Below, in pieces: positions 1 through 64,000 of a stretch of 64,000 nt of DNA (positions are counted from its first letter, which is position 1; each line of letters starts with the position of its first letter). This DNA is from Piromyces finnis finn (Eukaryota > Fungi > Neocallimastigomycota). The stretch is taken from contig MCFH01000038.1 of NCBI GenBank assembly GCA_002104945.1, positions 434,001 to 498,000 on the forward strand, given 5' to 3'. Below the pieces are notes generated by a model that was not told where the DNA came from, did no database searches, and saw only the letters and a list, made by a program, of their open reading frames with translations. Both the position numbers and the translations under genes were made by a program.

Positions 1-1919
1 TTTTTTTTTTTTTTTACTTTCCCCATTATTCTTTTTATCTTTCTTTTTTTCTATTTTTATTTTTATATTGGTAATAAATATATATGTTTTTTTTTATAAC
101 ATTTACGAAATATAATGTTTTGTATTTTTTTTTTTTTTTTTAATTATTTTAGTATATAGTTATTTATTTATTTTTATATTAAAAAATACTGGAAAAAAAG
201 AAAAATGAAAAAAAAAATTTAAACTTTTTCTTAAAATACAACTATAATATCTTTTTTTTTTTTTTTTACTTAATTTAAATTCTATATCAATTCTATTTTA
301 CTTTTTTTTTTTTTGTAATGAAAAATATCTATATTCTTTTTTAAACTTTTTAAATATAAAATAAATAATAGCTTGAAACTGTTTTTTTTTTTTTAATTGC
401 TACGATTACTTTTTCTTTTTTTTTTTTTTTTCCTTTTCTTATATATATTTTCATTTCCTTTCCCTTAATTTCTACATCTACAACTAGTATTTTATTCTTA
501 TATTTATACATTCTATATATTATAATGAATTATATAACAAAATTTACTATAAATAAAAAAAAGTATTTTTTTTTTAAAATTTAAAATTTATCAATTATTA
601 TACTATTACTTTCTTTCTATATATTTTTAAAATATATACTATTTAAACAAACAAAAAAAAAAGATATATATAATAATTCATTTAAATATATATTTTAGGA
701 AAATGAAAAAAAAAAAATTGTGAATAGAAAAAAGAAATTCATAATTACTTGATAATAATATATTTGTAGTTTTAATACTATTTCAGTTTCATGTGTAATA
801 AATTGTTTTTGCTTTTTTTCGTAGTATGAATGTAAAAGTTGATAATTTGAATATTATTTTTTCCCTTTTCTTGCTGGCTTATTGACAAAAAAGAATAAAG
901 AAATAATACTATATTTTCTCTTTTTTATTTTTGTCAATCAATATATTCTGTAGGCGTTTACTCGTGTTAACGAAAACAATGTATATACGTGAATTTTCTA
1001 TTAAAAATTGTTGTTCACTGTGAATATATTTATATAAATAATTAAAAACTTAAATGATTTATTTTCTTTCATTAAAGTGGAAGGATAACTAAAATAAATA
1101 TATAATTTTTTTTTAAATAATACAATAAAATTCAATTTAAAAAAAAATAGTATAGTAATGAAAGAAATAAGTTTTGAATTGATTTTTTTCCCTTCTTTTT
1201 CCTTTTTTTTTTTTGGATAAATAAAAAAAATAAATAATACTAGTTAACTATTTATTTTTAATTTATTTATTTGTTTTTTTTTTATGATTATTTCTTTTCT
1301 ATTTCTTTTTTTAGAGGTTTATCAAAATTAATGACATTGAATATATTTTTTATATTTTATAATAAATATATCATTGTATAAACCTCGTCTATTTTATATA
1401 TATATATTTAATTATTGAAAGATAAGTTCTTTTAGAGTCTAAATAAATATTTTGTTTTTTTTCTTTTCTTTTTGTTTTCTTTACTATTTTATGAATATCA
1501 TTTCTTACTGGATAAAAATTAATTAATACTTTTTTTTTTTAAATTCATTTGAAATGAATTTTTTTGAAAAAAAAAAAAAAAAGAAATAATATTGATAAAA
1601 ATAAAGAATATTGGTTGTATTATTTTTTTAATATTGTTATATAATAGTGAGATAAAAAATATATATTGTATATATTGTAGTATATATTGAATTCTAAAAA
1701 ATATATTGCTATTGATAGTAATTTTTTTGATAAATGTAAATGATATTGCTTTATCATTTTCTATCATCATCATCATCAAAAATCTATTTTAATATTGCAT
1801 TATTGAATAAATTAGTTAAAAAAAAAGGGGGGAACACCTTATAATTTTTTTCTTTCTTTTTATAAAAGAAAAAGTATTAACTATGGTGTTCCATAAAGCT
1901 TTGCCTATTCTTCAATTAT

Positions 1920-3671
1920 TTAAGCTTGTTGCATAACATTTTTGTAGGAAGCTTCTTCGTTTTCATTACTAACTGGTTTAGGAGAATTTAAGGTGCTGAC
2001 ACTTCCATTACTATTAGAATTAGAAAATTTATAATTGTAATAGTCATTATTGTTATTGTGTGAAGAACGTTCATGAACTGGGTTACCACAACGATCCTTA
2101 CCATAGCTAATTTTTTGGTTTTCATAAAATGAATTATTTCTCATGCTTTCAACAGCCTTAACAGCAGCCTTAATACTAGTAAAGTTTACAAAACCATATT
2201 TCTTTTCTGGAATTAAATTAATTAACTCAATATCACCAAATTCAGAGAAATCTTTACGAAGTTTTTCTTCAGTAGTACCATCCTCTAATTGACCAATGTA
2301 AACATTACGAGTGGCACCATTTTGAATAGCTGTGGAAAGATGTTGAGAAAGAGTTGGATGCTTACCCCAACCAACCTTTGTAATTCTCTTACCTTTAATG
2401 ATAATACCTTCACATGACACTTTATTGTAGAAACTAGTAGCAGTATTTGGGTCTACAAAAGTAACAAAGGCACAATTACCTTCAGATTTATATTTAATTT
2501 CTTGAAGAATACCACCTCTAATAACATCACAAATATCCTTAATAGTAATATCTGGTCCAAATCCTCCCAAGTAAACTGTTCTATTGAATGATGGATTACT
2601 ATTTAAAATAACAGTTGGGAAGGAACTGGAATAAAGGTTTGGATAGTTATTGGCTGTGGTGGAAGTAATTTGAAGTAAGGATGGATAAGAATTAAGGGTA
2701 TTGTTATTGTATTGAGAGTATGGAAGACCGTTGTTATTACCAAAAAGAAGAGCATTATTATTAGAATTAATCTTTAACTTGACAGGAAGAGCACAACGGT
2801 CATTACCATAGTTAATACGGTGATCAATCCAACGTTTTTCGTTTTGGAAAGTTTGGATGGCTCTCATAGCAGCTGCTATGCTAGTCATATGAACGAAAGC
2901 AATGCGCTTTTCTGGAAGAACCTTAATAACATCAATTGGTCCAAATTGTGAGAATTCCTTTTCAAGGTACTCTTGAGTGATAGTTTCATCCAAGTTACCA
3001 ATGAAAATATTTCTAGATGCATTGTTTTGAACAGCTAAAAGAATGTTTGGAGAAATTTGAACTGGCTTACCCCAGCCAATCTTGGCATCTTGATTATGAA
3101 TAGTAATACGTCTAAGTGTAGCGCTTTGATAAAAGGCTACAGCTGAACTAGCTTCAACAAAAGTAACAAAAGCATAATTTTTATCCTCAAAAATCTTTGC
3201 ATTATCAAGTTTTCCACCACGAACATGATTTAATAATTCTTCATATGTGGTACCATTAGGTAAATTACCAATGTAAACAGTACGAAGTAAAGGATTAATC
3301 ATCATTTGAGGTGGAGTATTTGGAGAACCAGCAGTAGCCATAGCTTGAGAATTATATAATTGAACTGGTGATGCACCATATTGAGGAGCTTGTGGAGAAG
3401 TTGGAGTATATGAAATTGGACTGTTTGCTGTGGAAGCATGTGGATAAGGAGAATATTGACTATATTGAGTATTACTACCTTGGAATTGTCCTATAGTTAA
3501 ATTTGGTGGAACAGCCATATTATATTTAGCAGAACCGGAAGTAGGAGAATATGGTGCTGGTTCATGTGGACCCATTTGTTGAACTAAAGGTTGGGTAGCA
3601 ATACCAACATTATACTGGGTATAATAGTCTGGTATCATAATATTGCTTGGACTTTGTGGATTATAACTCAT
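1920..3671 (-). CDS. nrd1: Four-RRM RNA-binding protein, S. pombe Nrd1 / S. cerevisiae Mrn1 family
   Basis: Intronless 583 aa ORF with two tandem RRM pairs (RTVYIGNL..YAFVTF, SRNIFIGNL..IAFVHM, RTVYLGGF..CAFVTF, TRNVYIGQL..YGFVNF). The GWGK and YGxDRC motifs typical of this family follow the RRMs. The N-terminus is low-complexity and S/P/Y/Q-rich. This is not the S. cerevisiae termination factor NRD1. Confidence 0.88.
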   Translation of the reverse strand: MSYNPQSPSNIMIPDYYTQYNVGIATQPLVQQMGPHEPAPYSPTSGSAKYNMAVPPNLTIGQFQGSNTQYSQYSPYPHASTANSPISYTPTSPQAPQYGASPVQLYNSQAMATAGSPNTPPQMMINPLLRTVYIGNLPNGTTYEELLNHVRGGKLDNAKIFEDKNYAFVTFVEASSAVAFYQSATLRRITIHNQDAKIGWGKPVQISPNILLAVQNNASRNIFIGNLDETITQEYLEKEFSQFGPIDVIKVLPEKRIAFVHMTSIAAAMRAIQTFQNEKRWIDHRINYGNDRCALPVKLKINSNNNALLFGNNNGLPYSQYNNNTLNSYPSLLQITSTTANNYPNLYSSSFPTVILNSNPSFNRTVYLGGFGPDITIKDICDVIRGGILQEIKYKSEGNCAFVTFVDPNTATSFYNKVSCEGIIIKGKRITKVGWGKHPTLSQHLSTAIQNGATRNVYIGQLEDGTTEEKLRKDFSEFGDIELINLIPEKKYGFVNFTSIKAAVKAVESMRNNSFYENQKISYGKDRCGNPVHERSSHNNNNDYYNYKFSNSNSNGSVSTLNSPKPVSNENEEASYKNVMQQA

Positions 3672-6600
3672 TTTACGAATCGAAATTTAAAATGCTGAAA
3701 TATTTATTATTAATATAATAATAAAAATATATACATTTAAAATTAGAATAATTAGAATACTAAAAAAAATATTCAAATTGTTACAATTCTATTTATATGA
3801 ATTAATATTATTAGCTTTATAGACAAAATATTTTATATATTAATGATTATAAATATCCACTTATTATTATTATTATTACTAAATTTAAGAATTGTTTATT
3901 TACAAAAATATTAATTAAAAAAAAAATGCACTTTGGTTTTTTTATAATATTTTTTTTTAACTTTGAAATTATTCAAACTATTTTCTTACCTTAAAAATAA
4001 TTTAATAAATTATAAATTTTTTAAAATTGCTTTTTTTTTTTTATTAACGTTAACTTATTTTATTTTTTAGAATTTTTACTTTTTTTTTTTTTTTAATTTG
4101 TATTTTACTTTATTGAAAGTAACAAAACTCTATATTTAATGTTTTATTTGATTGTATTGTATTGTTTTTTATTTTTATTTTTTTTATTTAATTTAATTTT
4201 TATTTAATTTTTTTTTTTTGTTTTTTGTTTTTTGTTTTTTTGTTTTATTTTGACAATATATATCTTTTGTATTTCTGCGTTAGTTTTTGAATTGTTGTTA
4301 ATTTTCACTAATCATTACAAAAAGTTTACAAAATAAATTTGTCAAAGTTTTTTTTTATCCCAAAATTTTTTTTTAAAGGTTATTGTTTATATAATAGTTT
4401 TTTTTTTTTTTTTTTCCTTTTCTTTATGAAAATTGTTTTAAATATTTATTAATACTGAATTTAATTGAAAATCTAAAACTTTATCGAGTATTATATTAAA
4501 TATTTAATTTCATGTATTTTGAAGAAAAATAATTTATTTTTTTTTAAAAGATTATTTTAATTGAAGGTAAAACAAACAAATAAGATCCCTTTAAAAAAAA
4601 AGTTTACTTTAAAACAATAATTTAATAATAAAAATTTAAAATTAGTTTTTATTATTATTATAAAAGAACATTAACTTTCTAAAAAGTGAAAATAATCAAA
4701 AGGAATAATTACATTTATATATAAATTAAAAGAAAAAAAATTTTTTTTATTATTCAATAAAAATAAACAAAAAAATATTTATTTAATTAAATGTATATAT
4801 AATTATTTATTAAATAAATAATATAATATTATTTAAATGAATACACTTATAGTTATTTAAATAAATAGATAGTTTGTCTTAATCCATTCATATAATTAAA
4901 ATAATTTATTGTAATAAATGGATTAAACAGAGTTATTAATATATTGTTAAATTAATTGTATTAATATATTATAATATTAGAAAAAAAATTTGTCATACAT
5001 GAAAATCTTTATTAAAAAAAATTCAACTTTTTTTGATGGTTTTTATTTAGCTTTTTTTTGTTTAAAAATGGGTGTCTTTTTTTTTTTCTTATTATTTATT
5101 ATTAATAACTATTAATAAAAAAATGATTATAGTATTATAGGAAGGCTAGATCAGTATTAATAATAAAGAACAGTTATTTAATAGTGTATATTTTTTTTCA
5201 TAGAAAAGATTTATACTTTATAAAAGAATATCAAGAAATTTTACTTTAAAATGAATACTTTACACCTAAAAATAAAATAATATATAGAATAAAAAAGTAT
5301 TGTTCTAATTATTCTTTTATTATTATTATTATTATTATTAAAAAGAGTGTTATAATAAAAAATAAAGGGTTTAAAGATTAAATGAGTACAAAATAATGAT
5401 AATGAACTAGGGATATTAAGAATGAAACACCCTAACATTACCATTGCATTAGTATCGCATTAGTGGTTATTAACATAATGTTCGTTTTATTCTTTGTATG
5501 AAATAAGAAATTGTTTTTATTTTTTCATATTTCATACTAATCTTATTATTATTTGTTTTATAGTTGTATTAATTAAAATTAATACTTTTTATAAATTTAA
5601 TTATTAAATAAAATTTAACAGAATATTATTATTGTTTTTAATGAAAATAGAATATTTTATACAACAACAATTTGTAACATAATAAAATTCATTTTTTCTT
5701 TTTTTACTATAACTTTACTATTGTCATTTCTTTTTCCTTTTTTTTACTCAAACACTTTTATTTTTTCTTCATCCCTTGTACAGATTAAGCATAGCCTTTT
5801 CAACTATTGTAAAAGTTTTTACTTTCAATGACAAATTTCCTTTGGTTACTTAAAAAGAATTATAATAAATAAAGTTTATTATTGAAAATGATAGAAAAAT
5901 TAAACTTTTCTTCATTGGTACATAGAAATTAAACTTTAATTATTATTATTCTTGTATTTTTTTTAAATTTTGATGGTGGTACAACTATTATTTAATTTAA
6001 CTAAAGTTTCTCTTTTTAAAAAGTAATAATTAGTATTTCCAAATTAAATAGAATAATATATTAAATAGAAATTGTTTGATTTAATATATGATTAATATCA
6101 ATTGTATTCAATGTTGTACAATATACAATTCATTATAACAATATAATATAATATAATATAAATGGATATATTGTAATTCTTTTGAAATTGAGTATAACAT
6201 TAGGTGCATTAATACCTATTCTTTTATATTATTTATATTATATACAATATATTAAATATATATTAGTAATACAATTCTTTTATATGATTTTTGATGTAGT
6301 AACCTCCTTCATTTACCAATAAATCCTTTTTAAAATAATAATAATAAAAAAAAAAAGAAATTAAATTATTGGCTAGGTGTAACTTAAAGATATTTCAAAT
6401 TGAAATAATGAAAAAGGTGGAAAAGGCATACATCATCATTAGAATATCGGATGTTCATTGCCTACAATAATGGTATAAAAGAAAAGGATTATTTTTTGTT
6501 TGTAAAGTATTTATAAAACCATAACAACAATGATTTATATTTTTTTTAATTAATTTCATAAATAAATAAAAAAAAATGTTACTATTATTCTTTAGGTTCA

Positions 6601-8180
6601 TTTCAATTTACAATATACTTCCTATTCCATCATTAAATTTTATTAAATATAAAATTTAAAAAAAATACTTCTCTTTAATTAATTATCAATTTTAAGTTTC
6701 ATATAAAAATAATAATATTAAATAATTAATTAGTTTTTTTTTTTTTGTCGTTTATAAGCACTTTATTAATAGTATCACTGCTTTACTTTATATATATATA
6801 CATAATTCTTCTTAGAATGTGCATTTATAAAAATTTATATTTAAACTTTATTATGAGTAATATTAAATTAAATAATAAAGGTTTAATTAAAAACTGTACA
6901 TTTATCAAGTGAAAAACTAGAAATTTATAAAAAAAAAAAGTATTATTCATTCAAACTAAAAAAAAAAAAAAAAAAAAGGGAAAATAGAATTTATTCCTTC
7001 GTATGATTTGAGTTATAATACCAATATATAAAGTTTAAACTTTATCAATCCTTATTTTATTTTATTATATTTTATTAAAAGATGACATTATTACAATCTA
7101 TTAAAGTTAGTTGTTATTCTACATAATATTATATTCATTTACTAAAGTATTCTTTAATAAGAGAAAAATAGAAATTTACTATCGTTTTTAATATGTACAT
7201 GTAAAGTAAAAAAAAAAATGAAAGAAATTTGATGATATGATATTAATTTTTTATTTATTATTATAAAAAATTATAAAAAAGCATACAGAAAAAAAAAAGG
7301 TTAAATGAAAAATTTAATAAAAGAATTTAAGAGTATTAACGTATTTTGTATATTATGTATATCATGCATATCATGCATATCATGTTGAAACGATAATTAA
7401 AATTAAAATATAATATTAATTAAAGCAATAAGGTATTTAATAAAGTAGAAAAAATAAAAATAAATAGATATATATATATAGAGAGAGAGAGATTTTAAAA
7501 AAGCAGATAAAAAACATAGTAAATTGTATATTGGTAGAAATTTATATTAGTTATAATTTAGATAAATTATAAATATTTGTTCATATTAAATCTTTTAAAA
7601 TTTAAAAAACAATACTATATATAAATATTTATTATAGTATAGATATTCTTTTATATAAATTACTTATTATATCATATTTTGTTATTTTGCTATTTTGTCT
7701 TTATCTTCAAATTTAAAGGTTTATTATTAAAGATTAGTATTTATTATAATACTCTTTTTAATTTTTTTTTTTAATTAGTAATTAGTAGAATGATTTCATA
7801 TATATTTTCCCGGTTATATACTTCTAAATATGATATAGAAACTTTTCTATCAAAAAAAAAAAAAAAAAAAAGGACGAAATATTCTTTGTTAATTATTAAA
7901 AAAAAAAAGACTTTTTATTATATTTTTTGATAGGATAAATATCAAAATAGCTTTAATCATTTTTATCAATATAAATGTGATGAATAAAATGATATCATGC
8001 TTTAAGTGGTTTAATTTGAGTTTTTATTATTCTTGATAATATTTTTGAAAGAGATTAATAACTCTTAATGTTGAATAGTATACGTTAAAGCAATCCTTTT
8101 CATATTTAATGTAGTATTTTTCTTACTTATTGTAATAATAAAATTATTAATGGAAGATATTTTTAAAAATGAAGGAAAAA

Positions 8181-8226
<46 letters not shown>

Positions 8227-8495
8227 TGTGTTTAATAATACATCTTTTGTTTAAAGGGAACACTTTTTTTTAGAATAAAATTTTATATGGTATATCAAAA
8301 AATTTCAATGGTTTTTTAATTATTTTTTGAAATAGATGATACATAAAATTTACTTTAAATTTTCAATTATAAAAGTTTATAAATTAATAATAATTTTAAC
8401 ATTGAATTGATAATTATTTTTTGTTCTATTTTTTATATATATAGAAGTCATCTCGAAAGAACTAAATAAATAGATAAAAAATTACTTTTTTGAAA

Positions 8496-10747
8496 ATGGA
8501 AAGTCAAAATATGTAGTATGTATAGTGAACTATTATATTAAATATAAATAATATTTTTTTTTTTTTTTTTATAATCTTATCAAAATAAAATAATAAGAAA
8601 ATATGAAATCTGATTTCAAAATTGAAATTAAAATGCAATGTCAATGAAATTTCATTTTTATCTTAATTGATAATTATCAATGAAATAAATAAACAAATAA
8701 ACATACCCAATATTTTAATAACAACAATAATAATTTTTTTTTTTTATATTAATAATTCACAATATTCTTATTATAACTTTTATTTATTCTTTTAATAAAT
8801 TTGCACTTTATGATTTTAAATTCATTTTTATAATAAATCCAAATTAAAAAGTGCCGTTTCCGCACCAGGAAAAGTTCTTATTACCGGTGGATATCTTGTA
8901 TTAGACCAACAATATACTGGATTTGTTCAGGCTACTAGTTCTCGATTTGTTTGTTTGGTTTTAAAAAATGACAAAAATATTTCAGATAATAATTCTGTCA
9001 AGGTTACCTCACCACAATTTATTCAAGGTCAATGGAATTATCATTGGAACAATGAAACTAAGGAATTAAGTGAAGAGTAAACTATCATATTTTAATGGAA
9101 ATATAATATATATGTTATAGAAAGTTGTTGGAATAAAACAAAAAAAAAAAAAAAAGATTTAAAGAAAAGAAAATTAAAAAGAAATATAATTATTATTTTG
9201 AAGAGACAAATATAAAAGAAATTATAATTTGAAATCAAAATTTTAAATATTATTAAAAAACGGATAAACAATATTCATTTTAACACCACAGGAAACAATA
9301 AATTTAAAATCAGAAATAAAATAGATTATATTTATTATTTTTTTTTTTTTAATTTCATTTATTTTTTTTTATAACCTCCAACTCATTTAAAATTAAATAT
9401 GTATTTTTTTAATTATATAAAAATACATATCAATTAACTCATTTCAATCTTTTATTAAATACTTTTTAAATATTTAAACAAAGTGCTACTAATGCATCTC
9501 AAAATTACTATATTCAATGTACAATTCAGAATACATTATTAATTGCTTCTAGTTTAAGTCCAGATTTCAATGACTTGATAAGTTCTGGAATTAAAATTAT
9601 TATTATGGGTCATAATGACTTTTATTCTCAAAGAGAACAAGTAAGAAGAAATGATTTTACAGATATAATATTATATTTTTATTATTATTATTTTTTTTTT
9701 TTACATATATACAATAATAGATAATTATTATAACTTTTTTTTTTTTTGATTAATTTATGATTATTACTTGTTATTATTGATATAAATTAATAAATTTTAA
9801 TTATAAAAAGTTACAAAAAATGAATTTACCAAGAAACTTTACATCCATTCGTTCCATTCCAGATTTTTGTGAAGCAAATTGCCTTATTAAAGATGTTAAT
9901 AAAACTGGATTAGGATCTTCTGCTGCTATGATAACAGCTTTAGTATCAAGCTTATTAGGGTAAATTTTATAAAAATATATTACTAATGTAGTTTTTAAAA
10001 AAAATTAATAATCTTAAACTTCAAAATTTGCAATATCAAAACATTGAAATTTATTTAAAATAAATTATAATGGGATTAGTTTTTTTAAAATTATTGATAT
10101 TCCAGCTTCTGAAGAAGAGGCTAAAAAAATTGACACAAAGAATGATTTTAGTCTTAATTTCCTTCATAATGTTGCTCAATATTGTCATTGTTTAGCTCAA
10201 GGTAAAGTTGGCTCAGGTTTTGATGTTTCTGCTGCTATATGGGGTAGTCATGTATACCGTCGTTTTAATCCAGCTATTATTAATGATCTCTATAAATTAG
10301 TAAGTATTTGTGTGAAAAACGTAAACTATTTATTATTCTTAATAACATAATTACAATTTATAAATATTAATTGGGGGTTTATTGCATTAGGATAAGAAAG
10401 AACTTACTGCAGAAAAACTTGTATCTGTTCTTGATCCAAAAAAGAAGTATGAAAATAAAATTCAAAATTTAATAAAAAATTATATATACACTATTATTAT
10501 TATATGAAAAAAAAAAAAAATTGTTAGTATTTTTAATTTTATTAAATATATTTATAATTTTTAAATATAATTAATAAAATCATGCATAAATTATTTATTA
10601 AATCTAAAAGTCCAAATTGGGATGCTATTGTTAAACCATGTCATATCCCACCAGGTTTTACTATGAGACTTGCTGATATAGCTACTGGTAGCAGTACTCC
10701 AAAAATGGTTTCTAAAGTCAATGCTTGGAAAAAAGCTAATCCAGAAG

Positions 10748-10782
<35 letters not shown>

Positions 10783-11482
10783 TTTCTTTCTATACATTTT
10801 TTCTTAAAAAACTTCAATAATTAATATAAATATTTATGAATGTATTATTATGTAGCTTTTGAATTATGGTCTAAATTAAGTTCCTACAACAATAAAATTA
10901 ATATTCTTTTTGAAAAGCTCACTCAAAAATGTCAATCTGACAGTGAGGCCTATTGGACAACTTTAAATACCTTAAAAAATTACACAGTGAAAGAAGTAAT
11001 ATACATAAGATAGTTTAATATTTAATAATTATCTTTATATTTCATTTATTAACCTACTTATTGTAACAAATATACATTAGTGGAAACAATATGAAGATAA
11101 GGTTTCAAAAGATATTTTAGATTTACTCATAGAAGCTTATAACGACTTTTTACAAGTAAGATGCTGTTTAAGAACCCTTAGTGAAAAAACTGAAACACCA
11201 ATTGAACCGGAATCTCAAACTCATTTACTTGATGCTTGTATGGAATGTCCAGGTATTCTTATGGCTGGTGTTCCAGGAGCTGGTGGTTTTGATGCCATTT
11301 TCTGTATAATTATGGAAGGAAATTCTTCTAACGGTAATGTATGTAAGGGTATTGATGCTATAGAAAAATTATGGCAAAATTGGACTGAAAGTAGTGTATG
11401 TCCATTATGTGCTAGTCAATCAAACTTTGGTATTTCCAAGGAAGATCCAAATCTTTATTTGAAATTCATTCCATCAAACTAG
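8496..11482 (+). CDS. ERG8: Phosphomevalonate kinase (GHMP kinase), multi-exon
   Basis: Exons encode [18 protein letters not shown] (from 8852), [27 protein letters not shown] and [12 protein letters not shown]; stop TAG at 11480-11482. The start at 8496 is tentative: a 20 nt first exon (ATGGAAAGTCAAAATATGTA|GTATGT) spliced to 8852 gives MESQNMYAVSAPGK. Confidence 0.92.
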
Positions 11483-12519
11483 AATGATGAAAATAAATAT
11501 ATATATATATATATATATAACTATTTTTATAATATTAATTTAAAACTATAATATAAAATATATAAAATGAATAAATGAATAAATGAATAAATAATAATAA
11601 TATAAGAAACTTTAGGTAATATTAATATTTTTTTAATTTTCAATAATATTCTTTTACAGTGTATGTATATAAAATGCAAACAAAAATAAAATAAAAATAT
11701 CAAAAAAATTATATTAAAATAATAAAATATTTCTTTAAAAATTCAATGAATTTCATTATTATTTCATTAAGAAGGAATGTTTTAAAATAGATTAGAAAAT
11801 AAAAAGAAACAAATTATTTCTATTCTTATTATATAAAAAATAAAATAATAAAAAAAAAAGACTAGTTACATACCTTCCTTCTTGGTATAATTAATTAATT
11901 TTATCTCTTTTTTGTATAAATTAATTTATTTTAAAATATCTTTAGTTTGTGTAACATTTTAGTGATATTAATATATCTTTTATCAAATAAAATGAACTAG
12001 TCATCTTTTTATGTATGAATATATCTTTATTTTTAGAAAAAGACATGAATAAAAAAAAAAATAATAAAAAGTAGTGTGTTAAATAATAATAATAATAATA
12101 ATATATCATATTAATATCTTTTTAATATATTTTTCAATTCGAATGCATTGAACTATATCATTTATATAATATATAAAGAAAATGCTTATGCAATTATTTA
12201 TTTTAATGAAACAGGATTTTATCACATCACTATACAAAATAATTTATATTTCAAAGGGTAAATAAATCAATTTTTTCTTTTATGTCAAATTCTATTACTA
12301 TTACGTTAATAATGAAATGATGTAACTAAAAATAGGTAATTATATTAATTTATATAGTTTATGTCTATTTATTGGATTAATAAAATTTGTAAAGTTAGTT
12401 TTATAGCTTTTTGAAATAATTACTTTAGTTTTATGTCTATATAGTCCTTATAATTATTATAATTATATACCTTAGGAAGAATGTTATAAGTAAATATTTT
12501 TTCCTTTAATTTTTATATC

Positions 12520-12771
<252 letters not shown>

Positions 12772-14074
12772 TTATACGTTTGTAAAAAAAACAATTAAGG
12801 CTAATGCTTTGTATTAATAAATTTATAATTAAATTATTTTAAAAAAAGTTAATCTTTCATTGATTTTTTTTTATATTAAAATCTTCTTAATTTATATTTG
12901 CATATATATCATGCGTAGAAAATATATTAAGGGGAATTTAATTAAATTTGAACAAATAATAATAAAAAAAAGTTATATAGACAAGTTATTTAAATAAAAA
13001 AACAACAACACTTTTTTAGAATAAACCTTTTTTAAAAAAGTAAAATCAAAAAAAAAAAAAAAAGAAAAATATATATATATATATAAATGGAATTATGAAT
13101 TAGTAATTATATATACATAAAAAATATAAAAAATAAATAAAAAGATAAAAAATATAAAAAATAAAACAACAGTAATACAAAAAATAAGAACATATTAATA
13201 GATAAATGTTTTTCTTTTCGTTTCAATTTTTACATATATAAAGTAACAATTTAAAAAGAAATATACAATTAAAAAAAAAAAAAAACAATGCAATAAGTAA
13301 AAACATCTTATTCTATATAAATTGAGTTCTTATTAAAATTATAATAAGTGAATAAAAATAAAAAAATAAAAAAAATTATCAATATATTTTAAATTAATAA
13401 TGATAATTTAATTACTTAATAAAAATAAAAATTCAGTTAATAATAAAGTAAAATATATTTTATAAAGTACAATTTTATTAGTTTTAAATTCGTTAAATAA
13501 GAATAATAACATCAATAATAGATATTGATATTAATGATATTTCAGTAATAAAAAAATAATTAAATAACATATAAATATTTTTCAGGAATTAAAAGTTTAT
13601 ATGTGACAATAAATAATAATAAAATCAAACATATATATACCAAAATCCTTTTAAATATTTACTCTTAATTACTAATTCAGCAATTAAAGAAACCGAAATT
13701 TTATTTATTAAAATAAAAACAACCCAAGACATAATCAATTTATAAAATATAAATGTAATTTTTAATAAAGAAATTATAGTCAACTTTAGAGTTTTATAGC
13801 CTATTAATAATAAAAATTGAAATAAAAATAAAAAAGCAAAACGAAATAGAATAAAATAGAAAAAAAAAAAAATAAATAAAAAAATAATTTAAAATCCTTA
13901 AGAAATAGAAATATTACAAATACGTTATTTTATATTAACATAGTACAAAATAATTCTTTATTAGCTATAACATTATATAACTATCAATATATTTTAAAAT
14001 AATATTTTGAAGAAATAACAATTAATATCTTATACAGAAAAAAGAACGGAATAATAAAACATATATAAATAATA

Positions 14075-18036
<3,962 letters not shown>

Positions 18037-18487
18037 ACTAAAGAAAATAAATTGTTAATTCATTATATCGATAAATATTAGTATTAATATTAGATATTTT
18101 TTCTTTCGTTTAATTGAAAGAGAAATATTATGTATTATAAATAATATAAATATATATATATATTACTATATTACTATATTACATTTTTCTTTTATATATA
18201 TATAACTTTCATTATTTATATTTTATATTTTTATTTTTTTATTTTTTTTGTTTGTTTTTGTAATGACTTTTAAAGAATAAATGATACAATTAAGAAAAAG
18301 ATATATTTGTAATATTTTATAACACTATTTAATTAGTTTAAAAATAAAAGTTAATAAATTATAATAATAATGCATTATACATTAGATATATAAAAAAAAA
18401 AAAAACAATTAAAATAAAATATTCGTTATGCAATTCAAAACAAATATCCCTTTTTTTTAATATAATAATTTATTGTGGTAAAATAAT

Positions 18488-18492
18488 TTATA

Positions 18493-18528
<36 letters not shown>

Positions 18529-18577
18529 ATGAATAAATAAATAAATAAATAAATAAATAAGTAAATAAATAAATAAA
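18488..18577. repeat. (AAAT)n tetranucleotide repeat
   Basis: Near-perfect TAAA/AAAT run with two G substitutions. Confidence 0.9.
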
Positions 18578-18897
18578 AACACAACAATGTTTTATTATAA
18601 ATGATATAAACTTTTACATTTTATAATTTCTTTCTTTTTTTTTTAAAAAAAAATACTATCATTGAAATTATTTATTTTTAATTTCTTTCTTTTTTTCTTT
18701 CTTTTACCTTTATTCCCTTTTTTTTTTTTTTTTTTTTTAATACCATATAAATAAATTTAAATATTTGAAAATAATATTTATCATTTAATTTTTAATTTTT
18801 AATTACTGTAAATATATCAAAACCTTTTATACAATTAAATATATATGTATGCATTTTTGAAAAAAAATATTGTTATAAAAGAATTAAAAGATTTCAA

Positions 18898-20640
18898 ATG
18901 TTAAATACAGATTTCAATGATTCTGTTGCAAATAACCAAGAATTAAATAAAATCCAACACGTTCCTCAATTAATACCGCAGATACCACAAATACCACAAA
19001 TGTCTCAATCAATGCAACCTCAATTACAACAAAATATTAAATCTCCATTAAATTATTCTTCAGGATTTATACCACAGATTCCATTTGCAATGCCAACGAG
19101 TATATTACCTACCAGTGTATCCCCAAGTCCTTATTCATATAATCCTTCAATCATGTCAACACCCCAACCTATTTTTTATAATCGTCCTGCGCCTATACCT
19201 TCCTTTATACCTCAAAACTATGGATTTTTACCAAATGTAGGAATGGTTAATTACAAAAATAATAATAACAATAATGCAAATTCAAAATCAAATGAGATTA
19301 ATAGTGATAATAAAGAAACGAAAGAAAATAGTTGTATAGCGGATAAAGATGCCTGTAAAGCTAAAGAAATTGCTACAATTGCTATTCATAATAATAATGA
19401 TAAAGATAATAATAACAACAATAATAATAGCAATAATAATAATAATAATAAAGAAAATAATAATACAATAGAAGATAAAAAAGAAAATAATAATAATGAA
19501 ATTACAAATGTAAATGACAAACAATCAACAAGTATAAAAGAAATTTTAGATTTAAATGGAATGATTAATTCAAATAAACAACTAATCCAAAATCTAATAT
19601 TTGAACTTCAAAAAAAAGGTGCTACCCCAAACGAATTAAGTAAAATTATAATTAATAAGTATATATTGTATTAAAATGCTGAAATTTTAATTATATTTAT
19701 GGTTATAAAAGATTGGAGTTTTAATAATATGAAATTTTGTAATTTCTTACATAATTTACATAATTTGATTTTTCATCAGAATTATTATTTATGAAGATTA
19801 TTAATAACTAATTCAATTTAAATTAATATATATTATTTATTATCTTCTCATATATATATGTCTTTTAAATAATAAAGTAATGAAAATAGTTCTAATAATG
19901 ATAAAATAACGGGTCAATCAATGATATCAATGTATACTCAAGCATCATCTAATGGGATGTATTATTTTCCTTCACCTTTATTTATTATGTATCCTAATCA
20001 AGTTAATGTAAGTCTTTAAAGTAATTTTTTGTTAATTATATATTATATTTTATCTTATATAGTTAGTAATAATAGTAAAAAAAAATAAAGTTTTTAATTA
20101 TTGTTAACAATTTTTAATTTATACTATAAAAGACATATCAAAAATCCGAAGTTAGTAAAGAAATGGACAATAATAAAGAAAATATATCAGAAAATAACAT
20201 AAAAGAGGGTAAAAGCGTTGATAATACGGATAAAGATATAATAGATCATGACAGTTTAAATAAAATATCTAAAGATAAACTTGGAAATGAAAATAAAAAA
20301 CATAATGAAAATAATAATAATTCAATTAATTCACAACAGAATGATGAAAATAATACCATAGATATCGAGCCAAAAGATAAATATACAAATTTAATTAATG
20401 AAGAAGTCAATAGTGCACCATTATATACCAAGGAAGAAGCCATAATAAAATATAGTAAATATAAAGCACAATTAGGCATGTTAAATAATCGTATAAATGA
20501 ATTAGAAAAATATATTGGTAGTATAAGTCAATTCATTGAAAAACTTAGTCAGTCAAACAAGCATCCATTAGAAAGTTTAGAAGATATATTTTCTGCAAGT
20601 TCAAATGAAAAAGGTTAATAAAATGTTTTTTTTTTAAAAT

Positions 20641-20675
<35 letters not shown>

Positions 20676-21148
20676 ATAATTATAATATTTAATTATTATA
20701 CTAATTATTGTTTTTTTTTTTTCCATAATATAAAAAAGAACGTAGTACTAAAAGAAGAAGAACAAATAATTCTACTGCTAGAGGAAGTAGAAGGAAAGTT
20801 AATAATACAACAAAAGATAATAATGAATCTGTAGTAAATAAGGAAGAAAGTGCGGCAAATAAAGATAATAGCATTGATAATAAGGATAAAGAAAAAAATG
20901 CTGATGCGAATAATGAAGAAAATTTAACAAAAGAAAAAGAAGTTACTGAAATTGAAAATTCACAAAGTAAGCCAACAAAAAGAGGAAAAAGAGGTACTGG
21001 TACAGTAAAAAGAGTTAGAGCAGCTAATAAAAGTACCAGAACTCCAACCAAAAGAAATAAAAAGAAAGATTCTGAAAAGGGAAAGAATAAAATTGAAAAT
21101 AATGAGAATGTTTCGGAAAAGATAGGAGAGGAAAAAAAAGAAAATTAA
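18898..21148 (+). CDS. Hypothetical low-complexity protein (P/Q-rich N-terminus, poly-Asn, coiled coil, basic C-terminus), multi-exon, model uncertain
   Basis: ORF 18898-19674, probable exon about 19879-20007, ORF 20163-20618 (coiled-coil-like KYKAQLGMLNNRINELEKY) and a K/R-rich exon from about 20739 with a stop at 21146-21148. I could not reconcile all splice phases, and coding-like sequence continues to about 21480. Confidence 0.55.
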
Positions 21149-21339
21149 TATTAATAATACTAATAACCTAATAATGAAAATGATGTTTCTATGAACGTTG
21201 ATAAAAATAAAAGTAGTAGAAATAATATTTTAGAGGATAATATTAATTCAATAGAAGGAATTAATATTAAGAATAAAAAAGGAGCTAAGAAAAAACAAAC
21301 AAACAAACAAAAAAAAAAAACTAATAATAATATATTAGT

Positions 21340-21370
<31 letters not shown>

Positions 21371-22026
21371 TCAATAAAGATAATGAAGCAACTAATTATA
21401 GTAATGATAATATTGGTACTAGTATCAATGAGGAAATTAATAGAATAAAACCAATAAGGAGATCAGTTATTAAAGGATAAATAATAGTATTGATATCACA
21501 AATACAAAACATAAACTAAATAATGTTTTGAAGTATAACTCTTAAAAATTAATGTTTTATTATTATTTATTATTTCTTAATTTATTATATATTTTTTACT
21601 ATTATATTTTTCAATAAATGAATTCTATCCATTTTAATTTAATTTTTTTTTTTTTTTAATATTTCTATTATACTATTTACAACTAAAATTATAACGCACA
21701 ATTAAATAAAAAAAAAAAAAAATATAAAAAAAGAAAAAGAAAACTTTTTCTTTTTTTTGTCTATAATATAAAATTAATTTAATATTTAAATTCAATCAAT
21801 GGATCATTCATAAAATATGAATTTTTCTTTTTTTTTTTTTTTTTATTTTATTTTATTTAATAATTATATTATATTATATTAAATTTATTTTATTATAAAT
21901 ATATTTTAAAATAAATATTTCTTTTTTTATTTCCAATATTTTGAATTACTTTTAAAAGTTCTTAACTTCCAGAAAAAATTTAAAATAATTTTTAGAAAAA
22001 GTCTTAAAAATTACAAATATTATATT

Positions 22027-25000
22027 TTACATGTAATACATAAATTTACGGAGATTTGGAACAACTTGTGTTAAATTATAATTATTGTTTGGATCACCGT
22101 TACGATTACTAGAGGTTTCACTTGCTGTATCATCCCAACCCTAGATTTTTTTTTTTTTTTTTTTTTTTTAGCAAATAATTTAAAAAATAAAATTATTATT
22201 ATACATATTCAAAAACAAAAACGTATAAAGTTATACATGGTCATTGACCTTTACTATTAAATAATATTATTAAAAAAAAAAAAAAACTTACCTTAAGGTA
22301 ACATCTAGCTCTACTGGCAGCCAAGTGAGCATAATAAACTGGTGGAGGAATAGATACAGAACATGTAGCACGACAGTATAAGTAACATAAGTTGTAAGTG
22401 AGACTTTGTAATCCTTCTGAGTTAAAGTTATTTTCATCGTAAATGACATAATAGTGAGATGGTTTACTAGTTCCTTGTAAACCAGCATGAGAACATAAGT
22501 AGAAATCAAAGTTAGATGGATGAGTAACAGTGGTATCAACAACAGTACCTGGAAGAACATTACCACTTCTATCAGCATCTTCTCTATTTCTTGGGAAGAA
22601 TTTAGCGTGATGTCTTTTTTGAACAACAACATATGTTAATTTTGGACGGTAACCTGATTCTAATTCTTCAAATGCAGCGAAAATATCTCTAATTTCAATA
22701 CGAAGAGCATCGTTAAATTGACCTTCTGAAATACCATCACGATAGAAGAGAATACGTTCTGGCTTGGTACCAGTAGCTTTATGGAAAGCAACAAGAAGTT
22801 CCTTAACCATATTCTTAATATCTTGAATAATTTCAAGTTTTGCTTGTTGAGTTCTTAATGCAGCAGCGAATCTGGCACATTGAGCATCCATAGAACCTTA
22901 TATTTTATATTGAAAATTAAATGAAATTTTATATTAATTATTATAGATTTATTATTACACTATATAAATGAAAAATAACAAAAATCAATTCATCTTTAAT
23001 TATTATTTGAATTTTCATTTAAAAATATGAAAAAGAAAATAAAAAAAAAAATATTTTTCTTGCATCAATCATTATATATTCGTACCAACAACAGATACAA
23101 TAGAAGATCTGTTTGGATCACCATCTGGTGGTGGATGAGTAACATCAGCACCAAAGATCATGGTTGGTCTTTCAGTAACGAATTTAAGTTGATCACCTAA
23201 ATAGGAATTAACACCACCTAACTTAACATTCATCTTTAATGAAACATTAGCACAATACATTCTATTTGGCTTTTGAACCTTAATAGATTGAACACATTGA
23301 GTTGGAACACCTAATTCAGTATCAGAGACACGTTTAATTGAATTGTAAAGAGCAGCCTTTGTATCTGGTAAAATACATAAAATAAGTTGTGGTGGACAAC
23401 CATAGCAACTATGAGCATCTTGATAAGATTGGGCAAGAATGTTTTTAATGTTACCATTTGGATTGGCATTCATAATTGGTGGATCACGTTGTGGTGTTGG
23501 CATACCTTCAGCATCACAAGTATCCTTTAAAGTACGAATAAAGTTCATAACTTGATTTGGATTCATCTTATAGTCTGGAAGGAAAACAACAACAGCCCAT
23601 GATTTAAATTCATTACATCTAGCTAAAACCTTATCTTTTAAATTCCATTTACCAAATGATGGTTTAATTGATCTTTCATGACCTCTTTGGTTATAGTAAA
23701 CTCTTGGTTCTGGAAGAACATGAGCATTAACACTAGTCATATTAGTATCAAATTCAATTTCATAAGCTTCATGATATTCACTATTTAATGGGTCAGAAAG
23801 AGTATTTATACCCTTTAAAATTGCATCAGCTCTTTTGTTTGGTGGTACACAAGTAAATTTGATCATATCAGAAGTTTGTTTTTCATTTAATTTTCTACTA
23901 AATCTTTGGCCTTCAATAACTTCACAAACTTCAATTGGCATGTAAATATGCTTCTTTGGATTATCAGCAATAATACATGGAAGATATGGGAATCTTAATC
24001 TAATACCATAACGGTTTTGGAAATAGTTATAAACAGAATCTTTTTGATCAGTTTTACCAATTTGGAATGTTAATTGATCAGCTGGAACAGTTGTAATACC
24101 AGAAATCTTATATCTTCTTCTTTTACCACCACTGTGAGTTGTAACAAACTTTAAGTTCTTTAATTCACGTTCAGCCTTTTTAATTTCACCTTCAGATAAT
24201 GGACCTCTAATATCTCTTTCATCTCTACCTATAGCTCTAGCTAAGATTTTAAGGGCTGGGGCTGTTTTAATTATCATATATATTATTATTATTTTAAATA
24301 AAAATTTATTATTTTTTTTTTTTAAAATTATATATGCAATTTTTATTTTGAGAATATATTATTTTAAATTATATATATTAAAAAAAAATTAGAAAAATAA
24401 ATTATGAAATAAAATAGATTTAAATATATAATTTTTACATTATATATATATGTGCAACCCTTTATATTTATTAAACGCAAAAAATTTATAATTTTGATAA
24501 TAGATAATAAAAAACAAAATTCTATTTACCTGGTTCATAGAATGAAGCTGCAGCAATATCCATATTAATAAAGATTTTTCCATTACCAGCTCTTACACTT
24601 TGGTAATAACCTCTCCAGAATTCAATACCACCATAGGCAGCTTGATAATCTTCACGGTTAAAGAAGCATCTACCAATTGGAGTAAAAATTAAAGATGGCT
24701 TGTTTCTTAAAATAATATCAATTGCCATAATTGTTTCTTCTGGGCAAGTATTGACTTTTCCATTTAAAAACATATGTAATCTGTTCATATCGATTTCACC
24801 AACCTTTTTTATAGTGAATACGAAATTTTGTGGTCTTCCTCTTTTTCTATAATAATATTAATCAATAATACATTAAATGTAACGAACATAATTAATTTTT
24901 ATTATAAATACTTGTATTATAATAATTATCTTTAATAATATTTTTTTATCTTTTTTTATTATTTTATTATTTTGTTATTTCATTTGATATTATATTTTAA

Positions 25001-25429
25001 AAAATAAAAATTAAAATTTACTCTTTATCTTCTTTCTTGTAAATTTTTAAATCGAATTTTTGAACATCTTTTTCAATATTTAACTTCTTTCTAGTGTACA
25101 TTGTACTACGACCATCATATACTGGTAAAATGTTTTGGAGTAATTCCTTGTTATCAGTTTCCCAACTTCTGAAAATTTCACGACATCTAGATGAAGGGAT
25201 TTCTGGTTCAATACTGACATCATATTCTATAAAATTAATAATAATAATAATATATACATATATTATTTATTTATATAATTATATTAAAAATAGATCAATA
25301 ATACTAATGAAGAAAGAGGAATTATATATAATTTTTCGAAATAAATTATCCTATTTATTAAATAAATTTATTTTTCCTATTGATTACATATGCTAAAAGT
25401 ATATATCTTGTTTGTGAGTGTACGTTTTA

Positions 25430-25491
<62 letters not shown>

Positions 25492-26020
25492 TTTAAATAA
25501 TCATTTATTTATTTATTTGTGTGATTTATTATCCATTTTATGTTAATGAATTTATTAAATAAATATATTGTTATGTATTTCTCTTCTTTAATAATTGCTT
25601 GTTTTTATATATTCTTTTTTTTACTCTTTTTTTATTTATTATTTGTTTATTTTATTTTATTTTGTTTTATTTTTTTTTTTTTTTTTTTTTTTGAATTATA
25701 AAATTTAATTAATTATATTATAAATACTATAAATATAACTTACGGTAAATAATTCCATCTAAGACATGTCTAACAACAAAAAAATTGGAATCTAAAGTGA
25801 CTGGACGTCCACTCTAAATTTTAAATATAAATATTAACATTTAAAATAAAATTAAACATTTTAAAATATTTAAAATAATTTTTATATTTATTGCTAAGTC
25901 AAAAAGGGAATATTTAATAAAACATCAATTCAAAAAAAAAAAAAACATTTTTTTTTTTATAATATATACTTTAAGTGTATCTGGACGTTTTGGTAAAGCT
26001 GGCTTTATTAAAGCAGACAT
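22027..26020 (-). CDS. ago1: Argonaute (N-PAZ-MID-PIWI), multi-exon
   Basis: Start [13 protein letters not shown] at 26020, then [15 protein letters not shown] region [33 protein letters not shown] motifs [51 protein letters not shown] and [14 protein letters not shown]. The final exon ends LRKFMYYM* (stop 22027-22029). Confidence 0.97.
25432..25492. repeat. (TTA)n microsatellite in an Argonaute intron
   Basis: Read directly from the sequence. Confidence 0.93.
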
Positions 26021-27093
26021 TTTTCATATATCTTAATGCTTTTATTTATTCAGAGTATTAAATATCAATGTATTCATTTAAATCGAAGATTTTATATTTA
26101 AATATTATATTTTTTAGAGTTAGAATTAGTGAGTTTTCTATTATTTTCTATAGTAAAAATTAATATTTTCATTATCCTCTTATTTATAAACCTTTTTTTT
26201 TCCTTGATAGAAATTATATTTTACTGAAAATATATATATATAAAAGGAAAAAAAGTATATATAAAATGGAAATATATAAAAATCAATTAATTTTATAATT
26301 AATTTATTATTAAATATAATACTATTAAAATTAACGATTTTTTTTTTTTTTTGGTAAAATAATTTTAAAGGAAAAAAAATTAAAAATTTTTTATAAAAAA
26401 AGGAATTAATTCAAAATTAAATTAAAAATTTTTTAATATATTTTAATATATAAATAAAAAAATGAATAAATAATTATATATTTAAATAAATAAATATTTT
26501 TAAATAATATTACTAGCTTGACTAAGGTTTATCCTTTTTACACCTTTGTGAAATACCTTTGTTATTATTATGAGTTAACTTTGTAGGTTGCTCGTTTAAA
26601 ATAAATACATATATATATTTATTTATTTTTTTTATTTATATTCTTACAATGTAGCTTATATATTTAATTTATTACTCATTACAATATTTGACACTTTTTC
26701 ATATTCTGACAGTTAATTAAATGAATATTTTTTAATAATAAATAAATATATATTAATTTAAACAATAATTTTATGAGAAAGCCATAATGAATATAAATAC
26801 ATTAGAATGACACTTTTTTCTTATATATATATAGTTCATATCTACATAATATTAGATAGGAACAAAAAGGATAATACTTCTTATAATATTCAAGATAGTA
26901 TTACCTTTAATCAAAAGCATTTGATATAAATTATGAAAAGAAATAATGATTATTAATTAAAATTTCTATTATTTTAATTCTTATTGTATTATTAATTTAT
27001 CAATTTTATGTCATGTGCCTCATTTTTATACGTATATTAAATGAATTTTTCATCTTACATCCTTCTTATTCAATAATAGAAAGCTTTATTAAA

Positions 27094-27633
27094 ATGGATA
27101 AAAACGAAATCTTTCAAGTATCAATTAATAATAAAAAAATTGATGTAACCATTCGTTTAGCTGAAAATGAAAACGATTTAGAACAAATTATTAATATTGA
27201 AAATGTTTGTTTTCCTCCATCTGAAGCAGCAAAAAGAATTGATTTTGTTGATAGATTTAGAACTTTTAAAGAAAATTTTGTAGTTGCAGAAATTAATAAT
27301 AATGTTTTAATTGGATTTATTAACGGAAATACTACAGATAAACCGGAATTACCTGATGAATTATATCATGATGTATCATTACATAAACCAAATGGCGATT
27401 ATCAAACTGTTTTTGGACTTGATGTTTTACCAGAATATAGAAATCAAGGTGTAGCTGAGCATTTAATGAATTATTTAATTAATATCTCAAAAGAAAGAGG
27501 AAAAAAGGGAATGGTACTAACATGTAAAGATCATTTAATTCATTATTATGAGAAATTTGGATACAAACATAAAGGTGTTAGTAATTCGAATCATGGTGGT
27601 TCAGTATGGAATGATATGATTTTTATATTCTAA
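27094..27633 (+). CDS. GNAT-family N-acetyltransferase, intronless, bacterial-like
   Basis: IRLAENENDLEQIINIENVCFPPSEAA, motif A VFGLDVLPEYRNQGVA (R/QxxGxA) and KGMVLTCKDHLIHYYEKFGYKHKGVS..HGGSVWNDM. An upstream in-frame ATG at 27013 is an alternative start. Confidence 0.92.
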   Translation: MDKNEIFQVSINNKKIDVTIRLAENENDLEQIINIENVCFPPSEAAKRIDFVDRFRTFKENFVVAEINNNVLIGFINGNTTDKPELPDELYHDVSLHKPNGDYQTVFGLDVLPEYRNQGVAEHLMNYLINISKERGKKGMVLTCKDHLIHYYEKFGYKHKGVSNSNHGGSVWNDMIFIF

Positions 27634-27968
27634 GTTTTCAATTCATAAAATTAATATAAATATTTTCTTAAATCTAAAAATTAACATCAATAGTTTTTAT
27701 CATAATTTACCAATTAGTAAATAAAATAAATATATTTATTACTTAAGGCAATATATAATTATTATATATAAATGTATATAACGATAAAGTGTAATGTTAA
27801 AATACCTTCCAACATAAATTTTATAATATGTATAGCTCAATATTCTTAATTAATTTTAAGGTAAAAGTCCATTTATCTGAATGAATCCATAATATTTTGT
27901 AAAGTTTTTGTATTGTTCTGTAAATTATATATGTAGTCCTTAAAAAACTATTATATAAAAAACATTTA

Positions 27969-28008
<40 letters not shown>

Positions 28009-28187
28009 ATTCTTTATTTTATTTTTTTAAATAAATAAAAAAAAAAAAAACTAAAGTTTAATAACATAAAATTTAAAATTTACTTTTCTTTATAAATAAA
28101 AGTCATTGTCATTGTCATTGTATATTATAAACTTTTATTTTGATAAATTTCATAAATATTTAGAGATTAAAAGTTTAATATATATAC

Positions 28188-28219
<32 letters not shown>

Positions 28220-28402
28220 TTAATAAAAGATTTAAATACAATTTACAATTTTTATCTTTATAAGGTTGATAGTATTTTCTAATAAAAATTTTTTATTAAC
28301 CTTTATATTATATTAAAAGTCGTTATAAAACTTTAATACTAATAAAATACGTATATAATAAAGTTTAATAAATTTTTGATATTTTTTAAATGGAATGGCT
28401 TC

Positions 28403-29932
28403 TTATGATATAGTTTTATTTGATTTTAAGCTTTCTTTTTTTTTCATATACAATTCAATAATATCTTTATTATCATTTTCTTTAATATAATCTAAAATTG
28501 ATTTTTGATTATTATCACAATCAAAAACATTAGCATTAAGATTGAAAAGAATTTCTATTATTTCTTCAAAATCATTTTCTATGGCATACATAAGAGCAGA
28601 CTTTCCGAATTTATCTTTACTATTAATGTCACATCCATTAATAAGTAAAAACTTTATAATATCATTATTACCATAAACAATAGAATATATTAAACATGTT
28701 TTTTCATCCTCATCTTTTAAATGAATATCTGCACCATATTTAAGAAGTAACTCTACAATATATTTATTTCGTTGTTGACATGCATACATTAGGGATGTTG
28801 CTCCATGATGATCCCTGTGATTTATATTAGATCCTTGATTTAATAATAATTCAGTAATGAGTAAATTATTGGATTGGCTTGACCATGTTAATGGAATTTT
28901 CCCCATATTATCAATATCATGAATATAAATTCCCCGTTCAATTAATAACCTTGAAACTTTATCATTATCATTGGTAATAGAATAAATAAGGGAAGATAGA
29001 CCATTATTATCTTTAATATTAATATCAGCTCCTTGATTTAATAAAAATTCAACCAGGTTATAATTCCCACTCTGGCAAGCATGAGATAAGGGTGACATTC
29101 CATAGAAGTCTTTTATATTAATATCAGCACCATAGGATAATAAATGTTGAGCAATATCTATATTTTCTCTATAAATAGCCCATATTAATGCTGTTTTTTT
29201 ATCTTCTCCTTTTTCATTAATAGAAATATTACCGTATTGAAGAAGTTTTTTTACAATATCCAAATTATTTTGTCGACACGCAAAAATTAATACAGTATCA
29301 TTATCGTCGTTTTTTACATTCATATATATTTTCCCTTTTTTCTCTTTTACTTTATTCTCAATATACTCTATCACGTATTTTTTGTGTGATTTATAATAGA
29401 GTATAATATCTATTATATCTTCTGTATCACATGTGAAGTAATTTAAAATTAATTCTATTAAATGATGATCACCAAATTTTATAGCATTCATTAAACAAGT
29501 ATTTCCTTCATTATCTATTTCATTCACATTAATACCATTTTTTAATAAATAATATAATTGTAAAGAATTGATTTTCTTTAATTTGAAAAGATAGGAAAGA
29601 ATATTTTCATGATGATTATTTAATAGATTAATATCTGCATGATTCTGTAAAAGTAAATTGGCTACTTTAAATTGATTTTCTTTAATAGCAATAAATAATG
29701 GTATTTTGTTTTCTTGTATTTCATAGTTCACATTTCTCATTATTGAAATTACTATTTTAATAATATCGATTGAACACTTATTTTCTATTAAGAAAACTAA
29801 AATATTTTGAAGTGTACATGTCTGAGTCTTGTAATAACTTAAAAGTGCTGTTATTTCATTAATATTATTAATTTTAATAATGTCTGATAAAATTTTATAA
29901 TCATTAACTATTTCTTTACTACTATTATCCAT
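28403..29932 (-). CDS. Ankyrin-repeat protein, intronless
   Basis: About 10 consecutive ankyrin repeats (e.g. GMSPLSHACQSGNYNLVEFLLNQGADIN, GATSLMYACQQRNKYIVELLLKYGADI) after a non-canonical N-terminal region. Confidence 0.93.
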   Translation of the reverse strand: MDNSSKEIVNDYKILSDIIKINNINEITALLSYYKTQTCTLQNILVFLIENKCSIDIIKIVISIMRNVNYEIQENKIPLFIAIKENQFKVANLLLQNHADINLLNNHHENILSYLFKLKKINSLQLYYLLKNGINVNEIDNEGNTCLMNAIKFGDHHLIELILNYFTCDTEDIIDIILYYKSHKKYVIEYIENKVKEKKGKIYMNVKNDDNDTVLIFACRQNNLDIVKKLLQYGNISINEKGEDKKTALIWAIYRENIDIAQHLLSYGADINIKDFYGMSPLSHACQSGNYNLVEFLLNQGADINIKDNNGLSSLIYSITNDNDKVSRLLIERGIYIHDIDNMGKIPLTWSSQSNNLLITELLLNQGSNINHRDHHGATSLMYACQQRNKYIVELLLKYGADIHLKDEDEKTCLIYSIVYGNNDIIKFLLINGCDINSKDKFGKSALMYAIENDFEEIIEILFNLNANVFDCDNNQKSILDYIKENDNKDIIELYMKKKESLKSNKTIS

Positions 29933-30857
29933 TTAATATTAGTATGCACTTATATAATGATTTAAAAAGAAAAAAAAAAGTTTAATGGTATAAAAAAAAA
30001 AAGAATAAAATAAATTTAAACTTTTACATCATTAAATTCTTGTCACAAATGTTGATAAAATTTTAACTTTTTTTTTTTATTTATATTAGATTATTATTTT
30101 TAACCCGTTATTATTATAAATATGAAAAAAAAATACAAATGTGAATACTGAGTGATAAACAATTTTTATATATTAATAAATAGTTATTTCATTTTCTAAA
30201 AATAAATATGAATACATAAATAAAAAAAAATATCAAAACTATACTTTTGCTTTATTATTTATTATTATTTGGTATTAACAATATAATTTTAAATAATAAT
30301 GGGAAAAAATAATAAATAAATAATGCTTAAAAATAATGTCAATATCAATTTTTTTTATATTTCATTTTTATTATTATAGATATTTCGTTAAAGCTTTATT
30401 TAAAATATATATTAAAAATAATAATATGTATTATCTAAATAAATTATATTTATATAAATTAAAATAATTTATTATTAATTACAATAAAAAACTAAAAAGA
30501 AAATTTTTAAAAAAAATGGTAAAATAATAGCTATTTTAGAGTTAATTATATCATTTTTATAAATCATATAAAATGATAAAAAGTCATCTTAATGTAATCT
30601 TTTTTTTATATATAATTATATATTAATATATTTAAATGATATATATAATTAATTTTTGAAAATTGGTATATTATTATCATAGAGAAATAATCTATTATGA
30701 TATTATTGTTTTTATAAACAAATTAATTATATAGGAAAAATTAAAAAAATAAATATAATAAAAACAAACTGAAGAAATTAGAAATTTATAATTAATTGTT
30801 ATGAATTAGATATTTTTGATTGATTATTTTTTGTGTAAATAATTATTTTTGTAAAAT

Positions 30858-33800
30858 TTATAGATGTAGGAAAAAGAATGACGTTATGATAGTCAGTAGT
30901 AAGAAAGTAAAAGATATTTTTATTGATTGATGAGCAGCACTTGGATTACATTTATCAGGATTATCAGAATCATCCGCACAATAGACATAACCCATATTAC
31001 TTACAGAACAAATTTCAGATTCATCAACTTTATTCAAAGTAACATAATTATTAACACAAACTAAATCAAAGGTAGGTTCATGATCTTCAAAATTATAAGT
31101 ACAATTAGTGTAGACAGCTGGAACAACTGGTAAATAGTTACGGCCCTTTTTATATGTTGCTGTGGAATGATTATTCTTTGCAATTTTTTCTACAGCATAT
31201 CTTACTTTAGATGGATAATCATTACTAAGAATAGTAGGGAAGTTTATAATGTATCTTGCTGAATAAACACAATTCTTGGAATTCATGAGATTAAGAATGT
31301 TACCACTTTCGCAACGGTAATAATAGCCATCAATGAAATAGTATTGGCCTAAAACACAAGATTGAATTTTACATACAGTTTCTTCTAATTCCTCAGAATC
31401 ATATTCACAATAATATATTTCACCATTATTAGTAAAGACATAACCAGAATCAGAAATATGACGACATCCATTATTGGAACATTCATACATTTCCTTGTCA
31501 ATGGTATAATAGAAACCTATGTTGACTCTGGATTCTAATTTTATGGCATTATTTATAATACTAAATTTGTAGATATAAAAATCGGTCGGATTGACAGAAA
31601 TGTAGGCATAACCAGATTTCTGAGGAGCTTCCCAAACACCATTTACTAAACGATACATAGTATTAACACTGTCATCATAGTAGTAAATATTTTCTTTTGG
31701 ACTATAGATATCACATCTTTTTTTAACACAACCATAAATAACAATATTCTTTGGTTTAATGGTATAGTCCTTATAATCTGCGGTGTAATTAGTAGATTTT
31801 GATATAATACGATAAGAGGTATGATCAATCATTTTTGCAGAAAATCTATCCATTTGGTAAAGAAATTCAGAGTGACCATAGATATTGGTATCAATACTAT
31901 TACTACGATAACAAAGAGCTGATTCACGAGAAGGAATATTACCCGAGGTTAAAACTAACTCACCCTTATAGGTAATACAAAATTCCTGTTTCACTAAATC
32001 GTATTTTGGAGTACAATGATTACCACCGTAAATACAAATGATATCCTTTGTGTATGGGAAAGAAAATTTTTTAGTGTCAGATGAATACTTTATAATTTTT
32101 TTATTAATGTCAGCAATATAAGTATCAGTTGTTAAGTTATCAACAACGGAACAAGATTGGCCATTACATTTAAATATTTTTGTTCTTTTATCATTATATT
32201 CATCAATGTTAATACCATTTGCTAAAGTATTTGAGATTATATTAATAAAGTAGTAACCAGTATTGACCATTAAAGTGACTCGACTATCATCTAAATGGTA
32301 AATATTAGAACCGGAAGTAAAATAATAGTTTTTATAGGCTTTAGAAACTTCAATACAATTGGTATTCATAGCAGAATTATTATTATTCTCAGTGTTATTA
32401 GATTCAACTATAATTGTACCAGTAGCAAAGTAAAGTTTGGATCTTTCGAGATTTGTACAATAGCCACCAGTAGTTAAAGTAGTCGTAGCGCCTGTCTGAG
32501 AAGCATAAACTGAGGTAATATAACATAAATCATTATTAAATGAGCAGATAGGAATAAGTGCCAATTCAGCAGCACTAAGTTCTCTACAACTTTCCTGATC
32601 ACATATAATAATGTTGTGTATATTTTCTCTTTTTTGAATATAATGTTGTTCTTCTTCTCCAGGAAGGAAGATGTCTATATCATCATCACTTCTTTTAATC
32701 TTCTTTCCAGGGGTGGAACCAGCAGAAATGTAGACACCTACACCAGCTTGAATGGCCTTGCATTCATTTTCATCACAAATTACCAAAGATTTAGCTTCAT
32801 TAGAAACATAGGCACCCTTACTAGTAGCCTCCAATCCACAACTAATATTATCATTATTATTTATACAATGAATAATATATTTGGTGTTGATGGTACCTTT
32901 ATAAGAAGAAAAATAATATCCTTCAGTTGCAGGAATTTCAGCACATTCTAAACGAGAAACACAATTAATCAAAATAGAGGGAGAATAGGTGATGTAATAG
33001 CCTATCGTAGGAGTGATAGCATTACAATTGCCAGAATAGCATTGAATAATTTGTTTTGATGTTGTATTAGCCCCAGCATTTAAATAATAACGGAAGCTAT
33101 TAACAGCTATAAATGAACATTTCGTGGAGGAACTACAGTAAATGACACCTGTTCTTTTATAATCTAAATAGTAACCAACATTTGCTTCTATTGTTTTACA
33201 GTCATTCGATTGACATGAAATTAATTTATTTGAACTATTATCATATCCTTCATTTAACATATAAATATTATTTGGGGTAATTGAATTACACCTGCCATTA
33301 TCATCACAATCTAATACATAGGGATACTTTCCATTGACAGATCTACTTCCATCTAAGTAGTATCCTGCTACAGTGATTGAATTTAGTTCAGAATTATTAC
33401 AATAGAGACCCTTATGATTACTTGCGTCATAGATATACATCTCTTTAGTGCAACTATTAACTGGGATACAACTTGGAATAAAACTGTTACAATTATAGAA
33501 ACTAATTCTAGAATTAAGAGAAATACTTTCAGCATAATTCATGATTCTTTCATTAGTTCTGGTATTAATAGCAATAATACCATCTTCAATAACTAAAGTA
33601 ATTGAGGCATGTGAGATTTTGAAAAGGGTACTAAGAGAGGAAGTAATACCAGGGAAAATATCAGCATTTACAGTGGTATAAACATAATTTTCTTGATCTG
33701 GGTCACTACCGGAGATTACCATATAGGTATCAATTTCTTCTTCATCCAATTCAGTACGAGTTTCATTTAATTCAAAAGGTTTAATAACAAATTGAATTTT

Positions 33801-35620
33801 TGAACTACTAAAACAATAACTACCAGCAGGAATAATAACTTTTTCAGACACAATATTGCAAACGTTGGCTGGTTTCGAAATACATGAGGTTTGACATTCA
33901 ATAACTTCATCACCGTCTTCATTATTAGCATTGATATAAAACCCTGGTGAAGACTTCATAGCTGAACAGAGAGTTGTACTAGAACAATAAATTAAACTGT
34001 AATATTTATTATTTGTATAGGTGGCTTGATCAAGAAAGTAACCTACATTTGCTTCTATTGATTTACAGAGTATATCTGAACAACGAATTATCGGTTTACT
34101 GGTTGCATCTTCTTGACTGTTAACGTAATAACCTTCTTCTACATTTTCAATGATAACGCAAGAATGTTCTGAGGTACAACTAATTAAAGAATTTGTGTTT
34201 TTATATGTATAATAATCACCAGATGTGACCTCAATTGTTGAACATGTATTTTTGCCAGTATTATCAACAGAACAATATATTAAGGGGTAACGGTATTTAT
34301 CAGCACCACCATTAAGGTAATAACCAGTCATAGTATCATCTACCTTCCAAACAGATGAATCATAAATAATTAAATGAGAATCAAAAGAAACATAATGATT
34401 ATTTTCATCCGCTCCTACTTCGTCACAAGAGGTTTTTTCATTACAATATATTAATGGTTTACTTGTACTGGCACCACTATTAATATAATAAACATTATCA
34501 TTTTCAATTTCAATTTCTTCATATTTATTTGTTGATGAATATTTAATTATTGGTTTTGTTGTTTTTTTAAAACCCGCATTAAGAAAATAGGAATTATCTT
34601 GAGGATCAGAACTTTCTTTATATTCCACCTTACAACCATAGTCACTTGAACATAAAATAATTGCATGTATTACATTACTATTAGTAGTATCATATTCACC
34701 TCCAAGATAATATCCTTCAGAAGCGTAAATTCCGTTATAGTCAATAGCATCGTTGGGAATAACTTTACGAACTGAACAACCTTCTTCAGAAGAACAATCA
34801 ATTAATCCATCATTATCATCCATGGTAAAAACAAAATAAGGATAAGTGGTAATATCTGAAATTTCTACTATTTCATCAGTTTTATATGTTAATACTTTGG
34901 ATGGTTCATCAGATTTTACATAATATTTATTTAATATATTTGATATACTAACTAATTCACAAGCATTAACGTTAGTACATATTAATATATCGTCAGTTCC
35001 AATTAAATATGCTTGGTTTGCATCAGTAGTCATTATTTTATATTCATTAGAAGTATATTTAATAACTTGGGTTCCTCCACCATATTTATTTATATAGTTA
35101 CCATTTGTTGAAATAGGAGTAAATTTGACTTCATTTTCTGAATTATATGTAAAACCTATCACAATAGTTGCTTTTGATATTAAAGATGATATAATTTCAC
35201 CTTTATCATTAATGAAAACATTTTCGCCATTACTAACACCAACTATTGTTCCTGTTTCTTCCAAAGAATTTAAATTAGTACATTTACTTTTATAAAATAC
35301 AAGTTTGTTGTCCTTAATACAATATTTATTATATTTGTTAGAATCGCAATTACAATCAATTGGTGTTGCTGTTTTTGCTTTGTGAATAATAAAGTATATT
35401 AAAAAGTGAAATAAAATAAATTTATTCCTAAAAATAAATATAGCATCCAATTTTTAATAGATTAAATATATCAATATCAATAATTAAAACACATATATAT
35501 ATTATCAATTATAAATAATATTTATAAATATGATTGAAGAATTATTAAAATAATATAATATTATATATATATATACCATAATAATGTAAAAATAGGAAGA
35601 TTTCGATATTTAATATTCAT
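30858..35620 (-). CDS. Fungal cellulosome scaffoldin-like surface protein (Cys/Tyr-rich GYY-LIxC repeats, signal peptide, C-terminal hydrophobic anchor)
   Basis: Dozens of GY(Y/F)xNxG..(L/I)IxCxxxxC repeats and a hydrophobic C-terminus (ISFTFLLLTIITSFFFLHL). The ORF track starts on TTG. A 44 nt exon 1 (35620-35577, MNIKYRNLPIFTLL) spliced GT..AG to 35427 keeps frame and gives a proper ATG and hydrophobic leader. Confidence 0.8.
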
Positions 35621-38227
35621 ATTTATCTAATATTACAATAATGAAATTTCTTTTATATAAAATAACTATAGTATATATCTTTTTTTAATATTTCAGTTAA
35701 TATTATAAAATTTTTCTGATTTTTTGTTTTTGTTTTGTTTTTTTAATTGAGAGAAAATGAATATATTAGTTTTATTGTTAAGTATCCCAATATTCAAAAT
35801 TATATATATATATCAAAATATATAAAATAATTAATTTAATAAAAATAAAAACATATAATAAAAGCTATGTAAATAAAAAGAAATAATTACCTTTTAATAG
35901 TCTTTTATTTTTAATATTTACTTTTTGTGTATATTTATGTTTTATTGGTGTTTGTTTGTTTTTTCTAAAGTTATTATCTTTTTCAATTTACTCTAACTTT
36001 TTAAAATATATATATATCATTTCTTTTCTTTTGAAAAAAAAAAAAAAAAATATTGAAAATGAAAATCTTAAATTAGAATAAATATTAAGAATTACTATTA
36101 TTTAACGATATTTAAAGTAATTTCAAATGTTCTAATCGAATAATTATAAAATGAAATGTTAAGAAAATATATCTTAAGTAATTTTTAATAAAAATATTCA
36201 CTTTTTTTTAAAAAAAAAATAATTGTATGAATTTATTATTCTTTTATTTTAAACTCATGATATTATATTTTAATATATTAATTAATGTTTTTTAGTTTTC
36301 CTTATTGTAATAATAAAGTAAAATGAAATAAAAAAAAAAGGAATATTTTTTTTTTTACTAATAATACAAAAGCAAAATCAAAATAATAGAATTTTTATTT
36401 CTTTTTTTTTTTTTTTTTAATTTTGTTGTTGTTTTCTTTGGTTGTTCAAAATTTTTAATTAAAAGCTAAAAAATAAAAAAAAAATTTGCATGCGCATTAA
36501 ACTTTAAATTATAATAAAAAGTACAATGATTGTTTTTATTTTCAAAATGATGATTATTATGTTTTTTATTATTAAAAAAGATAATTAAAAAAAAAAAAAA
36601 AATAACATATCATTACTTTTTACTTTAGCTTTATTTCCAGTTTATTTATTAAATAAAAATTTTACCAAAAACAACTAGTAAAAAAAAAAAAAAACAATCT
36701 TAAAATATAAAAATATAAAACAAGGATAAATCTACAATATTGATTTTATATACCTAAGTCTTACTTTTTTTAATTGTAAAATAATATTTTTATTTAATTA
36801 AAAAATTAAAGTAAACTCTTAATTAATTTTTTTTAAAAAAAAAAAAAGTATATGATTTAATCTTTTTGGTTTTATTATTAATATTCAAAACAAAACCTTT
36901 TCTTCTAATAGAATTAAAATAAAATCAATACTATCTATAAAAATAAACATTCTTTTTTATAAATTGTAAACATTATGAATTATAATAATGAAATCATATA
37001 TATTTTTATATTTTTATTCAGTTATGTTCATATTTTTGATTATATATCTAAAAAGTAATAAATAATAAAATAATTGATTATTCCTTTTTTTTTTTTTTTT
37101 TTTTTTTTTTTTGTTTATTAAAATAAAAGTTTAATAATTTTAATTTTACGAAAATGAAATAAATAAAGAATGTATAAAATAATAGAATTTCAAGATATAT
37201 TAAACTATAAGAACATAAGAATATCATTGATAAAAAAAAAAAAAGAAAAGAAATTATATATGTTATTATGTCATTATAATAGAATAACTAAGTCTTTTTT
37301 TTTTTTGTAATATTTAAAAATTAAAATATATATTTGTATATCAATCTTAGTTTAAAGATTTTATTTTCATAATAAAACTGCGTAGTATTTATATATAGAA
37401 ACTTAACCTTAATTTCGAAATTTTATTTAATGTTATTATTTATTATTATTTATAGTATTAGTGTTATTATGATAAATTAAATGTTTTTAAAAATACTTAT
37501 ATTTAATTGTAATAAATTGCAAGATAAAAAGAAAAGATAAACTGTAATATGCTTTTTTTTTTTTAAAAATATATATACAAATATAATAAATATTATTATT
37601 ACTATTACAAAAATATAAAGATATTAATATTTCAATCTTTTTTTTTTTCTGCATTTTCATGAACATTAGTTATATAGGTTAAGGAATAGGTTAAGGAATA
37701 GTTTATGTTTTGAAATTTTTTTTTTTTTTTCATTTCAATAAAGACTATTATTAAAATTATAATAAATAATATTATAAAATATATTATTTTGTTTTTCATA
37801 ATAGTTATGAGTATAAATAATAGTTTTTTATAAAAGCTATTTTAAATGTAAAAATTATAAACATAAAAACCAATATGCCAAATATTTTAAAATTATTTTT
37901 ATTCTTCTTTTTTTGAATCATTAAAAGTAAATGAATTGTAGTATGAAGATTAAATCTTAAATAAAAGAATATTGTACTTAAAATAAATATAATATTTATT
38001 TCTCTCGCCTTTTTTGACCATATTACAAATGTTTTTTTATATTGTTTGATACTACTTCTAGTAAAAAATTGATTCTTAAATCTTTTTTTTTTTTTTTTAA
38101 TTTCTTAATCTTTTTTTATAAATTAAAAATAAATTAAAAATTTTTATTTTATTTATATTTAAAAAAGTGTAAAATCAATCTTTTAAAATAATAAACAAAA
38201 TAAATAAAATAAATAAATAAATAAAGA

Positions 38228-39675
38228 ATGGTAAATTAAAAATAATGAAAAACAAAGAAAAGAATAAATTATATGTTTTTACTTTTAATTACATATTATT
38301 TTACTATAATAAAAGAATATATTGTTTTTAATATTTTTTATAATTAAAGAAAAAAGAGAGATATTTATTCTAATTATATAGTATTATTGAACAAATATAT
38401 CAAAATTAACATTTTCATTTTTTATTCAATACACTTTTCATTTTATATAATTGATAATATTATATGTATAAATTATTTTTATAGAATACCAACGTTTTTA
38501 AAATTGACCCAGAACTTACCAAGTCTATTAAAAAGTTCAGAACTAGAAGAAGCAAGAATCACACTGCTTTATTAAGTAAAATGAAAAAAAAAAAATTCTT
38601 TTAATATAAATTACTATATTCAATTTCAAATTATTAATTATTGTTTTCATTTTTTTTTTTTATTTTAATAATATACAACTTTGGTATATAAATTGAAAAT
38701 TATATTCATTATTATTATATATAATTTTTTTATTGATACTTTAAAATTAATTATTTTTATTATAATTACTATTCTGTGATGAAATTCCAACATTTCGAAA
38801 TGTCAAAATTACAGTTAGAATTGATGAAGATAATCTTGTCATCGAAGAAGTAGATATATAAAGAAAAAAATTCGTTTTAATATTTGTTTTTTTTAAATGT
38901 TAATAAAATTCTTTATTTTATTTTCATTGTTTTTTTTTTTTTTTTTTTTTACAAAATGATAGGATGAATTAATTGAAGATGTTGACCTTGATAATTTCTG
39001 TGATGAATTACCAGATGTAGATCCAAGATATCCTTTTCATAATTAATAGTGTTAAATTTAATTAATATATATTCACTTTTTTCATAAATTCTATTATCTA
39101 ATTTAGTATCTTTAACTTTTTAATTTTTTTTTTTTTAATTTGTTCTTTTTGGGTGTTTACATATATTCTCTTATCTTATAATAGAGTTCATGAAGATGGT
39201 CGTCTTTCAAATCCATTGATTTTCATTTGTTATATTCCAGAAGGTTTATAATTTTAAATATTAATTTATTTTTTTTTTCAAATATATAAATCATCAAAAT
39301 ATATTAAGATATAATATCAATAATAATGGAAAATGATATATTCATTATTTTTTTTAATTGGCGATATTATTAAAATAAAGCATTACTTATTGTTTTTTAT
39401 TTTTTATATATATATATAATTTTTTTCTAATATACATTCACTACTCTCTTCCAACTTTTTAGGTATTCCAACTCAAACTACTATGCTTTATAGTTCTGCC
39501 AAGAATCTTGTTCAAAATGAATCCTTAATTAACGGAAAAGTAATAACTAATCCTTTTTATTCCTATTTTATACTTTATTTATTAATACTTTCATTTTATT
39601 AATTATATTTCATAGGCTCTTGAATTAAGAGATGCTACTGATTTTGATGAAGAATGGTTACTTTCTCAAATTTAA
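38228..39675 (+). CDS. gmf1: Glia maturation factor (ADF-H/cofilin fold, Arp2/3 regulator), 7 exons
   Basis: Exons 38228-38230 (ATG only), 38485-38575, 38815-38849, 38963-39027, 39161-39243, 39463-39539 and 39616-39675. They give ..KKFRTRRSKNHTALLIRID..DELPDVDPRYILLSYNRVHEDGRLSNPLIFICYIPEG..MLYSSAKNLV..LELRDATDFDEEWL, matching the GMF consensus. Confidence 0.92.
39028..39160 (+). other. U12-type (minor spliceosome) AT-AC intron
   Basis: 5' end ATATCCTTTT (U12 consensus RTATCCTTT), 3' end TTTAC and candidate branch site TCTTTAAC at 39109-39116. Removing it restores the conserved PR|YILLSY motif in frame. Confidence 0.88.
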
Positions 39676-40355
39676 GTGGCCTTCTCGCATCTTAAAGATT
39701 TATTTTGTCGTTATTTTTAAATAATAAAAGCAAGCATTATCTCTTGATACTAAAAAAAAAAAGGGGGATATATTTCATAAATAGTTATTAATGATATATC
39801 TATAATAATAATTATAATAATTTAAAATAAGATTCATATTATTTTCTAGTTTATTTTTTCATTATTAAAACATTAATGAAAAAAAAAAAGGGTCGAATTA
39901 GTAGTATTTCAAGTAAAAACCTACCTCACTTTACAATAAAATAACTTTAAAAATAAATGAATAAATAAATAAAATAAATAAATTTTAAATAAATTAATTC
40001 ATTTCAATTTAATTATATATAATATATAATTAATAATAAAAATATTTTTTTATATCCCAACAATTAAATAATAATTTTATTCTACTTTAAAATTATTTAA
40101 AAAATTGAGTTCCTTGTTGTTTTAAATTATATATTTCAATATTTAAAATTTGAAATTCGATTTCATATTAAAAACCATTTTGATAAAGGATTTTTATTTT
40201 AATATATAATAACTATATATAAAAGAAAAGAAAGATTTTAAATTTATGTATATGTAATAAATAGAATAAAATAAAATAAAAATAAAAAATATTAAAATTA
40301 TTATACAAATTAAAATTTCAAAGAAAAATAAAAATTTAAATTTTAAAAAATTTAA

Positions 40356-43169
40356 ATGGGCTTAACCAATAGCCAAAGAAGATTTAATAATGAAAGACTT
40401 CAAATTGAATATGATAGTTATATAGCAAAGAAGATTCAGGAAGAAGAGCAAAAACAATATGAGGAACGAAAAAAAATTGAACAGGATGACTTTGAATTTG
40501 CAAAAAAGTTACAAGAAGAGGAAAAACAACTATCGTCTCAAATAACATCTTCATTATTGCAAAATAAAAATGGACAATTTATTAATATGATTGACTTGAC
40601 ACAAATTGATGTAAATAATACTAGGATATATAACAAAGATAAAAATCATCATTCACCTATAAAAAATCAACAACCGAAAGTAAATTTACATGAAAATAAA
40701 GGTAGTAATAAAATTAAAAGTGAAAATAAGATAGGAACAAATATAGTAAGAAAAAGAGAAATCATAGATGAAAAATCTGATTTTGAAATAAAGAAAAAAG
40801 TTAAAATTGAAAAGGCTAAGGATACAAGAAATAATAGATTTGATGCTAATAGTAGTTTTGGTAAAAAAGAAATAGATATTAATATTGAGAAAACGATAGA
40901 GAGCCATTCTATTAGGAAAGAAAAAAATAAACACTTGGAACAACAACAACAAAATTTGTTGATAAGAAATGTCATTTCTAATTATAATTTAAATCATAGA
41001 CCTAAAAAAGAAATTTCAAATGTATTGACAGACATAAAAACAGAGTTAATTAATAATAAGATGCAACAATTGAAATCAATGGGTGTTTATTCCAATGTTA
41101 ATCAAAACCCGTTGAAAAATATTTCGCATGTTGAAAAAGATGATTTAACCAAGTCATTACCAACAGTAAATAGTTTATTGAAAAAATTTAATACCAAAAA
41201 TATAAATAATAATCAACCATTAACCAATAATAATATTAAAGGAAAAGCAATACAAAGCTTCAGTGATGAAATGTTAAGTGAACAGCTTCAACGAGAGGAG
41301 GTATTAATAAATAGTCTAAGTGACCAACCATTTAATCCTCAAAAATCAGATGTGCCAACATCTTCTATGGATAAAGTAAAAGAGATAATTTTAGAACAGG
41401 AACGTCTTTTACAAGAATATAATAGAAAAAGAAAGGGAAAAGAAAGGGATGAAAGAGATAGCCCTATTAAAAGTGTTGTACCCATTAATAATTTAAAGGT
41501 TAATCACACTGCTTCCTTAAAAAAATTTAATGCTAATAGTATTAATGAATTGGATGATCCTTGTCCGGATTTACACCAACTCTTTCTTTTATTTAATGCG
41601 CAATATTTTCATCACAAATTAGATAGTGTGGAAGTGAGGTGGTCAAAACGTATGACCCTTTGTGCTGGTATATGTTATTACTATCCGGGTGGCTATTGTT
41701 CTGTACGGTTAAGTGAACCCCTTTTGAAATTCAGAACACGAGGTAAGATATTTTACAAATATTAATGTTTTATACCTTTTTATATCATTTTATTTATTTT
41801 TTAAAATTTAGTATAATTGACAATATATATTTGATTATTAATTAATTATCATATAGATGATTTCATAAATACACTTCTTCATGAAATGGTAAAATATTTA
41901 TTGTATTTTAGTATAATAATAAAAGTAATTTTTAATTAAAATAATAATAATATGTTAAACATTTATTAGATTCATGCTTATTTATTTTTAACTGAAGGTA
42001 ATAAGGATCATGATGGACATGGTGAAAGTTTTCATCGCATTATGTATAAATTAAATAAAGAAACCGGATCAAATATCACAGTATATCATAATTTTCATAA
42101 TGAAGTAAATCATTATAGGACACATGTATGGCGATGTAATGGGTAAATATTTATTACAACAAAGAAAGTCATCTTTCTTTACTAAATATTATAGACTTTA
42201 TATATTTTAAAATACATTTTTAAATTATTTAATATTTTTTTTTTCTTTTTTCAATCTATTTTTTTTTATTTGACATTTTCTAGTCCATGTCGTAATAGAC
42301 CTCCATTCTTTGGTTATGTAAGACGTTCCATGAACCGTAAACCTCAGAAAGCAGATCATTGGTGGCGGCAACATCAAATGACTTGTGGTGGTGAATTTAT
42401 AAAGATTTCTGAACCAGAAGAATATACCCGTAAACGTTTAAAGAAACAACAAAAGGATGGAAGTGATACTATGATAGACAAAACACTCTTAAATCAACCT
42501 TCTACATCCGATTTTGATAACTTTCAACGATTAAAAACTATCAACACTACTACTATTTCAAAGCCAAGATCAACTCAAATCACAAAGCCTACTAATTTCA
42601 TTAAATCTGTTAATCAAATTAAACCTACTCAATTAACGAAACCTACCCTAACAAAACCAAAGCCTAGACTTTTTAACCCCACTAAAGTTAATAGTCCTAA
42701 TCACAGTAAACCTGATCTTTCTTTCCGAACCAAAATTTTTGATCCTCGAACAAAACGAGAATTTGACGGTGGTGGCCATTTTATTCAAGCTCATGCTGAT
42801 GATGAAATTGATGATGGTACAAATGATTTTAGTAATCATAATATTCTTCGTCACCCTACTAATACCAGAAGTTTTGGTGGAACCAGCGGTAAACTTTTTG
42901 GTAGAAGTGGTAATGTCCATGGTTTTAAAGATAAAAAAAATACATCTTCTTCTATTACTACTACTTCCAAGCCAGGAAGTAATATACATGGTTTTGGTAG
43001 CTTGAAAAAAACTGTTTCTAATACCGTTTCAACTTCTAAACCAGGAAGTAATATTCATGGTTTTAGTAGTTTTAAGAAAAACAATTCTAATACAACCAAC
43101 TCCACAAAAAAGAATAAAACCTCTGGTAGTAATAAAAGTATCTATGACTTTTTAAAAAGAAAGAAATAG
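40356..43169 (+). CDS. SPRTN: SprT-domain metalloprotease, Spartan/DVC1-like DNA-protein crosslink repair protease, 4 exons
   Basis: DPCPDLHQLFLLFNAQYF..VEVRWSKRMTLCAGIC..SVRLSEPLLKFR, then HExxH (LLHEM|IHAY), DHDGHG, TVYHNFH, HVWRCNG|PC..PPFFGYVRRSMNRKP..DHWWRQHQMTCGGEFIK. Confidence 0.93.
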
Positions 43170-44311
43170 ATTTTTAAATATCAAAAACAATTTTCTACAT
43201 AATTTTGATATCAACAAAACCTTCAAACTTATATACGTTTACAATTCAATTTTAATTTGTATATTATATTGTTACCGTTAGCTATATATTTTATTTTTTT
43301 TTTTATATCTTCATTCGTCTCTTTGTAAAAATAAAGAATGAAATATTTATTTTGTAATATTTTATAGTAACATTTTTTCTAAAAAGTTAAATACTTATAT
43401 TAGAATCATTATCATTATTGTCATAACATCTACTATCTATTAAAATTATTGTTAAAAAAAGTTATTTCATAATTATTTTATTTTATATAATAAAAGTTTT
43501 CTTTTTTCTTGTGTTTTTTTTTTTTTAATAAAATTTTTATATTATTTAAAGTTACATAATTAAAAATTAAAATATTAAAAAAAAAAATTTCATATGGTTA
43601 AAAATAATAATAAAAATAAAATAAAATAAAAATTATAAAGATTATGAGAAAGAATAAAAAAAAAAGTGTTATAAATAAAATATAAAATAAGTATTGGTTT
43701 AATAATGCTTTGTTTTTATTATAAAACTTGTATATTTTGAGTAGTTTTTTTTTTATAGGTATTTGAACTTTTTTTTTTTTAGTATTAAAAACATTTTCAA
43801 TAATTAAAATTTTAATTAAATTTCATTTAAATTTTTTTAATTTGAAATTTATATAAAAATTTTTTATTTTTAATTATTAAATTATTTTTTTTTTGTTGAC
43901 ATTTATTAAAAAAAAAAAAAAAAGTATTCTCCATTTTTGAATAATAGAAGATAAACCAACAAACAAACAAAAAAAAAAACAACAAAACAATATAAATTAT
44001 CACTTTTATAATAATATTATTAAAATAAAGTAAATATTTATATATATAAAAAAGAAGAAAAAAAGAAATAAAATCTTAAATTTTTTATAATTTAAAAATA
44101 AAAGAAAAACATCGAACTTTCATTTTATTTATATTTTTAAAAAATAAAAAAAATGTCAAAAATATAAACAATCTATACTAATGAATACATCTATCTTTAT
44201 TAATAATATATATATTGTCACTCAATAATTAATATTATATATTTATTATCAACATTTTTATTTTCTTATTAATATTTCAATATTAATATATATATATATA
44301 TAAAAGTCAAA

Positions 44312-46243
44312 ATGAGTTGGTATGTACAATGTGACAAAATAACACTATAAAATAAATAATTGAAAAGGTCATTGCTTTTATTTATAATTATTAATATAAT
44401 TACTATTAAAATTATTATATGACTTTGGTATACATTAAATAAATAGGAATGGATTTAAGAAGAAGATTAACCGTGTTGGTACTATGGTAAAATATCAAAA
44501 CTAGATATTTTTCCTTTCATTTATATAAATGTTTTAGTAAAGACTAATTTATAATTAATATATATGTCCATGAAATCTTATAGTTAAAACAAACCACTGG
44601 TATGATAGGAAAAACAGTAAATATTTTCAATTAAAATCTATATATAAATTAATATGCTAGAAATAAATTTAAATATGTAATGCTATGAAAAAAAGTCAAC
44701 ATTATATTTAATAAATATTATTTATATATATATATATAAATTACTTCCTTAAATATAACAGGAAGATAAAGAATTCAATAGTAAGGAAAGACGTTTCAAA
44801 AGGTAATTGTCAAAAGATATATAACAAAGTTTATTCAATATAAATATAAATTATATATATATATAAAAAAAGAAAGAAATATTAAAAAATGTTAATGACA
44901 CCTTAATAATGAATATTTTTTTTTCTACTAAATTTAAATTTTGAATTAAATTAAAAAATCATAAACAATATAGTTATGAAAAGAAAATTACAACTTTATG
45001 TAATGAAGCTAAGGAATATTTAAATTATGTTAGAGGTAAATAATATTAAATGGAATAATATTTTTTAATACTTTATAGAATATTTCATAGTATTTTTTTA
45101 AAAAAAAAAAAAAATAAAAAAAAATAAAAATTCATAGGTTTTATTCTGTTTTTATAATATTAATACTATATATATAAGTAATAACTTTTTCATATTTATT
45201 TTTATTAATTATTATCATTTTTAATTTTGAAAATATTTAGCCTTGACTTTAAATGAATATAAGATAGCTGAAGAAATTGATGGTTTATATAACGAAAATT
45301 TTGATATGGCTCTCTGTGCTATGAATTTTAAAACTGCTGCTGGAAAAATTAACGATGGAACTCGTTTAGAATTTGTAAATTATCATTAAATTGGAAAATA
45401 ATTAAATATCTCAAAAAATAAAATTTATCATTAAAAAATAGATAATAAAAATAATTCATAAGCAAAATGAAAGATAAATAATTTTGGGAGGAATCAATAT
45501 TATAAAAAAAAAAAAAGGATATAAAAAAAATTGGAATAGCTTTATAAAACAAAAAATATTATATTTTTTTTTAGCAACTAAATAACTAATGATAATTATT
45601 TATTATATTATTTATATATTTATCAATTTATAATTTTATATAAAATTTTAAATTGATATAAAAAAGGATAATAATTATATAACAACCGTATTAAATCCAG
45701 TAAATCAACTTGGTGTCAACTTCCCAACTGTTAATCAATTAATTAGTAAACGTGAAAATAAACTATTAGATTATGATGAATGTAAGAGTAAAGTTGATAA
45801 ATTGGTTGATAAACCTTCCAATGACCCAACAAACTTAACTAGAGTAAATATTCAAAGATTAAAAGATTAATCGTTATTAATGTTGTAATAGTTTTATTTT
45901 ATCATTATTATGTAACCTATGTTTTTATTTTTAAATATTCGTTACATAGGCTGAAGATAAATTAAATTATGCCAAGGAAGCCTATGATGTTATTAATGAT
46001 GCTTTATTAGAATATTTACCAAAACCACTTAATACTCGTATTGATTACTTAGAACCAAGTTTTGACGCTCTTATCCTTTCTCAACTTTCATTTTCAGAAA
46101 AATCTTTCAATACTCTTAATGAATTACAAAATAAATTTGCTATTGCTGGTGCCAATTTAGAAAATTTAGAAGATCTTACACAAAGATCAGATTATGCACT
46201 TCAAGAATTAAAGAAATTAGGTATCTGTAACTTTCATCAATAG
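44312..46243 (+). CDS. RVS161: N-BAR domain amphiphysin, Rvs161/Hob3 type, 8 exons
   Basis: Spliced product MSWNGFKKKINRVG..EDKEFNSKERRFK..TTVLNPVNQL..KRENKLLDYD..KVDKLVDKPSNDP..RIDYLEPSFDALI..LGICNFHQ* parallels yeast Rvs161 (MSWEGFKKAINRAG..RVPYFDPSFEALI). It is absent from the ORF track because the exons are short. Confidence 0.9.
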
Positions 46244-46696
46244 ATGTAATTAAGATTTGGTGTAATAAAAAATCATCCCTCTTTATCGACCTATTCTTTT
46301 TAAACTCCCATTAACAATATGACCCATAAACATAAATACTTTTTGATATTTTCATTATTAACACATATATATTATATAATAAAAAAGAAAAATAATAAAA
46401 AAAAAATTAAAAATATATATATATATATATTTAAAATATTTAAATAAATAAAACAAATGTGTACTCAAAATTTTTTATTTATTATGAATTGTTATGATGT
46501 ATATTAGATATTAGTATATAGTATATATTCTCTATATTTTTCTTTTTTTTCTTAATCTACCTAAATAATTGATGAATTTTTAAAATTTTATCTTTATATT
46601 GTGGCTTGAAAATATGGCACATTATTAAATATTAAAATAAAAATAATTTTTTAATTTTTAGTTAAACTTTTTAGCATACAATATCTATAGAAAAAA

Positions 46697-47033
46697 ATGA
46701 TTAAATCAAAAAAGATAAAAAAGAAAAATTTAAGAAAAAGAAGTTCTTCCGTATTGGAAGAAGAAGAAGAAAATATAGAGGAAACTAGGTTTGTATTTTC
46801 ATATAAAACAATAATATAAAATTATGAAAGTAAAAGATACTAAATAAAATAATAAATTGAATATTAAAATGGTGAATTAATATAAAGTTTTTTCTATTTT
46901 TTTTAAAAAATGTTATTCTATTCATATATGTAATATTAATTTTATTATTTATCATTGAAAATAATAATTAAATCCTTTTTTTTTTTTTAATAATGTTTTA
47001 ATAATTACGTAAAAATATGAATTGAAATTTCAA

Positions 47034-47076
<43 letters not shown>

Positions 47077-48708
47077 GTAACTTAATTCAGGAAGCTATGG
47101 AAATTAGAAAATTTAGAAAAAGACCAGAAGGTATGGAAACAAAAGAGCTTTCAATTGGTGAGGAAAATAAAAAACAAGTAGGGGAAGAAGTGGAAGCAAC
47201 AGAACCAATATCAAAGTATAATAATAAAAAACATTTTATATATCTATATATCTAAATAATCAATTTAATTATTCATCATTTAATTAAATTAATTTTTTAA
47301 TTTTAATTAAATAACAATAATGAGTATAAAAAATAAAAATTATTTTATTATTATTAAATATTTTAATTAGGATATTAAATTAACTTATTTCTTTTCTTTT
47401 CTTTTTTTTTTTTTTACTACATGTATTAATTTTAACATTTTACCCTCATAGAGCTTTTTCAGATAATTCTGCTATTACAAGTTCATTTAAAACTCAAACT
47501 AATTATATGGATACAGAAAAGTTAATGTAAATATACTCAAAAGAATAAATAAATAAAATAAAATAACTGGATATTTAATAGTTAAATAAATAACAAAAAA
47601 AAAAAAAAAAAAAAAAAATACATTGAAATTTCATTTTAAATTTCACATTTCAAATCTAAATCTCAAATTCGAATTTCTTATTTAATTATCATATTTTAAA
47701 ATATATATATATATAATAATAAATATATTTATGTGTATATAGGAATAAATATATTGAAGATGAAATTAGAAAGAAAAGAGGTGAAAATATAGAAAATGAA
47801 GAAGAAGAAGAAATACAACAAAGTACTGCTACTGATGAATTTAATAGTAAATATGAAATTCCAGAAAACTTAAAAGTTCGAGAAAAATATATTAAAGAAG
47901 ATAATGTTACTACTTCTTTATCTATGTTAACATCAATCCAAGAAGTAGACTTGGGTATTGAGTACGTTGAACAAATCACTGTTCTTTATATAATTATTAA
48001 ATAAAAAAAAAACGAGTAATTAATTTTATTTTTAATTTAAAATATTTGATATTCTAATAAAAAAGGAATAAGTTAAAGAATATTGAAGCAACAGAAAAAG
48101 CAAGGGAAAAGTTAGAAAAGGATAAAAAGAAGAAAAAGGATATGGTGGTAAGCTTTTAAAATATAAAAATAATATAATCAATATTTGAATGAATAATAAA
48201 ATAAATATATATAGTAGAAAATATTGGGTAAAAACTAATTAAAACTATATTATATTCTCATAAAAAAAAAAATGAATAGAATAATCTTATTGGTGTTACA
48301 GTAGCAGCTGAAAGATGTAATTATTTACAATACATATTATATTTTAATGATATAGCAATTAGTAATTAATTAATTTATTAATTAAATTATTATTATTATT
48401 TCATTATAGTTTACAATGCTAAATCAAACGATAAAAGATTTGACCGTATGTTTTCTGAAAAGGATAAAGAACAAAAAAATAAAGAAACAGACGATAAATC
48501 TCAAAGAGAAGTTAGTAAAAATCCATTAATTGCAAAAATTAATAAAATGAATTCACATAATTCCGGTTCTTCTAATAATAAATCTGGTAATGGTAATAAC
48601 AATTATCGTTCAAACCATAATGGAAATGGTGGTCGAAACTATGATAGAAGAAATATGGCAACAGATGATATTACATATGAAAGATTTAAGAAACGTTTTA
48701 GAATGTGA
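46697..48708 (+). CDS. tls1: C9orf78/Tls1 (HCA59 domain) splicing-associated factor, 7 exons
   Basis: LIQEAMEIRKFRKRPEG, SSFKTQTNYMDTEKLMNKYIEDEIRKKRG, IQEVDLGIENKLKNIEATEKAR and C-terminal ATDDITYERFKKRFRM*. Confidence 0.85.
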
Positions 48709-48880
48709 CCTTAATTTCTAAATTCTACAGAATATATTAAGATAATTGATAAAACCAAATGCATACGCCAATATAAATATAATTTCTATTTTATTTATTA
48801 AATAAAAACATTTTCTGTTTTCATTGTAATTTAATTCTTTCTTTTTTTTTTTTAATTTAATTTCAATTATATCCTACTTA

Positions 48881-48928
<48 letters not shown>

Positions 48929-49430
48929 ATTATATCAACTAAATCTTGATAAAATAATTAATAAATATATATATATAATTAGTGATAATCAATTGATTTA
49001 ATAATATTATTTATTATTCAAGTTTTTCAATAATTAATAATACCATTATTTATTTTAAAATTACTTTTTTTTTTTAAGCATATAAAAGAAATTTTCATTA
49101 TTATCATCATTTTTATTTTATAAAAATTTTTATTTTTTTTATTATTAATATATTTAATAAAAATAAATAATTAAATAATGATTAAATTAATAAGATAAAT
49201 GTAGTGAAAAGAAATATATAATTATTTATGATTCTATAAATCTAAATATTCTCTAAATATAATAATTTAGTTTATGCCTTTTTCTATGTTATATTTTTTA
49301 AACAAAGATTATAATCTTTAGTTTCTTGATTTTTCTATTTTTTATTTTTTTATTAATGTAATTGATCCTGAACGTTATTATAATCTATTATTTATCCTTT
49401 TTTTTTTTTTTACTCTACTTTCAAATGTAA

Positions 49431-51283
49431 CTATTCATCTCTTTTACGTGGCATAAGCTTATGTTCTTTACTAGCATTCTTCTTTCTTCTCTTTTCCAAT
49501 ATTTTATCAATAGATTTGGATTTGGTATTCTTGTATTTGTCAATTAATTCCATTCTCTTGAGATCAGCTATTTTATTTATAAATAAAAAAAAAAAAAAAG
49601 AATTAATAACAATGTAACTTTTTATTTCTCAAGAAAATTTATTTAAAAAAAAAAAAAATAAAAAAAAAACAATCCACAAAAAAATCAAACAATTACCCTT
49701 CTTTAAGTAGAATGGTTTCTTTCCTTCCTTAACTCTTTGAATTTCCTTCTTACGCCATTCACGTTTAATAGATTGTCTTCTTTCTCTTTCCTTTTCAGTT
49801 TGTTTTTTAGATTTCTAAAAGATAAATAATAATAAATTTATTACATTTATCATAACAATTAATAAAGAAATACATAATATATATACTATATAATATATAA
49901 TAATAAACAATTTATAAATGTATATTACCAAGGATTGATAAACTCTCATTAATTTTTCCTTTTCTATTGAATTTTTGGTCTTTTTTATTTTATCTTGAAT
50001 CATATTCATTTCATTTTCTTCCATTTCAGCAAGGAATTTGTAGGATTTTTTAAATAAATCTTCATTATACTTTCCAGAAAGGTTATCAAATCTTGGATCT
50101 CTTGCTTTCTATTAATAAATATATAATAAGGATAGCAAAATCCATCGATTATAATAATAAATATTGATAAAATTACAAAAAAATAAATAATATTATTATT
50201 AATATAATAAAATATATAAAAATAAAAGTAGTGTAAAATCTTATAATTCTTTCAAACAAATTTATTATTATTATAATTGTTATTAATATTTATTTATTTT
50301 TCACTATACTTTACCTTCTTTTTAATTTCAACAACTTCTCTATATCTACTAACTGGTTTTTTCGATGAAATTTCCATAGGTCTAAAAGAAAAAAAAAGAG
50401 AATTATTATTAATAAAATTCCAAATCTTGAAAAAATAATACATAGTACACATAGTACATGTTGAAATAAAAAATTTATTCAATACATTTCTAATTATCAA
50501 TTTTATAAAATGTAAATTACTATGACTATTGTTGTTACTACTATTATCACCTACCACTATTATTATCATTATTATTATAAATTCTAAAATTCACAACTTA
50601 CCTATTTTTATTTTCTCTCTTCTTAATGACTTGAGGTCCTCTTTTTTGACGGAGAAGTTTCAATGATTCTTTTGCTTTACTTATTGTTTCATCCTTAATA
50701 ATATTAGATTTATTGGATGTTTTAGAAAATGTTTTATTAAATTCTTTCATTCCCATTTTTTGTTGTATCTTTGCTATTTGGCTAAATGGAATTTTTGATA
50801 ATTCTAATAATTGGTAAATTTTATAAAGAAATTGCGTTATAAATAAATTTTAAAATGAAATCTTCGGATTAATAAACATATATAATGTATTCCTAAATAA
50901 GTACCTTTTTCTAATTGTTCCTAATATATTTTAATATTGAAAAAATTATTTTTTCAAAATAAAAAAGATGATATTTTTGAAATTAATTTATAATTTTAAA
51001 TTTAAAGAAATCTGATTTTAAATTAAAATTAAGTTTTATATAAATATATATTTATTTATTTAATTTATAATAAATGACAAAATATATATACAATTTGTTG
51101 GTCTCTGTTATCATTTTCTTCATCATCAGAATCACCTTCAATAATTTCTTTTTCAGAATCATAGTCTTCTTCTCCTTCATCATCCTCAGTTTCAACTATT
51201 TCTTCTTCGGAGTCATCATATTCTTCTTGAGAATCAAATTCTTCTTCAAATTCTTCTTCCTCTTCTTGATATTGTTTTTTCAT
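49431..51283 (-). CDS. RRP36: rRNA biogenesis protein Rrp36, multi-exon
   Basis: Acidic N-terminus, then RPMEISSKKPVSRYR, RDPRFDNLSGKYNEDLFKKSYKFL, EWRKKEIQRVKEGKKPFYLK and ILEKRRKKNASKEHKLMPRKRDE*. Confidence 0.92.
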
Positions 51284-51937
51284 TTTTCAATATATATATC
51301 TTATACTAAAAAAAAAAAAAATTAGAAAAAAAAAAAAAGATAAAATGAAATACTAATTATATATCTTTATTGAACGATTTTTTTTAATTTTATGTTTTTC
51401 TTATGATTAAATCACGTGAATTGTTATTTATATATTTTGATTTGGAATTTACATATCTATAAATAAATATATTAATAAATTTAATAAAAAAACTATGAAA
51501 TTTCACTAATAAAAGTAAATGAATAAATAGATTAAAATTAAATAAAATAGATTTTATTATTAAAATGAATAATTAATTATTTTTTTTTAAAAATTTATTT
51601 TAAAAAAAAAAGAATAAAAAAAAATAAAATAAAAAAAAAGAAAAAGAAAAAGGTAGTTTACATCAAGTAAAATGAAAAAAAATATTACCATTAAATACAA
51701 TATTATAACTATATTATTAACTTCATTAATAAAATCTTTTTTATCATTATTCTCTATATTTAATAAATATGATATAAAATTACTTTATTTTAAATTCAAA
51801 TGTTTACTTGGAAAATTGTATTTCTTCATCAATTTAAATAATAAAATATTCAATCCAAACTAATACATATAAATTATAAATGTACATATATTTTATACCA
51901 CTATTCATAGTTTAAAAAAAAATTAAAATAATTAACT

Positions 51938-53192
51938 ATGAGTCAGCTTATTAATTTCGTTAAAGATTTTATTATTTCTCTTATCGGTGATAAGTGTTAC
52001 GTTGAATTAGTTGAAAACTTAAATGTTACCAACTTTGAATGTTTAAAATATTCATTTTCTAAAGTTCTTGGTTTAGGTATGGTTTGTGGTGGAGCCATTC
52101 TTAAAGTTCCACAAATCATTAAGATTTTAATGTCAAAATCTACAAAGGGTATTTCTGTTACTTCTTACTTTTTAGAAATCTTAGCTCTTTTAATTAGTAT
52201 TTCTTACAATGTTCGTTTCGGCTATCCATTCACTACTTGGGGAGAATATCCATTCATGGGTAAATATATAATAATAAAGGTTTTTAATTAAAATTATATA
52301 TATATATTTGAATAGTGTATATAGAAAAAGCGAAAAGAATATACATTATTTAAATTATATATAATTATGATATTAAAAAAATAATATTAATAAATTTATT
52401 TATATTATTTATTTATATATTTGGAAATATTCCTTCTCAATACAATTATTATATATAGCTATTCAATGTTTCATTGTTCTTTTCTTAATATACTTTTACA
52501 AGAAAACTAGAAAGAATTTAGCTTACCTTTTAGCTCCTTTACTTATTTTACTTGTTATTTTTAACCAAAGTAAGTAAACAATACTAATATATATTTCATT
52601 TTTTAAATAGTTTTGAAATATGGTTATATTCAGAAAAAAAAATATAAAAATTATATAGTAAAAATAAATAAATATTATAATGGGATTTCCTCAAATGCAT
52701 ATATTAGTGTATTTTATAAGAGACATTAAAAAATAATAATTTATATATATATGTAAAATGATTTTTACTTTTTTTTTTAAAAAAAAAAAAAAACATTTAT
52801 AAATTAGTTATTAATTTATTACTTTTATCTTTTTATTGTTATAATAAATAGCTTTCATTCCAAACAAACTTCTTCAAATTCTTCAAACTTGTACTGTTGG
52901 TATTACAATCGCTGGTCGTTTACCACAAATTTTTGCTAACTACAAGAATCGCAGTACTGGTGAATTATCTGCTCTTACTGTCTTCTTCCAATGTGCTGGT
53001 TCATTAGCTAGAGTTTTCACTACTCTTCAAGAAGTTGACGATTACGTTGTTATGGCTGGTAATCTTATTGCCTCTTCATTAAATACTGTATTATTCATTC
53101 AAGTTCTCTACTATTGGAGATCTGCAAGTTATCTTCCACTCGATTCAAAAAAGATTGGTAAGGGTAAGCCAAAGAATAAGAAGAGAATATAA
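51938..53192 (+). CDS. MPDU1: Mannose-P-dolichol utilization defect 1 (PQ-loop) protein, 3 exons
   Basis: CLKYSFSKVLGLGMVCGGAILKVPQIIKI..GIS..YPFTTWGE, a second PQ loop GRLPQIFANYKNRSTGELSALT and GSLARVFTTLQEVDD. Stop TAA at 53190-53192. Confidence 0.92.
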
Positions 53193-54780
53193 AGCCAGGT
53201 CGAAAAAATTGATATAAAAATTAGTTAAAAACATAATAATTATAAAAGTAAAAAAAAAAAAAAATATACATAACATCATATTTTTCTTGTTTATTTTTTT
53301 TTTTTTTTTTTTACAAAAGATTATCATCATTTATATCATTTATGTTGATTTAATCATTTATATGGTATTCTTTTTTTATTTTCATAATTATACAATTAAT
53401 TAATTTCTATATTTTATTTTTTCAAGGAGTAAAAAGTAAAAATATTTTTTATGATAATATATATCATTACATAATATATATATAGACACAATATATTTAT
53501 AAAATGTTTATATAACGACCTAATTATCATGAAAATAAGTATTTAAAATTCATATGAAAACATTTCATAACAATGACACACTTACTCAATAAAGATAATA
53601 AGAATAATTCTTTAAGTAATTATAAGATAAGAAAAATTACCAAAAAAAAAAAAAAAAAAAAAAAAAATAGAATAAAATAAAAATAAAAATAAAAAGTAAT
53701 ATATATATATATATAAAAGAAAATGAAAACTTTTACGCTAAAAAGTTAATTAATTAATAAATAAGACATAAATATCGATTAAAAAAAAAAAATAAATAAA
53801 TAAATAAATTATATTTTTATCTTGTAGATAAAAACAAAACAATTAATAAAAATAAAAACATACATAATATTTTTTTATATATCCTATATTTTTTTATGTG
53901 TTTCCATTAAAATTGAAAAATAGTTTTTATTATATAGACCGCTAAACACATTGTTTTACAAATAGCAAAATAATCATTATCAAAACATTTATGTATTTAT
54001 GTGTTTCAAAGATAACATTCCTGTTATTGTAATTAAGAAAATTGATTCAGAATTAACACCTTTATAAATTGTTTCATTTCAGCGGCATGCACCTGAATAA
54101 GTATTTTATAAGAATTAATATACTATTACTAGATTAATAGGACGGATAACATCTATTGCATCATAAATAACGAAAATCATTATTTAGTTTTCATGTTTTT
54201 TGCGAGCTCTTCCTTATTCATTAATCTATAAGCCAAATATTATCTTTAACCTTATATTTATAAACCATCATTTTCCAAAAAATCAGAAAAAGTTGATTTA
54301 GGAAATTCACTATAGTTAATAATATTATCATTATATATTGAAAATTTATAAATATTAATGACAACAACAGTCCCATTTTTAATATTTTAAGTTTTAATGT
54401 TACCTAAACATTTATATTCAATAATATTAAAAATTATTTAATTTTCTTCAGATATGTTCCCAAAAAAGAAATTAGTAATATTACTAATATTACTGTTGTT
54501 TTATTCAAATTAGTAAAACAATTTATTATATTATATTATATTATTATTAATATATTATATTATTTTCTATTATTTAAATTTATTTTATGAATAATACATT
54601 GATATTAATTACTTTGAATTACATTAATTAAATCCATCTACATTCATATCCACATTCATGTAAAAAAATATCACTAGATGATAATATTGTTCATATTATA
54701 CATATTATACAAAAAATAAAATTTTGCTTTGGCACATTAATAAAAATGTAAATATTATTTTTTTTTATAAATAAATATAC

Positions 54781-54997
54781 TGTTAGAATATGTGAAACGT
54801 TATGTCACATGTATTCAAATGTATTGAAATGTATTAAAACGTATTTGTATATATTGTATTTGATTATATGTTTAAGCCACAATGTAAATGTATAAATACA
54901 TGTAGTTTGAGAAGAATGTAACGCAAATAGTTCTTTATCATAAAATATATTAATAAAGTTGACATAATTATAAACCTAAATTAAACAACTCTTAATA
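54781..54997 (+). repeat. 5' LTR
   Basis: TGTTAGAATA...CTCTTAATA; identical to 59176-59392 except A54927 versus G59322. Confidence 0.96.
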
Positions 54998-55011
54998 GAT
55001 TAAGAGTCTCA
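54998..55011 (+). promoter_or_regulatory. Primer-binding site complementary to the anticodon arm of tRNA-Lys(CUU)
   Basis: GATTAAGAGTCTCA is the reverse complement of TGAGACTCTTAATC. GACTCTTAATC is the anticodon stem-loop of eukaryotic tRNA-Lys(CUU). There is no gap to the LTR and no TGG. Confidence 0.78.
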
Positions 55012-55920
55012 AGACTCTCAAGAGAGAATCTCATTAATTCTCAAATGATTCTCTGAAAGATGAATCAAACCGCCGGATATGACATTTTGTCATAGAAGAA
55101 AACTGTAGGAAATTCTAACTATCAGAACTAAATTATTTAATCTGAAATTTTCTATGTTTGATAAAATTATCTTGAGATCTAAAATTTGAGATTTCAAAAT
55201 TTTAAGATTGAAATATTATTTTCGCCATAAATAAAAGATTCGAAGTAACTTAATATAGAAAATAAGGAAATAATCAATCTGATAAATAAAACATAGAAAG
55301 TGGTATATTTTCTAATATGATATAAGTTAATCTACAATGATAGAATTCAAACATTAAATTTCCGAAAAACTAGTAAATTATTAAAATTTAAATTATTTTG
55401 AATTCAATAAACTCAGAAAATATACAAATCAAATTAAATATAAATAAATAGCTTAAACCCCCAAGGAACAATACCTATATCACTATATTGATTTGATAAC
55501 TTTGTAGCTTAAAACAAATCGTCAATAGTAAACTACAAAAAGCTTTCAGTAAATTTAATATTCCTTGAATATAGACATAATATCAATAGTAACAAAACTT
55601 CTATTCTCAAGAAGATATGATATAGAAGTATTAATATTAAGAATATAATATGTGAAATTTGAATAAATAAGTTCCTTAAGCTTAGATTATTTATCAGGAT
55701 AATTTTAAAATTTATGTAACAAAAAGAATATTTCCTAGCATTCCATATTAATTCTATAATAAAGCAAAATTTTATAAAGATCTCTACATCCATTATCTAA
55801 AGAAAGGATATGAGAACACAATTATGAAAATTAGTATTTATCAATTATGATATATATTGAAAATTGTAATATGTAATATCTCCGATAAGGATCTTAACAC
55901 TGATGAAATTAGAAATCCTA

Positions 55921-56708
55921 TATGGTTTATATTTCCTTAAGAAGCGTGGTTACAGAAAGATTTTAATTCCACTCCTTATGAAGAGTGATGTTATGACCAA
56001 GACAGCTCAATTATCTGATATTGATGAAGAATTATACATGGTTTCTAAAGTTAATGATAATCCAGAACCAAAATGTTAGTGAACAACCAATGAGTACTTT
56101 CTATAGAGGTGAATGGTTCAGTGAACCAGAAAAGTAATTATTAGCCAGAGATGCTAGTTATTCAATTTGTTTCAAAAAGAAAGCTGGTGCTCACTGCAAA
56201 AAATACTTAGGGTCTTTTCCAGCATTAACTAATTCGAAAAGATTGAGCAATCCATTTTTTGTCAATCAGAAAAGAGCTGGGAAGAATTAGAACAATTAAT
56301 TAGTACTACTGAAGATTTCTACCAATCTCTTAAACTTCCATATCACGTTATTGCCATTGTTTCTGATGTCATAAACAATGCTGCTACTAAGAAACACGAT
56401 CTTTAAGCTTATTTTCCATTCCAACCTGAATACAAGGAATTAGATAGTTGTCGTAACTATACTGATTACCAATCTAGAAACTTAGGTAACATGTTTGGTG
56501 TTAAGAAGATGAACTCCCATGTTAAGAACTACGTTTACTTATTAAACGGTACTCTTTGTGCTAACGGACGTACTTTTTTGCTGTACTCTCGAAAACTATC
56601 AAACCGAAAATGTTTTAATTGTTCCAGAACTATTAAGACCATATATAGATGTTGTTAAATTTATTTGTCAAAGAACTCACTTCTGACAAGAAAATAGTTA
56701 AAATATAA
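55921..56708 (+). pseudogene. SES1: Processed (intronless) pseudogene fragment of cytosolic seryl-tRNA synthetase, catalytic C-terminal half
   Basis: YGLYFLKKRGY..MTKTAQLSDIDEELY, SEQPMSTFYRGEWF, FEKIEQ..EKSWEE..FYQSLKLPY..NNAATKKHDL*AYFP..YKELDSC..TDYQSRNL, LNGTLCA..CCTLENYQTE..VPELLRPY. It has several frameshifts and in-frame stops. Homology may begin at about 55875. Confidence 0.95.
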
Positions 56709-57432
56709 TTTAGGAAGATATAAAGTTTATTATATAGCATGAAGATTATTCAACTTGATATTGATCTACTCATTATGTCAATTTGCATACAATAACATTA
56801 AATATCCATATATCCAGTTATTAAAATATCCATTCACAAATATTCATGAACACATAATTACATATATTTACCAATATTTCATCTTATTTTCAAAAGAACT
56901 AGTTTTATTAACATTCATAAAATAGCATTATTGTTATTGAAAGCATACATATTTATTTCAAGTAAATAAATTGTTTGTGAAATATTCAAATACTTTAACT
57001 ACTACTATTTTAATGAGAAAATATTCTTTCCGCCATAGAGGAAAGATAGAACATAAAGAAAATACATAAAATTTATACAATTAGAAATATGAATTAGAAT
57101 AATTAAACATTATTTGATAAGTTTGTATAAAATACCCTATTGTAATGAAATTATGCAATGAACATTGAAACTATCCTTGTGAAAATGTCAATCAATTTCT
57201 TTATGATAATTTCACTCAAATCAGTATTATATAATTTAATCCAGTATACTATTCTTTGAATTAAATCATTATAACAATACTTTAAGATAATATTTAGCCT
57301 CAAAAGCATTATTTAAATTATTGCTACCTATAAAGCAAATATATTACTGGTCAAATGCTCATCCCGTAGGCTGTTATTGCTAATATACATAGCAAATATT
57401 TCAAATGAGGTAATTTATTAAAGTTAGAAATG

Positions 57433-57557
57433 CTTAGCGTGAAATGAGCATATTCTACATATATATATACTTTGAATAACCTAGCGTGAAATGGGTATAT
57501 TCAATAATATTTTAACAACTTATCATGATTTAACTTAGCGTGAAATGAGTTATATTC
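57433..57557 (+). repeat. Three copies of a 23-24 bp motif separated by unrelated 24 and 31 bp spacers
   Basis: C(T/C)TAGCGTGAAATG(A/G)G(C/T)(T)ATATTC at 57433, 57480 and 57534. Confidence 0.85.
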
Positions 57558-58571
57558 ATAGATAATTATTAATGATGGTTTTAGACCTATATATATTTAA
57601 TTTGGTCCCATCAATAACAATGTAGTACCTTCATAGTAAGGGCTCCTTAGATTTAGATGACATTGATTTATCATATTTATTTATTACCAACATTCAAGAA
57701 TGTTGTGACGCCGTTTTAAAATATAATTTACGGTGATTTAGTAACCTCATATATAAATCGCCACTTTCAACGTAGTGAGTGATCGCCGACCAATTAGCTG
57801 ACATTCTAATTAACCGAGCCGACTTCGATATAATTTAGAAGAACTTTATTCTCTTCAACAATCGATATTTTAAATGTCATTATCTTACAATATTAACTTG
57901 TTATAATTTTACTGGTATATCTACTTATTTTACATTAAAATATATTATCATGAAAATATTATTTCACTATATTTTAAAGGATAAGCAATTGAGAAAAATG
58001 AATGAAAACATTAGAATATGTTATTTATTATTTATATAGGTATTAATACTTATCGTATATGTTATGGAAAATTATTCATTATTATGAAAATTTGATGCAA
58101 AATGAATGAAATTTTATGAAATTTAAATTTCTCTTTTTCAAATCTAAGTATTTATTACTAAACATCTAGATTTGAGGGGGAAGTAGTGAATATACGAAAT
58201 TTAAAATTCAAGATAATAATTTTTGTTTCTAGTTAAACATTGGAAATAACTAAAACATTGCATAGAAACTAAGGCTTAATAAATAGAATGAATTGAAATT
58301 CAAATTGTAAAAATTTATAAGATTCAATATGTAAAAATGAAAAGAACAAAATTTCAAATACAAAGTAAAATATTCTTAAATATTATAAGAATAATTAATC
58401 AATACAAAAGGCATAAAAGGAAGGAAAAACACCTAAAAGAAAATGTTAAAATTCAATATACATAAACTAAATAACTATTAAGAATTAAATTAAAATTTTA
58501 CCATTATTAATTAGTATTTACAAATAGATTGAAATACAATTATGCTAATATTCTAAAGAAAATTGTAATTA

Positions 58572-58875
58572 TAAGGACATAAAACCAGAGAGTTATCCAT
58601 AGGTTGTCCGAAGAACGTAAAACCAAGAAGATTAACCATAGGTTGTTAAGAGAACGTAAAACCAAAAAGAGTTATCCATATGTGTTGTCATTAGGACGTA
58701 AAATCAAAGGTTAACCATGAGTTGTTAAGAAAACGTAAAACCAAAGAGGTAAACCATGCGTTGTCATAAGGACGTAAAATCAAAGAGATAAACCATGTGT
58801 TGTCTATAATTCTGTGTAAATCTCAGAGAGATTACCAATATAGTTTATAGGATAATGTAAAACCGGAAGGGTTTT
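58572..58875 (+). repeat. Tandem array of about 37-43 bp units inside the LTR element
   Basis: About 6 clear and 2 degenerate units with consensus (G/A)ACGTAAAA(C/T)CAAAGAG(T)TAACCAT(A/G)xGTTGT(CAT/TAAG). Confidence 0.92.
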
Positions 58876-59164
58876 CAATCCTTAATGGATGGTATAACAA
58901 TTTATGAATATCCAATCCAAATTTTAAACTTTAATACTACCCAATTATACAAAGGTTTTCAGTTTATCCATAAAAACGAAGTTATAGGGTAATATTTAAA
59001 TTCTTTAAAGCAATTAGCGAATAATATATGTGAAATATTTTAAATTCCAATTAATGAAATATAAAAATTTTAAACATTAGATTTAGTTTATAGTTAATAG
59101 TTTAGAAATAATAAAATGCACATATTCACCAGCAAACCAAATTTTACTTAGTAGAAAATTAGGT

Positions 59165-59175
59165 TTGAGGGGGAA
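59165..59175 (+). promoter_or_regulatory. Polypurine tract of the LTR element
   Basis: TTGAGGGGGAA immediately before the TG of the 3' LTR. Confidence 0.88.
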
Positions 59176-59392
59176 TGTTAGAATATGTGAAACGTTATGT
59201 CACATGTATTCAAATGTATTGAAATGTATTAAAACGTATTTGTATATATTGTATTTGATTATATGTTTAAGCCACAATGTAAATGTATAAATACATGTAG
59301 TTTGAGAAGAATGTAACGCAAGTAGTTCTTTATCATAAAATATATTAATAAAGTTGACATAATTATAAACCTAAATTAAACAACTCTTAATA
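59176..59392 (+). repeat. 3' LTR
   Basis: 216/217 identical to the 5' LTR and followed by the TSD TATAC. Confidence 0.96.
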
Positions 59393-59753
59393 TATACAAT
59401 ACAATATAAATTATTATATATTATATATTATATATTATATAATATATATTTTATAATGAGTAAATTATTTAATTAAATTTAAATTAATGATTTACATTAA
59501 ATAAAATGTATTATAATATATTATAATATAAATCATTTAATTAAAATATTTAAATAAAATAAAATATTATTAATTTTCAAAAATGTAACAAAATTCAAAG
59601 AAATGAAGTCTTTATTTTTTTTTATATCTAGTTTTAAAATGATTTTTATTAATAGAAATAATATATAGGTATAAGTTTTTGTTTATTGTTTTATATATTT
59701 ACTCTTTTTAGAAATACAAATAATATTGCATGTTATAATAATATTTTCGGAAT

Positions 59754-60953
59754 ATGAACAATATCGAGTATTATAAGAATAAAGAAGATTCAGAGGTAAT
59801 AAAGTTGCTTAAACATTACAAAATATATAATGAAGGAAATTTTAATTCTGAAAATATAAAAGAATTAATTTGCAAATTAGTAATGTATGGAGAAGCAAGA
59901 AATTTAAAAAATGTATTGAATGAATTATTTGAAAATTATAGATATGATAGAGATTTTGAAATTGATAAACAATTTAGGTTTGACAATGATTTTATAATAA
60001 CTTTACTTATTTATTACAAAAATAAGATACAGTTTTCGAATAAAGAACTAAAGCTATTATTAATTAAAGAAAAAGAAAAAAAGTCTAATTCTATTGTTAA
60101 TTTTTATATAGCTGATAGATATATTGATAAACTGGATTACTTTTTCGTAACACCTTTATATATTGCTTGTGTCAATAATAATGAAGAAATAGTAAAAATG
60201 TTATTTGATTATGGGGCAAATGTAAATTTCCGAAATAATATAGGTGAAACAGCTTTATTATATTTATGTCAATGTAATCTTTCTCTTGATATTATAAAAT
60301 TACTAATTGATAAATACAAAGCTAAGATATATGATGTAGATAATTATGGAAATACATTATTACACAAATTTTGTAAAAGACGTAGTGATAATGATGTAAA
60401 ATTATTTAATTTTTTAATAGAAAAAGGCTTAGATATAAATAAAGTTAATAATGAAGGAAATACTCCATTAATAGAATTGTGTAGGTATACAACAAAATAT
60501 TTTTATATACCGTTATTATTGGAAAATGGTGCAGAAATTAATATACGAAATAATAAAGGTGAAACAGCATTACTTGTAGCTTGTAAATACGGCGGATATG
60601 ATAGATTGGTAAAAAAATTGGTAGAGTGTGGTGCTGATGTTAATATAGCTGATAATGATGGTAATACACCATTATTAATAAGTTGTCGTGATGATAGTAA
60701 GCTTTCTATTTCAAGGTTAAAGCGATATTTTATTGAGAATGGAGCAGATATAAATAAAGCGAATAAAAATGGAAGAATACCTTTTCATGAATTATGTGAA
60801 CATGGAAATAATTGTATAATAAATTATTTCATTGATCATGGAGCAGATATAAATAAAATGGATAATGATGGTAATACTCCATTAAGTATTGCACGTAAGA
60901 ATCTTAGTGAAAAAGCTAGTATTAAAAGTTTAATTATCCATGGAGCAAAATAA
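59754..60953 (+). CDS. Ankyrin-repeat protein, intronless
   Basis: About 8 ankyrin repeats (TPLYIACVNNNEEIVKMLFDYGANVN, GETALLVACKYG..LVECGADVN, GNTPLSIA). Confidence 0.93.
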   Translation: MNNIEYYKNKEDSEVIKLLKHYKIYNEGNFNSENIKELICKLVMYGEARNLKNVLNELFENYRYDRDFEIDKQFRFDNDFIITLLIYYKNKIQFSNKELKLLLIKEKEKKSNSIVNFYIADRYIDKLDYFFVTPLYIACVNNNEEIVKMLFDYGANVNFRNNIGETALLYLCQCNLSLDIIKLLIDKYKAKIYDVDNYGNTLLHKFCKRRSDNDVKLFNFLIEKGLDINKVNNEGNTPLIELCRYTTKYFYIPLLLENGAEINIRNNKGETALLVACKYGGYDRLVKKLVECGADVNIADNDGNTPLLISCRDDSKLSISRLKRYFIENGADINKANKNGRIPFHELCEHGNNCIINYFIDHGADINKMDNDGNTPLSIARKNLSEKASIKSLIIHGAK

Positions 60954-61163
60954 TATGAAAGTAAATATAATTTTTATTTGTTTGATGTTATAATTAAGGT
61001 ATTTTTATTCGAATAGAGCTTATTTAAATAATTATATATCATTAAAATTTACAATAGATATATAAATAATATATAATTTTAAAATAAAGTAAAATAAACT
61101 AATAAATATAAAATGATTATAATATTTTATTTTTATTTATATAAAATCTTTAATAAATTAAAG

Positions 61164-62168
61164 ATGAGAATAATTAAATGGTTTATTCTGATTTTAATAA
61201 GTATTACAAAAATATATTGTAGTCCTTACAATCATTTAGATATTCAATTAGCATTATTGATTTTATCTGCTGGAGATCATGATGGAAATATAGTTAAGGA
61301 TGCAAATCTTGAATTTATGAAAATTAATATTAGTAAAGATCCAAGTAATAAAGTAGAGAAAGATATAATCGATATTATTCCAAGTTTAAGAGAAATAAGA
61401 AAACATGAAAATGATATAGAAAGACAAAATCAAAGAATTGAAATCAAATTTAAAGAGTTGTATAAAAAAGCTGAAAAATTAGCTATTCATAGATTAGGAT
61501 TAACTATTGAGAGCACATTATTTGATGCCTTTAGAACTGAAACTAATAATAACAATGTTAATAATAATAATGAACTGGTTAAAACGCATTTTGAAAATTT
61601 GGATGTATTTAGAAAATTGAATACTGATGGTATTGGATTAATTAACGGTGAAAATGACATGACTACGTTATCTTTTTATAGAAAAGATAGTAATATAAAC
61701 TCTAATAAAATTAAATTTAGAGATGCTATTAAAAACAATGTTCCTTTTGCACCACAATATGATAATAATCATTCCAACAGTTATATTGTTAATTATTTTA
61801 AAGATGTAGCATCACAATGTCATCAATTACAAACTTGCAAAATTTTATTTGATAATTCTAATCCAACATACAGTTTAATCAAAGATGATTCTAATGATAA
61901 TTTATATTTTATTGTTAGTCTTAATAATAATATACATGCGTTTCAATTAAAAAATAATAACGGTCAATATATTATGAATAGTTATGACAATGAATCATTA
62001 AACGATTTAAATGACATAATTCAAGGATATGGTAAATCTTCTGAATACACAAGTAATAGTGCTTTTATTAAAGGGGATGATATTAGTATAATTCCAGATT
62101 GTGGTATAATTCTTACTACTAGAAATATACTTCCAACATACAGTTTCAGTATACTTTTATACTTTTAA
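61164..62168 (+). CDS. Hypothetical secreted protein
   Basis: Open frame of 334 aa from MRIIKWFILILISITKIYC (signal-peptide-like); no recognised domain. The 3' end may be spliced (GTATAA at 62104). Confidence 0.65.
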   Translation: MRIIKWFILILISITKIYCSPYNHLDIQLALLILSAGDHDGNIVKDANLEFMKINISKDPSNKVEKDIIDIIPSLREIRKHENDIERQNQRIEIKFKELYKKAEKLAIHRLGLTIESTLFDAFRTETNNNNVNNNNELVKTHFENLDVFRKLNTDGIGLINGENDMTTLSFYRKDSNINSNKIKFRDAIKNNVPFAPQYDNNHSNSYIVNYFKDVASQCHQLQTCKILFDNSNPTYSLIKDDSNDNLYFIVSLNNNIHAFQLKNNNGQYIMNSYDNESLNDLNDIIQGYGKSSEYTSNSAFIKGDDISIIPDCGIILTTRNILPTYSFSILLYF

Positions 62169-62954
62169 TTTAAAGTAATATTTATTAATACATATAATTA
62201 ATTATGTATATATTTTTATATTGATACATTTATTTCTTTTATTAAACAATGCTTTTAATTATTAATAATTTTTTGATGAACTTAAAGTTTCATTATTTAA
62301 TATAATATTATATCATTGAATATATACATTATACATGTTTTAAATTTTTTTTTTAATAATACAATTATTTTTTTAAACCGATTTAATTATTTCAATAACG
62401 ATTATTTTTTTTCTTTATTATATCCATTCTATTATTTCAATAATAAGAAATAACAAAAATAATAACAGTATAAATGAATATTATAATTTATAAATAATAG
62501 GATAGAGATTATTCAAATATAATATAATGCTTTTCTACTTATTTTTTACCATTAAAATTTTATATTGAGGCTTATTATTTAATATCAAAAAAAAAAAAAC
62601 TTTTTTAAAGTTATTAAAAAAATATTAATTTAATTAATTATTGAATGATTCTAATAATTTTTTAATTAACTAGATAAAATTTTTTTTTTTTTTTGGAAAC
62701 AAATTTTATAAAAAAAAAATGTTATTTAATACATATAAATAATATAAATTAATATAAATTAGAGACAGCAACCATCTTTTTTTTAACCAAAAAAAAAAAT
62801 ATAATTTTTATTTTTTCTTAATTGCTAAATAAATAAATTGAATTAAAATTGAAAATTAAAAAAAAAAAAAAAAAGAAAAATAAAATAAAATATAAAATGA
62901 AATAAATAAAAAAAATAATAAAATAACAACAATAAATATAAATAAATCTCAAAA

Positions 62955-64000
62955 ATGAATAATAATTTAAAATATTTTTCAATTCTAGTAGTAATTTCTT
63001 TACTATTAAATATCCCTTATACTCGAGGTGAAAAGGTTTTATCTAACAAGGATACTATTATAAATGCTAAAAAGGATCAGTATTATTTGATTTATTTTAA
63101 CAATACTTATGATGAATTTAAGATATTTTCTAATTTAAAAAATAGAAAACGTCAAGAATCGTATAATAATGTTTTATCTTTTGTTGACAAAATTCACAAT
63201 TTAATTGCTGAAAATAAACACACCTATGAAAATCCAAAAATATTAGATAAAATTGAAGAAAAATCAAAATTAAAAAAAAGGAGTAATAATAGTCAACAAT
63301 TTTTCAACTATGGAAATTCAGAATTAATTTATCCAATATCCTCTGTAGGAAACAGAGTAGTATTTTATTCCTTCCTCTCATATGACTTGTACAAAAAGGT
63401 TAAAACTCTTAATAATGTTATAGAATGTACTACAAATAAATATAGTGTATCAATAAATAGTTATTATAATAAAGAAGATATATTAAAAGAAACAAAATGG
63501 AATAAACTTTCTGTAAGAGAAAATGCTGATTTACATTTGTCTCTAATATCACAAGGAATATACAATACAAATATAATTAATAAATATGATAATAATTATT
63601 ATTATCCAAGTTCTGCAGGTAAAGATGTTGATATAGTAATTATGGATTCAAGTTTCAATTTTGATTATTCAGAATTTGAAAATACCAATGACCGTATAGC
63701 TAAATGTGTTGCTCATATAGAGGATGGAAAACCAGTTATTGGTAAATGTGGAAGTTGTGATTATTATCATGGAGAACAAGTTGCTGATACAGCAGGTGGA
63801 TTAAAACATGGAGTAGCTAATCTTGCAAATATATATGGTATCGCTATATCATCTAATGAAAATGGTGAATATCTACAAAGTGATATATTATCAGCATTAC
63901 AATTTATTTATGAAAAATTGATTCGTCCCAATAAAACAGTCGTTAACATATCATCGGGAAATTGGCAATATGAAAAAGATAATTTTTTCATCCAATATCA
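62955..64000 (+). CDS. Secreted subtilisin-like S8 serine peptidase, truncated by the window end
   Basis: The frame is open from ATG 62955 to the end of the window. Signal peptide and prodomain, then YYYPSSAGKDVDIVIMDSSF (catalytic Asp), YHGEQVADTAGGLKHGVANLANIYG (catalytic His) and IRPNKTVVNIS. It is missing from the ORF track because no stop is reached. Confidence 0.88.
   Translation, partial: MNNNLKYFSILVVISLLLNIPYTRGEKVLSNKDTIINAKKDQYYLIYFNNTYDEFKIFSNLKNRKRQESYNNVLSFVDKIHNLIAENKHTYENPKILDKIEEKSKLKKRSNNSQQFFNYGNSELIYPISSVGNRVVFYSFLSYDLYKKVKTLNNVIECTTNKYSVSINSYYNKEDILKETKWNKLSVRENADLHLSLISQGIYNTNIINKYDNNYYYPSSAGKDVDIVIMDSSFNFDYSEFENTNDRIAKCVAHIEDGKPVIGKCGSCDYYHGEQVADTAGGLKHGVANLANIYGIAISSNENGEYLQSDILSALQFIYEKLIRPNKTVVNISSGNWQYEKDNFFIQY

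Follow-up and report, generated by a model that had tools for sequence, protein, structure and literature searches.

The segment 39028-39160 of the window (the whole 64-kb stretch of Piromyces finnis DNA that was analysed, 20% G+C) is, with a probability that we put at about 0.9, a genuine U12-type AT-AC intron, the fourth intron of the single-copy P. finnis gene for the actin regulator GMF (glia maturation factor). A preliminary description made from the letters of the window had proposed a U12-type AT-AC intron in GMF over exactly this interval, and both its coordinates and its statements about the sequence proved correct. Its core reading is well supported by a textbook 5′ splice site, by a branch motif core identical to that printed for human GMFB intron 4, and by a position and phase that agree with cod, Conidiobolus and human GMFB.

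The GMF (ADF-H) gene runs from 38228 to 39675 on the plus strand and is divided into seven exons by five GT-AG introns and the AT-AC intron 4 (Table 1). When a splice-aware search was allowed GT-AG, GC-AG and AT-AC introns and was required to yield the GenBank protein ORX45814.1 (Piromyces finnis), it returned one solution. The spliced product of 137 aa is letter-for-letter ORX45814.1, and the interval 38228-39675 is identical to the public gene on GCA_002104945.1 MCFH01000038.1 (locus L006:1501-2948). The protein matches Pfam Cofilin_ADF over residues 14-135 (2e-24); its closest PDB structures are GMF-gamma and GMF-beta (7e-25 to 1e-24), with cofilin and actophorin reaching only 1e-9 or weaker. 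It consists of one ADF-H domain of about 140 aa and resembles GMF more closely than cofilin or twinfilin, which places it in the GMF subfamily; its alignment to GMF-gamma and GMF-beta is free of gaps over the exon 4/5 junction (...ELPDVDPR/YILLSY..., the slash here and below marking a splice junction). A protein search recovered GMF beta from Anaeromyces robustus and Neocallimastix, and ORX45814.1 was found in the 90% cluster of the A. robustus protein. An intron directly after the ATG, in phase 0, is common to the GMF genes of gut fungi, Gonapodya, Conidiobolus, sponge, abalone and cod (loci L001, L002, L008, L013 and L016-L019).

Table 1. Coding exons and predicted splice signals of the P. 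finnis GMF gene, with the corresponding AT-AC introns of other species. Plain positions refer to the window; positions with an L number refer to the locus of that number.
Feature	Position	Strand	Description
Exon 1, coding part	38228..38230	+	ATG only, then GT-AG intron; splice-aware search, single solution
Exon 2	38485..38575	+	NTNVFKIDPELTKSIKKFRTRRSKNHTALL; phase 1 at end
Exon 3	38815..38849	+	IRIDEDNLVIEE
Exon 4	38963..39027	+	DELIEDVDLDNFCDELPDVDP + AG of Arg codon; words present in RNA runs
Intron 4	39028..39160	+	133 nt, AT-AC, U12-type, phase 2 within Arg codon of PR/Y; between exons 4 and 5
5′ splice site	39028..39037	+	ATATCCTTTT; U12 consensus /RTATCCTTT
Best branch-site motif	39109..39116	+	TCTTTAAC; 44 nt between motif and intron end; in block TATCTTTAAY
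Candidate branch positions, best motif	39114/39115		UCUUUAAC
Weaker branch-like motif	39132..39139	+	TTTTTAAT; 21 nt from intron end; not conserved in A. robustus
Candidate branch positions, weaker motif	39137/39138		UUUUUAAU
GGGTGT	39151..39156	+	can pair with 5′ site AUAUCC (4 Watson-Crick + 2 G-U); post hoc observation
Terminal AC	39159..39160	+	3′ end of intron 4
Exon 5	39161..39243	+	A of Arg codon + YILLSYNRVHEDGRLSNPLIFICYIPE + G; words present in RNA runs
Exon 6	39463..39539	+	
Exon 7, coding part	39616..39675	+	with TAA stop
A. robustus GMF AT-AC intron	L001:4096-4246		ATATCCTTTT...ATATTAC
C. coronatus GMF AT-AC intron	L016:832-917		ATATCCTTTT; 86 nt
Cod (Gadus morhua) GMFB intron 4	L018:1806-2254		AT-AC; ATATCCTTTG; 449 nt

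Exon 4 closes with ...GATCCAAG at 39027, the intron closes with ...GTGTTTAC (TTTAC) at 39160, and exon 5 opens with ATATATTCTC at 39161; the AG of exon 4 and the A of exon 5 make up an Arg codon, which is followed by Y I L L S Y. The intron termini form a matching pair, with AT at 39028-39029 answered by the terminal AC, and the 5′ site conforms to the published U12 consensus /RTATCCTTT (PMC2846911). By established knowledge of U12-type splicing, the U11 snRNP and later U6atac would pair with the 5′ site AUAUCCUUUU, U12 snRNA would pair with the UCUUUAAC-type branch site and bulge an adenosine, and excision between G39027 and A39161 would restore the Arg codon AG/A of the conserved PRY motif.

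The core of the 5′ site is not rare in the window, where RTATCCTT occurs 14 times against 8 expected. Those of the other occurrences that were examined either fall within coding sequence or run antisense to (long) open reading frames, and among all RTATCCTT sites only the one at 39028 coincides exactly with the point at which the GMF alignment is interrupted and picks up again. At 15611-15720, ATG/GTATCCTT could be taken for an initiating ATG with a U12-type GT donor right behind it; this segment lies within a coding exon (frame GILICLDSFLYTFTILPIRLVV...) and is therefore not an intron. The exon in question belongs to a multi-exon membrane-protein-like gene.

We rebuilt gene models for distant GMFs from an exhaustive search and compared their intron positions in a MAFFT alignment. 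Four AT-AC introns, from P. finnis, A. robustus, Conidiobolus coronatus and cod GMFB, fall on the same column of this alignment (column 69) and in the same phase 2, within the Arg codon of PRY or PRF. The introns of A. robustus, C. coronatus and cod all have ATATCCTTT 5′ sites, and over ten bases the site is identical in the three fungi, with ATATCCTTTG in its place in cod. The C. coronatus intron thus interrupts the same codon in the same phase and with the identical ATATCCTTTT; unlike that of P. finnis, it has branch motifs at the textbook spacing (TCCTTAAT and TTCTTAAC, 19 and 12 nt from the 3′ end). Cod GMFB intron 4 also differs from the P. finnis intron, both in its length and in its canonical branch motif TTCCTTAAC, which lies 12 nt from the 3′ end. 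Besides the AT-AC intron, cod GMFB has three of the six P. finnis introns at the exact column and phase, and its third intron is five alignment columns off the fungal one.

The same position appears to be occupied in human. Intron 4 of human GMFB is a minor intron that has been used in minigenes, with printed ends TCG/atatcc ... ttctttaacttgagaaaaac/CTT (Meinke et al. 2020, eLife, PMC7244321). Read from these short printed ends, the codons would be CCT CG/C TT., which would place the intron in the same Arg codon and phase of QPR/F, and the positional orthology of the P. finnis intron with U12-type introns thus extends from A. robustus, C. coronatus and cod to human GMFB (PMC7244321). A U12-type intron at the PR/F phase-2 position of animal GMFB, suggested as a check in the preliminary description, was accordingly found in cod and, by this reading of its ends, in human. 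The human intron resembles that of P. finnis in its AT-AC termini, its ATATCC 5′ site and its branch core TCTTTAAC, and differs from it in branch spacing, with the motif 11 nt from the 3′ end in human as against 44 nt in P. finnis. The host genomes differ as well, that of P. finnis being an extremely AT-rich fungal one, unlike human.

A complementary picture comes from Neocallimastix, in which two GMF paralogues are represented in three assemblies (L002-L004 and L007-L009). In both, the AT-AC intron is precisely absent and the other five introns are kept, and genomic DNA and cDNA contigs alike are continuous across the site (...GATCCAAGATACATT... and ...GATCCAAGATACATTCTT...). That both paralogues lack this intron and retain the other five points to a loss before the duplication. 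Four intron-less gut-fungal GMF cDNA contigs (L005, L010, L011 and L012) also read as the AT-AC product; two of the four are exact matches to the Neocallimastix paralogues and two come from other gut fungi. In L005, a contig from JGI 3300037879, a WD40 open reading frame of 599 aa precedes a fully spliced Neocallimastix GMF, and the contig is probably a chimeric transcript assembly.

At the PR/Y or PR/F position, the MAFFT alignment shows an uninterrupted GMF gene in Gonapodya, Synchytrium, Allomyces, the sponge Oscarella and the abalone Haliotis. These sequence comparisons show intron 4 to be an old opisthokont minor intron that has been kept in P. finnis, Anaeromyces, Conidiobolus and vertebrates and precisely lost in other lineages, which are both Neocallimastix paralogues, Gonapodya, Synchytrium, Allomyces, the sponge and the abalone. 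A chance match to U12-type signals is excluded for intron 4, because AT-AC introns are present in the orthologues and the Neocallimastix genes read through the site without one.

The branch region is where the P. finnis intron departs from the textbook. Its best motif, TCTTTAAC, is a TCCTTAAC-type motif with one C-to-T change, a transition, and such a variant could still wobble-pair with U12. The preliminary description had reported a branch-like motif about 45 nt from the 3′ end, and the spacing is indeed 44 nt; the A. robustus counterpart, TCTTTAAT, lies 32 nt from the 3′ end. Apart from the two ends of the introns, the block TATCTTTAAY is the only internal one conserved between P. finnis and A. 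robustus. Neither distance is short by the standard of U12-type introns, in which the branch site usually lies less than about 20-25 nt from the 3′ end, although this is a typical property and not a strict definition. A published optimum is 11-13 nt (PMC3584512), and the branch motif of human GMFB intron 4, ttctttaac, has a core identical to TCTTTAAC (PMC7244321). Older U12 predictors scan only from -40 to -5 (PMC2846911); the branch search of intronIC covers -55 to -5 (PMC7367187), so it would still detect the motif at 44 nt.

The preliminary description had gone further and suggested a U12 architecture peculiar to the lineage. Of that suggestion, the distant motif itself stands and is common to A. 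robustus, while the architecture is unproven. We consider it unlikely that intron 4, as a U12-type intron, has a 3′ architecture specific to its lineage (distal branch, T-rich spacer and a GGRTRT hexamer) implying altered 3′-site selection in anaerobic gut fungi. What speaks for such a reading, besides the sole conserved internal block at 44 and 32 nt, is the hexamer: the GGGTGT of P. finnis is matched at the corresponding place in A. robustus by GGATAT (L001:4238-4243), which can form six Watson-Crick pairs with AUAUCC. Each hexamer ends 3-4 nt short of the 3′ end, for which the chance is about 0.5-1% per species, the species not being independent, and GGRTRT is scarce in AT-rich sequence here, at about 2e-4 per position. 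Against it, the comparison is one of two related species, the hexamer was noticed post hoc, the weaker TTTTTAAT of P. finnis lies at 21 nt, and the distant motif remains within the intronIC window. There is no GGRTRT-type hexamer in the Conidiobolus intron, and the sole copy in the cod intron is far from its 3′ end.

The stretch between TCTTTAAC and the 3′ end is T-rich and without AC or AG. As a sign of scanning for the 3′ site, this absence is not significant for the composition (P about 0.19 and 0.23), and RNA folds that might link the branch motif to the 3′ end were no better than shuffled sequences, with none significant. U12-type introns are said to have no pyrimidine tract; the T-run may mean little here because the genome is about 80% A+T. 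We hold it improbable that the minor introns of anaerobic gut fungi use a relaxed 3′ architecture, in which a T-rich spacer would separate a branch site at 30-45 nt from the 3′ end and a GGRTRT hexamer just before that end could pair with AUAUCC. If they did, the measuring of the minor spliceosome from branch to 3′ site would not be universal. The distant branch motif common to two gut-fungal genera is the one part that may merit more work, and if the spacing were general, gut fungi would offer a natural test of 3′-site choice by the minor spliceosome.

The major (U2-type) spliceosome also handles a small class of AT-AC introns, and AT and AC termini, which intron 4 has in common with that class, leave the class undefined by themselves. 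The T-rich stretch and the distant branch motif also resemble a U2-type 3′ region more than a textbook U12 one. We nonetheless judge removal by the major spliceosome very unlikely, given that the 5′ site ATATCCTTTT is of U12 consensus and not U2-type, and that the U12-like TCTTTAAC is conserved with A. robustus; U2-type AT-AC introns have neither the ATATCCTT 5′ site nor the TCCTTAAC-type branch motif, both of which are present in P. finnis intron 4. In the cod and Conidiobolus orthologues, moreover, canonical U12 branch motifs are located 12-19 nt before the end of the intron, and the human orthologue counts as a minor intron (PMC7244321).

To return to the U12-type AT-AC intron and its boundaries, we enumerated all in-frame, stop-free donor/acceptor pairs between exons 4 and 5. 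The claim of the preliminary description that no GT-AG parse keeps the frame holds in substance and not to the letter: two GT-AG parses have an open frame (donor 39000, acceptor 39186 or 39195), and they lose 17-20 residues, PRYILLSY among them, that do not vary among gut-fungal GMFs and are conserved as far as animals. Three other AT-AC pairs remove or add residues, and retention of the intron leads to a stop after six more codons (RYPFHN). On this enumeration, the AT-AC parse at 39028-39160 is alone in being predicted to give a protein collinear with GMF orthologues.

RNA data bear on the same question. A word index was queried with 22 sampled words from 38963-39243, which covers exon 4, intron 4 and exon 5. 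The share of these words present was 1.00 in a DNA run of the same organism and 0.36 in four RNA runs from three studies, a figure that does not locate the junction. Words lying wholly within exon 4 or exon 5 number 88 of 251, so that 0.35 is expected for an exon-only transcript, compared with 1.0 for retention and about 0.14 for the GT-AG alternatives. Across the entire gene region, 0.19-0.21 of the words are present in the RNA runs, about the exonic share. The segment 39028-39160 is thus absent from the assembled transcripts, the exact junction lying outside what word shares show. We give almost no credence to the idea that the AT-AC parse is an annotation convenience, with the transcript instead using GT 39000 and AG 39186 or 39195 or retaining the segment: two such parses do have an open frame, but they would remove 17-20 conserved residues, retention would bring the early stop, neither expected word share fits the one observed, and the Neocallimastix genes and the four spliced gut-fungal cDNA contigs match the AT-AC product.

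Among metagenome contigs, a search with an alignment of five GMF proteins gave no match, and one with an exon-5 DNA pattern recovered one cDNA contig, from another gut fungus, and no P. finnis cDNA. The C-terminal half of GMF, used as a query for mis-modelled fragments in other gut-fungal genomes, found none. The expectation that automated annotation would mis-model such a gene was not borne out, as the product of AT-AC splicing is exactly what GenBank gives under ORX45814.1 for P. finnis and under ORX77204.1 for A. robustus.

Intron 4 of GMF is in fact already known, through the public gene model and the published minor splicing of P. finnis. It is already annotated, since ORX45814.1 equals the spliced model, and it has stood in GenBank gene models since the original genome annotation; as a discovery it carries little weight. 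The intron does imply a minor spliceosome in an anaerobic gut fungus, as the preliminary description had argued, but this is not new: Larue & Roy 2023 (NAR, PMC10639083) report both minor introns and minor snRNAs for P. finnis, which they mention by name. Their survey scored annotated introns, and the GMF intron is an annotated one. The accessible text lists no individual introns and gives no branch-site spacing for Neocallimastigomycetes, and the accessible part of its supplementary material holds nothing on these species or on GMFB (PMC10639083). An Rfam scan of the 64-kb window found no snRNA. What the GMF gene offers is a clean worked example of a minor intron that gut fungi, Conidiobolus, fish and human have all kept at one codon, with an exact loss in Neocallimastix.

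The surroundings of the gene deserve brief mention. An AT-rich low-complexity stretch (38114-38150) precedes the start codon of GMF by about 80 nt. Downstream, the neighbour of GMF is a SprT-like/SPRTN gene in P. finnis (from about 40356 of the window onward) and a Hep_59 gene in Neocallimastix.

Follow-up and report, generated by a model that had tools for sequence, protein, structure and literature searches.

A spliced and decayed fragment of seryl-tRNA synthetase inside a recent non-autonomous LTR retroelement of Piromyces finnis

In the fungus Piromyces finnis, a 4,612-bp non-autonomous LTR retroelement occupies positions 54781-59392 of the window, which is the whole stretch of 64,000 nts that was analysed (positions 434,001 to 498,000 of contig MCFH01000038.1, forward strand). 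This element is very probably a recent insertion of Ty1/copia type, which carries a spliced and decayed piece of the host seryl-tRNA synthetase (SerRS) as cargo and which was amplified later with the assistance of a helper. The SerRS piece was borne by RNA, decayed neutrally and only then reached at least 11 copies at new sites.

Structure of the Element

The 5′ LTR (54781-54997, 217 bp, termini TGTTAG...TTAATA) and the 3′ LTR (59176-59392) are both read on the forward strand, as are all other features of the element. They are flanked by the target site duplication (TSD) TATAC, of which the left copy (54776-54780) is identical to the right copy (59393-59397) next to the 3′ LTR. An earlier note on this DNA had described LTRs identical at 216 of 217 positions with a perfect 5-bp TSD, and the alignment confirmed this count, the sole mismatch being an A at 54927 versus a G at 59322. 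Inspection of the 5′ LTR by eye located a TATA-like TATAAATA (54891-54898) and an AATAAA (54952-54957), which could act as promoter and poly(A) signals, respectively. The LTR termini are TG...TA in every copy, where the canonical termini would be TG...CA. Other elements of the P. finnis genome with the same primer binding site (PBS) end in either CA or TA.

The PBS, GATTAAGAGTCTCA (54998-55011), is the exact complement of 14 nts of the anticodon arm of tRNA-Lys(CUU). It is followed by a leader (55012-55214) common to the sister subfamilies, as far as element position 338 in L002 and L003 and position 434 in L004, and then by a non-coding segment (55215-55854), which is restricted to the SerRS subfamily and its older relatives L026, L027 and C167:28663. 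On the other side of the SerRS insert, the conserved, non-coding 3′ interior (56698-59166) is common to all subfamilies. Homology to L026 restarts there at element position 1918, while the sisters bearing ORFs share the sequence from position 1966, and 2.4 kb of this interior are 90-100% conserved in about 28 copies. Within it lie an internal second copy of the polypurine tract (PPT) core (58174-58182), kept in 15 of the 15 elements, and a tandem array of about six 39-bp units (58573-58804). The PPT itself, GAGGGGGAA (59167-59175), abuts the 3′ LTR and is conserved in all copies.

No gag or pol signal was detected in the interior, where the longest ORF is at most 87 aa. The ten longest non-cargo frames gave no Pfam signal and no pol remnant, and a tblastn of a copia RT/RNase H frame against the element likewise retrieved no pol remnant. 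The absence of gag and pol stands as it was first noted; as no remnant is detectable, it is better said that the element has none than that it has lost them. The near-identical LTRs, the TSD within the 4-6 bp range, the tRNA-complementary PBS and the PPT are those of an LTR retrotransposon, and the combination of LTR, PBS and PPT with a conserved non-coding interior devoid of gag/pol is LARD-like. As the element has no coding capacity, it shows neither the RVT_2-type reverse transcriptase (RT) nor the PR-IN-RT-RH order of Ty1/copia; it is no coding member of that group, and its name should not go beyond copia-dependent or copia-derived.

The SerRS Insert and Its Parent Gene

The insert has a total length of 843 bp, of which 783 bp (55914-56696) correspond in sense orientation to the last 58% (3′ part) of the cytoplasmic SerRS, starting near residue 190 and ending with the stop codon. 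One piece of this cargo scores above the Pfam cut-off for tRNA-synt_2b. The 59 nts at the left end of the insert (55855-55913) align weakly and may be SerRS exon sequence with small deletions. The parental gene is intact in the same genome (C1:662516-663663, minus strand). Its exons carry Seryl_tRNA_N and tRNA-synt_2b and are contiguous on the Candida SerRS 3qne (residues 46-235, 239-329, 331-388 and 391-450), with an E-value of 1e-45 for exon B against residues 239-329. The three introns of the parent are of the GT..AG type (159, 103 and 94 nts) and are located exactly at the points where the cargo is continuous.

The cargo was compared with its parent exon by exon. The 3′ part of exon A (55914-56056, 87.9% identity to the parent) abuts exon B (56057-56328), from which it is separated in the parent by the 159-nt intron; exon C (56329-56508) follows with the 103-nt intron gone, and exon D (56509-56696), from which the 94-nt intron has disappeared, terminates at the stop codon of the parent. 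All joints are exact (56056/56057, 56328/56329 and 56508/56509). Because three parental introns are precisely missing, the cargo must have passed through RNA.

The SerRS copy is intronless and decayed, as is typical of the processed pseudogenes of housekeeping genes made by LINEs, and the genome does contain LINE-type elements in which an endonuclease is combined with an RVT_1 RT (L022). Such a pseudogene could have been inserted into a DNA copy of the element that later became the master of the subfamily. However, this origin is very improbable. The insert goes no further than the stop codon and lacks a 3′ UTR, a poly(A) or A-tract at its end and any flanking repeat or TSD of its own; it lies inside an LTR element and was amplified with it. 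Furthermore, the insert replaces sequence instead of merely interrupting it: the diverged relative L026 matches element positions 47-1074 and 1918-2546, with 589 unrelated bp in between. Finally, no free-standing SerRS retrocopy was found in the genome.

The preferred explanation is a double template switch. During minus-strand synthesis, RT would have left the element RNA for a SerRS mRNA packaged alongside it, close to the stop codon of that mRNA, and a later jump back would have completed the replacement of a stretch of the interior. A sense, spliced and 5′-truncated cargo ending inside the transcript fits equally well with a capture in the style of retroviral oncogenes. In that scenario, an element inserted within the SerRS gene or on its upstream side would give rise to a read-through transcript, which would be spliced and packaged, and a single non-homologous recombination by RT with the RNA of a normal element would restore the 3′ end. 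This second route is unlikely, as neither an element nor a solo LTR is present in the 6.5 kb looked at around the parental locus, and about 860 bp of element sequence (positions 218-1074), shared with the cargo-less L026, lie upstream of the cargo. Since the left cargo junction is also internal to the element, the read-through route would require an additional deletion or splice step. Outside the cargo, the element showed no further match to the SerRS locus.

Decay and Amplification of the Cargo

The cargo of the window element contains four in-register stops and six indels, five of which are frameshifting. Exon B alone bears an 11-nt deletion, two +1 insertions and three of the stops, and the other stop is in exon C. 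Cargo and parent differ at 98 of 778 sites (12.6%), with 33, 28 and 37 differences at the first, second and third codon positions, respectively, and GC-to-AT substitutions outnumber those in the opposite direction (56 versus 24). This even spread over codon positions, together with the GC-to-AT bias, indicates that the cargo decayed neutrally.

A use for the cargo was nevertheless considered, in which small RNAs made from transcripts of the element would adjust or shut down the expression of the essential SerRS gene. Each copy indeed offers four or five exact matches of at least 20 nts (up to 31-43 nts) to parental exons. Against this highly unlikely function, the distribution of the substitutions and the drift towards AT are as expected without constraint, and two derivatives from which the cargo was lost (L015 and C112:1320776-1322882) also have LTR junctions. 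On the pattern of its substitutions, the cargo is best regarded as a passenger without a function of its own.

The genome contains the LTR at least 41 times (98-100% identity) and the cargo 11 times (97-100% identity), and a perfect 5-bp TSD of its own flanks 13 of the 15 elements examined; chance does not account for these numbers. The insert of the other copies is 96.7-99.6% identical to that of the window. In 10 of the 12 intact copies, the two LTRs are 0-1 bases apart, and the pooled LTR-LTR divergence is 0.0023 compared with a Jukes-Cantor (JC) divergence of 0.138 between cargo and parent. The intact copies have separate TSDs and near-identical LTRs, and the 11 cargo copies all share the four stops as well as the 11-nt and a 5-nt frameshifting deletion; it follows that capture and decay long preceded the recent burst. 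The earlier note had proposed a recent insertion with an old cargo, made of about 0.8 kb of intronless SerRS with stops and frameshifts. Both proposals were borne out, and two of the checks suggested with them gave concordant answers: the parent does possess introns in the region concerned, and the element exists in many copies, which were inserted independently on many contigs.

These copies also bear on the quality of the assembly. An assembly artefact, for instance a wrong join or the collapse of a repeat, has no point in its favour and a negligible probability, given that the eleven cargo copies are distributed over nine contigs with differing flanks, mostly with their own TSD, and have identical internal junctions. 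In addition, several independent sequencing runs contain most of the words of the stretch. For a putative transcription of the element, these runs offer indirect support at most: 81-85% of the words occur in four runs whose RNA nature is a guess, and 38% in one true metatranscriptome. Exact words covering the cargo/element junction or the 11-nt deletion had no match in metagenome contigs, a result that does not imply absence.

Priming by tRNA-Lys(CUU) and the Probable Source of the Helper Functions

A tRNA-Lys(CUU) gene matching the PBS is present in the same genome (L031:1485-1558, minus strand). The 12-nt core of the PBS has 175 genomic occurrences, compared with 1 for the control, and over 30 RVT_2 matches have it at a distance of 3-4 kb upstream. 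Among the RVT_1 (gypsy-type) matches inspected by hand, none was seen beside the core. Priming by half a tRNA (hemivirus type) is a property of Drosophila copia and yeast Ty5, which use the initiator tRNA-Met. As in these elements, the PBS described here pairs with an internal stretch of the tRNA that ends in the anticodon arm, and not with the 3′ CCA end. In contrast to them, the tRNA is tRNA-Lys(CUU), and a single type of site serves many copia families of the genome. Priming by a tRNA-Lys half-molecule is thereby documented for copia elements throughout the genome of a fungus from an early-diverging lineage.

The element keeps all the cis-signals needed for reverse transcription and integration, i.e., the LTRs, the half-tRNA-Lys(CUU) primer site, two PPTs and termini that give 5-bp TSDs. 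Gag, RT and integrase would come in trans from autonomous copia elements whose primer site, PPT and LTR termini match those of the family. No autonomous element with the same LTR was found in the assembly, where 28 of 28 PPT-LTR junctions (40-nt match) belong to gene-less copies. The helper can therefore be inferred solely from short shared cis-signals. True copia elements carry the primer site and PPT of the family and begin their LTRs with the same 9-11 bases, and an 18-nt junction made of the PPT and the LTR start is located about 710 bp downstream of RVT_2 matches at C98, C202, C164, C124, C168 and C1. In L029, the copia RT/RNase H frame is followed by TTTGAGGGGGA and then by TGTTAGAATAT, as in the window element, and the LTR departs from that of the family after 11 nts. 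The autonomous partner postulated earlier is thus narrowed down to copia elements sharing these signals, but a partner with the same LTR is not found in the assembly.

Another copia family, with a frame of about 1542 aa (C123, C159, C191 and C227), has the exact junction between TTAATA and the PBS seen in the window element. It was considered as the helper and rejected as the best candidate, as the PPT junction of the window element is missing where it would be expected, even when 2 mismatches are allowed.

Comparison with Known Systems

Host-gene fragments enclosed between LTRs are known from Bs1 of maize and from the gene-carrying LTR retrotransposons surveyed in rice and sorghum (reviewed in PMC13317346). 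In Bs1, an expressed chimeric ORF arose from three captured fragments. Similar to these plant elements, the family described here is a low-copy, gene-less LTR element with host fragments acquired through RNA and propagated by a presumed helper. The resemblance to Bs1 includes the sense orientation of the fragment between the LTRs, the absence of the parental introns and transposition after capture. However, where Bs1 has an expressed ORF, the SerRS fragment is broken up by stops and frameshifts and has none, and the host here is an anaerobic fungus of the gut. In a search of the literature, no paper was found that describes LTR-mediated capture in Neocallimastigomycota. RNA capture and copying of host messages by LTR elements, which is well known in plants, is here documented in an anaerobic fungus.

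In acutely transforming retroviruses (v-onc), it is accepted that capture proceeds by non-homologous recombination of RT between RNAs packaged together. The SerRS element is comparable to these viruses in that it is replication-defective and probably helper-dependent, and in that a segment of a spliced host mRNA replaces its interior in sense orientation. It differs from them by the absence of an infectious cycle and of selection on the activity of its cargo, which is non-functional. The plant LARD and TRIM elements, which are mobilised in trans, similarly combine LTRs, a PBS and a PPT with a conserved non-coding interior lacking gag/pol; for the present family, mobilisation by a helper is likely. 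In contrast to LARD and TRIM, the slot holds host-derived inserts that differ between subfamilies (the SerRS fragment, a lysozyme gene and others), and, at 217 bp, the LTRs are short in view of the LARD-like size of the element.

Sister Subfamilies and Significance of the Family

In sister copies, intact genes for secreted enzymes of the lysozyme type sit where the SerRS piece sits in the window element. The suggestion of a gene-transducing family, already made in the earlier note, is strengthened by these copies. The SerRS piece is the sole cargo of the family for which an intron-bearing parent is identifiable in the same genome, and because this parent was identified, the cargo provides direct evidence that the family takes its inserts from spliced mRNA. 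It also sets the order of events, with capture followed by decay and then by a recent burst. This evidence for an RNA route supports reading the intact lysozyme-type genes of the sisters as retro-transduced and amplified.

Tentatively, the LTR family may be a natural retro-vector with an exchangeable slot, into which host mRNAs were repeatedly swapped by template switching of RT, while the sisters multiply intact and fast-evolving genes for secreted enzymes that attack cell walls. This broader reading is possible, with somewhat less than even chances. The gene models within such elements are listed publicly as ordinary host genes, which is a problem for annotation. If the family is indeed such a vector, the SerRS subfamily would be a non-functional by-product that exposes the RNA route, and retrotransposition would duplicate and reshuffle the antibacterial gene arsenal of a gut fungus.

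Structure and copy number of the element

The LTR retroelement at 54781-59392 of the window carries a 217 bp direct repeat at both ends, the two LTRs differing by a single mismatch (A at 54927 vs G at 59322), and TATAC forms the 5 bases directly outside either LTR end. The LTR terminates at its 3′ end in TA, not CA. A 14-base primer-binding site (PBS), GATTAAGAGTCTCA, lies directly after the 5′ LTR (54998-55011), a polypurine tract (PPT), GAGGGGGAA, adjoins the 3′ LTR (59167-59175), and the longest interior ORF does not exceed 87 aa. All structural features described in the earlier note were found in place. The insertion site is intergenic, ~2.5 kb downstream of a PQ-loop ORF (51938-52291) and ~360 bp upstream of the start of an ankyrin-repeat gene (59754-60953).

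The genome assembly searched comprises 56.46 Mb in 232 contigs. At least 41 LTR copies at 98-100% identity were identified among 136 candidates, and the cargo, a piece of seryl-tRNA synthetase (SerRS), occurs in 11 copies, in line with the multi-copy family anticipated earlier. Among 15 elements fetched for comparison, 13 have their own perfect 5-bp duplication, each different (AATAC, TAAAC, CCCTC, GTATG, TCCAC and others). The LTR pairs of 12 of these show 0-1 differences, and those of the thirteenth, L014, show 6; L014, L008a and L013 represent older or rearranged copies. A 40-nt word across the PPT/LTR start occurs at 28 genomic places, all 28 preceded by the conserved non-coding 3′ interior of the family. 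This interior contains about six degenerate 39-bp tandem repeats (58573-58804) and a second PPT core with an upstream TTT (58174-58182). This second core, kept in all 15 elements at a distance of ~990 nt from the 3′ PPT, may by analogy with the second PPT of Ty1 act as an internal plus-strand primer site. At a further locus (C200:349400-351200), three LTR copies ~195 and 404 bp apart form a tandem or recombinant array, with a PPT junction upstream of two of them (C200:350176 and 350588).

Origin and decay of the SerRS cargo

The cargo (55914-56696) spans roughly SerRS residues 190-455 in the sense orientation relative to the element, and has a single further match genome-wide, at C1:662516-663663 (minus strand), made up of four blocks that are 82-87% identical. 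This locus is an intact cytoplasmic SerRS gene: its open exon frames hold the Seryl_tRNA_N and tRNA-synt_2b domains and its exons are contiguous on the Candida SerRS 3qne (residues 46-235, 239-329, 331-388 and 391-450). The parent blocks are separated by GT..AG intervals of 159, 103 and 94 nt, all three precisely absent from the cargo, whose blocks join exactly at 56056|56057, 56328|56329 and 56508|56509; the piece is thus intronless, as the earlier note had claimed. It ends with the stop codon of the parent, without 3′ UTR or poly(A), and no other similarity to the SerRS locus was found within the element outside the cargo.

In a comparison confined to single exons, 98 of 778 aligned sites are different between cargo and parent (12.6%, JC 0.138). 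The differences are evenly spread over codon positions 1, 2 and 3 (33/28/37) with an excess of GC-to-AT over AT-to-GC changes (56 vs 24), a pattern of neutral decay on the branch of the cargo. It fits neither a diverged functional paralogue nor a foreign source gene.

An 11-nt deletion, a 5-nt deletion and four in-register stops are common to all 11 cargo copies, and the insert in the other copies is 96.7-99.6% identical to that of the window, while pooled LTR-pair divergence is 0.0023 in the 12 elements with 0-1 LTR differences. Because the lesions are shared and cargo divergence greatly exceeds LTR divergence, capture and inactivation long preceded the surviving insertions, which upholds the proposal of an old capture followed by recent insertion. 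If rates were equal, the two would be separated by roughly 50-100 fold in age, with a broad margin, since errors of reverse transcription also lengthen the cargo branch.

Insert boundaries and route of capture

A diverged relative on C185 (L026:4496-6604, minus strand), older and 77-81% identical to the SerRS subfamily, does not contain the SerRS piece. It matches positions 47-1074 and 1918-2546 of the element, which places the insert at element positions 1075-1917 (window 55855-56697). The slot is occupied in this relative by an unrelated, AT-rich 589 bp, so the insert took the place of interior sequence and did not merely split it. The relative may represent the pre-capture state.

The route that fits best is double template switching, in which reverse transcriptase would have switched twice between element RNA and a SerRS mRNA packaged with it. 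Capture by read-through and a single later recombination, on the retroviral oncogene model, is possible. LINEs exist in this genome and a LINE-made SerRS pseudogene could have landed in the element, but this is unlikely given that neither a poly(A) tail nor a flanking repeat was found at the insert boundaries. One such non-LTR element (L022:880-5415, C198, minus strand), with an Exo_endo_phos and an RVT_1 frame, adjoins a tubulin-tyrosine-ligase gene.

Primer site, copia signals and helper

The PBS GATTAAGAGTCTCA is exactly complementary to TGAGACTCTTAATC, a stretch within the anticodon arm of the tRNA-Lys(CUU) encoded in this genome, whose gene was found by pattern search and confirmed with ARAGORN. 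The 12-nt PBS core occurs 175 times in the genome vs once for a control. Over 30 matches to RVT_2 (Ty1/copia reverse transcriptase), from several families, have it 3-4 kb upstream on their own strand; no core was seen beside RVT_1 (gypsy-type) matches when the listed coordinates were cross-checked by hand. This half-tRNA primer site (175 sites) is used by many RVT_2 copia families of differing polyprotein length. A 9-bp palindrome spans the U5/PBS border (54988-55008), made up of the final LTR 9 nt, ACTCTTAAT, and the PBS start, ATTAAGAGT, so that the LTR end itself resembles the tRNA-Lys anticodon arm; in related families the palindrome is 5 bp only or absent.

An 18-nt word covering the PPT and LTR start is found ~710 bp downstream of RVT_2 matches at C98, C202, C164, C124, C168 and C1:81921, with the PBS core 4.6 kb upstream at C164. 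L029 contains a copia RT/RNase H frame (Pfam RVT_2), downstream of which come TTTGAGGGGGA and TGTTAGAATAT, the same order as in the element, and its LTR is unrelated beyond TGTTAGAATAT. With its PBS, PPT and LTR start, the element thus uses the cis-signals of the copia elements of this genome.

No pol remnant was detected in the interior, either with Pfam on the frames or with the copia RT/RNase H frame, and no autonomous element with this LTR was found among the 28 PPT/LTR junctions of 40 nt. Structurally, the element is a non-autonomous LTR derivative, not a coding copia member, and its signals indicate a helper-dependent element of copia type. The autonomous elements acting as helper are, we infer, to be sought among those sharing these signals.

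Sister elements with intact genes

Intact ORFs of 401-537 aa are present in sister elements that have the same LTR, in the slot taken here by the SerRS piece and a 0.64-kb segment peculiar to the SerRS subfamily. A signal peptide and a common hydrophobic C-terminal tail occur in all five sister or related ORFs, and a Cys-rich N-terminal module in four. Their central domains are interchangeable: L002:1538-2839 (plus strand), L003:1421-2716 (plus) and L030:5136-6746 (minus) share the same unnamed domain, L017:4727-6175 (plus) has a weak PPPDE-like match, and L004:3338-4540 (minus) has a GH24 phage-type lysozyme (Pfam 1e-23). The latter is 100% identical to an annotated P. finnis lysozyme-like protein in NCBI; relatives, gut-bacterial and phage-like, reach 50-61% identity. 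The dN/dS ratio is 0.75 between L002 and L003, and about 2, on small counts, for the N-terminal module vs L004.

Transcription and meaning of the cargo

In a sequencing-run search, 81-85% of words were found in four runs guessed to be RNA and 38% in one true metatranscriptome, an indirect indication, from this search only, that the element is transcribed. Speculatively, cargo transcripts could feed siRNAs that cross-target the parental SerRS; this is conceivable on sequence alone, each cargo copy retaining 4 or 5 exact runs of at least 20 nt to the parental exons (up to 31-43 nt). However, cargo decay looks unconstrained, and derivatives without cargo exist (L015 and C112:1320776-1322882).

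A literature search for LTR-mediated capture in Neocallimastigomycota found nothing. Among known systems, the element is closest to Bs1 of maize, to gene-carrying LTR elements described in rice and sorghum (PMC13317346) and to helper-dependent transducing retroviruses, and it works in the same way. The capture mechanism is of an already known kind and this SerRS cargo is dead; the finding is valuable mainly for the evidence it provides on mechanism in the sister elements with cargo, which are more striking.
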